Positions 1-61,898 of a stretch of DNA of 61,898 nucleotides are shown here, one piece after another (the stretch's first letter is position 1; every line of letters starts with the position of its first letter). The notes under the pieces were generated by a model. That model made no database searches. It saw only the letters and a list, made by a program, of their open reading frames with translations, and was not told the origin of the DNA. This DNA is from a virus. The position numbers were made by a program, and so were the translations under genes. Location of the stretch: positions 129,576 through 191,473 of IMG/VR virus record IMGVR_UViG_3300025534_000213. One strand, written 5' to 3'.

Positions 1-70
1 CTCGATTTCCTCGGCGGTCATGGCCTTGCGTGGTGCGCGGTTCGTCCTACCGCTCATGCTTTGTGCTCCC

Positions 71-1285
71 TCAAGCTGCCTTGGCCTTCTCATCACACAG
101 GGTCACGATGCAGCGGTTCATGACCGTGTTCTTCACACCCCGGAATTCCTCGTGCTTCTGCACGGTGCCGGTGAGGCAGACCTTGTCGCCCTCATTGATG
201 GACTGGTAGCGCGAGGCAAACCAGACGATCACATCGCCCTCCTCGGTCTGGAAGCGATAGATGTGGGTCACCCCGAAATCGGTCTCGCGGCGGAAATAGC
301 CGATCACCGTCGCCTTGAGATTGCGCACCCGCTCGCCGGTCCTGCCGATATGCTGGCTGTCGCGCCGGGCCTCGCGCCGCGCCCGGCGCTCGATCTCCCG
401 TTGGACGTTGCGGGCGTAGGAGCCAACGATGGAGGCCAGCAGGCCGAGAGAGCGGTGCTCGACGAACTGCGCCGCCGCGATGACGCAGATGTTGTGCTCG
501 TACTCGGTCTTGGGCTCTTTTTCCATGAGGCTGTCGGCCCACGCCATCGCCGCCTCGGCCAGCGCCTTGTCCTCCTCGGTCGGCTTCTCGGCCGCTGCGA
601 TCTCGTGGGTGGTCACCGGGTGGAAGTTGCGCCACGCCACGTTCACGGTGGCTTCGAGGTACGGGTTCTCGCGGGCGGCCTTGCGGGAGACCCAGCCGAA
701 ATTGCGAATCGCCCAAGCGACATGAGCGGTGAATTCCCGCACGCTGATGGTGCGGAGGTCCGCGCCGACGATCTGCTCATAGCCCCGCGCACACTCCATC
801 GCGTAGCCGAGCAATTCGGCCATCTTGGCGATCTTGTAGGGGTCGTGGCCGAAGAAGTCCTTGAGGCAGGACTTGCCCACCTGCTTGAATTCGCCGGTTT
901 CCTCGCAGTGCAGCACATAGGTGTCGCGGCGGTAGCGGCGGACCTTGCAGTGGTCGCAATGCGGCGCGGCGGTGCGATAGCTGGCTGGGAGGGTGATGCT
1001 GGTGTTCGGGACGGTGCGGATGATGTTCCCGGTTTCCTGCGAGTGGTCGATGGAGGCGAGGAAGGTCCAACCGTCGATCTTGGGCGCCGAGACCGTGAAC
1101 AGGACCTCGTAGACCCGGTGCTCGTGCCCGTCCGAGAGCGTCTCGGTGTGGTGCCCGAAGATGAACGGCGTGATGGGGTCGCAGCCGATCCGCTCGGCCT
1201 TGCGGCTGAGCTTGGCGCACTCGGCCTCGAACTTGGCGAGATTGACCTCGGGAATCTCGAAGATCGTCCGCTGCTCGTCGTCCAC
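71..1285 (-). CDS. conserved phage protein with CxxC motif and OB-fold-like C-terminus
   Basis: Long ORF; GGAGG SD before GTG at 1285; 'CDHC..RYRRDTY..QVGKSCLKDF' and C-terminal beta-rich 'LTGTVQKHEEFRGVKNTV'. Confidence 0.7.
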   Translation of the reverse strand: MDDEQRTIFEIPEVNLAKFEAECAKLSRKAERIGCDPITPFIFGHHTETLSDGHEHRVYEVLFTVSAPKIDGWTFLASIDHSQETGNIIRTVPNTSITLPASYRTAAPHCDHCKVRRYRRDTYVLHCEETGEFKQVGKSCLKDFFGHDPYKIAKMAELLGYAMECARGYEQIVGADLRTISVREFTAHVAWAIRNFGWVSRKAARENPYLEATVNVAWRNFHPVTTHEIAAAEKPTEEDKALAEAAMAWADSLMEKEPKTEYEHNICVIAAAQFVEHRSLGLLASIVGSYARNVQREIERRARREARRDSQHIGRTGERVRNLKATVIGYFRRETDFGVTHIYRFQTEEGDVIVWFASRYQSINEGDKVCLTGTVQKHEEFRGVKNTVMNRCIVTLCDEKAKAA

Positions 1286-1423
1286 GGTCCCCTCCATCGG
1301 TGATGGACGGTACTCTACCAAAGAACGTGGTGTTAGCAACCAAAAAAAATAGTGGACCACTTTAAGGTGGTGTTCCGCAGCGGATTGTGCTAAAAGCGCG
1401 CTCATTCACGGTGCGGCGGGTGA

Positions 1424-1429
1424 TAAATA
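1424..1429 (+). promoter_or_regulatory. late-promoter-like TAAATA motif
   Basis: AT-rich hexamer recurring upstream of structural genes and tRNAs in a GC-rich sequence; resembles T4 late promoter TATAAATA. Confidence 0.6.
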
Positions 1430-1500
1430 CCCCCACGAAATTGAGCAGGCGGGCTGATTTGGTGAATTCTCTCAAGGTACGCATCAACGCCGCCGGGACC

Positions 1501-2046
1501 ATGGCAAACGAGTTCCGTATCGGCAAATACGGCCCCACCATCCTGCATGGTGAGGAGGAGCCGTCGGACTCGACCGGCAACAGCGGCGACCTCTACATCA
1601 TGCTGGGGGCGACCCCGTCCCTTTTTCAGAAGCGCGGTAATACGTGGGTGCTGACGGCCGACCCGACCTTCGGCTTCGTCCGGCAGGCGGTCACCACGGA
1701 GACGGCCACGATCCTCCCGAAAACCACCTATGTGGGTGTGAATATCTCCGGGCTCCTGCCGACGGGGGATGGAGCCCCGCCCGGCGTCGAGGACAGCCCG
1801 TCCATCACGCCGGTCGTGTACCTGCCGCAGGGCACCCCCGGTAAGCAGTTGATCATCAAGGATGAGGGCGGCAATGCGGCGGACTACCCGATCACGGTTT
1901 CGGCCGTGGGCGGCGCGACGATTGACGGCCAGACCTCGTGGGTCCTCGACATCCAATACGGCTCGCTGCACCTGATCTACGGCGAGACCCAGTGGCACAT
2001 CGTCTCGGGCATCGCCTCCTCGCCCTACAACATGATGCGGGTTTGA
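1501..2046 (+). CDS. putative virion/tail-fibre-related protein
   Basis: MANEFRIGK... with 'GNSGDLYI', 'LPQGTPGKQLIIKDEGGNA..PITV..TIDG..LDIQYGSLHL' module typical of phage fibre proteins; TAAATA upstream. Confidence 0.7.
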   Translation: MANEFRIGKYGPTILHGEEEPSDSTGNSGDLYIMLGATPSLFQKRGNTWVLTADPTFGFVRQAVTTETATILPKTTYVGVNISGLLPTGDGAPPGVEDSPSITPVVYLPQGTPGKQLIIKDEGGNAADYPITVSAVGGATIDGQTSWVLDIQYGSLHLIYGETQWHIVSGIASSPYNMMRV

Positions 2047-2258
2047 GAAACGGACCAAACCCTCAGACTGCCGATGGGCCGCTGCATCCTGCGCTGCACG
2101 AAGCAGCCATGCAACGGCCGCGAACTCACCTTGCCCTTCGTGAGCAGGTGCGTGCCGGGACACTCCCACTGGATGAATACCTGACGCGGTATCCCGGTTG
2201 CCGCGCCGAACACCTCGGCCATATCCGTCCCGCCTTCGCAAAGGCGGTTCTGGGCTGA
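2043..2258 (+). CDS. small hypothetical protein
   Basis: TTG overlapping the upstream stop; 71 codons. Confidence 0.4.
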   Translation: MRNGPNPQTADGPLHPALHEAAMQRPRTHLALREQVRAGTLPLDEYLTRYPGCRAEHLGHIRPAFAKAVLG

Positions 2259-2275
2259 TCCGAGCCGGGTCATCG

Positions 2276-3424
2276 TCACATGGCGAAGGCCCGGAAGCTC
2301 CGGCGGCCGGTCGCCTCGCGGACCAGCTTGGCCTCCGCCATCTCCCGCAACAGCCGCGTCGCCGCCTGCGGCGTCACGCCAAGGCGCCGCCCCAGCGCGG
2401 TCGGCGTCAGGCAGGGCGTCCGGATCGCCGCGTCGATGGCATCGCCCATGCGGGAGCTTCGCCTGCGCTGCCGCAGCATCCCCTCGGCGCGCTGGATGAT
2501 CCCGCCAAGGCGGTCCAACTCCGTCATGGCCGCGCGGGCACCCTCCGCAATCCCCCGCAGGAGCAGGCACCGTGCCTCATCGGTGTCCGCGAAGGGCGCT
2601 TCGAGCCGTCGCATACCCTGCAAGGCGCGGCGGGCGGTCCAGAGCGGCAGGGGCATGGCCCGCAGCCGCCCGGCCCCGGCCACCATCGCCGCCGCCACGA
2701 AACCGGCCCTCAGGTCCCCGCCTTCCCTGTCGTCAAGCTTGCGCCACGCCATCGCGGCATTGATGGCCGACAGCAGGGGAGGGGCCTTGCTGGTGTCGCT
2801 CCTTGCATCGGTCCAGTCCACGAAGGCGATCTCGGCCTCATAGTCGGCCAAGCCCAACGTCTCCATCGCCTTTCCGGCGGCGCTGGCATCGGCCAGCGGC
2901 TTCCATGAGCGGACCTCCGCAAGCCGCCGCAGGGCGCGCGCCAGCCCAAGGCAGAAAGCCACCACCCGGTCCTCCGGGACCGTCGAGGCATCCTCGTTCC
3001 GGGCCTCGGCCAGCGTATTGGGGAGGTTGGCGACCAGCCTGCCGGTGCTGGCCGCCGCCACATAGGACCCGGTGAGCCCGAGGTCGCGCAGGGCGAGGTC
3101 ATGCGGATGCACCCACAGGTCAAGGCTGGCGAGCCACCCGCTGGCCTCGCGGTAGGCCAGCCGGGCCACTGCGCCTTGGCGAACCGCCTCCGGCGCGGTC
3201 ATGGCCGCCGCGTCCATGCGCGACAGGGCGTCCTCGGCCTCGGACAGGTGGTGCAGCAGGTCATCGGAGGAAGAAGGCGCCGGGGGCGCCTTGGCGGGCG
3301 GCGGGCGCGTCAGCGACGACAGCACCGGGCGGAGAGGGCGCCCCGGCGGCTCCGGTTCCTCGTCCTCCCAGACCGGCCGGAACTGCCAGTCCTCCCGGTC
3401 CTCCTCCTCGTCCCAACCCCCCAT
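2276..3424 (-). CDS. DUF1612/RHE_PE00001-like protein with C-terminal HTH
   Basis: N-terminal Fic-like helices 'EAEDALSRMD..RLAYREA'; C-terminal wHTH ending 'REATGRRSFRAF'. Confidence 0.7.
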   Translation of the reverse strand: MGGWDEEEDREDWQFRPVWEDEEPEPPGRPLRPVLSSLTRPPPAKAPPAPSSSDDLLHHLSEAEDALSRMDAAAMTAPEAVRQGAVARLAYREASGWLASLDLWVHPHDLALRDLGLTGSYVAAASTGRLVANLPNTLAEARNEDASTVPEDRVVAFCLGLARALRRLAEVRSWKPLADASAAGKAMETLGLADYEAEIAFVDWTDARSDTSKAPPLLSAINAAMAWRKLDDREGGDLRAGFVAAAMVAGAGRLRAMPLPLWTARRALQGMRRLEAPFADTDEARCLLLRGIAEGARAAMTELDRLGGIIQRAEGMLRQRRRSSRMGDAIDAAIRTPCLTPTALGRRLGVTPQAATRLLREMAEAKLVREATGRRSFRAFAM

Positions 3425-3466
3425 CAGCCCCGCCCCAGCCCAAGGTCCCGGTGGCTAAATAGCAGC

Positions 3467-4060
3467 ATGAGCGGCGGTTTCGACATCCTGACCTATTTCC
3501 ACGACGAGCACCCGGCGGTGCTCGATGAGGTCACGTACCTCGATGAGGTCACGTACAAGGATATACTTCACGCCGTTGACCCGCGCGACCTGCCGCATCG
3601 CGACTATGCGCCGCTGATCCCCTTTGTGAAGTTCGTCGGCTGCCGCAAGGACACGATCAAGTTCTTCGTGCCGAACAAATACAACGGATGGAACACCTAC
3701 ATCCGCTTCGTCGAATGGTACGACGTTCTCAATGATACGAGCCTGAATGCCAATGAAGCGGCGCGACTGCTGCTCTGGTCGGCCAATATCCAAGTCCATT
3801 GTGGCTGCCCGAGCTTCAAGTTTTGGGGCTATCAGTACATTTTAACTCAGCTTTCGGCGTCTATTGTTCCAGAGGTCCGGTATCCGCATATTCGCAACCC
3901 GAACCTGAAAGGCATTGCCTGCAAGCATCTGCGCCGGACCATCAAGGTTTTGCCTTTCCATATCGGCAATATGGCGCGGGCGATCAAGCAACAACGCGAA
4001 GGCGCGCCCGTCGCTCCCGCGTCACCGGCCAACGCCATGGCCGTTCACAGCGACGACTGA
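3467..4060 (+). CDS. SWIM-type zinc-finger phage protein
   Basis: 'VHCGCPSF...RNPNLKGIACKHL'; ATG 5 nt after TAAATA (3456-3461). Confidence 0.75.
   Translation: MSGGFDILTYFHDEHPAVLDEVTYLDEVTYKDILHAVDPRDLPHRDYAPLIPFVKFVGCRKDTIKFFVPNKYNGWNTYIRFVEWYDVLNDTSLNANEAARLLLWSANIQVHCGCPSFKFWGYQYILTQLSASIVPEVRYPHIRNPNLKGIACKHLRRTIKVLPFHIGNMARAIKQQREGAPVAPASPANAMAVHSDD
3521..3556 (+). repeat. 18-bp perfect tandem duplication (LDEVTY x2)
   Basis: ctcgatgaggtcacgtac twice, in frame. Confidence 0.95.
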
Positions 4061-4061
4061 T

Positions 4062-5159
4062 TCAGCACGCGACTGCCGTTTGCACCGCAGGCTCCTGCCG
4101 CACCGCGACCGGTTCGACATTCGGCACCCTCTCGGAGCATTGCACGGGAAAACGCAGGATGCAGGTGGTGCCGCGTTGGTTCGCCCTGATCTCGATGACG
4201 CCCTCAAGCTGGGCCGCCAGCGCCCGGATGATGCGCCCGCCGAGGCCCGAACTCTCGTGCCCCGGATGGCCCACGCCATCATCACTGATCGTCAACACAT
4301 AGTTTGGCCCCTGCCGCTGGAAAGTGGCCGTGATCGTGCCGCTTCGTCCGTCAGGGTAGGCGTGCTTGAGGGCATTGGTGATGACCTCGTTGGCGATGAG
4401 GCCGAGAGCGCCCATCTGCGCGGGCGGCAGCGCGTGCGATTCGGCGTGGAGGACGATGCGGACCGGGCTGCCATCAAGGATACGCGCAAGATCGCTGACA
4501 AGGCCATGCAAGAAAACCCGACTGTCCACAACAACCGACGTATCGGTCATATGCAGCCGGTCATGCACGCGCGCTATGACGTTGATCCGCTCGGCTGCGG
4601 TCAGCAGGGCATTGGCGACATCGGGCGGGGCGCCCGCCGACTGCATCGTCAGCAGGGCCTTGATGCGCGCTATGTCGTTCTTTGTGCGGTGACCGAGTTC
4701 CACCAGTAGCAGGTCCCGCGCCTTCCGGGCCTCCTCGGCCTCCGCCCGCGCCGCGTCGGTTTCGGCGAGGGAGTCTTGCAGGGCCTCGACCACCACCGCC
4801 GTGAAGCATCCCACCAACAGGAAAATGATCACTTGTACGGGCTCGACATGCGCCATATCCACGATGCGCGTGGCGTCGGATGTGACCAGCAGCGCCAGTG
4901 CCGCGCTCAGGATGGTGGCATAGATGCCCGCGCCCCGCGAGAACATCACCGATGCAACGATGATCGCCGGGAATGCCAGCGTGTAGGACATCACGCCGGT
5001 CCCGCCGAACAGGGCATACCGGACTGCATAACAGGCGAGAACGAGGATGGTGGTCAGAGCCGTCCGTACATGTCGGGGATATGCACGGGTGCGTTTCGCA
5101 TACCCAAACACCGCCCTCGCACAGCGGCGGACCACGCGCGTGATCATGACACACCTCAC
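4062..5159 (-). CDS. membrane sensor histidine kinase (HisKA_2/HWE-like, DUF4118-like TM region)
   Basis: 4 TM helices, H-box 'ELGHRTKN', N-box 'NEVITNALKHA', G-boxes 'DDGVG', 'GLG'; start uncertain. Confidence 0.85.
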   Translation of the reverse strand: MRCVMITRVVRRCARAVFGYAKRTRAYPRHVRTALTTILVLACYAVRYALFGGTGVMSYTLAFPAIIVASVMFSRGAGIYATILSAALALLVTSDATRIVDMAHVEPVQVIIFLLVGCFTAVVVEALQDSLAETDAARAEAEEARKARDLLLVELGHRTKNDIARIKALLTMQSAGAPPDVANALLTAAERINVIARVHDRLHMTDTSVVVDSRVFLHGLVSDLARILDGSPVRIVLHAESHALPPAQMGALGLIANEVITNALKHAYPDGRSGTITATFQRQGPNYVLTISDDGVGHPGHESSGLGGRIIRALAAQLEGVIEIRANQRGTTCILRFPVQCSERVPNVEPVAVRQEPAVQTAVAC

Positions 5160-5288
5160 GGTTGTCCGGTGCGGCGGGAATGAATATTTGGCCGACGCGG
5201 GCAGGTCACCTCACCGTAAGCGAATTTACCTCTGATTGCAAGACATATGCGTTTGCAACCGTCAGGTGTAACCGCTCAGTGGCGCCCG

Positions 5289-5615
5289 TCAGGCCGCCAG
5301 CGCCAGCGCCTCCGGCGACAAGCCATTGACCTTGAACTTACGGTTGAAGCGCAGCAAATCATCCGCGCGCTTGAGCAGCAGGCACAGGCCGGAGCCGGTG
5401 GAGAAGGCCATGGGGAGCTTCGGGTAGCCCGGCGCATCCCCGTTGCCAAGGTGCCATTCCCCAGTCGCCTCGTTCAGCAGCCACTCACTCACCGCGCTCT
5501 CGAAATGACAGGCATCCACCGGCCCACGCTTCGCGGTCGGCCATGTGGGCGCACGGAGCGCCCACCAGCCATTATGCCTGCCGAGCAGCTTGAAGGTGAA
5601 CTTGGACTCCTGCAT
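5289..5615 (-). CDS. hypothetical protein
   Basis: 108-aa ORF downstream of tRNA-Thr. Confidence 0.55.
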   Translation of the reverse strand: MQESKFTFKLLGRHNGWWALRAPTWPTAKRGPVDACHFESAVSEWLLNEATGEWHLGNGDAPGYPKLPMAFSTGSGLCLLLKRADDLLRFNRKFKVNGLSPEALALAA

Positions 5616-5712
5616 GGGGGCAGGATAACAGCAACTCGGTTTTGGTCAACCGGAAAATCCAGTCAAGCAATCCGCGTGAAGGATATGACTGCTTGATGCT
5701 GGTCCCCTGAGA

Positions 5713-5788
5713 TGGTGCTGCCGAGAGGGATCGAACCTCCGGCCTTACCCTTACCAAGGGTATGCTCTACCAACTGAGCTACGGCAGC
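5713..5788 (-). tRNA. tRNA-Thr(GGT)
   Basis: Cloverleaf, anticodon arm TACCC-TTGGTAA-GGGTA, CCA end; TAAATA at 5801-5806 upstream. Confidence 0.95.
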
Positions 5789-5958
5789 CCGTGGAAACCT
5801 TATTTAGCTGACCGAATTTCTCCGGTCAATTTGTGCCGACGCCGCCATCTCATGTCGGCTTCACCGGCTTTTTCGGTTTCTCGGCCTCGATGGGCTTCGC
5901 GGTATTGATGGGCTTGATGGCGGCTTTCGGCTTCTTGGGCTTGCGGGGTTTCGCCATT

Positions 5959-6549
5959 TCAAAACCTCCGCTTGCTTCGAGGCACGGGCTTGCCTTGCCA
6001 CTCCAGCAGGAACAGCGTCACATCGGTCACTTCCCGGAACCCGAGGAGGCAGGTCCCCTCGGGCTGGTACCAGCGGGTGTCGTCCCGGCCTTCGTGCGGC
6101 TGCTTCTCCGGCCCGAAAGCCGAGCGGCAGTAATCCACGATGGCGTGCATCTGCCGCCGCGAGATCGCACGTGCGGGATGCAGCACATGCGGCAAGCGGG
6201 GCGCCCGGTTGTAGTTACGCACGGCCTCGACCCAAGTGACCGGTCCGCTATAGTCCATAAGTCTGAGGTGCTCGACGGCATAGTGCCCGTCGCTGCACGG
6301 TATGAGGTTGGCCTGCCGCGCGAGCTTTTGAGCGGCATCGTGCAAGCCCTCAAGGCTGATGGGCACAGCGTATGCATTAAAGTAGTTTTCGAAGAACGTG
6401 TTATAGTAGCCATCGTCAGCCCTGACGCAGCCGATGCATTCCCCATTGGCGAGCACCATCCATTCCTCGCGGATGCCCGGAACGGAGTCGATGGTACAGA
6501 TCACATCATCCCCGAGGTCGATGGTGAACGGAAGATCGATGTCAGCCAT
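5959..6549 (-). CDS. phage hypothetical protein
   Basis: MADIDLPF..., overlaps upstream gene stop; ends with 'F....D...F.L.W' motif shared with paralogs. Confidence 0.6.
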   Translation of the reverse strand: MADIDLPFTIDLGDDVICTIDSVPGIREEWMVLANGECIGCVRADDGYYNTFFENYFNAYAVPISLEGLHDAAQKLARQANLIPCSDGHYAVEHLRLMDYSGPVTWVEAVRNYNRAPRLPHVLHPARAISRRQMHAIVDYCRSAFGPEKQPHEGRDDTRWYQPEGTCLLGFREVTDVTLFLLEWQGKPVPRSKRRF

Positions 6550-6991
6550 GGGCGGCCGCGACGGCGGCGAGCATCTCCTCGGCTTGCCGGACGAACTCCC
6601 GCGTCTCCTCGGCGTGCCAGCAGAAATCACCCTCCCAGTCATGCTCGCGCACATAGGCGAGGGTTTCGGCGGCAGTGCCCCACTTGATGCTGTTGAACAG
6701 GTCCTTGCGGAGTTCCTCGATCTCCTCCTCGGAGGAGCATCCCTGCAACCGGTCGCATCCCGAGCACGACCCCCAGCCGAAGATCAGAATGCCCCAGAAG
6801 TCGCCATGGCGCAGCAGAACGCGGCTGTCGCCCTGATAGTCGTCGTCATCGACCTTGAGCATAACCGTGAACCCCATGCTTTCGATCAGGGGGTTGTAAT
6901 CGGTGATGTTGATGTATGTCCCATCGAGGTCCGCGCCATAGACTTGCCGCAACGGCTTCACGAGAAGTGCGTATTGGGTCTCGTCGAACAT
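6542..6991 (-). CDS. phage hypothetical protein
   Basis: 149 aa; 'DYQGDSRVL...WGSCSGCD' motif. Confidence 0.7.
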   Translation of the reverse strand: MFDETQYALLVKPLRQVYGADLDGTYINITDYNPLIESMGFTVMLKVDDDDYQGDSRVLLRHGDFWGILIFGWGSCSGCDRLQGCSSEEEIEELRKDLFNSIKWGTAAETLAYVREHDWEGDFCWHAEETREFVRQAEEMLAAVAAAHG

Positions 6992-7131
6992 GAAAGGGCC
7001 TTCTCAAAATCGTTCGGAATGATAGCTCAGGCTCATCGAGCCGGTCAACCAACCGAACATGGTTCAAAAACCGGTTTTGCTGCCTCGGGCGGCGATGGGC
7101 GTGGACCTAACAGGCCGCGCACCCGACAGCG

Positions 7132-7398
7132 TCAGAGCGAGTACACCTCCGCCTCGGGATCAAGCCGGATCATGGTGACGAAGTTGATCGCAAGCTGGGT
7201 CGGCCGCAGGATGCGCTCCTTGGTGTCGAAGGTCGCAAACCTGATGCGCGCCAGTCTTTCGCCGATTTCGTCCTCATCGGCCGCGAGACGCGAATAATCT
7301 TGGCGCACGGTATGGTCGAGGATATCAATTTCGATTCGGGAGAAGGCGTAGTGGACACCTTCCACCTCGGCCACCCATATCACGCGGCGTCGTTTCAT
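7132..7398 (-). CDS. hypothetical protein
   Basis: MKRRRVIW..., GAGG SD. Confidence 0.55.
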   Translation of the reverse strand: MKRRRVIWVAEVEGVHYAFSRIEIDILDHTVRQDYSRLAADEDEIGERLARIRFATFDTKERILRPTQLAINFVTMIRLDPEAEVYSL

Positions 7399-7481
7399 GC
7401 GAACCTCAGCACGAAAGCAAGCCGGGTTCCATCGGCGCAGTAATGGAGCCCGACCTTCTGCCTGATCCAATCGGCCATGGC

Positions 7482-8651
7482 TCAGCCCTCCCCGCCCTTG
7501 GCGAACACCGTGTTCATCCGCTCCTCGCTGGGGCGGGCCATCTTCTTGCCGCCTGCCAGCACCACGTCATGGAAGGTGAGGGGGAATTGGGTGAAGGGCC
7601 TCCCGTGGCTGCTGACCTTGAACACCACCGCGTTCCGGAAGGTGAAGCCCGCGCCGTCCGCGAAGGTCACGACGAAAGTCCCCTCAAGGCCGCCGAGCGA
7701 GACGGAGTGCTTGACCGCCTCGCACTTGGTCAAGGCCGCCTGCTTCTCCTTCGCCTCGACGATGGAGACGATCTTGCGGAGATTCTTGGCGACGAATGCA
7801 TCGCGGACCTCCTCGGCGTCCTTGCGGGCAAGGGCGGCGATGATTCGGTCGGCGTCCGGCTTCACTTTCGGGGTGATGCTGCGGCAGTTCTCGCTTTCGT
7901 CCAGCACGGCGTCGAGGAAACGGGCATCCACGCTGATTCCGGTGGCGCGCTGGTCGCGCAGGTATTGGCTCAGCGGATAGATGCGGTTCGGCTTCTCGGA
8001 GACGGCGATCTCCGCCACCTTGGCGTCGCGGAGCCGGACGAAGCGGTCAAGCTCGGCCTGATAGCGCCTGACGAAGGCAGCCACCAGCGCCTCAAACTGC
8101 TCGTTCACCAGCGCGGACAGCATGGCATGGAGCCGCTGGCTGGCCTCGGTGCTGGCGCGGGGAGCAACGAAGCGCGGATTGGCCTCCGCCTTCGGTTGTC
8201 GCTTCACGATCCGGCTCTTGTCCGCCGCGAAGTAGGCGAACGCATCGGCGATAGGGGCGACCTCTGCCACGAACCGGCGCATGGCCTCGACCAGCGGCGC
8301 CACCTCGGGGCAGGCCGGAGCCTTGGCGAGGCGCTTCTGGATCGTCTTGTGCCAGCCATGGATGCCGCCATTGATGAAGGCGGTCTCCCACGCGAAATCC
8401 CGCGCCTCCTCGGACATCTTCTCCCCGGAGAAGCGGGGCTCGACCGGTTCGCGGACCGCCTTCCACGCATCCTCGATGACCCGGCCGAGGACTTCCTTGG
8501 CCTCCTGATAGACCGGATTGGCGATGGACCCGGCCTGCACGCCCGCCTCAAGGACGGCGATCATCTTGGCGATCCGCTCGGCGCGGTAGCCGGAGGGGCG
8601 ACCGGCGACGGGGGCGAACAGGCTCGGAAAGCGGCTGGACATGTCGGCCAT
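7482..8651 (-). CDS. phage hypothetical protein
   Basis: 389-aa ORF with strong GC3 codon bias. Confidence 0.75.
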   Translation of the reverse strand: MADMSSRFPSLFAPVAGRPSGYRAERIAKMIAVLEAGVQAGSIANPVYQEAKEVLGRVIEDAWKAVREPVEPRFSGEKMSEEARDFAWETAFINGGIHGWHKTIQKRLAKAPACPEVAPLVEAMRRFVAEVAPIADAFAYFAADKSRIVKRQPKAEANPRFVAPRASTEASQRLHAMLSALVNEQFEALVAAFVRRYQAELDRFVRLRDAKVAEIAVSEKPNRIYPLSQYLRDQRATGISVDARFLDAVLDESENCRSITPKVKPDADRIIAALARKDAEEVRDAFVAKNLRKIVSIVEAKEKQAALTKCEAVKHSVSLGGLEGTFVVTFADGAGFTFRNAVVFKVSSHGRPFTQFPLTFHDVVLAGGKKMARPSEERMNTVFAKGGEG

Positions 8652-8738
8652 CGGGTTCGCCCTTTGTCAAATCGCGTTCAGTGGGACCAGATTATCCGGT
8701 TCCACCGTTTCGTCAAGTGATTCCGCAAAAATATACGG

Positions 8739-9249
8739 TCAGCCGGGGAAGTCGATCAGTTCCTCCGAGCGGACGAGAGCGTACCCGGCCATCGTCAGCT
8801 TGGTAGCGACCTCATCAGTGATGATGCCGAAGAACCCGCTCCTGACGCGGATGACCGCATTTGCGCCGACGAGAGGGTACGGTACCTCCCTTGGAAAAGG
8901 TTTCGACCTCTTGGCCCCTCCTCCCCCGTGGCGGAAGCATGATCCAGCGGTACGGACACGAACCGGCGCGACCTCGGTAGATAGCCATGCGGGTGACGAG
9001 TTCATGGAGGTCGGATTTGCTGATCCCGAGGCGAACACATAGCCTGCGGCGGCGCAGTGCCTCGTCGAATTTCTCAGGCGAGATGTCGTCTCCCACCATC
9101 AAATGCGCCCGCCGACGGCACGACGGCTTGCCGCGATGGCATGAATCTCATCAACGGAGAGTCGATCATCGATCTTGGAATTGAGCGCCTGAGTTTCATC
9201 GGGCCAGAAAAGTCCCGTGTCGAGGTCGATGATACGCACGGCACTCATG
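8739..9249 (-). pseudogene. probable frameshifted hypothetical gene
   Basis: Protein-like text switches between three frames (MSAVRIIDLD.. / ..DDISPEKF.. / ..EVPYPLVG..). Confidence 0.35.
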
Positions 9250-9307
9250 TCCGTCCCGCCTTGAGCTTTGCGCTAGCTCGCGTCGGAAAGGTTTGCAGCA
9301 GGAACCA

Positions 9308-9562
9308 TCAGTCCGGCTTTTGGTCCTTGGTCGTATCAGGAGAGCGGACAGCGAACACGGCCGTGCGGGCGCCGGTCCGGAACAGTGGCCCCGAGCCGTC
9401 CGCCGCCCGGTATCCGCGTGCGTACTTGCGGAGGATGGTGTCCGGGTGGCCCTTGAAATGGAACAGCCCGCCGACCGGAATGTCCCGGTACAAGGCGTTC
9501 CCCATGTTGAAGGCCACGGCGGCGGCCATGGCCTCCTCGTCGCGCTGGTCGGTGCCTGCCAT
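9308..9562 (-). CDS. hypothetical protein
   Basis: MAGTDQRD..., in operon. Confidence 0.55.
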   Translation of the reverse strand: MAGTDQRDEEAMAAAVAFNMGNALYRDIPVGGLFHFKGHPDTILRKYARGYRAADGSGPLFRTGARTAVFAVRSPDTTKDQKPD

Positions 9563-9566
9563 GGCC

Positions 9567-9845
9567 TCAGCCCTCCTTCGGGAAATAGGCGACCAGTCGG
9601 TCAGCCTTGATACGCCGCTCCCAGACCTGCTTCCGGTCGCTGCGGGGATCACGGTTGCGCAGTTTGAACAGCAGGAATTGCGCGCTGGCCTTCTCGATGC
9701 CGACCACCTCGTAGCCATGGGCGTCGTTGTTCCAGCGCGTCACGTCGCCCGCCACGAACTCGCACGCGGGCTTGGCCGGTGCCGGGCCGATGCCTTGCAG
9801 GTGGATGGTCGGGACGGTTGACCCGTCCCGCTGCCGGATCGTCAT
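9567..9845 (-). CDS. hypothetical protein
   Basis: 92-aa ORF in tight operon. Confidence 0.65.
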   Translation of the reverse strand: MTIRQRDGSTVPTIHLQGIGPAPAKPACEFVAGDVTRWNNDAHGYEVVGIEKASAQFLLFKLRNRDPRSDRKQVWERRIKADRLVAYFPKEG

Positions 9846-9848
9846 GGT

Positions 9849-10217
9849 TCAGCCCCCGATCCGCTCGAAGCCGAAGGGGGCGACCATGTGCAGGGCATTG
9901 TCGAGCATCAGGATGTCGCCGATGTCGGTCGAGCGATGGCCGTACAGTTTGCCGTTGTGCTTGATGGGCTGGACCAGCGGGGTAAGGCCCTCGGGCGGCT
10001 CCATGGTCCAAGAGGGGGAGACCACGCCATTCTGGGTGAGCTTGAACGCGAGGTTGAGGTCGTCGGTGTCCACCGTGGCGACCGCCTCGTAATGACCGGC
10101 CTTGAACGCGGCGCGGGCGGCGTCGATCTGCGCGGAAGCGTCGCCGGGCGGCGGGAGGGTGACGGTCAGCCGGGTGTCACGGTCGAGATCGCGCTTGAGG
10201 TGATAGATCGTGATCAT
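9849..10217 (-). CDS. phage hypothetical protein (YodL-like 'RSxxxGDI' motif)
   Basis: 'HRSTDIGDIL...VAPFGF'. Confidence 0.65.
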   Translation of the reverse strand: MITIYHLKRDLDRDTRLTVTLPPPGDASAQIDAARAAFKAGHYEAVATVDTDDLNLAFKLTQNGVVSPSWTMEPPEGLTPLVQPIKHNGKLYGHRSTDIGDILMLDNALHMVAPFGFERIGG

Positions 10218-10279
10218 GGGCGGCGGCTCCCTTCGTTCCGGAGGGCAGCCTAGCGCAAAACGATGGTCCGTCAACCAAA

Positions 10280-10702
10280 TTAATTCGGTTTGTGGGATGC
10301 CTCTGCCAGTCCGGGCAGGTACAGGAGGAAATTGGCGACCGTTTCCTGATCCGTCGCCAAGAGATCGAAGTGCCAGACTTTGCGGGTCACCGGGTCAGGC
10401 GCCGGATAATGGCTGATGAGCACCTCGCCCGTGCCAAGCTCACAGCGAATCATGGTCAGCCACCCCATCGGCTTCCTGTCCGCGCTCATGAGGAAAATGC
10501 GTTTGAGGGTCCACTGGGCATCCAAGAAGGTACCTTCGGCAGTGCCTTTGCGATGCCACTGGCGGACGGCCTCGTCATAGATTTGGCAGATATCGGCCTC
10601 GACCGCACCCGCCATGCTATTGCTGAAATCGAATGGGAGCCGTTGCTTGAGATCGGCGAGGAGGGCCATCCCCTCGCCATGGTTCATCCCTTCCGCCATC
10701 AT
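10280..10702 (-). CDS. hypothetical protein
   Basis: 140-aa ORF, ATGA-type overlap with neighbour. Confidence 0.6.
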   Translation of the reverse strand: MMAEGMNHGEGMALLADLKQRLPFDFSNSMAGAVEADICQIYDEAVRQWHRKGTAEGTFLDAQWTLKRIFLMSADRKPMGWLTMIRCELGTGEVLISHYPAPDPVTRKVWHFDLLATDQETVANFLLYLPGLAEASHKPN

Positions 10703-11454
10703 GTCCGGCGCTTGGGCTCCACCGGCACGATCTTCGTGATCTCCACATCCTCGGGCAGCACGACGATCTCACTCTCGCCCCGGCCGATGAAATGGGCCAG
10801 CACCGCCTCCCGGCACACGACCCCCTCGGCGAGCAGGGGTGTTCGGGCCGCCATGTCCGCATAGCGCCGGGCGAACCAGACCGCCTTCTCCCGGTCGGTG
10901 GTCCAAGAGAGGCCGGAAACGGCATCCTTGTGCCCCACGCCCCGCCAGATGGTGATCGTCTCCGGCAAGGCCGCGAGCGCGGCGCGCTCGGCCTCGTCCA
11001 TGCACGCTTCCCGTCCGAGACGCTCCGACTGCCACAGGTCGCACCAGAGATCGTAATTCTCGTGAATGTTTTCGCTGTCGGTCCAGACCCAGCCGAGGTA
11101 CTCCCAGAACTCGGTGTCGGAGATGAGATGGTACACCTCGTTGAGGGCGTCGAGACGCCATGCCCGCTCGTGCAGGACGAGATATTCGCCCCATCGGCGC
11201 TCCTGCGCGGCTGTCTCCACGGCAGCCTTCTTCGCCGCGTACATCTCGTTCATGCGCGCGTTGAGCATGGGTAAATGCGGCACCGAGTAGACGAGCGGGT
11301 GCTGTAGGACCTGCCCGAGCTTCGGGTGCGTGTAGAGATAGGCTTGCAGGTCCGGATGGAGGTCCTCCTGCCGCGTGAAACTCTCCATCAGCTTTGCGGC
11401 TGCCGGGTCGGCCATGAGTTCCGCAAGGCCCATCGTCTTGGTCTGGTCGGTCAT
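10699..11454 (-). CDS. ADP-ribosyltransferase-like protein (R-S-E type motifs)
   Basis: 'ITIWRG', 'GLSWTTD..A.WFA', 'GRGESEIVV'. Confidence 0.6.
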   Translation of the reverse strand: MTDQTKTMGLAELMADPAAAKLMESFTRQEDLHPDLQAYLYTHPKLGQVLQHPLVYSVPHLPMLNARMNEMYAAKKAAVETAAQERRWGEYLVLHERAWRLDALNEVYHLISDTEFWEYLGWVWTDSENIHENYDLWCDLWQSERLGREACMDEAERAALAALPETITIWRGVGHKDAVSGLSWTTDREKAVWFARRYADMAARTPLLAEGVVCREAVLAHFIGRGESEIVVLPEDVEITKIVPVEPKRRT

Positions 11455-11905
11455 GGATCGTCCCGCTGGGTGACACCGATCTGATGAAGATAGGGGATGA
11501 GGCGCTCGCTGACATGCCCCGTGACCATTTCAAGCCTCGGGCCGTTCATCCGCCACAGCCCCCTTGCCAGAGGACATGTCTTTCGGGCTCGGAGCGATAG
11601 TAGCCGGAGATGTGAGCCTTGATCTTCCGTCCCACCTCGCGGGCAGCGATGGTCCGATGGTTCCCGTCCGAGACGCTGTAGAGGATTTTCCGGCCGAGCC
11701 GGTGGCCCACGACTTTGATGGTCGGAGCCTTCTCCCCGGCGGCCAGACGCTTCCGGCAGTCCTCCAAGCGGATCGGCTTCCACGCCTCGGCCAGCACGTT
11801 CTTGGTGGAAAGCCAGCGGATAACATCCGCGCTCTCCCATTCGCCCGCGACGAGAGCGAGGGCGCGATCCAGCAGATGCGCGGGGCCGAGGTCTTGGTCG
11901 GACAT
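11451..11905 (-). pseudogene. ParB/Srx-like domain protein, frameshifted at G5 run (11559-11563)
   Basis: 'SVSDGNHRTIAA'; adding one G extends the reading to the ATGA overlap at 11451. Confidence 0.55.
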
Positions 11906-12210
11906 GCCGACCATTATCGCAGAAAATGGAGGCTCGTCAACCGAGTTCTTCGGTTCATACGAAAAGGCCCCAGCCGTGCGAGCGGCCGGGGCCATGGGTG
12001 GAGAAGAATGGTGAAAGAATGGTGAAAGAATGGTGAAAGAATGGCAAAAGAGACTAAGAGTGATTTAGACGGCGGGACCTGCCGACCATCATCGCAGAAA
12101 ATGGAGGTCTATCAACCGAATTCTTCAGTTCGTACGAAAAGGCCCCAGCCGTGCGAGCGGCCGGGGCCATGGGTGGAGAAAGAATGGTGAAAGAATGGCG
12201 AAAGAGACTA
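11906..12210 (-). repeat. two direct copies (11906-12056, 12081-12210) of a terminator + sigma70-like promoter cassette with an 11-bp tandem (agaatggtgaa)
   Basis: Near-identical sequence; hairpin GGCCCC..GGGGCC-TTTT then TTGAC/TTGAT ... GATAAT/GATGAT on minus. Confidence 0.9.
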
Positions 12211-12223
12211 GGCTCAGGACTCA

Positions 12224-12655
12224 CTAATTGAGCCAGAAGGTGACGGCGGCGGCGAGGGTGATGGCGGAGAAGAAGGTGTGTGCGCATCGGTCGTAGCGCA
12301 TGGCGAGGGTGTTCCATGTGGCGATGCCGATATCCGTCCATTTCCGGGAGCGGTAGGCAGCGATCCACGAATGGATGGTGATGACGATGCCGCTGCCGAG
12401 GACGGGCAGGATCACCAGCAAATAGATGAGGCTCATGAGTGAGCCGACCATCGTCGCGGGCAGGACGAGGAAGCCGATCACCGCCGCGAGGATCACGGTG
12501 AAGCCACAGGCGGACTGGATAGCACCGGACCAAGCGAGCAGGCGGGCAAACCCGCCCAGCGCCTTGGATTCGAGCCAAATCTTGCCGGTGACATGGGCAT
12601 TCCACCAACTGATCGCGGCGTTCAGGATCAGCAGGAGGATGAGGAAGAACGTCAT
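12224..12655 (-). CDS. membrane protein
   Basis: Several hydrophobic helices; AGGA SD. Confidence 0.65.
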   Translation of the reverse strand: MTFFLILLLILNAAISWWNAHVTGKIWLESKALGGFARLLAWSGAIQSACGFTVILAAVIGFLVLPATMVGSLMSLIYLLVILPVLGSGIVITIHSWIAAYRSRKWTDIGIATWNTLAMRYDRCAHTFFSAITLAAAVTFWLN

Positions 12656-12677
12656 TCAAAAAAAGTCCTTCTGAAAG

Positions 12678-13851
12678 TCAGTTGTACTCGGTCGCGTCGC
12701 CCTTGCGCAGCAGATAGGCAGGGCTGACCCATTTCCCAATCTTGCGGCCGTGAACGGCGTGCTTGGCGCCCGTTGCGCTGCGGATGACGATGCCTTCGCG
12801 GATGTGATCGCCGCCGATCACACTCTTGCCGTCACGGACCTGCTGCAACGCGGCGAGATCGAACGGGCCTTCGTACAGGGTGGGAAGTACCGCAAGGCCG
12901 AGGCTCGCCGCGACCGTCACCATGGCCTCGGGTGTCAGGAACTCATCGCCGATCATCACGTCGAACAGGCGCAGCACCGGCTCCTTGAAGCCATAGTGCA
13001 AGTCCTGCACACCGGTCCCGAAAATCTCGCCAAAGAGCCGTACCGGCTGGCCGCCCTGCGCCTCGCTGAGCGCGCGGAGCCGGTCCGCAAGCCCTTCGCC
13101 CAGCGCACCGCGAAGCGCCCTGACATACAGGTTACCCCTGTTGGCTTCGCTGTCCTTGAAGGCCAGCCCCTTGTTCCCCATGCCCTTCGAGGAGACGTAG
13201 ATGTCCCCACCGGCAAAGCATTCCGGATGCCCGAGGCCCGGTACGTACCCGATCTGTGCGAAGGTGCCGTGCGCCTTCTCCGTCGCGACGACCGGCTCAC
13301 CGGCCTCGAACAGGTCGGGCAATGTCTGGATGCTCTCGAAGTCGAACTTCTTGATCACCCCGAACAGGTTCAGCACTTCACCGGCCATATGGACGGGAAT
13401 CGGCGGCTCGTATTTGATGATGCCAAGCTGAGCCGCGACATCCATGCCCTCCTCTACCGCGAGGTGGTGCATCAGGCCGTCCTCACCCATGACCTCAACA
13501 GCCAGACCGAGGGCCTTCTCCGGCACCGGCTTCGCAGGCAGCAGCACGCCCTGAGAGACGACCCCCCCGCAGTTTCAGAGCCTTCACCCGGTTGCCGTCC
13601 GGCCCTGCGAGCCGCCCCTTGCCCTGCTGCTCGTCCCACATGTCGAGGCGCTTGAGCAGCCATTCGGGCAGGATCGAAGCCTCGGGGATGTAGACGACGT
13701 GATCGCCCTCGTTGTAGCGGTGGGACCCGTCCTCAAGCTTGGCCGAGATGCACTCGAAGCCGTCGATCTTCACGATACTGAGCCGGTCGGCGTTGGGGTG
13801 ATGCATGACGGGCTCGCGGATGCGCTTCACGCGCACTGCGAAATCCGACAC
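12678..13851 (-). pseudogene. RNA ligase, DRB0094-like (OB N-terminus + Rnl2-type core), split by one extra base in G7 run 13562-13568
   Basis: 'HPNADRL', 'LRG..SQG.L', 'TEKAHGT', 'FGEIFG', 'LFDV', 'REGIVIR', 'KWVSPAYL'. Confidence 0.85.
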
Positions 13852-14124
13852 TGAAAGTACCTTTCTAAAAATCGCTTTGGAAAAAGCGAACTTATGAAAC
13901 GTCGTTTTATTACCGCATTATCTTGGTTCTGTCCAGCCTAATTCAATCGCCAGCCCCTTGAGCGGTCACGGTGAGGTACCGGCCGGGCCTGAACCGCCTG
14001 TCCGGCAGCATCAGGCATCGGGGTGCTGGGCTGCCGGGATTTCATCGGCGTGGTCGGGGATGGTGGCCGTGATCCGCAGATCAGTGACGTGTAAAATCGG
14101 TTTGCAAACCGAAATTGCGTTGAA

Positions 14125-14200
14125 TGGTGGGACTGGCTGGGATCGAACCAGCGACCCCCTGCATGTCAAGCAGGTGCTCGTTCCACTGAGCTACAGTCCC
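14125..14200 (-). tRNA. tRNA-Val(GAC)
   Basis: Cloverleaf; CCTGC-TTGACAT-GCAGG; CCA end. Confidence 0.95.
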
Positions 14201-14523
14201 GGAGGAAAGAAAGGCGCGTGCCCGGCCGGATCACGCGCCGCCAGTCAGGTTACTCTTTGAAAGTTGTGTTCTTGGCTTAACGCAGTCAAAAGGGACCAAA
14301 GAGCTTAAATGAAAGTTTCAAATTGTTTAGAAATGGGTAGTTTGTTGGCGGAGCGGGGAGGGGTTCTTCCTCCCCGGTTCCACGGCTATTTAGCATACTG
14401 CGACGGCGCCCCGTCAAGCGAAAAGCGGTGCGTAAAACGGGGTTATGGTGGTGCGTTCCGGGCGGCGTTTTTCGTTTCCGGGGCCGATAAATACGCTTCG
14501 CATCACAGACGGGGCTTCACACC

Positions 14524-15507
14524 ATGGCATTCCTCTTTCTCGGCGGTGAGGATATCGATTTCGAAAATCTCGGCGGACTGTTTGTCTCGACCGATAGCAA
14601 CACCTACCGGTCGGCCTATGCGCGATGCTCAATGGGCGTCGATAACGCTGCCGATGCGCGCGGCATCCGGGCGTCTCTCTATAGCGCGTCCAGCGAGTTC
14701 TTCTTCAGCGCCCGCTTCATGCAGATGAATTTCTTCGGCGGCGGCGAAGTCTAGTTTCTTTCCTTCTATAATGGTGCCACGAAGCTCCTCGGTCTTTCGT
14801 GCATCCCGAGCACTCGTCTCCTGCGCTTCAAGCGATATGATGCTGGAACCGCGACCACTCTTGCCACGAGCGAGACCGCGCTCACAAGCGGTGCGCTCCA
14901 TCGCATCGACCTCAAGGTCCGTCTCGGCGCGGATGCTCATCTGAAACTGTATCTGAACCAGACGCCTTTGCTCGAATGGACGGGTGATCTGTCCGATCTG
15001 GTCGCCCAGACCATCGACACCCTGCGCCTGCGGGCGGCCGACACGTTCAATGCGGGAATCTCCTTCGCCGGTTACTGGTCCGAGGTGATCGTTGCGGAGC
15101 GCGACACCCGTACGCTGCACCTCAAGACCCTTGCGCCAAAGGCGGATGGTGAGTCGGAGTGGACCGGGTCCTATACGGACATCAACGAGATCATCGCTTC
15201 CGAGGCGACCACGATCTATACCGACGTGGTGGACCGGACGGCGACCTTCGAAGTCACGGGAATGCCTGCTGGCGATTTCAGCGTCCGTGCGGTCCGTATT
15301 TCCGGCCGTGCCGTGCGAGCCGAAACCGGTCCGACCGGCATCCAGATGGGCGTCGAGGTCGGTGAGGCGCAGGGCTTCTCGGAAACCATTCTGGTCGATC
15401 AGGGCTGGCAGCCGGTCAGCACCATGTTTGAGACGAATCCGGTGACTGGTCAGGCTTGGAAGCCGTCCGAGATTTCCGCCCTGAAACTCGCGTTGAAGTC
15501 CAAGTAA
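14524..15507 (+). CDS. putative virion protein with in-frame TAG at 14752-14754
   Basis: ORFs 14524-14754 and 14968-15507 share a frame and are separated by a single TAG; C-terminal 'FETNPVTGQAW'; TAAATA at 14488. Confidence 0.6.
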
Positions 15508-15508
15508 G

Positions 15509-15742
15509 ATGCCCCTGCAAGTTTCCAAGGCGAACGGCTTTGCCGTCGTAGACGAGGCGCAAGGGCTAACCGTTCAGAAGGCATACGGCTTCGCCGTGCT
15601 GGACGATAGCCACAGCATCGTCGTGATGAAGGCGCTGGGCTATGCGGCCATTGACGAGGCGACCGACCCGGAACCGGCGTCGAGCGGAGGTCTCCGGATA
15701 TCCGGAGCGGTCAGAATCGGCGGTGCATTGCGGGTGACCTGA
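15509..15742 (+). CDS. small virion-type protein with 'V.KA.G(F/Y)A' x3 repeat
   Basis: Immediately follows previous gene; internal repeats. Confidence 0.65.
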   Translation: MPLQVSKANGFAVVDEAQGLTVQKAYGFAVLDDSHSIVVMKALGYAAIDEATDPEPASSGGLRISGAVRIGGALRVT

Positions 15743-15756
15743 CCAAGGTCCAAACG

Positions 15757-15784
15757 AAAGGCCGGGATGATCCCCGGCCTTTTT
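15757..15784. terminator. bidirectional intrinsic terminator
   Basis: aaaggccggg-atgatc-cccggcc-ttttt between convergent genes. Confidence 0.8.
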
Positions 15785-16677
15785 CATCCCACCTTGTAGT
15801 GTGACCGTTCGACGGTGCCGCGACTGGCATCACCCCGCCAATGGGGCCTGACCCAGTGCTGCTCCTCGACGGGACGCGTGTTCTTCCCCCACACGAACCC
15901 TCGGACCAGATGGCGGCGGCGGGGCCTGCCCGTCCCCTTGTCGCGGATCACATTGCCGCGCTCGTCGCGGTCGAGCGGGATGCGGACGATGGTGTGCGGG
16001 TATTCGCGGAACCGCTTGTCGGTACCCGGCTTCGGCTTGGGTGGGCTGACACGCTCCTGTTCGAGTTGTTCGGTGTTAAGGCTTACCAAGAATTTCTTGA
16101 AGCCGTACGCCGCTTCGCCGACAAGTTTGCTGTGCAGCGGGCTCGCGGGCGTTTTGACGCCTTCGAGTATGAACAGGTCCGACGGCTCCTTGAGATCGAA
16201 CAGCAACGGGTCGGCAAAGACGTTGTACTGGTAGGGTTTGAGCGAAGCCGGGTCGCTTCCGAGCGTCTCCGCGAAGGGTTGCATGTCGAGTTTGAGGTTC
16301 GAGCTTTGCAGGTGCCAGACGCGGATCACCTGCTCCTTTTCATCCTCGACCGCCAGATAGAAGAAGCGCCTTATGCCCTCGGGGTCGCTCTCGAAGGGGT
16401 CCTCGATCCAGACGATGGGGAAAGGCAGATGGAACAGCCCTGCTTCCATCATGTTCACGGCCGTCTCGCGCACGGCCGTGATGGTGCGCTCGTCCTGATC
16501 GCTGCCGGAATCGAAAATGAACTTCTCGGCCTTGTGCATCAGGGGCAGAAGGCGAGCGGCCAGCTTCCGGCGCAGTGGATCGGATGGACGCCTGACCTCG
16601 GGCAGCCCCGACACGCTCTGGACCAGCATCGGCCGCTTGTCGAGGACATACATCAGGTCGGGCAGCAGCAGCTTCAT
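15784..16677 (-). CDS. phage protein with 'RRHxVRG...WVxxHWRGD' motif
   Basis: MKLLLPDL...; C-terminal motif shared with the divergent gene. Confidence 0.7.
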   Translation of the reverse strand: MKLLLPDLMYVLDKRPMLVQSVSGLPEVRRPSDPLRRKLAARLLPLMHKAEKFIFDSGSDQDERTITAVRETAVNMMEAGLFHLPFPIVWIEDPFESDPEGIRRFFYLAVEDEKEQVIRVWHLQSSNLKLDMQPFAETLGSDPASLKPYQYNVFADPLLFDLKEPSDLFILEGVKTPASPLHSKLVGEAAYGFKKFLVSLNTEQLEQERVSPPKPKPGTDKRFREYPHTIVRIPLDRDERGNVIRDKGTGRPRRRHLVRGFVWGKNTRPVEEQHWVRPHWRGDASRGTVERSHYKVG

Positions 16678-16812
16678 GGCCGCAAACCTAGGGCAGGGGC
16701 GTGGCCGGTTCAATGGTCCGGTTGCGGGACAACCTTGTCCGGCACCCAAAAAAGATGTTTGCTGAACCAATTTATTCTTGTCAAGGCACCAATCTGGAGT
16801 AATCTCGCGGCC

Positions 16813-18258
16813 ATGCAGTCCGCTTTGCCACCCCTTGCCGACCGAATCATGGCCGCCTGCACCAATCCGGCCAAGCTCGTCCAGAGCCACCCGGACCCGG
16901 CCGAGCGACGGAAGATCGGTGCTGCCCTCAAGGACCGGTTGCGCAATTCCCGGCGGTTCTATGTGGATGAGGAGGTGACGCGTGCGGCGACCCGGCTTGG
17001 CGTCCAGCACCCGGAAATCCTCATGCAGATGCTTCGGCGGGCGCGGCTGCCCTTCGGGAGGGTCTGGGTGGAGTGGGATAACCGGGCACAGGCAGAGGAG
17101 AGCGGCATCGTCGATGAGACCGCGCCCGACCGATTTGGCGTCCTCGTGGAACGGCTGGACGAACAGGAGCCGCTCTATCGCATGACCCCGGTCGGCCTGA
17201 TTACCGGCGAAACTCGCGGGGCCGGGCAGGCCGTGGGCGTCTCGCCCATCTCGGTCGTCTACCATCTCGACCACCCGGTGGCGGGCCTGCCCCTGACGGC
17301 TGACCAGCGCCAGATCGCGGAGATTGCCGATCTCCCCGAGGACTATGTGCGCAAGACCCTCATTGGCTCGGCCTATGTGGGGCAGGTTTCGGATCGCAAC
17401 GATCAGGAGGAGGTCCAGCACCGGATCGCCCTTTGCGACACACTGGCCGCCCATGCGACCAATGTCCTGACGCCCTTCATGGCGCCGCTGATCCGGCGGA
17501 CGCTGGCGGGAGACGGGCGCATAAACCGGGACGTGTTGCAGCGGATCATGCGCACCGAGGTCATCGAGAATTCGGGCACGTGGCGGTTCGTGATATCGCT
17601 GTTCGCGCTCATCAACGCGCGTGACTATGTGGAGAGCGAGCAGACCTATCGCGCCGGGAAATCGCGGATGGTCGGGGGCAACATCGTGCCCTTCCTCGAC
17701 CATTGGCTGGTCTCGCTCAAGCTGCCGCGCAAGATCGTCGAAGCGCGTATCATCCGGCAGATGACGGAGGCCATTCCGCGCCGCCGACATGAAGTGATCG
17801 GACACTGGAAGCACAGCCGGAAGCACGGTGATCCTAACTGCGAGCACGCCTATGTCTCGGAGACACCCACGCGCGAGCGGTGTGCTATTTGTGGCGCGGC
17901 CCGCTGGTGGGTGAACGAGTTCGAACGCGGTGATGCCTCGATTGGCTACATCATCAAGGACCGGCTGGTCGAATCCCGCAAGCGGATCGAGAAGGAAGCG
18001 GACATACCAACTACCTTGGAGGAACTGGACTTCGCGGAACTGTCCGGGATGGCGCGGACCGCCCTCGGCAGCATCCCGCGCAGCCGCTCGGAGGCGCTGG
18101 AAGATGTCGGCATGGCCCTGAGCGAGCTTGGCATCGACGAGGCGCAGGCTATTGCCCTGCATCGCCGAGGCAAGCTCCAAGCGCACATCCAACACCTCAA
18201 CGATGCTGCCAAGCAGCGTGCGATGTTCGATCCATCAGCGCCCCGGAAGAAGGACTGA
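16813..18258 (+). CDS. phage protein with 'RRHEVIGHW...WWVNEFERGDAS' motif and Zn-binding insert
   Basis: MQSALPPL...; paralogous motif, CxH/CxxC. Confidence 0.7.
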   Translation: MQSALPPLADRIMAACTNPAKLVQSHPDPAERRKIGAALKDRLRNSRRFYVDEEVTRAATRLGVQHPEILMQMLRRARLPFGRVWVEWDNRAQAEESGIVDETAPDRFGVLVERLDEQEPLYRMTPVGLITGETRGAGQAVGVSPISVVYHLDHPVAGLPLTADQRQIAEIADLPEDYVRKTLIGSAYVGQVSDRNDQEEVQHRIALCDTLAAHATNVLTPFMAPLIRRTLAGDGRINRDVLQRIMRTEVIENSGTWRFVISLFALINARDYVESEQTYRAGKSRMVGGNIVPFLDHWLVSLKLPRKIVEARIIRQMTEAIPRRRHEVIGHWKHSRKHGDPNCEHAYVSETPTRERCAICGAARWWVNEFERGDASIGYIIKDRLVESRKRIEKEADIPTTLEELDFAELSGMARTALGSIPRSRSEALEDVGMALSELGIDEAQAIALHRRGKLQAHIQHLNDAAKQRAMFDPSAPRKKD

Positions 18259-18263
18259 AATCG

Positions 18264-18860
18264 ATGAGTCTGGGTATGGTGAGACGGCCCCAAGAGATGG
18301 AGCGGGAAGCGCGGCACGTCAGTTTGCGAACCAGCGAGGTCCTGTATCCGGCGGACCTCGACTGCTCCACGCTGCAAGGGCGCTGGCATCTCCAAACATG
18401 GATTTCGGGGGTGAAGGCCAAGGATGAGCCGCCCGTCGGCGAGATCGGGTACGAGCCCTTCGCCATGTTCACCAACCGGGGCGACCGCGACCGGTTTGCC
18501 GAGTAGTGGGCGCGATACCGGAGGGCATTCGGTCTGGTGGACCCGCACCGGGCGTACCTGCCTTCACCCGGCAATGGTCCGGTCGGGGAAGCGCACTTCC
18601 TGCGCGATCCAAACCGGTATCTGGATGAGCGCCCCGAGCGTCTGGCTGGCCTGCTGGGAATTTGCGGCGGCAGTCTCGGTGGCGCGGACGAGGAGGTGCG
18701 CATCCTCGAAAATATCCTGCCGCAGTGGTCGTGGATCACCACGCACTGCGCGGGGCTGGTGTACCGTATCCATGGCGGCTGGCTGTTCAGCACCGCCGCC
18801 GATGTCGTGCTCTATCGAATGGAGATGTCCGGGCGGGATACCCAGAAGGCCGCCGCGTGA
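18264..18860 (+). CDS. phage protein (paralog of 53577-54251) with in-frame TAG at 18504-18506
   Basis: Two same-frame ORFs joined by one TAG; 'W.WI...C...VYRI.GGW.F' shared with paralog. Confidence 0.6.
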
Positions 18861-19645
18861 TACCGGGCGTCAAGGATTTGCACGGGGTCTCCGCCCGGCT
18901 GCGTGCCCTCCTGCCGGACCTGCGCGGACCGGACCTCATCATGGTCCCGCAGGAAATCCTCGACCTGCTGCTGGCGTTGGCCGGGAGGAAGCCGGTTTAC
19001 CTGATGCGGGGCTTCGGGCCGCCGGGCTGGGCGGAACGGGTCGTGAGCCTCGCCCGGCGCCACAAGGCGGTGGCGCAGTGGGGGCCTATGTGGACGGCAG
19101 CGAATCCCTATGAGGGTTCTCCGGCATGGCTGGCGGAGCTTGCGGGCCACTCATGGGACAACCCGCGCGGCGAGGCGCTCTATGTGACCATGGACCGGGA
19201 GATTGCCCGCGAGGTGCGGGAGATCAACGCGGCCGGAGGCCGGGTCACGGTCGAGCAGGAGGCCCGCCTGCTGGGATACCCGCCGTGCTGCGTCGAATAC
19301 AGCTACGCCAAGCACCGCGCCTTCAAGGCCCTTCTCGTGCGGGCCTGCACGCGCATCGCTGGCGGCGACGAGGTGGTGATCCGGCGCATGATCGCCGAGG
19401 ACGAGGCGATCACCCTCACCGATCAGGAGCAGGCCGAGATGGCCGCCATCACGGCCCTGCACATGGCCTCCTATACATCGGTGAACATGTGTCCGGCCTG
19501 TCACGAGGAGCCCGACAGTCCGGCGCGGCGCCTGTCGCGGGCCAATGAGGACTTTGCATGGGAGGTGGATGCGACACTGGTCGGGATGGTGCGGCGCGCC
19601 CATGACGCCTGTCGGCAGGACATCCGGGCGCCGGTTCCGCAATGA
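18857..19645 (+). CDS. hypothetical protein (DUF483-like 'LLGYPxCC')
   Basis: GTGA overlap; 'LLGYPPCCVE', 'CPAC'. Confidence 0.6.
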   Translation: MIPGVKDLHGVSARLRALLPDLRGPDLIMVPQEILDLLLALAGRKPVYLMRGFGPPGWAERVVSLARRHKAVAQWGPMWTAANPYEGSPAWLAELAGHSWDNPRGEALYVTMDREIAREVREINAAGGRVTVEQEARLLGYPPCCVEYSYAKHRAFKALLVRACTRIAGGDEVVIRRMIAEDEAITLTDQEQAEMAAITALHMASYTSVNMCPACHEEPDSPARRLSRANEDFAWEVDATLVGMVRRAHDACRQDIRAPVPQ

Positions 19646-19713
19646 CCTTGACCCGGCGGTGCCCGGCCGGGTAAATCAGTTTGGTGTAACCAATTTGTGC
19701 AGGAGAGCACACC

Positions 19714-20124
19714 ATGACCGCTTTCACCTAGGACGACATCCGGCAGGGCGACAAGCTCCGCATCTACGCCATCATCCGTGGCGACCTCGACATGCCTCCG
19801 GGCAAGATGGCCTCGCAGTGCTGCCACGCAGCCAAGAACTGCGCCATCATCGCGGGACGGGATGACCCCGAACGCCTGCGGCTCTATCAGGGGCCGGACT
19901 TCCTCGGCACACAGATCATCCTCAAGGCCAAGAACGAGGCGGCGCTGCTGCGCGCGCATGACGAAGCCGTTCGGGCCGGGCTGATCACCAGCCTCATCAT
20001 CGACCGCAACCATATCATGCCGCCTCATTTCGACGGCAATCCCATCATCACGGCGCTGGGCATCGGGCCTTGCACGAAGGAGGAGGCGCGCGCCATCACC
20101 AAGCGTTTCAGCTTGGTTCGATGA
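19714..20124 (+). CDS. pth2: peptidyl-tRNA hydrolase type 2, in-frame TAG at codon 6 (19729-19731)
   Basis: AGGAG SD; 'IIRGDLDMPPGKMASQCCHA...TALGIGP'. Confidence 0.75.
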
Positions 20125-20155
20125 AATCAGGGAAGGGGCCTTGACCCCTCTCCGA

Positions 20156-20485
20156 TCAGTGGCGGAACCCGCTCGCGGCGCGGGTCGGGCTGGCGACCAG
20201 AGTAACGCCAAGGCGGTCGGCGAGGTCCAAGAGGACTTTGGCAACCGCCTTGTCCTTCGCCGTGCGATAGCCCTGCGTCAGCAGGCCATCCAGCGCGTAG
20301 CGGACCCGGTCCGGGCCGACCTTGGTCAGTTGCAGGCCATAGCCCGCACCCTGCGTCCGTTCCACGGCAGTGGAGGCAATGGTGATGAACTTGTCGGCCG
20401 GGGAAGTCCCGGCAGTCGCCTCCGGCGCACGCTCGGCGACGACCGAGGCGGATTCCACTAGAGTGATCAGGGTACGCATATCCAT
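20156..20485 (-). CDS. putative head-packaged protein (MRxLIxxVE leader)
   Basis: MDMRTLITLVES; TAAATA at 20516-20521. Confidence 0.6.
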   Translation of the reverse strand: MDMRTLITLVESASVVAERAPEATAGTSPADKFITIASTAVERTQGAGYGLQLTKVGPDRVRYALDGLLTQGYRTAKDKAVAKVLLDLADRLGVTLVASPTRAASGFRH

Positions 20486-20580
20486 GGTAGCGGGCTTTTT
20501 CAAATGAGTGCCCGATATTTATACTTGACCGTTACCCGAACCACTGATATTCAGTAAAAAGAACGGAGTTTCAGAAAGCC

Positions 20581-21501
20581 ATGTCGTTCTGCCTTGTCTG
20601 CAAGGTCGCGCGCGTCGAGGATCACCCGAACGCCGACCGCCTGTCCCTTGTGATCGTCGCGCTCCCGGCAGGCGATTCCAGCGGGGCGACCGAGGAAACC
20701 GTCGTCGTGGCAAAGCGGGACGATGGCTCCCATCCTTTCCAGCCCGGTGACCTTGCGGTCCGCATCCCGAGCGGCGCCATCCTGCCGGACTGGCTGCTCG
20801 ACGATCTCGGGTACTTCGACTACAAAACGGGCATGGGTCGCCTATCCGGCAAGGATCGCAATCAGGTCCAGCCGGTCCAGCAGCACGGAATAGTCTCGAA
20901 AAGCCTCCTCTATGCGACGGTTCCGGCGCCTGACGGAGCGGGCGACCGTGCTGTGGCATACTGGAAGGAGACGGCATCAAAGACGAGCTATGAGCGCGTG
21001 TTCGGTGGCGAGAACGTGGCGAAACTGCTGGGCGTCACCTTCCCTCGGACGGTATCCGTCCAGTCTCCGCCCGACGACCGTCCCATGGAGGATCGGAAAT
21101 ACACCTTTTGCGGCTGGATCGTCTTGGGATCGGACGGGGATTATAACAATGCCCTCTATCTGATCGACCATCGAACCGGCCGCTTCGGCCCCCCGTTGGC
21201 GGCGCAGGTCTATTCCGTGACCGGGTACGGCCACAAGCAGATCACGGTGAATTACCACATCACCGACGAGCCATTCAGTGAGGACGAGTTGGTCTCGATG
21301 CTGGTGGCCCGCATATGTGGCGTAACCCACGAGGGAGAAGCCGAAAACCGGTACTTCCACCGCTATTCGGAGATGACCGGCTATCTCTGGACCGACGAGT
21401 ACTTCAGGGTCGGCGGCCACGACGTGATCGAGGAGCTTCGCAGCTATAGTGGGAAGTGGTGCCACCTTACGGTCACTGTCCACGACAAGGTTCGCCGCTG
21501 A
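20581..21501 (+). CDS. protein with RNA-ligase-like OB (tRNA-binding) N-terminus and unrelated C-terminus
   Basis: 'EDHPNADRLS...GDL...IP.GAILPDWLL...GRLSG.DRNQV' matches the N-terminus of the ligase at 13851. Confidence 0.7.
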   Translation: MSFCLVCKVARVEDHPNADRLSLVIVALPAGDSSGATEETVVVAKRDDGSHPFQPGDLAVRIPSGAILPDWLLDDLGYFDYKTGMGRLSGKDRNQVQPVQQHGIVSKSLLYATVPAPDGAGDRAVAYWKETASKTSYERVFGGENVAKLLGVTFPRTVSVQSPPDDRPMEDRKYTFCGWIVLGSDGDYNNALYLIDHRTGRFGPPLAAQVYSVTGYGHKQITVNYHITDEPFSEDELVSMLVARICGVTHEGEAENRYFHRYSEMTGYLWTDEYFRVGGHDVIEELRSYSGKWCHLTVTVHDKVRR

Positions 21502-21556
21502 TGCCGTGCGGGATTTCCGGCCGAAACCGGCACCGTGATGTCGAGAAAACAGGCTG

Positions 21557-22345
21557 ATGCACTGGATCATTCAGGACAACCTCCACCGCGAGGATGGCTT
21601 CGTCAGCCTGCTCGACACCTCGGAGCGGCGGGCGATCCCGCATGATGTGGTCAAGGTGCTGCCGTTCAGCGATCATCTCGATCCGGCCGAGCGGATGATT
21701 CCGCAGGTCAACCCGGCCGGTCCAGTGATGGTCAGCGGGTCAACGGGGCTGTCCAAGATCGCCAAGCAGCGTGGTTGGACGCCCGGTAGCTTCCTGAATG
21801 AGAACCACGACTACCGGGTCTGGCAGAAGCACTACGGCGCCCACCTCCTGAACGCCGAAGCGCGCATCTGCCGCTTTGCGGATGTCGAACCCGTCTGGTC
21901 GCCGTTCTTCTTGCGGCCTTGCGATGACAGCAAGGCGTTCGCGGGGACGGTGATCGACTGGGACAGCTTCCGCGATTGGCGGCGCCGGGTGATCGACCTG
22001 AACGAGACCTATACCTCCCTCAGTGGCGACACGATGGTCTCCTACGGTCCGGTCAAGAAGATTCTCAGAGAGTACCGGTTCTTCGTGGTGGACGGCCGGG
22101 TGGTCACCCAGTCGGTCTACAAGATCGGCCCGCGTGTGGTCTACCAGCCGCATGTGGACGGTGACGCCATCGCCTATGCGCAGAGCATGGTTGACCTCTG
22201 GCAGCCTGCGCGGGCCTTCGTGATCGATGTGGCGCTGACCACGGAGGGCCACCGTGTCATCGAGATCAACTGCATCAATAGTGCAGGTTTCTATGCCATC
22301 GACGTGCAGAAGTTCGTCGCTGCCATCGAAGCCATGGAGTTATGA
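21557..22345 (+). CDS. ATP-grasp protein (R2K/DUF4343-like)
   Basis: 'FFLRP...KAFAG', 'EYRFFVVDG', 'FVIDVA...IEINCINSAGFY'. Confidence 0.85.
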   Translation: MHWIIQDNLHREDGFVSLLDTSERRAIPHDVVKVLPFSDHLDPAERMIPQVNPAGPVMVSGSTGLSKIAKQRGWTPGSFLNENHDYRVWQKHYGAHLLNAEARICRFADVEPVWSPFFLRPCDDSKAFAGTVIDWDSFRDWRRRVIDLNETYTSLSGDTMVSYGPVKKILREYRFFVVDGRVVTQSVYKIGPRVVYQPHVDGDAIAYAQSMVDLWQPARAFVIDVALTTEGHRVIEINCINSAGFYAIDVQKFVAAIEAMEL

Positions 22346-22442
22346 GGCGATCAGCCTGCAATGACCCGCGCGACGGGTGATGGATCACGTTCGAATCACC
22401 CACAGTCCTCGTCCACGTCAAGAGGTGCTTCGAGGGGGTGGC

Positions 22443-22937
22443 CTAGACCAGCAACACGGCGCTGGCAAGGAACGACCTGACTGTCTCGAAGCAGGGACCA
22501 CCGACGACAAGCCGGGCGGAGACCACGCCCGGCGCGACATGGCATACCGGCACCGAGGCGACAACGATGCTGGTTCCGTGGCGCGAGATGGAGGTCAGGC
22601 GCATCGGGCAGAACATCGTCTCCTCCCCCGTGCCGAACATCTTGAAGTTTTCCAGAAGCGTTATCCGGAAGTCGGCGACTTCGATGTCGTGATAGGAGTG
22701 CGCCGGGTTGCGCTCGTCCGTGTAGTAGATGCGCTCGTAGAGGTTGGAAACGGCCTGATCGACCTCACCGGCATGGTCGTCGTCATAGGTGATGAGGTAC
22801 TCGTGGCCGATGCGCTCGTAGGCGAAGCTGCTGTTGTGGAGGATGGCGCTGTACCGTCCGAGAAGCGCCGTCAGGGGCGCCAGTACGTCTCGACCTGTTT
22901 GAAGCCCGATGGACGGGGCGCGATCAACTGGGTGCAT
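22443..22937 (-). CDS. hypothetical protein (3' end uncertain)
   Basis: 164-aa ORF. Confidence 0.5.
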   Translation of the reverse strand: MHPVDRAPSIGLQTGRDVLAPLTALLGRYSAILHNSSFAYERIGHEYLITYDDDHAGEVDQAVSNLYERIYYTDERNPAHSYHDIEVADFRITLLENFKMFGTGEETMFCPMRLTSISRHGTSIVVASVPVCHVAPGVVSARLVVGGPCFETVRSFLASAVLLV

Positions 22938-23118
22938 GGCTCCGGGAATGAGGGCGCTGCGCGAAGTAGCCGAGCGCGGCGGCTAGACATTCGGTGGTGA
23001 AGGCCAAGGCGCCGCCGTAGGTCAGTCCGAAGATTGGCATGACGAACGGGCCAATGATATCCGCAAGCAGCACCAAGCCGCAGGCCATCACCAGAGTCCG
23101 TAAGCTCTCGCTGCTCAA
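22924..23118 (-). CDS. small membrane protein
   Basis: Two hydrophobic helices. Confidence 0.5.
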   Translation of the reverse strand: MSSESLRTLVMACGLVLLADIIGPFVMPIFGLTYGGALAFTTECLAAALGYFAQRPHSRSHAPS

Positions 23119-23330
23119 CAGGGTCCCGGAGGGATGTTGCCCTCCGCCTCAGCTTTGTTCATCACGTCGAGCATCCAGCGAAGCATCGCAGGGCTCGGCC
23201 AGTACTCGGCGAGATCGGTGCTCCGCTTGGGCGCCTTGAACACCTGAGAAGCGCCCCGGAACATGCGGACGGCATCCTCGCTCTCATCCGCGTGCCAAGG
23301 GTCTCCTTCGTAGATGGTAGTATCGGTCAT
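23115..23330 (-). CDS. hypothetical protein
   Basis: 71 aa; TAAATA at 23351-23356. Confidence 0.55.
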   Translation of the reverse strand: MTDTTIYEGDPWHADESEDAVRMFRGASQVFKAPKRSTDLAEYWPSPAMLRWMLDVMNKAEAEGNIPPGPC

Positions 23331-23369
23331 GATGGGCCTTTCTGTGCGGCTATTTAGCCTCGGCCTTCA

Positions 23370-24263
23370 TCAGGCCGATGGCGAATAGCGGTCCAGAACC
23401 GCCCGCAGGTCGCCGATCAGCGCATCAAGGGATGGGTTGCGCGCCACCGCCGTGGACAGGCTGCCGTAATGTGCCTCAAGGCATTCGAGAAGCACCTGCT
23501 TGATCCGCTCCTCGTCGGGCGCGTGCCGCAGCGTGCTCTTGGCGTACACCTCCTCAAGCGACCGCTCCTTCATGGCGAAGTATTCCTCGATCTGCTCACG
23601 GGTCCACTCGCCACGTCGGATCGACTTCAACTGCTCCCGGTTCCGCTCAAGGTCGAGATCGTGTTCGACCATGATCTGCTCGACCTCGTTGAGCAGCCGC
23701 ACCAGATGATAGGCGAATTTGGTGGAGTAACCGTACTTCTCGATATCGGCGGCGCGCTTCTCGTTCGCGTAGTTCACCTTGTTCCGAATCTTGCTCGCTT
23801 GGCTGTAGGCATATCCTTTGAATTTGTGCCATGCGCCCTTGTGCAAGAACAGACGACGGTTCGCCCGGACATGCTCACCAATCACCGTAGAATGCAGCAC
23901 GCACCGACGCGGCGTGAAGATGCTGTCGAGCATGTTCGGATTGTTTTCCATGCACAGGTGGAAGTACTTCACGATCCCATACACCGCGAAGTCATATTCC
24001 ACCTCGCGGTCGGGGTGCCGGACATGGTGCTCGCTCCACTGCTCGAACCGTTGAATCTGCCGCCCGAAGCCGGGGATTTCGCCCGCCAGATGGGGGAACA
24101 CGAGTTCCTTGGGTGGGATGCAGAAACCATACACGTCCACATCCGAGGAGGAGCCATCGACCCCATACGCGGCCGAACCCATGATGGTGAGGTACTGGGT
24201 ATTGGCGATCAGCCATTTCGGTGGATGGATGAGGTTCGCTCCAGCGAGCTTCTGCAATAGCAT
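23370..24263 (-). CDS. Pol-beta superfamily nucleotidyltransferase (phage NrdC.11/RlaP-like)
   Basis: 'GSAAYG....SDVDVYG', 'NNPNMLD', 'KFAYHLVRLL', 'IRRG'. Confidence 0.85.
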   Translation of the reverse strand: MLLQKLAGANLIHPPKWLIANTQYLTIMGSAAYGVDGSSSDVDVYGFCIPPKELVFPHLAGEIPGFGRQIQRFEQWSEHHVRHPDREVEYDFAVYGIVKYFHLCMENNPNMLDSIFTPRRCVLHSTVIGEHVRANRRLFLHKGAWHKFKGYAYSQASKIRNKVNYANEKRAADIEKYGYSTKFAYHLVRLLNEVEQIMVEHDLDLERNREQLKSIRRGEWTREQIEEYFAMKERSLEEVYAKSTLRHAPDEERIKQVLLECLEAHYGSLSTAVARNPSLDALIGDLRAVLDRYSPSA

Positions 24264-24540
24264 TGTTCGACCAACTAAAATCGGTTTTAAGGCCAATTAT
24301 TGCATTGCGCCTTGATCTGGGGAGATCGGGCCTTGGCGCCAAGGCCCAACCGGTGGACAACAATCGAGACTGGAACAATACCACCGACCCCGAAATCCGG
24401 CGCTTCTTGCAGGAGGACGCAGCCGAAGGGCGCCGGGACTGCGACTGACAGAGCTTGACGATCTGCGGTCCACGGCAGGTGAAGCCTTGAACCGAGCCGC
24501 CGAGGCCGGGGCGTGGGTTGTTGGATGGTGATCTGGCGCC

Positions 24541-24915
24541 TCAGTGGGCGCCGTAGGGTAGGATTTCCTCGAAGTTCACGGCCTCGCTGTAGTAGCCGTT
24601 CGAGGAGCCGTACCAGCGGATCGTCACCGAGCCCTTGATGGTAGCGATCTCGTAGAAGGTCCACGTGTAGGTACTGTACCCTTCGGCGCCGCTCTCGCTA
24701 CGTTCCTCAGCACGCAGGACCTCGCTGCCGATCAGGTCATTGAGGTCGCCCACGATGTCCTCGATCTCCACCATCTCGCAGCACTCCTGCTGATGGTACA
24801 TCTGAAACCGACGGCCGTCCTCTGTGGTGAAGATCAGCTTGTCGCCACGATTCTCGATCTTGGTGAGGGTCATCCCTCGCAGGGTACTGAAGTCGATGCT
24901 CGCACTATAGAACAT
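24541..24915 (-). CDS. conserved phage protein ('YH.QxCCE' ... 'WYGSSNGYYSE')
   Basis: Motifs common in small phage proteins. Confidence 0.75.
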   Translation of the reverse strand: MFYSASIDFSTLRGMTLTKIENRGDKLIFTTEDGRRFQMYHQQECCEMVEIEDIVGDLNDLIGSEVLRAEERSESGAEGYSTYTWTFYEIATIKGSVTIRWYGSSNGYYSEAVNFEEILPYGAH

Positions 24916-24977
24916 GGAAATGCCTTTCTGAAAGGGGGTTTCGGTAACCGAGGCGAGACCGGTCGGCAGGAATGCCG

Positions 24978-25589
24978 TCACCGGTCGCCCTCAATGAACC
25001 GGCCGATGCCGTCCGGCCTTGTCTCCTTGACGCGACGGATCATCCGGTCGATGAGACCGGCCTCATCCGTGATTGGTGCGCCGCTGGTGCAGGCTTCGCG
25101 AAGCGCCGCCAGCAGATGCGCGAGCGCCTCATCGGTCCGGAGGCTGTCCAGAGCCGAAGCTGCGTCGGCGAGGAGCCGCTCCACAGGCGTCATGGTGCCC
25201 TTGGCAGGCTCCACCGTGAGGTTGAACCAGCCCTCCATCCCGGCGCAGTCATGGTCATAGGCGACTGTGGCGGTCAGGCCGTTCTCATCCAGCCACGCGG
25301 CAAAATCCCGCCACAGATGGTGGTCGGGATGCTCCGGCGCGCTGATGGGCGTCCGATATTGCCCGTTCTCCAGAAAGACCGACGGGAGCCTGAAAGGACG
25401 GAGGGGACGGCTGCGCTCGATGGCGGAGATGACGCTCTCCTTGATGTCCTCGAAGGCATTCCGGATCGCCCGCTTGTGGCGCCGGGTCGCCTCCATGGCG
25501 TCGTCGATCCACGCCTGTTTGCGCGTGACATGCACGCGGGGGACGGCGGCCATCTGGGCGCGGAGGCGGTCACCAAGGGTCTGAGACAT
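24978..25589 (-). CDS. hypothetical protein
   Basis: 203-aa ORF with phage-like codon use. Confidence 0.65.
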   Translation of the reverse strand: MSQTLGDRLRAQMAAVPRVHVTRKQAWIDDAMEATRRHKRAIRNAFEDIKESVISAIERSRPLRPFRLPSVFLENGQYRTPISAPEHPDHHLWRDFAAWLDENGLTATVAYDHDCAGMEGWFNLTVEPAKGTMTPVERLLADAASALDSLRTDEALAHLLAALREACTSGAPITDEAGLIDRMIRRVKETRPDGIGRFIEGDR

Positions 25590-25665
25590 GGAATCTGGCC
25601 TTTCTATCCTTATATCGGGAGAACCTCAGGATTGCGGTACGGGTATCCGCGAAAAGCGGTGCGCC

Positions 25666-26067
25666 TCAGAGAAGGCGCATCCGCTGCACGTATTTCGGCA
25701 GGCCGCTGCGGGGTGTTGGACCAACGGCCATGCAGGTTACGGTCGGCTCTGTGAACTCGGTCCGTCCGGCATCCGTCACCACGCAGACCGGGAGGCCCGC
25801 CGCTCGGCATTCCTCGGCTGCACGCCGGATGGCGTTCAGGTTCTTGGCCCGGACGGCGATCTTCCCCTGCTGGCCGGAAAGATAGGTTTCGAGGCCGGGG
25901 TGACCGGCTCGCCGCGCCGCCTCGACCACACCCACACCCACAAACGCGTGCCCGGCCTGCGCCATGGCCTTTCCGGGCGACATGGTGATGTCCTCCCGTA
26001 CCAGAAGATAGAGGCGCGGCTCGTCCTCGCTGCGCTCGCCGGGGATGCCGATGATGTCGTCGGTCAT
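25666..26067 (-). CDS. pth2: peptidyl-tRNA hydrolase type 2
   Basis: 'MSPGKAMAQAGHA', 'KIAV', 'DAGRTE', 'TCMAVGP'. Confidence 0.9.
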   Translation of the reverse strand: MTDDIIGIPGERSEDEPRLYLLVREDITMSPGKAMAQAGHAFVGVGVVEAARRAGHPGLETYLSGQQGKIAVRAKNLNAIRRAAEECRAAGLPVCVVTDAGRTEFTEPTVTCMAVGPTPRSGLPKYVQRMRLL

Positions 26068-26389
26068 GGTGTCGTTCTCAAATGGCGTTGTCAGGTGGGC
26101 GCGTCGCGGGGACCGTGTACATCGCTCGCGTTGGATTGCCGCGCGCCGAGCAGAGGCAGAATCGTCTCCGCCGTCGGGTCAATGACGGCTATGCGGACCC
26201 AACCCGGCCTGCCCGCATTGGGCCTCCGCGCCAGCGCCCCTCACCGAGTAGGTCATTGAGGTAGGGCGTCATCTTCGATTTGGCGCGCCGCCAGACCGAG
26301 GTATGCAGCCACTCTCGTCGGCCGGTATCCCTTCATTTTCTGGCGGTACGGCGTGGCGCCACCGCCGCGATTACGGAAACCCATGAGTG

Positions 26390-26635
26390 TCAGCCCTTCG
26401 CTTTGCGGACCGCCTTGGCAGCCTCGGTGTTGTCCCCGAGCGTGCAGTAGAACCACGTCGGGTTGCTCTTGCCGCCCACCACGTCCTGCTTGGCCCGCTC
26501 GACAAGGCTGCGGCTACCCACGGTGGGGCGAGCCCCGGCGGTCGTGAGCGCGACGATCTCGGTCGGGGTGAGATAGGCACCCCACTCCCGGCCAGACTGG
26601 TGTTGCAGTTTGCGGGCCGCGCTTTGCAGGCTCAT
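26390..26635 (-). CDS. hypothetical protein
   Basis: MSLQSAAR..., GGAG SD. Confidence 0.55.
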   Translation of the reverse strand: MSLQSAARKLQHQSGREWGAYLTPTEIVALTTAGARPTVGSRSLVERAKQDVVGGKSNPTWFYCTLGDNTEAAKAVRKAKG

Positions 26636-26726
26636 GACCGTCTCCAAATCGCTTTTGACCCGTTCTACCGCATCGCACCAGATCGTCAAGAAAAATCTGG
26701 TGCAATGAACCGAGTTGTTCGATATT

Positions 26727-27054
26727 TCAGGCAGGCGGAGGCAGGTGGGGAGGCTGCTCCTCCCAGTCCTCCATCCACACCGCCTCGTTCTCGACCGGGT
26801 CGCAGATGCCGACCCGCCGGACCCACACTTTCTGCACAAACCCAGTTAGCTGGGCCGTGAAAGCGATTTCCGGTGACGACACAATCTACCAGATGCCCGT
26901 CATGTCCTTGTGTACGACCCGGATTTTGGTTCCGGGCCGAGTCTCGGTCGGCATGTGCAACACCGTTCCGATGGGGGGGCGCGTGGTCGTCGATGATGTG
27001 CCCGACCTCCTTCCGCGTTTCGGCGTCGAACATGACGTAGTGGATACGGCTCAT
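26727..27054 (-). pseudogene. hypothetical gene with C7-run frameshift (26973-26979) and in-frame TAG (26886-26888)
   Basis: Removing one C gives 'HAPPIGTVLHMP...GIW*IVSS...WEEQPPHLPPPA'. Confidence 0.45.
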
Positions 27055-27074
27055 TGATGAGCGCCTTTCTGTTC

Positions 27075-27608
27075 TCAGGGATAGGCTTCGTGGAGGGCCT
27101 GCTCGATCAGGCGGACCTCAGACTCGGGATCGCCATCGGCCACGGCCTCGATCTGCTGCCGGTCCTGCACCGACATTTCGACCGGCTGTGCTTTCTCCTC
27201 CGTCGGCGCGCGGGGGTGCTTCGCCAGCACGTGTACCTCCTGCGTCTCCCCTTTGGGCAGCAGGTCGTCGCGGATCGCCATGAGCCGCAAATAGTCGGCG
27301 CGGGAGATGACGACCTCCTTCGCCTCCGGGGTCAGAGGCAGCGCCTTCGCGGCGATCTGGTCGAGGGCGAACTTGATCTGATACAGATCATCGCCGCCCA
27401 CACGGATGGCGCGATTGAAGGCGTTCTTTTCGCTGGTCATCAACGGTCTGCTGTCCTTCGGCTGCTGGGTCGGCCCGGTCAGGGCCGAAACCGGTGCGGT
27501 GGGAAGCGGCTCGACTTCCGGCCCTGCGGCGTCGCGCGGCTCCATCCTCAACCAACTCCCCCGCATTTCGTCTCGGGGCCTTTCTAACCGAACCCGGAAG
27601 GAAGTCAA
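27075..27608 (-). CDS. hypothetical protein
   Basis: 177-aa ORF; start uncertain. Confidence 0.5.
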
Positions 27609-27701
27609 CGAAAAAAAATCGGTACGACTCTACCATATTTTAATAGTTCCATTCCGGTGGCCCGTCTGGTATGGTGCCGCCATTGCAGGAGGCCATTTGA
27701 G

Positions 27702-29128
<1,427 letters not shown>

Positions 29129-29129
<1 letters not shown>

Positions 29130-29650
29130 TGTCGGACCTTAATGAACTGACCGAGCGTGTGGATGACCTCGGGCTGAAATGGCGCCGGGTGATGCGCCCT
29201 GATTTCGTACCTCCATGCCCCATCTCTGAGGAAGGCTGGATCGGTATCGGCCTTATGAACGAATCGGAGATGGAGATGGAACTCCTGAACGGCTGGTTAC
29301 AGCGATTTGACCGGGACGAGGTGTACATCACCGATCACCTTTTGGGTCTTGTCGTTTTCACTTCAAGGGACTGGTTTGTGACCACTTCCCACAGATCGGT
29401 ATGGTTCCAGCAGGAAAGACACGCCAAAGCCTTCGTCGAAGCAGCAGCGCAGATTCCGAAACGGTCGCACGTCATTGAAATCGGCGGGACGGCTCCGCAC
29501 CCGCTTATTGCGGAGCGCCTCACCGGCCTCAACTACGCAATTCATCATACTTTCAACTCCGCAATCAACTGCTCTTTTCTGGTCGTTCAGGATTGCACGC
29601 AGATTGACGACATCAAAGTTTGCGCTGCTCTAACGCGGACCGGCATCTGA
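29129..29650 (+). CDS. hypothetical protein
   Basis: TGATG coupling to thrS. Confidence 0.65.
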
Positions 29651-29786
29651 GCGTTGGCGTTTGGGTGACAGCCCGGAGAACCAAAGCGACACACGCTCAT
29701 TTCACTTGCACGGAAGGTCCGGCGACTCTTGTCAAGCCGGATTACAGTTCCTACTCCTGACGATACCATTTAAGAGGAGACGGAAC

Positions 29787-30278
29787 ATGGCTCAGGGCGA
29801 ACATCAGAATGCGATAATCAAGGCAGCCCGCGAGGAGAAGGGCTTGTCGCAGGCGGCGCTCGGCAAAAGCCTCGGCAGGCTTGCCGTCTCGGGTGTTGCC
29901 ATCAGGAATTACGAAACCGGACGATCCCTGCCGGATTTCGACCGTGCGAAGAAGCTCGCGGCTGCGCTCGGCCTCGACATAGAGGAGATCGCATATTCCG
30001 ACCGGCAGCCTCGTGCGCGTCAGGCGCGGGGTGCGACCGAAGCAGAGAGACCGAAAGCACGTAGGGCCAAGACACGCAGGACGACGGCGCGCAGGTCTAG
30101 CGTACGTGCCCCGGCGAGAATCACCCGGCGCACAAAATCGCGCCGCGCAAGCACTCGGATCGAGGCCGTTGTGCTCACCAATCCGGAGGAGATCGCGGTG
30201 ATCGATGTAATAAGGGAACTGCCTGCCGCCGCCCGCCGCACGGTCGTCGGGATGTTGCTGGGCGCGGGTGGCCGATGA
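29787..30278 (+). CDS. XRE-family HTH regulator with Arg/Lys-rich linker
   Basis: 'AREEKGLSQAALG...IRNYETGRSLP...LAAALG'; GAGGAG SD. Confidence 0.85.
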   Translation: MAQGEHQNAIIKAAREEKGLSQAALGKSLGRLAVSGVAIRNYETGRSLPDFDRAKKLAAALGLDIEEIAYSDRQPRARQARGATEAERPKARRAKTRRTTARRSSVRAPARITRRTKSRRASTRIEAVVLTNPEEIAVIDVIRELPAAARRTVVGMLLGAGGR

Positions 30279-30304
30279 CCTGAAACAGCGACGCAGGGCG
30301 AGAT

Positions 30305-30333
30305 AAGGGGCGGGAGTAATCCCGCCCCTTTTT
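30305..30333. terminator. intrinsic terminator
   Basis: aaggggcggg-agtaat-cccgcccc-ttttt. Confidence 0.8.
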
Positions 30334-30335
30334 CA

Positions 30336-31472
30336 TCAGACCTTGAGGACTTTGTAGCCGATCTGATTGTTCGTGGTGAACCACAGGATTTTGGTGTTCA
30401 CATCGTAGGAGTGCAGACCTTCATGATACCGGTTGGAGGTATTGTACCAGCCTTTGATCCCGTCAAGCGTTCCCATGTTGAGCGGGAGACCGCCTTCCAT
30501 GCTTGTCGGGGCACTGACCTCAGCTACGCCATCCGAGAGGATGCGAAAAACGCGCGCATATGCGGTTGACTGGGCGACCGGACCTGTCCTGATGCCAAGA
30601 ACATGATTGTCGTCCAGAGCACAGAAGATGTCGAGGCCACCGCTGATGGTACCTCCGCCGGTCTGAATCGGCTGGTTGAGCGCGTTGCTCGTGATCGTTT
30701 GCAGGTTTACGCCATTGGACAGGCTGATGAAGGCGCGCCCGGCGGAGGCCGCGATACGCTGCGCGGAAGGCGCGGCGCCCGACCCCAAGGTCCCGCTGAT
30801 GTCGGTAACCACTTCGCCAGCGTTATCCAGAACCCTGAGGGCGATTAGGTTGCTGGAGCCGAGCGAGAGCCATTCGATCATGTCGGTCGTGTTCGGTACC
30901 GGGGACCATGCCGTCAAAAAACCGGCGCCTGTATAGTTGGTGGTGGAGCCGATCTCGATAGCGCCACCGATCTCCACGGTCGGTGTGCAGAGGTAATTAC
31001 TGGTGCTGCTATCGTTATAGCTCAAACGCAGTCTGGTCTCCGAAAGCTTGACGGCTTTGAACGAAGCGGAGGCGCTGGTACCCGGAGTGACGGCGAGTGC
31101 AACCCGCATCACGCTCCCCTCCGAAATTTCGTCCGTCAGCGGATCGATGGTAAGCCATTGCTGATGGATGGCGGAATTCGCGCCATTTCCGACACCATAG
31201 AGGACGAGGACGGAGTTTCCGCCATCAAACGCCAAAGCCCGCACATAGCTCGGGCGGACCGCCATATTCTGCCAGATGATGCGCGCCTCGCCTGTGGTGG
31301 GCGGTGTGGTGGGACCGTTATAGGTGACCACCTGTGCATACCAGTGGTTGGGGTTCTGCTGCCCGAACACGATCAGAAAGCGGTTGCCGTCAAGGTGGCA
31401 CCATGAACTGTTGTCGTTGGTGATGTTGAAGCTGCCACCGCCAATCGGCGTGGAAATCAGGTAACTGGCCAC
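30336..31472 (-). CDS. beta-rich putative virion protein (paralog A)
   Basis: Collinear similarity to 31502-32620 along its whole length. Confidence 0.75.
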   Translation of the reverse strand: MASYLISTPIGGGSFNITNDNSSWCHLDGNRFLIVFGQQNPNHWYAQVVTYNGPTTPPTTGEARIIWQNMAVRPSYVRALAFDGGNSVLVLYGVGNGANSAIHQQWLTIDPLTDEISEGSVMRVALAVTPGTSASASFKAVKLSETRLRLSYNDSSTSNYLCTPTVEIGGAIEIGSTTNYTGAGFLTAWSPVPNTTDMIEWLSLGSSNLIALRVLDNAGEVVTDISGTLGSGAAPSAQRIAASAGRAFISLSNGVNLQTITSNALNQPIQTGGGTISGGLDIFCALDDNHVLGIRTGPVAQSTAYARVFRILSDGVAEVSAPTSMEGGLPLNMGTLDGIKGWYNTSNRYHEGLHSYDVNTKILWFTTNNQIGYKVLKV

Positions 31473-31501
31473 TTGCAAAATCCTTTCTTAAATGAATTCA
31501 T

Positions 31502-32620
31502 TTATTGCGCGGCAAGCACGGTATATCCGATCTGGTTCTGCGTGGTGAACCAGACCAGCTTTGTGTTCTCGTCGATGGAGTACAGCCCCTCATGGAAGCG
31601 CGACGCGTTAGCGTACCACGATTTGTTGGTCGTGACCGTGCCCATGGGAATGGGCAGTCCGCCCGACAGCGATGTCGGGGGACTGATCTCTGCTATGCCA
31701 TCGGAGAGGATGCGAATGACACGGGCGGTGGGAGAGGTCGTGGGGAGATAGAGAAGGAGTACGTGGTGCTCGTCGAGGGCGTGAACCAGATTGACGGTAT
31801 TCATGAGATTCCCGCCTGTCGAAATTGCCGGGTACAGCACGCCATCCGTGATCGTGTGAATGGTTGTGCCATTCAGGCAGGTGACCGCCCGTCTGGTGGA
31901 GGCCACCGACAGCATGTTTGGAATTGCGGTTTGACCAAAGTTCGCAGGCATGGATATGTCAGAAACAGTCGCGCCGTTCCCATCAATGACACGGAAGGCA
32001 ATCTGGGTGCTACCGCTGGTAATCCACTCCATCGTATTTCCGGTGTTTGGGATTGAAACCCACGTGATGTTTTTGCCGGTGATGGGAGTGAGAGAGCCAA
32101 GCGTGACCGCGCCGTTGATCTCGACAGCCGGTGTCGCGAGTCTGTAGGAATCCGATGCGGTGGCAAGGACCATCCGCAGCCGTGTTTCCGAGAGCTTGAA
32201 AATGGCGAATGCTGACGTGGCCCCCGAGGCCGGGGTATAGCCCAGAGCAACGCTCTGGACGCTGCCCTCGGTGATGGCGTCCGTGTCGGGGTCAATGCTG
32301 AGCCATTGCGCGTCCAACGTCACATTCGTGCCCGTTCCCGTACCATAGAGTACAAGCGCGGACGCTCCATTGTTGAAGGGAAGAACACGAATGTAGGACG
32401 TGGTGCCACCGGTATTCTGGCGGATAACGTATGCGTCGCCGGTCGCGGGGGCCGTCGTCAGGCCGGTATAGGACACCACCCGCGCGTAGACTTGGTGGGG
32501 GTTTGTCTGCTGAAAGATCGTGAGAAAACGGTTGCCGCCGAGGTGGCACAATGCGCTGGTGTTTACGTTGATGCTGAAACTGCCACCCGCGACGGGAGCG
32601 GGGATGGTGAAAGTCGCCAT
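31502..32620 (-). CDS. beta-rich putative virion protein (paralog B)
   Basis: Shares 'CHLxGNRFL', 'KLSETRLR', 'RILSDG', 'WFTTxNQIGY' with paralog A. Confidence 0.75.
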   Translation of the reverse strand: MATFTIPAPVAGGSFSINVNTSALCHLGGNRFLTIFQQTNPHQVYARVVSYTGLTTAPATGDAYVIRQNTGGTTSYIRVLPFNNGASALVLYGTGTGTNVTLDAQWLSIDPDTDAITEGSVQSVALGYTPASGATSAFAIFKLSETRLRMVLATASDSYRLATPAVEINGAVTLGSLTPITGKNITWVSIPNTGNTMEWITSGSTQIAFRVIDGNGATVSDISMPANFGQTAIPNMLSVASTRRAVTCLNGTTIHTITDGVLYPAISTGGNLMNTVNLVHALDEHHVLLLYLPTTSPTARVIRILSDGIAEISPPTSLSGGLPIPMGTVTTNKSWYANASRFHEGLYSIDENTKLVWFTTQNQIGYTVLAAQ

Positions 32621-32659
32621 CGAAATGTTCCTTGCTGAAATTCGAGTTTGACAGCCCGA

Positions 32660-33532
32660 TCAGTTGCCCACCGTGGCGTCGAAGTTCCACCAAGCGGTGG
32701 GAACGACGGTCCAGTCGGTGCGGACAGTGGTGGCGGACGGATTGTCCTGCATGAAGGTACCGACCGCCGTGGCGTCGAAGTTCCACCACACGGTGGGCAC
32801 GACAACCCAATCGGTTTCGATCTTGATCTCGGCAGGCAAATCGAGTGCGACGGCGATGGCGCCATTGCTGTCGTCAAAGGCCAACCAATCGGACGGAGGA
32901 GGGACGTTTCCGAGTGACGCCCCCGCCGGGATGGCGAGCAGATGGGCGTCTCCCTTGGTATCGTCGAAATTTTGCCAGACCGACGCATCGACCGGAGAGA
33001 TACTGGCTTGCGTGATCCGGGAGACGAGATGAGCTTCGCCCTTGGTATCATCGAAGCGGTACCAATCCGTGTCCGCGATAACCCAAGTGGTGGCGAGTGT
33101 CGCCTCGGGAGCCGCTGTGATAGCGAAGGCGCTGCCCTCGGTATCGGCAAAGCCGTACCAGACCGTATCTGCGATCTCCCAAGAGGTGGCGAGCCTGCCG
33201 CTTTCGGGCAGTGGGAGAGTGAAGGCGTCTCCCAACGTATCGTCGAAGTTCAGCCATACCGAGGCGTCAATGTCATCAATGGAGGCAGCACTGGGCTGTG
33301 GAATCAGCATGGCATCACCATCGGTGTCGCTGAATTCCGCCCAATCCGACGTGCCCGCGTCGGTCGTCAATGAAGCGGCACTCGTGGTTATGACAAATGC
33401 GCCACCATCCGTATCGTTGAACCCCCACCATCCGGTCGGTGCCGGATCGGTGCCGCCATTGCCGGGATCGTCCTCATTGCCGCGAACCAAAAAGATTCGG
33501 CCGCGCACCATAATTCCGGAAAACCTCAACAT
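32660..33532 (-). CDS. putative virion protein with 'WxxFxDTxG' repeats
   Basis: About 9 repeats; TAAATA at 33561-33566. Confidence 0.7.
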   Translation of the reverse strand: MLRFSGIMVRGRIFLVRGNEDDPGNGGTDPAPTGWWGFNDTDGGAFVITTSAASLTTDAGTSDWAEFSDTDGDAMLIPQPSAASIDDIDASVWLNFDDTLGDAFTLPLPESGRLATSWEIADTVWYGFADTEGSAFAITAAPEATLATTWVIADTDWYRFDDTKGEAHLVSRITQASISPVDASVWQNFDDTKGDAHLLAIPAGASLGNVPPPSDWLAFDDSNGAIAVALDLPAEIKIETDWVVVPTVWWNFDATAVGTFMQDNPSATTVRTDWTVVPTAWWNFDATVGN

Positions 33533-33630
33533 GATATCTCGCTTTGTGCCGCAGATGCCCTATTTAACGCCGAGCGAAAACCGGTAATATCCGGTAGGAA
33601 CCGCCTGCTTTTCACCGCAAAGCAAGGCGT

Positions 33631-34332
33631 TCAGGCGGATTGTCGGATCAAGGTCTTGGTGCGGCGTTTCCCGTAGGTCTGGCGTTCGATCTTCCGGATC
33701 ATGTCGCTGATCCGGTTGTGGGCATCCCAGACGGCCGCCATCTCGACTTCCTGTTCGGGTGAGAGATGTGTGCCCTGCGCGACGATCTCCTCGGAACGCC
33801 GCTCCAAGTCCGCGAGCTTCGCGTTCAGCCGAGGCAAGAGGTCCAGACGGCGGCGAATGGCGGGGTTGTCCACCTCGACGCGTGGCACGGCGCCGTACAG
33901 CTTGGCTCCGTCATCGGTGAGACTGCCCCAATCGATCTCCGTGTCGGGGTACTCGGCTTGCAGCCGTTGCAGCATTTGCGTTGCCACGCCGCGCCGAGTC
34001 ATGTCATCCGCCGTCTTGATGTACTGGATGCTGACCTCGCCTCCATAGACGGAGTAATCGATCCTCCCGACGGGGCGACCGTCGAGTTCGGCGACCAGCG
34101 TCAGGTCCTTTTGGCCGTGCTGGAAGCCTCGCGTCTCGGTGCGGAAGGTGAGGCCCTGCACCCGTTCGGCCTCCTGTACGGCGCGCATCCGTGTGATCGC
34201 CTTGAAATCCTCGTTGAGGCCGCTGTCCCTGAATTTCCGCCGGATGATCGGGTCGGTGGTGTCGCGCAACACCTGCATGTTGTTGGCGGTGCTCTCGAAC
34301 AGCACCGACCCTACGAATTCGGAGAGCAGCAT
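33631..34332 (-). CDS. GNAT-like acetyltransferase domain protein
   Basis: 'VGRIDY...VSIQYI...RRGVATQML...TDDGAKLY'. Confidence 0.7.
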   Translation of the reverse strand: MLLSEFVGSVLFESTANNMQVLRDTTDPIIRRKFRDSGLNEDFKAITRMRAVQEAERVQGLTFRTETRGFQHGQKDLTLVAELDGRPVGRIDYSVYGGEVSIQYIKTADDMTRRGVATQMLQRLQAEYPDTEIDWGSLTDDGAKLYGAVPRVEVDNPAIRRRLDLLPRLNAKLADLERRSEEIVAQGTHLSPEQEVEMAAVWDAHNRISDMIRKIERQTYGKRRTKTLIRQSA

Positions 34333-37300
34333 CAGTCCTCGCCCTCATCGCTTTCATGCAGTGGCGCACCGGGGCGCCCGACCTCCGCATAGACCTCGAC
34401 GACGCGGCTGTCCGGCCCCTTGTTCTCGGTATCGATCAGTTCACCTTCGATCAAGGCCATAGCGTGACCCTTCGTGCCGATGAACCACACGCCGCGCTTG
34501 TGCTTCCGGACGAAATTCTTCACCGTGAGGCCGATATCGTCCATGCCGGGCGTGCAGCGCAAGCCCCGGCCTTCGAGCTTATGGACGCATTCGGCCGCCG
34601 TGCGCGGGACTTCGTTGTTGTTCAGAGGAATCAGCTTGAAGTGGTTCAGGATGGCGTTGCAAGACACCGAGGTGCAGCGGTTCAGGTCATGCTCGCCAAC
34701 CTCGGTGAGAACACTCTCCTCCACTTTGTCTGACGGGACCGGGGTGATCGCCTCCGGTGGGATAGGATCATAGGTGTATACGCCGCTCTTGAGTTGCGGG
34801 TCCCGGTGGAGCCGGATGCCGGAGGCGGTCACGCGCAGCAGGATGTAATCCCCCGGCGACCGCCCGGAGGCGACATCCCGTTCCCGGAATTGCTCAATGA
34901 TGCGGCTGGCGGTCTCCCGGCTGGTCGCGAGATAGATGCGCGGAGCGGGGTAGCGGAAGCCATGACGGCTCTCGCGCGGCTGCAAGCCATGGGTCAGGAT
35001 ATGCGGCAGCGCGGCCTTGGTGGTGACGTGCCAGAGGTCACCCGTCGCAGCGACGGGCGCGGAAAAGCTCGGCTCGAACCGGGCATGGTGATACATGCCT
35101 CCACCGTAGCGCCTGCTGGCGTTCATCTTGAGATCGGTCAGGTGCCAGCCGAGCTTGGCGATGTCGGCTTCGTGGTGTCGCACGAAATCCAGTGCCTCAT
35201 CCGACAGTTCGGTCCTGAGCTTGATCGGGGCATCCACGTCGTCATCGACCACGCCACCGCCGAAGATGCCCTTCTCACGGACCTCATATGGAGTGAGGCC
35301 ATTTTCCTCGGCATATGCCTTGCCGAGCCAAATACTGAACTGGCTGGCGCTGACCGGCTTCGCAAGGTGCGAAGCGTCCTCGTCGAGTTCGACACCACCC
35401 TCATGGATGTTCTTCTTCGCCGGGTTGAAATTGCGATTGGCGATGGCCGACTTGACCTGATTCTCCTCGAAGGGAATCCAGACGGTATGGCCGGGGCCGC
35501 CATTCTTGCCGCCGACATCCTTGATGCCGTCATAGCCGAGGCGCTTGAGGGTCTCGGTCACCCAGTCGGGGATGGTCGTCCAAGAATGTGCGCCACTCGT
35601 GCTCTCAATGTCGTCGAGGAGGTCACGGAACCACTGGCGCGGGTCAACGGTCCGCTTGTCCCATGCATCGGCGCCAATGCGCCGACGGGGCGCACGCCGC
35701 CGCGCGGCTTCCTTGCCGAGCGCGTCGAGGACGTTCTGCGGAATGGCGGTCGTGACCAACGGGTTCTGGATCGAGAGATACACGGCATAGACGAAGGGAT
35801 AGGTCTCGCGGGGATCGGCCATCCGCACCGGCAGGGTCAGGCCCGCGAGACGCAGGACTTTCAGGAACTCTCGCTCCTCGCCGAACAGGACACCGCTCGT
35901 GAGCCAGCTTTCGACGAGAGCGGCAAGGGCATTGCCGCGCGCCGCCCGAATCTCGTAGTCGTAGCTCCCGTTTCCCGTGGTGTGACTCTCATCACCAAGT
36001 ACGATCTCGCCATCATCATTCTGAGTGACGCGAGGCGCCAAGACAGCGATCTTCTTTTGCATGTCATACGGTAGGAACCACCACGCACGGTCGATGGAGA
36101 CTTCCTTACGCCGACCGGGGACCTTCACCCAGAACCATTGCGAGTAGCCGAGGTTCTGATCGTCGGACAAGCTGGTATCGGCCTTGTTGGTCGCATAACC
36201 GCTCGCTACGCCCGGATCGTCAGTGAAATAGGCCATCGGGCCGGAGGTCGCGCGGGATTTGCGGAACTGCGTGCCGACGCGATCCGGGCGGCCGGTGCCG
36301 TGATAGACGGGCAGCGGATTGCCCTGCGCGTCCACGACCTTGGAATCGCGGAACCAGTTGCGGAACGCGGGTGAGTTGACGGTCAGGCGCGGAGTGAGGC
36401 CCCCGGCCTCATGGATGTTCTTCTTGGTGTCGGAGAATGCCTTGTTGCCGATGGCGGATTTGATCTTGCTCGGAGCGTTGCGGTCGAGCAGCACATACAC
36501 GTCGTCGCCGAAGATGACGGAATCATAGCCCTCCGCCCGCAGCCTGTCGAAGAACTGGCCCTGCGCCTTGCGGTAGTTCTGGACATGGCGAAGCTCCTCG
36601 GGGAGGCTGGGAAACCGCTTGGGGTTCGTGATCTTGAGATATACCGGGATCACGCGCGACGCGGTGTGCGTACGCATGAAGGCGCGCCGCTCCGGGTCCC
36701 ATTTGCTGCCTTGACTGTCGTTCTCCTCGGCATAGGCGGAGGCGCTCTTGGGATCGGTGGTGAACCACACGCCGTTCTTTGGGACCTTGAACGCCTTGAA
36801 ATCGGTGTCCTTGCTGGTGCCGTGATACAGGATCAGGGGTTCCCCATGCGCATCCACCGCCTTGGAGCCCGCGAACCAACGCCGGAACTCCGGGGTATCG
36901 ATGACCGGGCGGCGCGGCATTCCGGACGCGTCCTCGTCAAGATCAGCACCGGTCTCCCGAGCATATGCGACGAGCCACTTGGCAGGCGTAATCCGGGCAT
37001 CGGCGAGATGCGACTTGATTTCGGACGGGGAGTAGTTGGGCTTGTAGCGCGGGTCCGTGCTGCTGGTGATCAGAACAGGCTCATAGCCGAACTGGTCGGC
37101 GGTGATGTCGATGATCGTCCCGTTGCGCTCAAGCCAGTAGTGCCCTTCCCAATTACCGGAGGTGGACAGCATACCGCCATCCGGGTACTTCGGCGGCCAC
37201 GGGCTACCACCCCTGATCTTCCACGTCTCTCCCGTCTCCTTCCGTAGGACGATGGCAAGGAAGGCAACGGTGAAACGGCACATGCGCTCGCTCGGCATGG

Positions 37301-37490
37301 CATACTCGTAGGGCGTGTCCGCCCATTTCGCCCGCTCTGCCTTCTTTGTCTCGTGCCATTCAGTCCAGTGCGCTTCTAAAAACGAGCGGACCTTGCGTGC
37401 AACCTGCTCGGCCGTCGGCTTGTCTGTAAATGTGTCGCTGGTACTTGCTGCTTCTACAAGATTGATCAGTTGACGGAGATCAGGGGACAT
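34332..37490 (-). CDS. multidomain (polyvalent) protein: thiol-enzyme-like, two ART-PolyVal-like, Tpt1/ART-like and papain-like domains
   Basis: MSPDLRQLINLVE; two 'F..WF..SK.VD..G.PL..YHGT...GYD...IKSA' units; 'LWHVT...GLQP...IYLA...IPPEAI'; AGGAG SD, TAAATA 37516-37521. Confidence 0.8.
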   Translation of the reverse strand: MSPDLRQLINLVEAASTSDTFTDKPTAEQVARKVRSFLEAHWTEWHETKKAERAKWADTPYEYAMPSERMCRFTVAFLAIVLRKETGETWKIRGGSPWPPKYPDGGMLSTSGNWEGHYWLERNGTIIDITADQFGYEPVLITSSTDPRYKPNYSPSEIKSHLADARITPAKWLVAYARETGADLDEDASGMPRRPVIDTPEFRRWFAGSKAVDAHGEPLILYHGTSKDTDFKAFKVPKNGVWFTTDPKSASAYAEENDSQGSKWDPERRAFMRTHTASRVIPVYLKITNPKRFPSLPEELRHVQNYRKAQGQFFDRLRAEGYDSVIFGDDVYVLLDRNAPSKIKSAIGNKAFSDTKKNIHEAGGLTPRLTVNSPAFRNWFRDSKVVDAQGNPLPVYHGTGRPDRVGTQFRKSRATSGPMAYFTDDPGVASGYATNKADTSLSDDQNLGYSQWFWVKVPGRRKEVSIDRAWWFLPYDMQKKIAVLAPRVTQNDDGEIVLGDESHTTGNGSYDYEIRAARGNALAALVESWLTSGVLFGEEREFLKVLRLAGLTLPVRMADPRETYPFVYAVYLSIQNPLVTTAIPQNVLDALGKEAARRRAPRRRIGADAWDKRTVDPRQWFRDLLDDIESTSGAHSWTTIPDWVTETLKRLGYDGIKDVGGKNGGPGHTVWIPFEENQVKSAIANRNFNPAKKNIHEGGVELDEDASHLAKPVSASQFSIWLGKAYAEENGLTPYEVREKGIFGGGVVDDDVDAPIKLRTELSDEALDFVRHHEADIAKLGWHLTDLKMNASRRYGGGMYHHARFEPSFSAPVAATGDLWHVTTKAALPHILTHGLQPRESRHGFRYPAPRIYLATSRETASRIIEQFRERDVASGRSPGDYILLRVTASGIRLHRDPQLKSGVYTYDPIPPEAITPVPSDKVEESVLTEVGEHDLNRCTSVSCNAILNHFKLIPLNNNEVPRTAAECVHKLEGRGLRCTPGMDDIGLTVKNFVRKHKRGVWFIGTKGHAMALIEGELIDTENKGPDSRVVEVYAEVGRPGAPLHESDEGED

Positions 37491-37565
37491 GGGAAAGGCT
37501 CCTGAATTGGCCTGATATTTAGGCCGCTTCGCGCACGCGCGTGCAGCGCAAACGTAAATAGGCGT

Positions 37566-38708
37566 ATGCATACGTCCGAAATCCTTCTCGAAAAGATCGT
37601 CAATCATCCCCGCGACATGGGGGCGTATCTTGACGCCCGGATCAGGCTGCTCAGCCGCCTGATCCCGGAAATTGAGAAGGCCGTTGAGACCATCAAGGAA
37701 CTCAGCGGCGACGGCGACTACCTGCTTCGCTATGCGCTGGGGGAGGCGAGGGGCGGGGATCGCCCATGGCTGCCGGACGCATACTCGGTGGACCTGAACC
37801 GGTGCTACGAGTTGCGCGACCTGCGGGATAATCTGGAGTCCATGCGGAAGTACGGCGTACGCGACTTCCTCCGGTATGTGCTCGGGACATTGGAACACAT
37901 CAGGCCGGTCAATGATGAAGCGCGCGAGGTTCTGGCGCTGATGCCGCAGGCTGAGGCCGGTTTCCGGGATTACGGCTATGCGCCGGGCACCCCCGAAACG
38001 GAGGAGGACGAGGAATACCGCGCGGCGCGGGGTCTCGCGGACGCCTACCTCGTCATCGGCTCCGCCCTCAAGCAGGTCGAGGACATGCTGGCGGGCATGA
38101 AGCCCCTGTTGCTGGACCTGTCGAAGCGCCTTCGCTTCGAGTACCGCCCAGACGATTACCGGCCCGACCATGACGAGGTCGAGACCCTCTACCACGCCAC
38201 GATATATGCCACCGAGATCGCCCGCGAAGGATTCTCCGCCGAGAAGCCAGCAGACCGGCGTGGCGTCGGCAACTATGGTACGCAGAACGAGATCAGCTTT
38301 ACCCACGATTTGCGGATTGCCCATGACATCATGCGGGCGCTCCGCGAAATGTGGATGATCATCCATGGCCAACTGACGCGGCGCCACATCCTGTCATGGG
38401 TGGAGGCGGAGGGCATCGACCCCAAGAGGGCGGCCAGCTTCTTCGTCAGCCACCGGGAACCGCTGGACACGCCCGAGCAGGTGATCCGCCTGTATCGCGG
38501 CTATCTCGGCCTGACCAAGCTGCGGGCGGACCCCGTGTTCGCAAACCCCGAAGCCTTGATCCCTGCCCTGCGGGAGCGCGACATCAAGGATATCGGCATC
38601 GTAGCCTGCAAGGTCCGGCTCGACGGTACTGAAAAATATCTGCACGGCGAGGCGGAGTTCCGGGTCCCGGCGTCGCGCATCGTCGGCCCGGTCAGAAGGA
38701 TCGCCTGA
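37566..38708 (+). CDS. protein with ART-like C-terminal domain
   Basis: 'LYHAT...GF', 'ISFT', 'GEAEF'; ATG 5 nt after TAAATA (37555-37560). Confidence 0.65.
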   Translation: MHTSEILLEKIVNHPRDMGAYLDARIRLLSRLIPEIEKAVETIKELSGDGDYLLRYALGEARGGDRPWLPDAYSVDLNRCYELRDLRDNLESMRKYGVRDFLRYVLGTLEHIRPVNDEAREVLALMPQAEAGFRDYGYAPGTPETEEDEEYRAARGLADAYLVIGSALKQVEDMLAGMKPLLLDLSKRLRFEYRPDDYRPDHDEVETLYHATIYATEIAREGFSAEKPADRRGVGNYGTQNEISFTHDLRIAHDIMRALREMWMIIHGQLTRRHILSWVEAEGIDPKRAASFFVSHREPLDTPEQVIRLYRGYLGLTKLRADPVFANPEALIPALRERDIKDIGIVACKVRLDGTEKYLHGEAEFRVPASRIVGPVRRIA

Positions 38709-39502
38709 TGCGCATTGCCGAGATCACGCCGGATTATCTCCTGCGGGAGGACGAGGAGAGCGACCAGCAGTGGCGGGACGCCGCCGTGGCGGTGTTCAAG
38801 ATCATCGGGCGCATCCTGAGCACGGACAATCTGGACCGGATGCTCACCCCGTGCCACGGCTCGAACGGTCGGGCAGGGGCATACGGCATCCATTCGTCGA
38901 GCTTCCTTGCACCGCCCTACGACGATTTCTGGGTGGTTTTCGAACCACGGGGCGGGGATGTCACCCCGGCGGCCGGAGAGAACCCCGCTGGCGGCTATAT
39001 CATATACTTCCCGATGTTGCCACCGGGTGGCGATGTCCATGATCTCGCGGACCTATGGGATGCCGAGCGCGACACGTTCATTCACGAGTTCACCCACTAC
39101 CTGCTGCTAAAGCGCGATTCGGGCAGCAGGAAGCGGTCTTACGAGAAGCGGGCGGCGAAAGCTGCGCTCCGGGGTAAGACGGTGGAGCCGGACAGCGCAT
39201 CCGATGGATACCTCCTGAAAGGCGACTTCGCTGGATACTTCAACCATCCGCAGGAGACCAACGCCTATTATCAGGAAGCGACCGCCCGCATCATGCATCT
39301 GTTCCGCAATGCCTCGGAGTCCATGCGGCGGAAGATGGCGGAGCAGCCCACGGCACGCATCGTTGCCTATCTGCGCGGTGCCTTTCCGGCGGATTTCATC
39401 GCGCACCTGACACCCGAGAACCGGCGCAAATTGGACAAGCGCCTTGCGCGCTTTGCAGATCAAACCCTGCGGCCAATGCTGCTGGCCGACAATATGGAGT
39501 AA
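38708..39502 (+). CDS. zincin-like metallopeptidase domain protein
   Basis: 'FIHEFTHY...YFNHPQETNAY'. Confidence 0.7.
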   Translation: MRIAEITPDYLLREDEESDQQWRDAAVAVFKIIGRILSTDNLDRMLTPCHGSNGRAGAYGIHSSSFLAPPYDDFWVVFEPRGGDVTPAAGENPAGGYIIYFPMLPPGGDVHDLADLWDAERDTFIHEFTHYLLLKRDSGSRKRSYEKRAAKAALRGKTVEPDSASDGYLLKGDFAGYFNHPQETNAYYQEATARIMHLFRNASESMRRKMAEQPTARIVAYLRGAFPADFIAHLTPENRRKLDKRLARFADQTLRPMLLADNME

Positions 39503-39504
39503 TC

Positions 39505-40785
39505 ATGCGCTACCAAGAACTCCTCATGCGGGAGGACAGCATCCCGCGCAATCAGTTCAACAAGGTCCTCAACGATCCTTCCATGCGCATGGGGTTCGAG
39601 GCCGAGATGCTGCTGCGGCCAATGGAGGCTACGACGATTGACCCGAAGAAGGCGGAGTGGCGGGAAGTCGTCGAGTACCTCGATCTCGAACGCGAGCCAC
39701 TCCGCCGGATGACTGCGGATTACAAGGCGTGGAAGCGCGAGCATCGGGACGCCGACGTGGACTCCTTCATCGAAGCCGAATTCGGCGACACCGTCACGCT
39801 GTTGAAGCACTATGGTCTCCGGCCGCTGCACGGGTGGACGGAAGATGGCCTGATCCGCACCACTCCCGACGGCGTGCGCGACGCAAACACCCGCGAGGTA
39901 GCGCGCGATGAACTCGACCGCACTCTGCGTTTCGAGGCGGCCCCGGACAGCAGACCGTCACAGTGGCGGGTGATCAATGACAGTTCCATCGAAACAGAGG
40001 GAACTGACTGGGTTGCTGGCGAGGTTGTCAGCCCCGTTTTCCAGATCGGCGATGGTCTCGAAGCCATGCGCGCGGTGTTCGATTGGATGCGGAAGCGCGG
40101 CCATGTGACCAATGAGAGCACCGGGCTCCATATCAACCTCAGCATCGAGGGCAAGGATCACGAGGACTACGACTTCCTCAAGATGATCCTGTTTTATGAC
40201 GAGCAATATGTGGCGGCGATCTTCGACCGGCTTGACAACTCCTACGCGGAGCAGATGCGTAAGCACCTGTATGACGAGATCGAGTTTTTCAATGGGAATG
40301 AGCCAAGCTCGGAAATGCTGCGTAACCCGGCGGTGTTCGACACCCTCAAGCGCATCGGCCGTCACTTCGAGCACTTCTTCAAAAAATACTGGTCCATCCG
40401 CTCGCGCCACAACGGCGTGTTCGAGTTCCGCTCCATCGGCGGCGCCGACTATGAACGGCGTTTCGAGGAGATTCGCCGCCGTGTTGCCAACATGGCCCAT
40501 GTGCTGCGGATCGGCGCCGATCCCGAGATGTACCGTAAGGCATATCTCCGGAAGATGTACCGGCTGCTGAGCAACGGGCAGGACGAGCGTCGCTGGAAGA
40601 AATCGGAGCATTTCCTGACGTGGGGTGCGCGCGAATTGGCGCAGAATCCCGAAACGGTGTCCAACCTCCTGAAAAGCCGGTTGCGCGTCCATGCCCGGCT
40701 GGTCGATCCGGAACGCCTGTTCCGGGCGGTGGGGCCTGAACCCTACAATGCGCTGGCGAAGCTCGTAGGCTGGCCGAAGAAGTGA
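39505..40785 (+). CDS. putative amidoligase (Amidoligase_2-like)
   Basis: 'GFEAE', 'DSSI', 'EVVSP', 'NESTGLHINL', 'KY..I', 'EFRS.GG.DY'. Confidence 0.8.
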   Translation: MRYQELLMREDSIPRNQFNKVLNDPSMRMGFEAEMLLRPMEATTIDPKKAEWREVVEYLDLEREPLRRMTADYKAWKREHRDADVDSFIEAEFGDTVTLLKHYGLRPLHGWTEDGLIRTTPDGVRDANTREVARDELDRTLRFEAAPDSRPSQWRVINDSSIETEGTDWVAGEVVSPVFQIGDGLEAMRAVFDWMRKRGHVTNESTGLHINLSIEGKDHEDYDFLKMILFYDEQYVAAIFDRLDNSYAEQMRKHLYDEIEFFNGNEPSSEMLRNPAVFDTLKRIGRHFEHFFKKYWSIRSRHNGVFEFRSIGGADYERRFEEIRRRVANMAHVLRIGADPEMYRKAYLRKMYRLLSNGQDERRWKKSEHFLTWGARELAQNPETVSNLLKSRLRVHARLVDPERLFRAVGPEPYNALAKLVGWPKK

Positions 40786-40837
40786 TCGCAAGCTGGTCGC
40801 GGTAGCTGGAAGTGTCGGCGCTCCGCAATGCGGGTGA

Positions 40838-40914
40838 TGGCGCTCCCGGCAGGAGTCTAACCTGCGACCTCGCGGTCCGGAACCGCGCGCTCTGTACGGC
40901 TGAGCTACGGGAGC
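40838..40914 (-). tRNA. tRNA-Arg(CCG), atypical D- and T-loops
   Basis: CGCGG-TTCCGGA-CCGCG; CCA; T-loop TTAGACT. Confidence 0.85.
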
Positions 40915-40915
40915 G

Positions 40916-41001
40916 TGGAGGAGGGTGATGGCATCGAACCATTGACCTCGCGGTCACCCCGGTTTTCAAGACCGGTCGAGGAGCCAACCTCGGCACCCTC
41001 C
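40916..41001 (-). tRNA. tRNA-Ser(TGA) with 8/4 fold
   Basis: CCGGT-CTTGAAA-ACCGG; 8-bp acceptor, 4-bp T-stem, long variable arm, CCA. Confidence 0.85.
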
Positions 41002-41032
41002 GGAAGATGGTGAGCGGGGACGGCGGTGAAAC

Positions 41033-41120
41033 TGGCGGAAGGGGTGGGATTCGAACCCACGGGACCCGAAGGTCCACCTCCTTAGCAAGGAGGCACGATA
41101 AACCACTCTGACACCCTTCC
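41033..41120 (-). tRNA. tRNA-Ser(GCT)
   Basis: CCTCC-TTGCTAA-GGAGG; long variable arm; GCCA. Confidence 0.95.
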
Positions 41121-41121
41121 T

Positions 41122-41207
41122 TGGTGGGAGAGGTAGGATTCGAACCTACGCGCTTTTTACAGACCTGATTTACAGTCAGGCGCCTTCAACCACTCGGCCA
41201 CTCTCCC
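41122..41207 (-). tRNA. tRNA-Tyr(GTA)
   Basis: CCTGA-CTGTAAA-TCAGG; ACCA. Confidence 0.95.
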
Positions 41208-41221
41208 AAACGATGGATCAG

Positions 41222-41306
41222 CAGAAGGGGCGGGATTCGAACCCGCGAGACCTTTCGGTCTGCCCCGTTTCGAGCGGGGTGCCTTCGACCACTCGGCCAC
41301 CCTTCT
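41222..41306 (-). tRNA. tRNA-Ser(CGA), no encoded CCA
   Basis: CCCCG-CTCGAAA-CGGGG; long variable arm. Confidence 0.9.
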
Positions 41307-41334
41307 GCTCATCCATCGTGCAACAGGGGCTCGG

Positions 41335-41422
41335 CAGAAGCGGCGGGATTCGAACCCGCGAGACGCTCATCACGCCTATCCCGCTTCCAACGGGACGCCT
41401 TCAACCGCTCGGCCACGCTTCT
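41335..41422 (-). tRNA. tRNA-Ser(GGA), no encoded CCA
   Basis: TCCCG-TTGGAAG-CGGGA; long variable arm. Confidence 0.9.
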
Positions 41423-41474
41423 GCCGAGCCCCTGTCTCAACCCATCTGGCCCACCTCCTTGAGGGCCGAAAAAC

Positions 41475-41551
41475 TGGCACGGGCTAGAGGACTCGAACCT
41501 CTGCTGCATGGATTTGGAGTCCACGCCGACTTCCCGTTATCTTACGCCCGC
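41475..41551 (-). tRNA. tRNA-Trp(CCA), weak D-arm
   Basis: GTGGA-CTCCAAA-TCCAT; T-arm AGAGG-TTCGAGT-CCTCT; GCCA. Confidence 0.85.
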
Positions 41552-41560
41552 ATAGGCAAC

Positions 41561-41590
41561 AAAAAACCCGCCGGACTTGCGTCGGGCGGG
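41561..41590 (-). terminator. attenuator terminator upstream of the tRNA array
   Basis: CCCGCC-C-GAC-GCAA-GTC-C-GGCGGG-TTTTTT on minus, ending 9 nt before tRNA-Trp. Confidence 0.85.
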
Positions 41591-41618
41591 CGGTTCAGCC
41601 TGATCTTGGATTGAGGTC

Positions 41619-41711
41619 TTACCGACCCGTCTCCTCGATCCGCGCAGCCGCCCGCATCGCCCAATAGGACGACGAGGAATAGGACCGGCTGCTGTTGCGG
41701 ATCGTGATCAT
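41619..41711 (-). CDS. putative attenuator leader peptide MITIRNSSRSYSSSSYWAMRAAARIEETGR
   Basis: ATG 5 nt after TAAATA; Ser/Arg/Tyr/Trp codon run matching downstream tRNAs; stop 28 nt before terminator. Confidence 0.8.
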   Translation of the reverse strand: MITIRNSSRSYSSSSYWAMRAAARIEETGR

Positions 41712-41716
41712 GATCA

Positions 41717-41724
41717 TATTTATA
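41717..41724 (-). promoter_or_regulatory. TATAAATA late-type promoter of the tRNA operon
   Basis: Exact T4 late consensus on minus strand. Confidence 0.75.
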
Positions 41725-41898
41725 CCGTAACCCCTTTTGCCGTGCAACAGGTTTTTGCGGTCCCGCTGCACGGGAAAATCGGGGCATACCGAATTAATTT
41801 GGTTGCCTTCTCGCAAACCGGTGGTATCAGCTAACGGTACCGAAACGAGGGCTCTGGGTATGCAATCCGCACCGTCGGCCGGGATATTCAGGTCCGGC

Positions 41899-43266
41899 AT
41901 GTCATCCAGCAAGACACTGGTCTTTGCATGGGTGGTCGAGGTGATCGCTGTGGTGATGGGACTGATTCTGGCGATCTTCGCCGGGATCGAGGGAAGTGAT
42001 GGAGGCGTGATCACCATCGCCATCGCCACCCTGCCATTCGCCGGGCTGACGGTCATCGAATTGACGAAAATCCCGTTGGTCGGCTTGGCTTTCCGGGTCA
42101 AGAGCACGTTCTGGCGCCTGCTTGCGTTCGTGGCGCTGCTGGCCGTCACGCTGGCGACCTTCGAAAATTTCGTGTTCGGGTTCGAACGGGGTTTCAACGA
42201 GCGTATCCGGTCCGTTGAGAATGCCGAACAGGCGGTGCAGGCCCGCCGCAATGCGCAGGAGGTCGCGCAGACGCGCATCCCGCAATTGACGGCACGTCAG
42301 GACGAAATCACCGCCCGGCTGGCCGCGCTGCGCGAGGAGGTTGCTGGCATCCGCGAGCAGGCGCAGCAGGATATCACCGATGCCCGGAACAGCACCGGGA
42401 CCGCCGATTACCGGGCCGAGCGGGAACGCTTGGAGAAGGAGTTAGTGTCCATCGATCAGCAGCGGGATGCGGCGGTGAACCGCGAGCGCATCCGCTGCCG
42501 CAACAACCCGGAGACCCGCTGCAATGTCTCGGCCATCGCCGGGAGTTACCAGCGGCAGCGCGATGCCGTGGCCCGGCGCATCGCCAGTCTCGTCGAGGAG
42601 CAGCGGGAACAGGAGGCGGCAGCCAACGCCGAGGTGGCGAAAGCCCGGCAGAAGCGCGATGCCGAACTGGCCGCCAAGGAGCAGGAGCGGAGCCAGTTGC
42701 AGCAGGAACTCAGCACGGTACGGGAGCAGCTTGCCAACGCCCAGAGGATCGTCTTGCAGGGCAGCGAGGCGGTTGCGCAGGCGGTCCAGAGACGCGACGA
42801 GTTGATCGAGCGGTCGCAACTGCACCGCCTCGCCAAGGTGCTGTTCGGCAACCATGACCGGACCACGCTGGAACGGACCAAACGCCTATTCGTGGTGTCT
42901 CTGGCCGCCATCGTCGCGCTGATCGGCTCCGTCATCGCCGCCATGCATTACGCCGCCCAGCAGGCCGCCGGGCCGAGCCGCCGCCTGCTGACCAATGCTA
43001 TCCGGGGCTATCTCGCGCGGCGCAGGCGGCGCCTGCCGGTCCTGCGGGACATGCGGGAGATCGCCAAGCACCGCCACGGCATCCTCCGCAACCTGCGGGG
43101 CTACCTTGCGCGGCGCAGGCGGCGCCTCCTGCCGGTCCGGGAGGTCGTGAAGGTGGTCGAGCGGGAGGTCCCGGTGGATCGCCTCAAGCTGGTGTTCCTG
43201 CCGCTCGACGCCTCGGAGGAACAGATCGCCAAGGCCCGGCGTGACGCCCGGCAGGAGGCGGCCTGA
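41899..43266 (+). CDS. membrane-anchored coiled-coil protein
   Basis: 3 N-terminal TM helices, long coiled coil, C-terminal TM, duplicated 'RGYLARRRRRL'. Confidence 0.75.
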   Translation: MSSSKTLVFAWVVEVIAVVMGLILAIFAGIEGSDGGVITIAIATLPFAGLTVIELTKIPLVGLAFRVKSTFWRLLAFVALLAVTLATFENFVFGFERGFNERIRSVENAEQAVQARRNAQEVAQTRIPQLTARQDEITARLAALREEVAGIREQAQQDITDARNSTGTADYRAERERLEKELVSIDQQRDAAVNRERIRCRNNPETRCNVSAIAGSYQRQRDAVARRIASLVEEQREQEAAANAEVAKARQKRDAELAAKEQERSQLQQELSTVREQLANAQRIVLQGSEAVAQAVQRRDELIERSQLHRLAKVLFGNHDRTTLERTKRLFVVSLAAIVALIGSVIAAMHYAAQQAAGPSRRLLTNAIRGYLARRRRRLPVLRDMREIAKHRHGILRNLRGYLARRRRRLLPVREVVKVVEREVPVDRLKLVFLPLDASEEQIAKARRDARQEAA

Positions 43267-43868
43267 TGCCCAAGCACATCGCCGAGGATTGGAGCTTCTT
43301 CAACGAGGCGGTGCGGCGCCGGGCACAGGGGATCATGGAGCCGAAGCGGGAAGCCGTGCCGCCGTCCGTCAAAGAGGCGCCGAAGCCGGTCCCGCCGTCG
43401 CCCGCGCCAGTCCGCCCTTCGGCCCCGCCGCCGAGCAGGCCGCCTGCGGAGCCGAACGGCTGGCAACCGTACATCGCCCTTCTCGCCGCGATTGCCTTCA
43501 TCATCCTGCTGCTGATGGCGATGCCGCGCAATCCGGCGCTGACGAATTCGGGCGGGGGAGGCACCGAAAAGGTCGTGACCAACTACACGATATTCCATTC
43601 CGTGGACTTCCGGAGCGGCGCGGTCATTACGGGGTGGAATTTCGAGCGGAGCGGCGATCCGGTGCCGAAGAATGAGTATTGCTACTTCAACATTCTGACT
43701 TCGTTCGGGGCTTCGGCGCGCTTCGATATCGAGAACCGGCCTATCGGCGGCCGGGCTCCGTACCCCGGTCCGAAGGCCGTGGGCCTGAGCCCGGAGGAAT
43801 GGGACGAAGCGGCTACGAAATGCCATTGGCACCCGTCCAGCCGCCCAGCGTCGGCGGCCACAAGGTGA
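43266..43868 (+). CDS. single-pass membrane protein with Pro-rich linker
   Basis: TGATG coupling; TM helix; Cys pair in C-terminal domain. Confidence 0.7.
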   Translation: MPKHIAEDWSFFNEAVRRRAQGIMEPKREAVPPSVKEAPKPVPPSPAPVRPSAPPPSRPPAEPNGWQPYIALLAAIAFIILLLMAMPRNPALTNSGGGGTEKVVTNYTIFHSVDFRSGAVITGWNFERSGDPVPKNEYCYFNILTSFGASARFDIENRPIGGRAPYPGPKAVGLSPEEWDEAATKCHWHPSSRPASAATR

Positions 43869-43942
43869 TCTGATCCGAGGGCGATCTGGTGCGGCACGGC
43901 GGGCGTCGCTATGATGGCTGCCATCAGCACAGGGAGCGAGGA

Positions 43943-44182
43943 ATGCCCTTTCATCCCGATGACTACGAGACCGTCGAGGATTTGTTGAAGGAACTCGACC
44001 CGGTGGATGTCGCGGCCATCGAAGCGATGGCGCGCGGTGCGTATGAGATGAACCCGCCGCCCTGTGGTCCGGCTTCCTTCAAGGATGTGAACGCATCCAT
44101 GAGGGAGCGGATGCTCCAATACGCATCCATGTCGTGGATGCAGTTGCGGAACGAGGGTTTCCGGATTCAGCGCGAGCAATGA
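43943..44182 (+). CDS. hypothetical protein
   Basis: MPFHPDDY..., SD present. Confidence 0.55.
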   Translation: MPFHPDDYETVEDLLKELDPVDVAAIEAMARGAYEMNPPPCGPASFKDVNASMRERMLQYASMSWMQLRNEGFRIQREQ

Positions 44183-44189
44183 CGCCTGC

Positions 44190-44459
44190 TTAGTGCAGGC
44201 GCGGCTTGCAGGGTATCCGTACCGAGCGTGGGTCGTCGGGCCTCCCGGCAGCCGTCACCGCCACGGTGAGACCGCAGGTCTTGCAGCGGACCATGTGCCT
44301 GCCACACCCCGCCGCCGGATAGGGCAGGCGTATGAGGCACGACCGCGTGGCGCCCTTGGCACCGTCGATGTGGATGCCGTCCGGGTAACGCGGATCGGGC
44401 GGGGAGGTGGCCTTCCGGCCATCGCCGTCCCATTCGATCTCGAACTGCTTTTGAGCCAT
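44190..44459 (-). CDS. small Cys-rich (Zn-binding) protein
   Basis: 'C...LPYPA..CG....CKTCG...TAAGRPDDP..C'. Confidence 0.6.
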   Translation of the reverse strand: MAQKQFEIEWDGDGRKATSPPDPRYPDGIHIDGAKGATRSCLIRLPYPAAGCGRHMVRCKTCGLTVAVTAAGRPDDPRSVRIPCKPRLH

Positions 44460-44584
44460 CAGGATCATCCGAGGGAGGAAAGCGCGTGGCGGAAATGGTC
44501 TGGGTTCGTTTGGCCCAAGCCGCGCTAGACCAGCTTCAATGAGGCCGCCACGCCGGTCGAGCATCGCTTGGTGGAACGGATTCG

Positions 44585-44797
44585 TCAAGCCTGCGGCGCG
44601 GAGGCTTTCTTGGGCTTCTTCCGGGGCTGCTTGGGCTTTGGAGGTGGCTCGGCCCACGTGACGAGTCCGGCGACCAAGGCCGTGTAGATCGCCCCGTTCA
44701 GCAGCGGGAAGCCGGGCAAATGCACCACGGCGAAGCCGATGATCCCGATGACGAAGATAGCCGTGAAATTGCGGACGAAGGCACCCAGCATGGTCAT
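44585..44797 (-). CDS. small membrane protein
   Basis: Two TM helices, basic tail. Confidence 0.5.
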   Translation of the reverse strand: MTMLGAFVRNFTAIFVIGIIGFAVVHLPGFPLLNGAIYTALVAGLVTWAEPPPKPKQPRKKPKKASAPQA

Positions 44798-44835
44798 GGG
44801 GCCATAGACGCCGCGCGGGTTGGCTTGCAAGGTCG

Positions 44836-44920
44836 TGGAGCGGTCGGCGGGGATCGAACCCGCGTGAACTATTCGCCTCAAGGTTGGAAGCCTTGCGCTC
44901 TACCGCTGAGCTACGACCGC
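44836..44920 (-). tRNA. tRNA-Gly(TCC) with long variable region
   Basis: GCG...CGC-TCCA ends; CAAGG-CTTCCAA-CCTTG; 15-nt variable region. Confidence 0.85.
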
Positions 44921-44928
44921 GCCGGGTT

Positions 44929-45003
44929 TGGCAGGGGCGGAGGGACTCGAACCCCCGTGGACGGTTTTGGAGACCGTAATCTTAGCCGCTAGATGACGCC
45001 CCT
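44929..45003 (-). tRNA. tRNA-Trp(CCA)
   Basis: AGGGGCG/CGCCCCT-GCCA; ACGGT-CTCCAAA-ACCGT; TAAATA at 45016-45021. Confidence 0.9.
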
Positions 45004-45125
45004 ACGGCGGGAGGATATTTAGCCAAGCGGAACGGAAAGCGCAACCGGAAAACGTGGTTCTAACCTGAGATAACTCGGTTAGCTCATTTCTAAATAGTCT
45101 CGTTCATGGTTCGAACGAGATTTTA

Positions 45126-45695
45126 GTGTCAGCTATTTCAGTACGCAATTGGCGGAAGAACACGAAACTCCGCATGGTCGAAGCAATGGGTGGGCGATGT
45201 GGCAACTGTGGCTACGACCGCTGCGCCGACGCTTTGGAGTTTCACCACGTAGACCCGGCCGAGAAGGATTTTACCATCGCGGGCGTCCGGGCGAGCCCCA
45301 TGGCATGGTCGAAGATTGTCGCGGAACTCCGCAAGTGCGTGATGCTCTGCGCGAACTGTCACCGGGAGGTCCACGCTGGGGTGGCGGAGATCGCTCCCGG
45401 CGCCCCTCGGTTTGACGAAGCCTTCGCCGACTACAAGGCCGCTGCGCGAGAGGCTCGCATGTGCGACTGCCCGGTCTGTGGATCACGGATGCCGCAGACG
45501 AAAAAGACGTGCTCGCCAGCCTGCTCGGCATCGGCGCGGCAGAAGGTCGATTGGTCGCAGTACGATTTGGTGGAGATGTCGAGGACCATGTCCAAGACGG
45601 AGATTGCAGCCATCATCGGTGTGTCCGATGTGGCGATCCATAAGCGGTTGAAGAAAATGGCTCCGGGTGCTGGACTCGAACCAGCGACAGCCTGA
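45126..45695 (+). CDS. HNH endonuclease with C-terminal Zn ribbon and HTH
   Basis: 'CGNCGY...LEFHH.DP..K...KC..LCANCHREVH'; TAAATA 45091-45096 then hairpin 45098-45120. Confidence 0.9.
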   Translation: MSAISVRNWRKNTKLRMVEAMGGRCGNCGYDRCADALEFHHVDPAEKDFTIAGVRASPMAWSKIVAELRKCVMLCANCHREVHAGVAEIAPGAPRFDEAFADYKAAAREARMCDCPVCGSRMPQTKKTCSPACSASARQKVDWSQYDLVEMSRTMSKTEIAAIIGVSDVAIHKRLKKMAPGAGLEPATA

Positions 45696-45817
45696 TTAAA
45701 GGGCGACCTTATGGGCTTTAAGCCCTCGGGTCGTCAGGGGGCTTGGCTTCCACCAAGCCTCCGAGGCGTTACCCGCCACGGATCAGTCAGGTGCTCTACC
45801 AACTGAGCTAACCCGGA
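45658..45817 (-). tRNA. tRNA-Asn(GTT) interrupted by 84-nt insertion (45700-45783) in the anticodon
   Basis: 5' half TCCGGGTTAGCTCAGTTGGTAGAGCACCTGACTG and 3' half TTAATCAGG...TTCGAGT...ACCCGGAGCCA join to a standard cloverleaf. Confidence 0.85.
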
Positions 45818-46029
45818 TCAGTATACCTATTTAGCAAACCACGTTTAGACGCTTCCGGGGCACCCGCACAGGAAGAGAGGAGAGTGAGACTATGGGTGCC
45901 CCGGAAGCCGGGTTTCATTGGAGTTTCAGCGAGGCGGTAGGCTAGGTGCCTCGCTGATGGGGTCTTTCTACAGGCTGGTGCCACTGGCGTCAACCGCCAA
46001 ATGCGGTTCGTACCGTGTTTTGCCGTTCG

Positions 46030-46281
46030 TCAGGCGGCCGTTTGGCCCGGCGGTTGGGTGTGGCCTGATTGCGTCTCGGCCATGCTGGTCTTGCGGGAGG
46101 AGTGGGCGGCGATCTCGGTGATGGCTCTGGCGGCGCAGTAGGGGATTACGACCCATGCCAGCGCCATCGCCGCCCCAGCGGCCTGCTGGGGCGCCCCGGT
46201 GGCGTTGCTGAGCGCGGTGAAGAAATCGACCACGGCGGCAAACGCCCCGACGAGGACGACGATCCAGACGAAGATGATCAC
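46030..46281 (-). CDS. small membrane protein
   Basis: Two TM helices; 'APQQAAGAAMALAWVVIPY'. Confidence 0.7.
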   Translation of the reverse strand: MIIFVWIVVLVGAFAAVVDFFTALSNATGAPQQAAGAAMALAWVVIPYCAARAITEIAAHSSRKTSMAETQSGHTQPPGQTAA

Positions 46282-46283
46282 GG

Positions 46284-46757
46284 TCAGGCCCCCGGCTGCC
46301 CCGGCTGCGGCGCGCTCGGGGCATAGATCACCGGCTGCGGTGCGGTAGGCGCCGGGGTGTTGGCTACCGGGGGCGTGTCCGGGGCGAGAGTCAGTTCGAC
46401 CTTGTCCGGCAGGTCGAAATTCGCGCCGCTGGCGGCGTCCACGGCCACGCCGACGAGACCGCCGATGATGATGTTCCCAAAGGTGGTACCGACGAATTTC
46501 GGCGAAACCGAGACCTGCGCGGGCTTATAGCCCTCCAATATGCAGGACACGGTAACGTCGTTCTTCGACTTGGAGACGTTAATACTGCCGGGCGTCGGGG
46601 ACACGGTGCCGAGGCGGGTGCCTTCGCGGTCCACGTTACAGGTGGCTCCCGCCGGAGTGGTATTGACCGCCATGCTCTCGCTTGTGCCCTCGAAAATGGT
46701 GGCACAGGCAGGGAGCAGGCTGGCCGCGCAGAGCGCGAGCAAGCGGGTGAGTTTCAT
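46284..46757 (-). CDS. lipoprotein (PEGA-like domain, Gly-zipper)
   Basis: Signal peptide with 'LPAC' lipobox; 'GNIIIGGLVGVAVDAASGA'. Confidence 0.8.
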   Translation of the reverse strand: MKLTRLLALCAASLLPACATIFEGTSESMAVNTTPAGATCNVDREGTRLGTVSPTPGSINVSKSKNDVTVSCILEGYKPAQVSVSPKFVGTTFGNIIIGGLVGVAVDAASGANFDLPDKVELTLAPDTPPVANTPAPTAPQPVIYAPSAPQPGQPGA

Positions 46758-46860
46758 GAACCAGTCCCTTGTTTGAGATGGCTGTGCGCTTCAAGGTGTC
46801 TCAGAAGCACAACATTTCTACCCACGCGCGCCTCGGTGATCAATCGAATTAATTCGGCCA

Positions 46861-48075
46861 TCAAACCTTCTTTGGTTCGTGCTCCATGTAGAGGGCGAGG
46901 CGATGGCAGATATCCGCCACATACTCGTCCTCGCGCTCGCACAGAATGGCGTTGAGGCCCTCCTCGACCGCCGCTTGACCAGTGGTGCCCGAACCGCCGA
47001 AAATATCGAGCACGGTGCCACCCGGAGGCGTGACAAGGCGGCAGAGATACCGCATGAGAGACAGCGGCTTCACCGTGGGATGCTTCGATCCCGCGCGATC
47101 CTCCTTGCTCGCCTTCGAACAATAGAAGAAGCGGCTGGCCGATCCTTTGTCCGCATAGCCGATTTCCGGCCGCCCCAGCATATTGAGCCTGCCTTCCATG
47201 CTGTGGGTCTGATGCGCCCTGCGGCGGGTGCCCGGCTTGCCGCTGGCCTTCTCGCCGAAGGCCGCGAATGCTGCCTCCACGGCCTCGGAATCGTCCCGGA
47301 TGACATTGGCGGGCCAGCGGCCGAGACCGCCTTCCTCGGCCTCCTCGGCGGCATCAATCGGCACCCGGCAGGCGTCGATGTTGTAGGCCCCCGTGCCATA
47401 GGCGAGGACGTTCTGGGCGATGGTGCCGATCATCGGCTTGCGGGCGATCAGGATCGGCTCCCAGCACGGCTTGAGGCCGGTCCCGAAGCCCTCATACGGC
47501 TTCCCCTCCGGCGTCCGGGCCTCGTAGGCACCGACGATATTGGAGGTCAGCTTCTCCTCCGCATAGGTGCCGCTCGGCAGGTGCTTGGATGCGGTCGGCA
47601 CCGCGCGCCCCCGGTTGCCGTGCCCCAGCGACTTGTCGATCATCAGCGCGACGTTCTTGCTCTTGGGCATTCCGCTCGACGAGACCCATGCCATTAGCGG
47701 TGCCGTGCCGCCATCATGGCAGTAGCCAATGCTGTCGCGAAGCTCGAAGCCAGCAAGGCGGATTGCCATGCTCATCAGGTCCATCGACCGCGTGCCCGCA
47801 AAGGCCAGCAGGTGCCCACCGGGCTTGAGCACGCGCAGCACCTCCCGCCAGACCTCGGGGCCGGGCACCCATGCATCCCACGACCGGCCCATGAAACCGG
47901 TTTTCTGTGGCCGGTACTCCTCGCCCCTGATCCATGCCGACAGGCATTCGATCACGTCCTGCGGTTTGTGGTCGGAGAGGCCGTAAGGCGGATCACAGAC
48001 ACAACTATCGACGGAATTGTCCGCCATGGTGGCGAGTGCTGCAAGGCAGTCGCCATGGTAAAGCTCAACAGGCAT
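46861..48075 (-). CDS. DNA methyltransferase (N6A/N4C, beta class)
   Basis: 'DPPY', 'HPTVKP', 'VLDIFGGSGTT'. Confidence 0.92.
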   Translation of the reverse strand: MPVELYHGDCLAALATMADNSVDSCVCDPPYGLSDHKPQDVIECLSAWIRGEEYRPQKTGFMGRSWDAWVPGPEVWREVLRVLKPGGHLLAFAGTRSMDLMSMAIRLAGFELRDSIGYCHDGGTAPLMAWVSSSGMPKSKNVALMIDKSLGHGNRGRAVPTASKHLPSGTYAEEKLTSNIVGAYEARTPEGKPYEGFGTGLKPCWEPILIARKPMIGTIAQNVLAYGTGAYNIDACRVPIDAAEEAEEGGLGRWPANVIRDDSEAVEAAFAAFGEKASGKPGTRRRAHQTHSMEGRLNMLGRPEIGYADKGSASRFFYCSKASKEDRAGSKHPTVKPLSLMRYLCRLVTPPGGTVLDIFGGSGTTGQAAVEEGLNAILCEREDEYVADICHRLALYMEHEPKKV

Positions 48076-48108
48076 CTGAAATGGCGTTCTGAAATACGGA
48101 TTGGATTC

Positions 48109-48708
48109 TCAAATAATCTGACTGCCGGTCGCCTTTGCAAAATTGCGCAGCATCTCGACATCGCGCCGGTCCTCGAAGATCACCGTCCATCTAGAACGGG
48201 CGTAATCGTGCTGGGGATAAAAGCGTCCATGGCTATTCCACGAGAGTTCGTGGATAATGAACTCCCCTACGGAGGTCGATTCCGAGGTTTCCGCGATGCG
48301 CAGGGTATAGAGTTCACCACGTTCGTCCCGCTCGAAACCCGGCCAGCCCTTTTCAACCAACTCCTTGCTTTCGTCGTGGTGGACTAGGCGATATTCGGGG
48401 CCGGGGAAGGGGAGGGCACGCTGATGGACGCCCGCCTCGTGATGGTAGAGGTCTTGGGTCTCAGGCGTAGGGAAAAGCGGCTCCCTTTTCCATAGAAGCG
48501 TCAACGTCGCGCCTGACGGCGGCTTACGCTTCTCCTTGCGATCCTCCGGCAGGGCGTCTCTCGGCAGCACAAGCACGGCCGAGACGAAAGGAAGCCAGTA
48601 TTGCCGTTCGTCGAGGTCCTCGCATCGCACGACGATGGGCTGGCAGCCGACCGCGTGAATGCGCGTCTGCGGCGAAATGCAGACGATTTCATACTCAGGG
48701 TTCATCAA
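48109..48708 (-). CDS. phage hypothetical protein (paralog of 48749-49297)
   Basis: Shared 'RQYWLPFV', 'LPF', 'P.FER...GE'. Confidence 0.7.
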   Translation of the reverse strand: MMNPEYEIVCISPQTRIHAVGCQPIVVRCEDLDERQYWLPFVSAVLVLPRDALPEDRKEKRKPPSGATLTLLWKREPLFPTPETQDLYHHEAGVHQRALPFPGPEYRLVHHDESKELVEKGWPGFERDERGELYTLRIAETSESTSVGEFIIHELSWNSHGRFYPQHDYARSRWTVIFEDRRDVEMLRNFAKATGSQII

Positions 48709-48748
48709 AACCGGTTTCTCAAATGCAGCGTGAGCTTAGCACAGTCTC

Positions 48749-49297
48749 TCAGGCAAATGCTACTTTCATGAGTACCGCGTCATGCCAAAGCTCAAAGTAG
48801 ACGCCGCCCGGCCGTATCGCGTAGCGGCCGAGACAGTTCTCGTGACACCACTCCCGAAGCCGGTCGCGGGTGGTGATGCTGCCGTCATGGCGCACATAGG
48901 CCACCTCGCCGTCGGCATTCCGCTCGAATGCTGGAAAATCGGCGGCGGATAGTCGCACGAAATCCCCGTTGCTGACGCTCTGCCCTTCCTTGAAGGGAAG
49001 CGTCATCTGCGGTACGTCACGCTCATACTGAAAAAGGATGCGCGTCGCCCACGGAGGCTGGATGCGTGTGCCTTTCGACCACGAGCGGTCGAGACCCTTC
49101 AATGTCGGCGCATCATGTTTCCGCGCCGGTTCGGTCGCCGTATCCTCGGTGATGATGATTGTCTGCACGAAGGGCAGCCAGTATTGGCGGGAATCATATG
49201 CTTCGCGGCGCAAGACGAGGTAGTTGCCAAGGAAGCGCGCTCTCGCCGCATCACCGATGATGATCTCCGAGGACAGTATCGAAGGCTGTTTCTGCAA
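48749..49297 (-). CDS. phage hypothetical protein
   Basis: Paralog of neighbour; ends 'EWC.ENC.G...FE...DAVL.K'. Confidence 0.7.
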   Translation of the reverse strand: MQKQPSILSSEIIIGDAARARFLGNYLVLRREAYDSRQYWLPFVQTIIITEDTATEPARKHDAPTLKGLDRSWSKGTRIQPPWATRILFQYERDVPQMTLPFKEGQSVSNGDFVRLSAADFPAFERNADGEVAYVRHDGSITTRDRLREWCHENCLGRYAIRPGGVYFELWHDAVLMKVAFA

Positions 49298-49300
49298 GGC

Positions 49301-49630
49301 TCAGAACTCGAATGGAAAAAGCTTCTTCGTGATGGCAAGCGTCGGGTTGTCCGGTACCATCAGTCGGCGCAGGATGTCGTATTGCTCGAAAAGCCGCGCC
49401 ATCCGGTCCTTCACCCGGTCGGCGTAAACACCATCGGCGTGCTGGCCCATGCATTCCGCATAGAGGATGAGGTCGTACAGGGCATCGCACAGCGCCGGGT
49501 ACTCGCGTAGTTCCGCGAGGGCCGAATCCGTGGCGAGGCGCCTGATGCGCGGGATACCGGAGTGACTCCCGTCCCGAATGCACTCGACAACCATGCGCAG
49601 GTCAGCGAGTTTGGGCAGCGGACACCACAT
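49301..49630 (-). CDS. hypothetical protein
   Basis: 109-aa ORF in operon. Confidence 0.55.
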   Translation of the reverse strand: MWCPLPKLADLRMVVECIRDGSHSGIPRIRRLATDSALAELREYPALCDALYDLILYAECMGQHADGVYADRVKDRMARLFEQYDILRRLMVPDNPTLAITKKLFPFEF

Positions 49631-49665
49631 GGCGGAACGGGGGCGGCCGAAGCCGCCCCGTCACC

Positions 49666-51303
49666 TCAGAGGTTGTTGACGTAAAGCTGGAAGGCGAGGC
49701 TCTCGCTCATCCCCATGCCCGTCAGCAGGTTGATCACGTCGATGTTGCTGCGCGAGTAGGTCTTGTAGACGCCCGGCGCCAGTTCCTTGAAGTCACCGGG
49801 CAGGGCGAGGGGGAGGGGCTGATCCCACATCTCGCCGTGCGCGAAGAAGTAGCTGCGCGGTACGATCCAGACGGTGCAGCCATCCGCCGCGCTCCGGTAG
49901 TTCACGCAGAAGATGAATTCATCGCCCGTGAGCTTGGACAGGCATTCCTTGCGCTCCTCCTCGCTCATCGCCTCGAAATCGGCGGCGCGCTCGTTCCACG
50001 GGCGCGGCGGCTCGGGCTCCTTGACCTTCTCGACGATCTCGACGCCCTTCGGCGCGAGGCGTTCGCCCTTGTCATTGACGGCGTAGACCTCGATCTCGTC
50101 CGGTGCCAAGGACATCTTGTCCTTGATGTAACCGGCGAGTTCCTCGGCCTTGGCCTTGGTGCGGGCGACGATCCACGCATAGTCGCGGGTCTGGCCGCGC
50201 GCGTCGAGGGTCTTGCCGAGATCAACGCCGTTGTCCGTTAGCGCGATCAGCAGGTCGTCAAGATCGGCCTTCGCCACCTCGACCCGGTGGTAGATGGCGA
50301 TGACGCCATCCGGGTTGATCTCCTCCGCCAGCGCCACATTGCGCGTGAAGGGGCGCAGCACATTCCCGGCCGCGTCCACCACCTCGACCGAGTACCTGAT
50401 GTTGTGGAATTCCAGCAGGCCGAGTAGCAGGTTGACCGCCTTCTCACCCCGCATGATGAACCAGCCGCCCTTGTCGTTCTCGCCCTCGGCCACGTACAGT
50501 TTGCTGTACGTTTTGAGATCGCAGTGTTCGGGCAGCAGGCCCAGCCCCTCGGCCCAGTGATCAAGGCTGTCGCAGTCCTCATCGACCATCTGGACCCGGT
50601 AGAATTCCTCGCCGGGCTCGGCCTCAATGGGGTCCTGCGTATCGCCCTCTGCGGTCACACCCTGCGGCGCGTCCTGATTGGAGGGCGCGGCGCCAGCCGC
50701 ATCGTCGCGGCCGAAGCCCTTCGAGGCCATCACGCCGCCGATGGTGATGGAGCCGTCGTCGTTCTTCTTGACGTTGATGCGGGAGACATGGAGGTCGGAC
50801 TCGCCCTCCTTGTTCTGCGGACCATCGAAGCTGTCGCCGGACAATTCGCCGCGCGCCTTGGCCTCCTCGGCGATGCGCTTGTAATGCTCATCCATCGCCT
50901 TCTGCTCCGGCGTTCGCCGGTCCCACCGGTCGTTTTCGGTCAAACCGTGGATTTCCGCGAGAGACCGCTGGTCGATGGCATCGGCCGAATAGGCGTCCAC
51001 ATCCTCCTCGGCCATCATGATCTCGTGCTTCTCTCGCAGGATGAAATCCGGTACCACCTTGATGCCATTGGCTGCGAGGAAAGCGTCCTGCTGAGCGGTG
51101 TCCACGTGCTCGAACACGAAGGGCGGCTTGGTCAGCCCCCGGAATGCCGGGTTCATCAGCAGGTCGGTCGGGCTGGGCTGTTCCGAACCCGTGAACTGCC
51201 GGTCGGGGCGAGCGAGCACATCGGCGTAGAACGCCTCAATCTCGGCGGAGGAGTCGGCAGCAGCGACGATGGTGCGCAAGCCGTCCTTGCTGGCGTAGAG
51301 CAT
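49666..51303 (-). CDS. acidic phage protein
   Basis: 545-aa ORF with strong codon bias. Confidence 0.8.
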   Translation of the reverse strand: MLYASKDGLRTIVAAADSSAEIEAFYADVLARPDRQFTGSEQPSPTDLLMNPAFRGLTKPPFVFEHVDTAQQDAFLAANGIKVVPDFILREKHEIMMAEEDVDAYSADAIDQRSLAEIHGLTENDRWDRRTPEQKAMDEHYKRIAEEAKARGELSGDSFDGPQNKEGESDLHVSRINVKKNDDGSITIGGVMASKGFGRDDAAGAAPSNQDAPQGVTAEGDTQDPIEAEPGEEFYRVQMVDEDCDSLDHWAEGLGLLPEHCDLKTYSKLYVAEGENDKGGWFIMRGEKAVNLLLGLLEFHNIRYSVEVVDAAGNVLRPFTRNVALAEEINPDGVIAIYHRVEVAKADLDDLLIALTDNGVDLGKTLDARGQTRDYAWIVARTKAKAEELAGYIKDKMSLAPDEIEVYAVNDKGERLAPKGVEIVEKVKEPEPPRPWNERAADFEAMSEEERKECLSKLTGDEFIFCVNYRSAADGCTVWIVPRSYFFAHGEMWDQPLPLALPGDFKELAPGVYKTYSRSNIDVINLLTGMGMSESLAFQLYVNNL

Positions 51304-51324
51304 GGATCAACCCTTGATCAGAAA

Positions 51325-51756
51325 TCAGGTTCCGGTAAACGGAATAACAGTGGTTACAGATTTTGCAAGCGAAAAAGCGTTCTCGGACCCGATCAGGTTG
51401 AGGACATTCACGTGGCAAATGCCCGGTCGGATCGGGAACAGCATGGCGCTCGGTAGGGCAGGGGGCAGCAGGGTCTCGTCATAGACCGCGAAGGTGCGGT
51501 TGGGGATGCGGCGCGGGTTCCAGACAACCGGCACAGCGGCCTTACCCTCGATGATCCCGCCCAAAGCATCACCGCCGGGGGCGAGGCTCACATGGACCCG
51601 CAGCGAAAAATCCTGCACCGGGGCGGTATGGACGATGTCGATGACATGGGCCTCGCCCGGCGCGACGGTCACCGGGATGGTCGCCATATGGCCCGGCGGG
51701 ATGACGTGCATCCCGGCGGCATTGGCCTCGTCGATGGGGAACAGGGGGTGTAGCAT
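51325..51756 (-). CDS. hypothetical protein
   Basis: TAATG coupling to kinase. Confidence 0.65.
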   Translation of the reverse strand: MLHPLFPIDEANAAGMHVIPPGHMATIPVTVAPGEAHVIDIVHTAPVQDFSLRVHVSLAPGGDALGGIIEGKAAVPVVWNPRRIPNRTFAVYDETLLPPALPSAMLFPIRPGICHVNVLNLIGSENAFSLAKSVTTVIPFTGT

Positions 51757-52244
51757 TAGGCCGTCAGCACCATGTCGAATTCATCCTCGCCGGGCGGCTC
51801 GTAGCTGGCGATCATGTTGGTGACCACGGTGTCCGGGATGTATTTGCCGGTAGCCTCAGCGCGGGCGGCGAGGCGGCGGCGAAGCTCCTCCTCGGGCACA
51901 TTGAACACGACGGCGACCCGGTGATAGGTCCCCGGCAGGCTGCTCAGCCACGTGGCGCGCGACTTGCGGGACAGGTTCGTCCGATCAACGAGGACGGGTT
52001 TCCCGGCAGCCACGGCCTCACGAAAGGCAGCCTTCACGGTGGCCTCGATTTCCTTGCGGTCCACCTGTGCGAATGCCTCCGTGTAGTTCAGACCGCGCAG
52101 CTTGCCCCACACCTCGATCAGGTCGTCGGAGGAGATGACCACGGTGTCCTCGGGAGCCGAGCGCATGAAGCTCTCGCGCCACGTGGACTTGCCCGATCCG
52201 GGCGGCCCGATCAGCAGGATTACAGAGGGCTGCTTGTTGAGCAT
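51756..52244 (-). CDS. P-loop kinase (AAA_33/polynucleotide kinase-like)
   Basis: 'GPPGSGKST', 'ISSDD', 'VDRTNL', 'R..AR'. Confidence 0.85.
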   Translation of the reverse strand: MLNKQPSVILLIGPPGSGKSTWRESFMRSAPEDTVVISSDDLIEVWGKLRGLNYTEAFAQVDRKEIEATVKAAFREAVAAGKPVLVDRTNLSRKSRATWLSSLPGTYHRVAVVFNVPEEELRRRLAARAEATGKYIPDTVVTNMIASYEPPGEDEFDMVLTA

Positions 52245-52333
52245 GAAATGTCTCTCAGTATCGCATTAACAAAATCAGCGGCAGTCTAATCGCACCGCCG
52301 GAAAAGCGCAACAATGAACTGGATTAAGCCCGT

Positions 52334-52894
52334 TCAGAACGCGAAGGCGCGGATCAGTCCGGCCGTCTCCTCGGCCATCAGGATTTCGAAATGGTTGTAT
52401 GGGAGGGCGTGATAGACCGGCCCCGTGAGGGCAGTTTGGCTATGCACCGAGACCACCCCGTCATTGGGGGTGCCGAGCGGCAGCCCGGCGGTGCCGCAGA
52501 TCGCCAGATGGGGCTTCCCGTGCGGGTGCCGCAGGGCGCGGATCGAGGCACTGAACGGGGCCGTGTCGCGGTACGGGGGCTCGTTGCTGAACGCCTGCAA
52601 TAGCGCCGAGATGCGGAGACCGTTGAAGGGAGCACAGAGCGTGACCACCCGCTGCACCTCCGGCGCATCGGCCGCGAGGGTGGCGATGATGCCGCCGAGG
52701 CTGTGGCCGATGATGGTGACCGGCCGGGCGGTCCGCGCCAGTTCACCGCGCAGCCGCGTCACCACGGTCGCGACATCCTCCTTGAGGGTGTAGCTGACCA
52801 TGGTGGCGTAGTGTTTGGGAAGCTGATCCTTGAGCCACGCGAAACTACGCGGCGAGGCGCCCGCCCCATGGACGTAGAAAATGTGGTTCATCAA
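52334..52894 (-). CDS. alpha/beta hydrolase
   Basis: 'HG', 'GHSLGG', 'NDGVV', 'NHFE'. Confidence 0.85.
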   Translation of the reverse strand: MMNHIFYVHGAGASPRSFAWLKDQLPKHYATMVSYTLKEDVATVVTRLRGELARTARPVTIIGHSLGGIIATLAADAPEVQRVVTLCAPFNGLRISALLQAFSNEPPYRDTAPFSASIRALRHPHGKPHLAICGTAGLPLGTPNDGVVSVHSQTALTGPVYHALPYNHFEILMAEETAGLIRAFAF

Positions 52895-52939
52895 TCAGCT
52901 TCCTGAAATGCGTTCCGGCAGTCCGAATGAAGGCCGAAT

Positions 52940-53299
52940 TTACCGGCCCGGCAGACCACCGAGGTCGGGCAGCCGCTCGCGCAACTGCTGCGCCTGCCCG
53001 ACTGCCTGCCGGGCCGTGTCAGCGGCACGATCCGCCGCTGCGCGAACTTCCTGTGTGGCCTGCTCGGCCGTCTGGCGCAGGCTGGCCTCGGCCCTCTGGG
53101 TCGCGTCCTTTACCCGTTCAACGGCGATGCGCCCGGCGTCCTCAGCCTGACGCGCGGCGCCACGGGCATTCACGATCATGGCGTCGGTCTGGCCGATGGC
53201 CGCGACGACGCTGGACCAGACCAGATAGCCGATCCCGGCCGTGCCGAGGAACAGGGCGAAATTCAGCAGGAGCATTGCCTGCATCATGCGCTTGGTCAT
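52940..53299 (-). CDS. membrane-anchored Ala-rich helical protein
   Basis: N-terminal TM, coiled coil. Confidence 0.6.
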   Translation of the reverse strand: MTKRMMQAMLLLNFALFLGTAGIGYLVWSSVVAAIGQTDAMIVNARGAARQAEDAGRIAVERVKDATQRAEASLRQTAEQATQEVRAAADRAADTARQAVGQAQQLRERLPDLGGLPGR

Positions 53300-53472
53300 G
53301 GGGCGTTCTCGCCGTCACGACGGAGTGCCCCCGCAAGGATCATCGCGGATGCTGCCACGCCACCCGCCGAACCGATGATGACGGGCGAAACCGTGGCGAG
53401 ACCGATAATCAGGGTGATTACGGCGAGAATCACCAAGAATGCGACCGCTCGACGCGGGGTCAGGGTTTTCAT
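53296..53472 (-). CDS. small membrane protein
   Basis: MKTLTPRRAVAFLVIL..., ATGA overlap. Confidence 0.55.
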   Translation of the reverse strand: MKTLTPRRAVAFLVILAVITLIIGLATVSPVIIGSAGGVAASAMILAGALRRDGENAP

Positions 53473-53576
53473 GGAAAAATCAGCCTTCTGAAAGGACGTT
53501 CTTGGTACGCGGCATTATACGGACGAGGGAATGCGGGTCAACCGAACGACATTAGATGTGAATGATGTTCCCGAGG

Positions 53577-54251
53577 TCATTCGGCGCTATCGTAGAACAG
53601 TTTGAAGGCGGCGGCAGCGGTATCGCTGGTGAAGAACCACCCGCCCTGTATCCGGTAGACCGGTGAGCGGCAGTTCTCGACGATCCAGCCCCATTTGCGC
53701 ACCATCTGCGCAAGGCCGAGGGCGAGGTAGTCGGGGGCATTAGAGTCGCGGCGCGTAACCCATTTCTCCCAGCCAAAAGGCAGGTTATCGAGATAGGTCC
53801 GCTGCACGATGAACGCTCCGCCCGACACCCCGCCGGTCTGCACAGGCGGCAGGAAGTAGTCTCGCGGGTCATATTCGCCGAAATGGCGCGACAAGTCGCT
53901 CCACCAGCGAAGGAAGTCACTCCGGGCTTCCCGGCTCAGGAACGCGAGGCGCCCTCCCATGAAGATAGAAGGGGCTTCAATCACGGACCAGAACTGCTCC
54001 CGTCGCTCATCTCTGCCGTGCATCCACGCGCAGAGATGGAAGCGGATCGTCGGGTAGCGGGTTTCGAGATCGGTGGGATAGATCACATCAGGAACCGGCT
54101 GAGCTTCATCCGGCATCGCCGGGAATGGCCCGATATCCACGTTGCGCCCGCCATGAAGGCGGGCGTGAGATTTGAGTGTTCTAGCGGGGCCGATCATTGC
54201 GCCGTATTCGGAGATGGTCCCGTCATTGGAGATGAGAACGGCGTGAGACAT
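53577..54251 (-). CDS. phage protein (paralog of 18264-18860)
   Basis: 'WGWIVENCRSPVYRIQGGWFF...AFKL'. Confidence 0.7.
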   Translation of the reverse strand: MSHAVLISNDGTISEYGAMIGPARTLKSHARLHGGRNVDIGPFPAMPDEAQPVPDVIYPTDLETRYPTIRFHLCAWMHGRDERREQFWSVIEAPSIFMGGRLAFLSREARSDFLRWWSDLSRHFGEYDPRDYFLPPVQTGGVSGGAFIVQRTYLDNLPFGWEKWVTRRDSNAPDYLALGLAQMVRKWGWIVENCRSPVYRIQGGWFFTSDTAAAAFKLFYDSAE

Positions 54252-54317
54252 GAAATGCTCTTGCTCAAATGGGAAAGGGCGGACCTTGCGGTCCGCCCCT
54301 AGACGGTCACCCGACGG

Positions 54318-55214
54318 TCAGCGGGCACCGGTCAGCCGGTTGTTGATGGCGGGGATGCTGTTGTTCACCGCCCGGAGCAGGGCGTTGTAGGCACCCTCAT
54401 TCTGTTCAACGAAGCTGGTGTTCGCCACGATTAGGGCCTCGACCGCGATGGTGTCCACCGAGGAGGAGAAGAAGCCGGACTGCAAGTTCTTGTAGGTGCC
54501 GCCCGGAATGGTGACCTTCGTGTACATCGAACGACCACGGGGGTCCTTCACGCTCGGCATGTCGCTGTCATCGGCCGCGATCAGGGCCAGTCGGCCGTTG
54601 CTGGTCGCCGCGACGGCGTTCGCCTCCATCAGCGACGGAGCGCGCAGACCGGCCACGAACAACATGCAGGACGCGTCAGAACCTTCCTGCACCATGTTCA
54701 GGGCGCGGACGCCGCCAACCGGACGGGTCGGGATGCGCTCATACCGCTTCTTGTCGGCGAGGACGAAGCTGGCCCACGTCACCGCCGAGCCGCCACCATT
54801 CGGGCCGACCAGCACGGTGTGACGGTTGGTAAGCTGCGTGATCTTGCTGATCCCGGCGTTGGTGTTACAGATCAGGTGCAGGTACTCCTGATACAGCGCA
54901 CGGCCACGCTCGATGGTCAGCGCCGACTGCGGGTTCTGCTTCGCATAGACCGTGTAGGCGTCGGACTGCACGATGGCAGTGTCGCACTCGCCCTTGTCCA
55001 GCTTGGCGAGGTTGTCCAGCGAGCCCTCGGTCGGCACCAGCACCACGTTCAGGACGCCACGGGCCTGCTGGGCGAACTGGATACCGGCGAAATGATAGTT
55101 CCCGTCGGTCTTGCCGGTGCAGACCCGCACGGTGGGCTGCCCGGCACTGGCCAGCGCGGGGGCGGTGGCGGTGGCCATCAGAACCGCAGCGGCAGCAAGA
55201 AGCTTTCGAAGCAT
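54318..55214 (-). CDS. TAXI-family TRAP solute-binding-like protein
   Basis: Signal peptide; 'TG...GNY', 'TEGSLDNL', 'AIVQSD', 'LYQEYLH'. Confidence 0.85.
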   Translation of the reverse strand: MLRKLLAAAAVLMATATAPALASAGQPTVRVCTGKTDGNYHFAGIQFAQQARGVLNVVLVPTEGSLDNLAKLDKGECDTAIVQSDAYTVYAKQNPQSALTIERGRALYQEYLHLICNTNAGISKITQLTNRHTVLVGPNGGGSAVTWASFVLADKKRYERIPTRPVGGVRALNMVQEGSDASCMLFVAGLRAPSLMEANAVAATSNGRLALIAADDSDMPSVKDPRGRSMYTKVTIPGGTYKNLQSGFFSSSVDTIAVEALIVANTSFVEQNEGAYNALLRAVNNSIPAINNRLTGAR

Positions 55215-55340
55215 CAGAGTGTCCTTCTGAAAAGGCTTTCTCCACCGGGCCACCCGGTGAATGGAGTTTTCCATACGGCATTTTTTGGTCCAACGCAAGC
55301 TCCTTTCGCAATAAATACGGGGACGAGCTGAGGACCCGCC

Positions 55341-55805
55341 GTGGACGACCTGATCAATGCCATGAAAGTGGTGCTGGGCACCACTTTCGCCCTCTACATC
55401 AAGACGCACGCCTATCACTGGAACGTGGAGGGGCCGACCTTCCCGCAGCTTCATGCCCTGTTCGGTGACCAGTATACGAACATCTGGGCTTCGGTGGACG
55501 ACATCGCCGAGCAAATCCGGCAAATGGATGCCTACGCGCCGGTCTCGATGGAGCGGTTCCTCCAACTGTCGCAGATCGAGAGCGAGACCCGCTCCGCCAT
55601 CCCCGCGCGGGACATGCTCCTGACGCTGGTGGCCGACCATGAGACCATGATCGAGGTCCTGACCAATGCCCTCCATCTCGCCGAGCAGGCCGACCGGCAG
55701 GGGCTCATGAATTTCCTCGCGGATCGGATCGAGAAGCATAGCAAGATGCGCTGGATGCTGCGCGCCACCGCAAAGCAGGTCGGCGGAACCGAAACCAAAA
55801 ACTAA
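55341..55805 (+). CDS. dps: Dps family ferritin-like protein
   Basis: 'HWNVEGPTFPQLHALF', 'DDIAEQIR', 'KMRWML'; TAAATA 55312-55317. Confidence 0.92.
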   Translation: MDDLINAMKVVLGTTFALYIKTHAYHWNVEGPTFPQLHALFGDQYTNIWASVDDIAEQIRQMDAYAPVSMERFLQLSQIESETRSAIPARDMLLTLVADHETMIEVLTNALHLAEQADRQGLMNFLADRIEKHSKMRWMLRATAKQVGGTETKN

Positions 55806-55890
55806 GTTTACGGAACTGATTTTTCAGGTTGAGATCGGGCAAAGCTGTTTGAAAAGGAGAACCCGATGCCGACGATGCGTACCCTCGGAA

Positions 55891-57117
55891 TTACTGACTT
55901 TCGTGGTCGATGACCACTTCCATCAGCATTCGCGCTTCCACGACCGGCACCGGGACAAGCCCTGCACCTCCGATCTCCACGCGCGTCGGGGCAGAGCCCC
56001 GCTTCCCCGGTTCCTCCGGGTAGCTGTAGTGGTTGACCGCTGCGTTGCGGTCACGCCCCATCCGGTTGCCGCAGTCGCAGATCATCATGTCCCGCGACAA
56101 CTTCTTCATCTCCGGGTGGATCGCGCCGCAGCGGCAGCAGGTCTGGCTGCCGGGGAACCAGCGGTCGATCTCGACCACCCGCCTGCCCCGCCAATCGGCC
56201 TTGTAGCGGCAGAAGGTGACCAGCCGGGCCATCCCGGCATCGGCCACCGAGAGGGCGAGATGCCGGTTCCGGGCCATGCTCCGGACGTTCAGCGTCTCGA
56301 CCTTGAGCACACCGGCCTTGGCTGTCAGCCGATGCGACACCTGATGCAGCAAGTCCTTCCGCCGCTCGCGCACCTTGCGGTGGATCGCGGCCACCCGCCG
56401 GGCCTGCGCCCGCCTGCGGGCAGAGCCCTTCTTCCGGCGCGACTTGGCGCGCTCGGCCCGGCGCAGGCGCTTCATGGCCTTGCGCATATGCTTCGGCGCG
56501 GCGACTTCCTCGAACCCCGTCCCGTCGAAGGCGGTGACGAGGGTGGACACGCCGAGGTCGATGCCGACCACCACGTCGCTCTCGGGCAGCGGCTCGGGCC
56601 GGGCGCACTCGAACTGCGCCGAGAGCATCCAGCGGTCGCCGTCGCGCCAGACACGGGCGGCCAGCAGGCGCCCTTCGGGCACGTCGCCGCCCCGTAGCTT
56701 GACCCGGCCGATCTTCGGCAGCGTGGCCTCGCCCGGCCCGATTTCCGTCGCCTGCCCGACGCAGTAGATGCCCGCTTCGTTGACGAACTTCTTCTTGGCC
56801 TTGGGGAAGCCGCACTTCCGGCCCGCCTTGCGCTCCGCGACCATGCGGCGCAGGGCGCCGTCGAGCCGGGCCACGGTGTCCAGCACCGCATGGGCCGGGA
56901 GGTCGGCCAGCCATGCCGTCTCGGGCTGGCGCTTCATGGCGACCGCGATGGGCTGCAACTCGCGGCGCCAGAGGAACTTGCCGGTGGCCTGATACTCGGC
57001 CTTCTCGCGGTCCAGCAGCCGGTTCCAGAGGAAACGCAGCGACCCGGCCCATTGGTTGAGCCGAGCGACCTGCTCCCGCGTGGGATAGAGCCGCGCCTGC
57101 CAGCCACGGACGATCAC
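55891..57117 (-). CDS. tnpB: TnpB RNA-guided nuclease
   Basis: 'RLYPT', RuvC 'GIDLG', 'VETLNV', 'SQTCCRCG...CDCG...RDRNAAVN'; GTG overlaps transposase TGA. Confidence 0.92.
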   Translation of the reverse strand: MIVRGWQARLYPTREQVARLNQWAGSLRFLWNRLLDREKAEYQATGKFLWRRELQPIAVAMKRQPETAWLADLPAHAVLDTVARLDGALRRMVAERKAGRKCGFPKAKKKFVNEAGIYCVGQATEIGPGEATLPKIGRVKLRGGDVPEGRLLAARVWRDGDRWMLSAQFECARPEPLPESDVVVGIDLGVSTLVTAFDGTGFEEVAAPKHMRKAMKRLRRAERAKSRRKKGSARRRAQARRVAAIHRKVRERRKDLLHQVSHRLTAKAGVLKVETLNVRSMARNRHLALSVADAGMARLVTFCRYKADWRGRRVVEIDRWFPGSQTCCRCGAIHPEMKKLSRDMMICDCGNRMGRDRNAAVNHYSYPEEPGKRGSAPTRVEIGGAGLVPVPVVEARMLMEVVIDHESQ

Positions 57118-58049
57118 GCCACCAACTCCCGCCAGCGGAGCCGGGCGGCATGGGCGGTGAACAGCCCGGAGAGGCGGGCATCGGCGTCGAGCTTCCGCCG
57201 GTTCCAGCGGAACGACACCTCGTGCAGATAGCGGTCGGTGTGCTTGATCGAGAACCAATGCCAGACGCCGATCACCGCCCGCTTGAGCGTCGCGTTGAAC
57301 GCTTCGGCGGTGTTGACGTGGGCGGTCGCCGCCGCGTGCTCGTCCACCCGGACATACTCGCCCTTGGAGTGGTTGACGTGCAGATGCGCCGGGAACTTGC
57401 GGCCGATCCACCGATAGGCCGGAAGCTCGTCGGTGACGAGCACGGTCTGCCCGATGTCGAGGTGGCGCAGCACGAAGGCCGCGATGGTCCGCTCGGAATG
57501 GGTCTTGCCCTTCGCGGCGCGGGCACGCCCGCCGCGCTCGGTGGCGACCGTGACCATGCTCTTGCGGGTGCCCGACCGGCCGACCGGCTGGTCGTCATCC
57601 GGGTCGCGCTTGGAGGTCTGCCCCTTCTTGCGCGATCTGCCGCCGAGGTAGGTTTCGTCCACCTCGACGATGCCCGAGAGCAGGCCGTCGCGGTCCTCCA
57701 TCATGCGGCGGATGCGCTGCCCGAGAAACCACGCGGTTTTCTGTCCGACGCCGAGGTGTTCGCCCAGCTTGACCGAGGAAATGCCCTTGCTGGCGGCGGC
57801 CACGAGGTAGAGGGCGGTGAACCACGTCCGCAGCGGCAGATGGGTGCCCTCGAAGGGCGTGCCGTGCGTGACCCTGAACTTGGCCTTGCAGGCGTTGCAG
57901 CGACGGTAGTGGGCACGGCCGACATGATGGGCATTGTCGATGCTGCCGCACTTCGGGCAGACCGGGCCGTCCGGCCAGCGCACGGCTTCGAGATGCGCCC
58001 AGCAGGCGTCATCATCGGGAAACCGCTTGAGGAAGGCCAGCAGCGACAT
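57114..58049 (-). CDS. IS1595-family DDE transposase
   Basis: 'RWPDG..CPKCG', 'VEVDETYLGG', 'TDE..AY', 'VNHS..EYV', 'HVNTAE', 'YLHE..FRWN'. Confidence 0.95.
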   Translation of the reverse strand: MSLLAFLKRFPDDDACWAHLEAVRWPDGPVCPKCGSIDNAHHVGRAHYRRCNACKAKFRVTHGTPFEGTHLPLRTWFTALYLVAAASKGISSVKLGEHLGVGQKTAWFLGQRIRRMMEDRDGLLSGIVEVDETYLGGRSRKKGQTSKRDPDDDQPVGRSGTRKSMVTVATERGGRARAAKGKTHSERTIAAFVLRHLDIGQTVLVTDELPAYRWIGRKFPAHLHVNHSKGEYVRVDEHAAATAHVNTAEAFNATLKRAVIGVWHWFSIKHTDRYLHEVSFRWNRRKLDADARLSGLFTAHAARLRWRELVA

Positions 58050-58450
58050 GCCCCAAGACTACCACGCCGACCACGAAAGTCAATAGGTCCGCGTACCCTT
58101 ATCCGTATCGTGGAAGATGCCGAGCGTCTCCCGGCCGGGTTCGAGGATGAAGGCAGCGGGTTGCTCAGGTTCTCCTGCCCGACCGGCAAAGGCGTGATCT
58201 CGGCGAATTTCGAGGACCGGGTCTGCGCAATCTATGAGTTCGCGAGCAAGGGACAACGCGGCTAAGGCTTCGGCCGCCGTACCCTGCAATGGCTCTGGCA
58301 GCATTTCGATGTGATCGATGTCGTGGACCCCGGCGAGGAAGGCACGGGGTCGCGGCTGTTCTGGGAGAAGATGCAGGCCGAGGGTCTGGTGCGCAATCTC
58401 TTGGATGAGGATTTCGAGATCATCGGATAGCGCCTGACCGAAAAAAATCG

Positions 58451-58478
58451 TTGACCAGAACCGCAATTGCGATATGGT
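58451..58478 (+). promoter_or_regulatory. sigma70-like promoter
   Basis: A-tract, TTGACC ... TATGGT upstream of 58516. Confidence 0.55.
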
Positions 58479-58515
58479 CCACCCCACAAGGCCATTTGCA
58501 GGAAAGGACACTCTG

Positions 58516-58869
58516 ATGGCGCACTTCTGGGGTTCGGTATCCGGCATGTCCGAAACCGAAGCGTCGCGGCGCGGCAGCAAGAACAGCGGCCTGACCACCG
58601 TCGCCGCCTCATGGGAAGGCGCCGTCCGGGTGGTTCTCGAAAACCATCACGACGGCGACCACGTCACTGTCTCCATGATCCCGTGGCACGGCAGGGGAGT
58701 CTACGCCACCCTCTACTCCGGTAAGGTCGGCGAGACCCCGACGCAGAAGCCCCAGTACGCCATGATCGACGCCGCGCGCACTTCCAACAACCCGACTGTC
58801 AAGAGCGCCTATGAAGCCCTCGTGGCAGCGATGCGCCTCGCCCACCCGGACGTGTTCGCGGGGCTCTGA
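58516..58869 (+). CDS. phage hypothetical protein
   Basis: MAHFWG...'ASRRGSKNSG...ASWEG'; AAGGA SD. Confidence 0.7.
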   Translation: MAHFWGSVSGMSETEASRRGSKNSGLTTVAASWEGAVRVVLENHHDGDHVTVSMIPWHGRGVYATLYSGKVGETPTQKPQYAMIDAARTSNNPTVKSAYEALVAAMRLAHPDVFAGL

Positions 58870-58917
58870 GCAGGCGGCCGTCTAAATAAGGCACACCTGA
58901 AACAAGAGGCCGCCATC

Positions 58918-59646
58918 GTGACTACCATGCAAAAGCTGATCCAGATTGTCGAGGATGCGGAAAGCCTCGCTCGGTTCATCGAACTGGTTCCGCAGGATGG
59001 CGGTTTCATCGTCAAATGGGTCTCTCCCGCGTCCGGGAGAGGCCCGGCTTTGACCTTTAACTACTGGCGCTATGTGACGCTCGATCACGAGCCGCCGACC
59101 GGCGCTGCGGTCCCGGCTGACGGATCGGCTCCCTTGGTGTTCATGAACAAGGAAACCGCCGTCGCCGCCGCGCGCAGGATCATCGACCTTCGCTCGGATG
59201 AATTCGCCCTTGAGCCAAATCTTGATGCTCCAACGGCGAGCGGTGAACCGAAAACCATCAAGCCGTCCGGCAGCCGAAAGGAGTCCCTGCCAGTCTACTA
59301 CCATGTGACGGAACGCGAGGACGCCATCGACATCGTTGCGCATGGGTTTCTCGGTGGATGGGGCGATGTCGGTTTCGGCGTCTATTTCTACGGCAGCATC
59401 GAAGATGCGCGGAAATATGCCCGCAAGGGCGGCTGGGATGGTCGCCTGAAAGAGCCGGTCATTCTGGCGGTCCAAGACGAATCCATTGAGCGGGTGAGTG
59501 AGGATGATCTGCATCCGTCATGGGGCAAAGACTTGTATGCCAACATGTATTGGCGCCCGATGGACGAAGATGCAGAAGATGAACACTGGATGCCGCGCTC
59601 CGTGAACATCGTAGAAATCGTGCGCCGAAAGCAAGCCGCCAAGTGA
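58918..59646 (+). CDS. ART-like domain protein with MxxLIxIVE leader
   Basis: 'YYHVT...I...GF...GFGVYF...A..YA'; TAAATA 58883-58888. Confidence 0.65.
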   Translation: MTTMQKLIQIVEDAESLARFIELVPQDGGFIVKWVSPASGRGPALTFNYWRYVTLDHEPPTGAAVPADGSAPLVFMNKETAVAAARRIIDLRSDEFALEPNLDAPTASGEPKTIKPSGSRKESLPVYYHVTEREDAIDIVAHGFLGGWGDVGFGVYFYGSIEDARKYARKGGWDGRLKEPVILAVQDESIERVSEDDLHPSWGKDLYANMYWRPMDEDAEDEHWMPRSVNIVEIVRRKQAAK

Positions 59647-59719
59647 CCGGCAAGGAGGGGCGGCATGGCTGCTCCGGCCGTCTCGCAAAATACGTCAGCA
59701 CATTCCCGAGGACCCTACC

Positions 59720-60289
59720 GTGACCACCATGAGAGACCTGATCCGTATCGTCGAGAGCGGCGGGGGCATCGTCCCGGACATGCCCTATCCATTCCTCTAT
59801 CACGCCACACGGAAGGCGAATCTGCCATCCATCCGGCAGAATGGTCTCCTGACGCGGCACTATGGCGCAGTCCACGGCGGCATGGATATCCATCCGCCAA
59901 AGCCCGCCATCTACCTTGCCCGTGGACGGTCCTCCAACAATCTGCACACCAGCCTGTTCGACGGAACGCCGCTGGTTGTCCTCAAGATCGATGCGACAAA
60001 GCTCGATCCCAACGAGATGTGGCCGGACGACGCGATCTACACGGCGTTCGCCAATGAGGAGGTGTTCACCACGGCACGGCAGGTCGCACAGGCTTTCGGG
60101 CTCGACCTGCCGCAGGCGAAGGAACTGCTTGAGCGCCTCGAAAACGCATCCGAGGATGAACTCCCGCTGCTGCTGAAACCGTGCTGGCGCTGGTATCTCT
60201 CGTGGAAGCGAGGGGGCGAGGTCGCCTACACGGCCGACATACCGCCCTCCGCCATCGTCGGCGTGCGGGACCTCTCCCCGAAGAACTGA
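59720..60289 (+). CDS. ART/Tpt1-like domain protein with MRDLIRIVE leader
   Basis: 'LYHAT...LPSI..NGL', 'IYLA', 'VLKID', 'IPPSAI'. Confidence 0.7.
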   Translation: MTTMRDLIRIVESGGGIVPDMPYPFLYHATRKANLPSIRQNGLLTRHYGAVHGGMDIHPPKPAIYLARGRSSNNLHTSLFDGTPLVVLKIDATKLDPNEMWPDDAIYTAFANEEVFTTARQVAQAFGLDLPQAKELLERLENASEDELPLLLKPCWRWYLSWKRGGEVAYTADIPPSAIVGVRDLSPKN

Positions 60290-60331
60290 CCTCCATTGGT
60301 GATAAGGGGCGGCCGAGCCGCCCCTTTCCCG

Positions 60332-60784
60332 TCAGTGGATCGTCGGCGGGGGCTCGTCCTCGTCGTCATCCAACCCGAGGCGCGCCCGCGCCACCGCCCG
60401 CATGGCCGCCGACGCCTCGTCGTAGGTGGCGTCGTCCATGTAGGAGTGGCAGACAAGGCGATCATCCTTTATCGCCGCCACGACGCCCCGGATTTTGTCC
60501 AGCCAGTGTATTCCGGCCTGCGTGCTGTAGGCGTACAGGAAGTTCAGGACAAGATCGCTGACGGCTTCCTCGCGGTGGAGATGGCCCGCCATCATGTCCT
60601 CCGCAATATCCATGGCGTCCAAAATGGCCGCCGCGATCCGGCTCTCATCATCAACCTGAACCTGCCGCTCATCGAAAGCGTTGTCGAGGTCAACGATAGC
60701 CATGGAAACGGTGTCGCGACTGACATCGGCAGCAAAGGTGCAGGTCGGCATCAGGACGGTGACGCCGAGCATTCCGTTCGACAC
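60332..60784 (-). CDS. hypothetical protein
   Basis: 150-aa ORF following glutaredoxin. Confidence 0.6.
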   Translation of the reverse strand: MSNGMLGVTVLMPTCTFAADVSRDTVSMAIVDLDNAFDERQVQVDDESRIAAAILDAMDIAEDMMAGHLHREEAVSDLVLNFLYAYSTQAGIHWLDKIRGVVAAIKDDRLVCHSYMDDATYDEASAAMRAVARARLGLDDDEDEPPPTIH

Positions 60785-60786
60785 GA

Positions 60787-61056
60787 TCAGAAATCCTCGT
60801 CGAACTTGCCTGCATTGAAGCGGGCCACAACATCGCTCTTGATCAGGTCGGTGTAGCCACCGATGCGCGTCCCATCGATGACGATCTGCGGGACCGTCCG
60901 CTGATTCCCGACAAGCCCGAATTTGTCGTACATGGCCTGCCGAGCGTTGTAGTCGTCAAAGATGAACTCGTCGAACGGAATGCCGTGCTGCGTCAGATAC
61001 TCCTTGGTGAGTTTGCAATAAGGGCAATCCGTCTTGCTGTAGACTTCGACATGCAT
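60787..61056 (-). CDS. glutaredoxin
   Basis: 'CPYC', 'TVPQI', 'IGGYTDL'. Confidence 0.92.
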   Translation of the reverse strand: MHVEVYSKTDCPYCKLTKEYLTQHGIPFDEFIFDDYNARQAMYDKFGLVGNQRTVPQIVIDGTRIGGYTDLIKSDVVARFNAGKFDEDF

Positions 61057-61171
61057 TCTCAAATGGCCTTTGAAAGCAGTTCTGTGTTCTGAAATGCCGC
61101 GCTATATATATAGCACGAAGCCCGCCTCGTTTCCATCTTCTTGCAAGATTGAAACCCGGACGGCTGCGGCA

Positions 61172-61411
61172 TCAGGACTTAAATGTGCCTCCGTCGAGGG
61201 TCACGGTCATGGAGGTCGCAGCAGCCTCCATTCGGGCCGCGAGGCGCGTCTCAAGGGCCGCCATGCGGGCGAGTACCTCGCCGATATTGGCGGCGAGCGC
61301 CATCGCCTCGGAGGTCTCCATACGCAGGTCGCGGGAGCGACTATGCGCTGCGCCTTTGGCGCGGGCCATGAACTGTTCGATGGCGTCGGTATTGATCGGC
61401 TTGGTCGCCAT
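61172..61411 (-). CDS. conserved small jumbo-phage-type protein ending 'DGGxF'
   Basis: 'IEQF...S.DLRM...EA...LDGGTF'. Confidence 0.65.
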   Translation of the reverse strand: MATKPINTDAIEQFMARAKGAAHSRSRDLRMETSEAMALAANIGEVLARMAALETRLAARMEAAATSMTVTLDGGTFKS

Positions 61412-61785
61412 CAGCCGGTCTCCTCATCATCCAAGTAGAGGAACTCGCCAATCGCAGCACCCCCGGACGGCGACACGACAATGAACCGGCCCGCCGCGAT
61501 GTCCGCATACGCCTGCGCAATCATCGCCCGCTCGATGAGGATTCGTGCATCATCGGCGCCGCCGATGCCCGCTTCTGCGGCGCGGCTCAGGACATGATGA
61601 ACATCATGCTGCTCGGAACGCGGCAGCGGGATCGCCCGGTCGCTGCCTTGCTCGCAGGCGGACATGAATGCGGACATCGCCTCGGTCGCACCTTCGATCT
61701 TACGGTCCCCGGCGATGGCAAGGACTCGGCGGATGGCCTCCTTGTCGGCCGGAGGCATCGGAAGCGGGTCAGTTTGGTATGGCAT
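61411..61785 (-). CDS. hypothetical protein
   Basis: GAGG SD; TGATG coupling. Confidence 0.6.
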   Translation of the reverse strand: MPYQTDPLPMPPADKEAIRRVLAIAGDRKIEGATEAMSAFMSACEQGSDRAIPLPRSEQHDVHHVLSRAAEAGIGGADDARILIERAMIAQAYADIAAGRFIVVSPSGGAAIGEFLYLDDEETG

Positions 61786-61898
61786 GGTGGGTTACCTCGA
61801 ATAGGGCGCATTGAGATACGCCGCGTGGTCATGCGCTTCGCGCGCAAGGCTGGGGAGATCGTGCTGCTCGCAGAACCGGAGGAAATGGATGCCGACGC

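Follow-up and report, generated by a model that had tools for sequence, protein, structure and literature searches.

A structured 84-nt insert in the anticodon of a phage tRNA-Asn gene, overlapped by an antisense HNH endonuclease gene

A split tRNA-Asn gene and a convergent HNH gene

The window analysed here, a stretch of 61,898 nt (positions 129,576 to 191,473) of the virus record IMGVR_UViG_3300025534_000213, carries on its minus strand a tRNA-Asn gene (45817-45658) that is split within the anticodon. With introns allowed (-i), ARAGORN called a tRNA-Asn(gtt) gene interrupted after position 34 by an 84-nt insert, and the Rfam tRNA model matched 45661-45817 with 53 bits, in agreement with an earlier note on this DNA that had placed an 84-nt insert between positions 34 and 35. 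The two programs and the exon split put the 5' exon at 45784..45817 (-), from U1 to G34, and ARAGORN and the split put the 3' exon at 45658..45699 (-), from U35 to G73-CCA. The insert lies between them at 45700..45783 (-), and because it begins with A and ends with U, 34/35 is the sole register that restores a GUU loop. Joined, the exons form a 76-nt cloverleaf with G73 and an encoded CCA. This split gene is the only Asn tRNA of the contig, which is 38% complete.

Both exons and the promoter had been described in the earlier note as intact, which held for the exons; at the promoter no sigma-70-like sites were detected, and a CTAAATA motif was found instead, 10 nt before the tRNA (45828..45834, -). 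CTAAATA occurs 26 times in the genome and is the commonest of the 105 permutations of its letters (median 2), and by analogy we read it as a putative T4-type late promoter. Directly upstream of the motif lies a GC-rich inverted repeat (45851-45908) that perhaps terminates upstream transcription.

A free-standing HNH endonuclease gene with a GTG start (45126..45695, +; PHROG 35854, E 1e-35) converges with the tRNA gene, covering the 38 nt at the tRNA's 3' end and stopping 4 nt before the insert. The earlier note had reported this 4-nt distance correctly, but it carries no significance of its own, since the HNH stop merely reads antisense to the UCA of the anticodon stem and the gap is thus a by-product. 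The protein comprises a zinc-finger HNH, a second Cys4 finger and a C-terminal helix-turn-helix, with weak Pfam matches to HTH and treble-clef families. Residues C25, C28, H40, H41, C75, N77, C78 and H79 are invariant in 12 of 12 aligned relatives, and the active site and zinc ligands are, as judged from this alignment, intact. The top Foldseek rows were HNH nucleases, none of them reaching E 0.001. The single-sequence fold was poor (pLDDT 58), and a PDB sequence search with the protein returned no match. Ahead of the start, the stretch 45090..45121 (+) holds another CTAAATA motif and a hairpin (45097-45121; z -3.07), and the same motif and a TTTTAGTG start precede the HNH gene of the Sinorhizobium phage phiM7. 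The position of the HNH start in a hairpin region resembles the promoter-hairpin control of T4 homing endonucleases, as set out in published passages on them (PMC2988022).

The virus record (191 kb, 63% GC, judged 38% complete) has portal, capsid and baseplate genes of the T4 type and about 20 tRNA genes. Its RNA-repair genes, drawn from a scan of 143 ORFs of at least 130 aa (shorter ORFs and two long ones set aside), comprise one Rnl1-type ligase, two Rnl2-type ligases and a Pnk-like kinase, and it also encodes a CCA-adding enzyme and an NYN-domain protein. Large phages commonly carry RNA ligases for other reasons. Neither EndA (PF01974) nor RtcB was matched in the contig at its 38% completeness. 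The CCA-adding enzyme, a tRNA-Asp, the NYN-domain protein (genome 92720-93385), which is a candidate RNA-cutting enzyme, and a tRNA-Ile are grouped at genome positions 89719-93573. Within the window, a threonine-tRNA ligase (27657-29126, +), the peptidyl-tRNA hydrolase PTH2 (25669-26067, -) and an RlaP nucleotidyltransferase (23373-24296, -) make up a rich kit for translation and RNA repair. Among the tRNAs, one (window 44836-44920, -) combines a Gly (UCC) anticodon with the kind of long variable arm seen in Leu, Ser and Tyr tRNAs, and another (genome 71482-71556, -) has a CUA (amber) anticodon, is called Pyl by ARAGORN and is a possible suppressor. Phage-encoded type I-E-like CRISPR genes (Cas3, Cse1, Cas7-like, Cas5 and Cas6-like, by Pfam) occupy genome positions 4176-11982.

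Fold and family of the insert

As the earlier note had claimed, the insert folds into three hairpins, with an MFE of -43.2 kcal/mol and a z-score of -4.31 (0 of 200 shuffles equally stable). Homologous inserts, whose absence would have counted against the earlier note's reading, were sought in a single scan of metagenome contigs that used exon context only, namely Asn exons 63-93 nt apart, and 3 of the 46 loci found (L190, L199 and L215) carry them. The scan pattern imposed CTG and TTAA at the junctions of these three homologues, and junction conservation is therefore no independent evidence. Most of the 112 matches of a first scan were tandem tRNAs, and these were dropped. A covariance model based on only the L199 copy recovered the remaining three end to end (E 5e-13 to 3e-6), the window insert at E 1.5e-8, and nothing beyond the family copies in 517 kb.

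The four copies share 54-81% pairwise identity over 84-88 nt and sit in surrounding DNA of 29-63% GC, yet have identical ends at 34/35 (the last insert base being U, A, A and U) and adopt the same fold (z -4.2 to -4.8). Helix P1, with a U.U mismatch and an invariant GGGU-A at its loop (45760..45782, -), has seven pairs, 100% of cells paired and one double change. In P2 (45740..45759, -) the sequence is free and the structure kept, with double changes at 8 of 8 pairs on an alignment fitted to the model. A linker with an invariant CUGA follows (45734..45739, -); in the MFE fold of the whole precursor this CUGA can also pair with UCA(GG) of the 3' exon. The remainder (45704..45733, -) consists of P3, an internal loop NGA/RUAA and P4 with a YUAAA loop, P3 and P4 showing two and three double changes and invariant unpaired bases. 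With the copies aligned by fitting to the model, pairing holds in 98% of cells and double changes occur at 14 of 26 pairs, a total in which the share of P2 (8 of 14) was aided by the fitting; outside P2 the figure is 6 of 18. In the four copies, 17 of the 27 gap-free unpaired columns are invariant, comprising A+1, the U.U mismatch, GGGU-A, the C and bulged A of CUGA, the GA and A of the internal loop, and UAAA. An RNAalifold run on a MAFFT alignment was set aside, as misalignment lost P1 and P2 and gave an invariant 5-bp hairpin without covariation.

All four acceptor stems differ in sequence, carry compensatory changes and are fully paired, and the joined exons give 76-nt tRNAs in every copy, with G73 and CCA in 4 of 4. 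Uninterrupted Asn genes with the identical 17-nt arm were found at L115 and L207. Downstream of the split Asn gene of L199 lies another unusual tRNA-like gene, whose anticodon arm is extended (L199:116-205, -; z -2.0).

Further scans yielded no members, and the family is therefore rare in the collections searched. Context-free or relaxed motif scans gave 0 family members among 13, 24 and 38 matches, another such scan gave 0 of 93 (judged by eye, with no model), and the same type of scan gave no match in GTDB genomes. An exon scan of GTDB returned 41 loci, read as tandem tRNAs or anticodon-arm modules, with no insert of the family. No match was found in five whole virus records, nor by blastn among cultured phages. 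In DNA contigs we saw no joint that skips the insert, and short exon matches were to the tRNAs of other organisms, which speaks neither for nor against removal; no insert-less allele of the window's own phage was seen among them.

Comparison with known intron classes

Searched alone against Rfam 15, the window insert reached at best E 2.9, to an unrelated hairpin, and the L190 and L199 inserts gave nothing up to E 10. By the criteria of Williams, a group I intron needs U at -1 and a terminal G, where here -1 is G34 and no register ends in G; the group I core (RF00028) was matched in none of the one genome searched (0/1) nor by the insert alone, and a P3-like pseudoknot of the window insert, as in a P3/P7 core, is missing from the homologues. 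Group II introns have GUGYG...AY ends and six domains. The insert starts with AUCCG, is 84-88 nt long in the family and has no Rfam match to that class. In one simple register test for the bulge-helix-bulge of archaeal and eukaryal tRNA introns, the central 4-bp helix failed in 4 of 4 copies. Nor is the insert tRNA-shaped, as are those of the Lak type, L120 and phiM7, which are marked by a closing acceptor-like stem and a 7-nt T-loop: alone it has no tRNA match, whereas the L120 insert scores 35 bits. What it has in common with tRNA-shaped inserts is that it is short, has fixed ends and sits within an intact phage tRNA, in the anticodon loop. The homologues with identical ends and the covariation support the earlier note's suggestion of a new mini-intron other than group I or II.

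Inserts at the tRNA-Asn anticodon of other phages

Among cultured phages, the Sinorhizobium phages phiM7, phiM12 and phiM19 carry the same arrangement of a CTAAATA motif, a GTG start, an antisense HNH gene (41.5%) and a split Asn gene. The 123-nt gene annotated in them as tRNA-Thr or tRNA-OTHER is a tRNA-Asn split by 46 nt, which in phiM7 lies on the minus strand (KR052480.1 92505-92627; L443:1460-1580) and is overlapped by the antisense HNH gene; its insert is a mini-tRNA, and its position can only be 35/36. In phage phiN3, the flanks are syntenic and 94% identical to those of phiM7, phiM12 and phiM19, and neither the HNH gene nor the insert is present; at the phiN3 site (L451:423-500) the tract from D-loop to variable loop differs. 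Relatives of the window HNH are, as this sequence comparison indicates, patchily distributed at a syntenic site between phiM7/M12/M19 and phiN3.

Short inserts of unrelated kinds lie at 34/35 or 35/36 of tRNA-Asn in phages, the two positions being ambiguous for inserts that begin with T, and the same scans show the Asn anticodon to be an insertion hotspot. We collected 19 distinct Asn inserts and dropped two that have no tRNA exon on their 5' side. The set thus comprised the window and 16 others, and the majority of the others look tRNA-shaped.

The insert of L120 holds a nested tRNA match that ends in CCA; whole CCA-ended tRNA-like cloverleafs occupy 34/35 of tRNA-Asn at L120:3015-3089 and L177:~3015-3105, and their ends would fit RNase P plus a 3' cut. 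Tracts of 64-74 nt, tRNA-shaped and at the Asn anticodon, occur at L116, L118, L119, L123, L125, L183, L188, L192, L207 and L218, with additional intron-like tRNA calls at L188 and L192. At L178:1986-2147, an Asn-like gene has a 90-nt insert like neither insert class. The array holding the nested-tRNA insert of L120 also contains a GOLLD RNA over the gathering score (L120:4068-4583). Five loci (L186, L194, L252, L256 and L265) carry tRNA-bodied RNAs with an anticodon-arm module, ending in CTC-TTAAT; two of them lie in Deinococcus genomes, and they are possibly Y-RNA-like.

Association of the HNH gene with the insertion site

Of the 16 other insert-split Asn genes, 5 have a relative of the window HNH within 130 nt, compared with 1 of 51 distinct uninterrupted Asn genes at loci drawn from tRNA patterns, a weak control with many near-duplicates from other virus groups. 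In the closest HNH relative (49%; L125/L214) the antisense overlap is the same, but the adjoining insert is a different one of 71 nt. Conversely, L199 has an insert of the family, but its HNH is short, upstream and on the same strand, with a stop that spans the exon-insert junction. A rough tree placed the window HNH in a clade of seven rows with L116, L125 and L126, and L199 outside it; the window and L199 HNHs are unlike in length, side and tree position. Because the same HNH family adjoins different inserts and the tree splits the window from L199, nuclease and insert are separate modules meeting at one site. At L190 and L215, no HNH of the window's family was found in the 2.6 and 3.6 kb examined.

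The anticodon arms of uninterrupted Asn genes differ with proximity to the nuclease. The usual G30-R31 arm was present in 2 of 13 clusters within 150 nt of an HNH (the other 11 having altered arms) versus 25 of 38 farther away (p 0.003). With one doubtful call and five pattern-biased rows removed and one row moved, the counts were 3 of 13 versus 20 of 32 (p 0.023); all these counts are small and uncorrected for kinship. The usual arm is kept by all four insert-family copies. Such a pattern would be expected if immunity came about by insertion or by substitution, which lends good comparative support to the earlier note's idea that an insert protects the site from the HNH; the HNH is not tied to this particular insert. 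Against such immunity stand Lak A1 and C1, where an ordinary Asn gene without interruption lies about 100 nt from an HNH, phiN3, whose arm is altered in the absence of an HNH, and L190 and L215, with no HNH in the DNA examined. Odd loops (TTGTTAC, TTGTTAG and CTGTTAC) were seen in tRNA-Asn-like genes at L118, L131, L218, L405 and L411, and several HNH-bearing clusters have Asn genes with long variable arms (85-95 nt).

Proposed mechanism and alternative explanations

Our preferred reading, in which we place about as much belief as doubt, is that the insert is a protein-spliced mini-intron that would be resealed by phage RNA ligases, would shield its allele from the HNH and would hitchhike by collaborative homing. 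Removal of the insert from the precursor is in itself probable, being favoured because the fixed ends, Asn identity bases and compensated stems would be hard to keep otherwise. In the proposed sequence of events, the late promoter would give a precursor in which the insert forms three helices atop the anticodon stem; a putative nuclease would then read the conserved unpaired bases and cut both insert ends, and one of the phage's RNA ligases, helped if necessary by the kinase, would rejoin the exons into a normal tRNA-Asn. In a mixed infection, the HNH would cut insert-less genes that have the usual G-R-C-T-G-T-T-A-A-Y-C arm, and repair would copy HNH and insert together, as collaborative homing. 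Cutting by a protein is favoured, since folds at this site are unrelated to one another and no catalytic core can be recognised; as unrelated inserts occupy 34/35 or 35/36 of tRNA-Asn, a shared protein route would be simpler than one ribozyme per insert. Position 34/35 is also where colicin E5-type nucleases cut queuosine-family tRNAs; no link of the insert to such a defence was found in this analysis, and the anticodon shield raised in the earlier note gained no specific support.

It is possible, although unlikely, that the insert is never removed and that the gene encodes a non-decoding tRNA mimic, its body a scaffold or decoy and its insert a protein-binding element, like the YrlA-type Y RNAs. 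The same scans did return tRNA-bodied RNAs with an anticodon-arm module, for which the Y-RNA reading is conjectural, and an uninterrupted Asn gene is kept at several insert-bearing loci (L118, L177, L183, L192 and L218), so that a split gene need not decode. The family inserts, however, have no match to YrlA/Y RNA (RF02553), and no TROVE/Ro60 gene was matched in the incomplete contig. A GUCCG/UGAC pairing with a bulged C is the mark of Ro binding, and such a pairing in the insert is contradicted by compensatory changes in P3. Ends fixed to the base, and G73 and CCA kept throughout the family, also argue against a mimic.

Rather unlikely, too, is a new small ribozyme that would cut one or both junctions or self-splice, with the ligase finishing the reaction if needed. 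The size of the insert and its 17 invariant unpaired bases would fit a compact tertiary or catalytic core, and the internal CUGA can displace the 5' strand of the anticodon stem by pairing with the 3' exon. UGA stands at 29-31 in 4 of 4 host exons versus 3 of 13 other insert-split genes (p 0.015, hand tally), as guide pairing would need, though this may stem from shared descent. An alternative pairing of P1 GCGGGU with a 3' GUYCGC, which the window copy cannot form but the other three can, hints at a switch. Against these points, the insert alone matched no covariance model of the known small ribozymes of Rfam 15, and a small ribozyme normally cuts one site. The hammerhead-like CUGACG lies in a pairing that shows compensatory changes, and a GAAA partner for it is missing. 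The P1 loop is too short for the HDV-type consensus fold. In a stronger form of this idea, which we regard as quite improbable, the insert would found a new class of small catalytic introns, self-excising from tRNA at 34/35 with the internal CUGA as guide for the 3' exon and spread by an HNH that targets tRNA-Asn, in a mini-intron form of collaborative homing.

That the gene is dead and the insert persists just as DNA hitchhiking on HNH homing is very improbable. Immunity to the HNH at the DNA level needs no RNA function, but the compensatory changes, which affect each of the four helices as well as the acceptor stem, show that the RNA is under selection, and two of the copies have been kept where the DNA examined holds no HNH.

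Relation to known systems

The preferred reading, of a spliced and homing mini-intron, can be approached experimentally. The insert family has a defined 84-nt fold, fixed ends and invariant bases and is directly testable, and the phiM12 group and phiN3 form a cultured pair in which splicing and collaborative homing could be tested in Sinorhizobium. If splicing is true, it would be a way of splicing tRNAs that the portions of the literature searched do not describe in bacteria or their phages, would imply that either a ribozyme or a nuclease of a new type is at work, and would account for the spread of such inserts. That literature, with subscription journals mostly outside it, held no account of the insert fold, of phage tRNA-Asn inserts or of the pairing with an HNH, and no later answer since Lak on how short non-group-I inserts leave phage tRNAs.

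Several described systems share parts of this arrangement, as far as the available passages on them go. Introns of group I that lie within tRNA genes also interrupt the anticodon loop, but have U(-1), a terminal G and a catalytic core, where the insert has G at -1, ends in U or A and has no core. T4 SegB is a homing endonuclease of a tRNA cluster whose major site lies within a tRNA-Asn gene (PMC2330249); it too is free-standing, targets tRNA-Asn and has a late promoter and an RNA hairpin before its gene (PMC2330249, PMC2988022). SegB is, in contrast, a GIY-YIG enzyme that reads a T-arm motif, whereas the putative target of the window HNH is the anticodon arm, and insert-based immunity is not among the features described for SegB in those passages (PMC2330249).

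Collaborative homing, in which introns spread with free-standing homing endonucleases (PMC2988022, PMC10448857), is alike in joining a nuclease-less insert at a conserved site to an adjoining free-standing nuclease gene, with both parts present (the phiM12 group) or both absent (phiN3). As described in the passages available, it concerns self-splicing introns in protein genes (PMC2988022, PMC10448857); the element here differs in being an 84-nt non-group-I insert in a tRNA, with an HNH family that partners several unrelated inserts.

Closest to the insert are the 'enigmatic' introns in the tRNAs of Lak megaphages (Devoto et al.; bioRxiv 10.1101/356790, PMC6784885 Table S6), which, in the published passages on them, are likewise structured anticodon-loop inserts of about 80-115 nt in tRNAs of huge phages, with no Rfam family, and whose removal is nowhere shown there. 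The Lak inserts in those passages differ in lying in Tyr, Phe, Thr and Gly tRNAs, in being AT-rich and in ending with a tRNA-like T arm, where the window insert lies at 34/35 of tRNA-Asn and has another, three-helix fold without the GUUCRA T-loop. Short enigmatic inserts in phage tRNAs are thus already known from Lak, and the window insert is a new structural variant of them.
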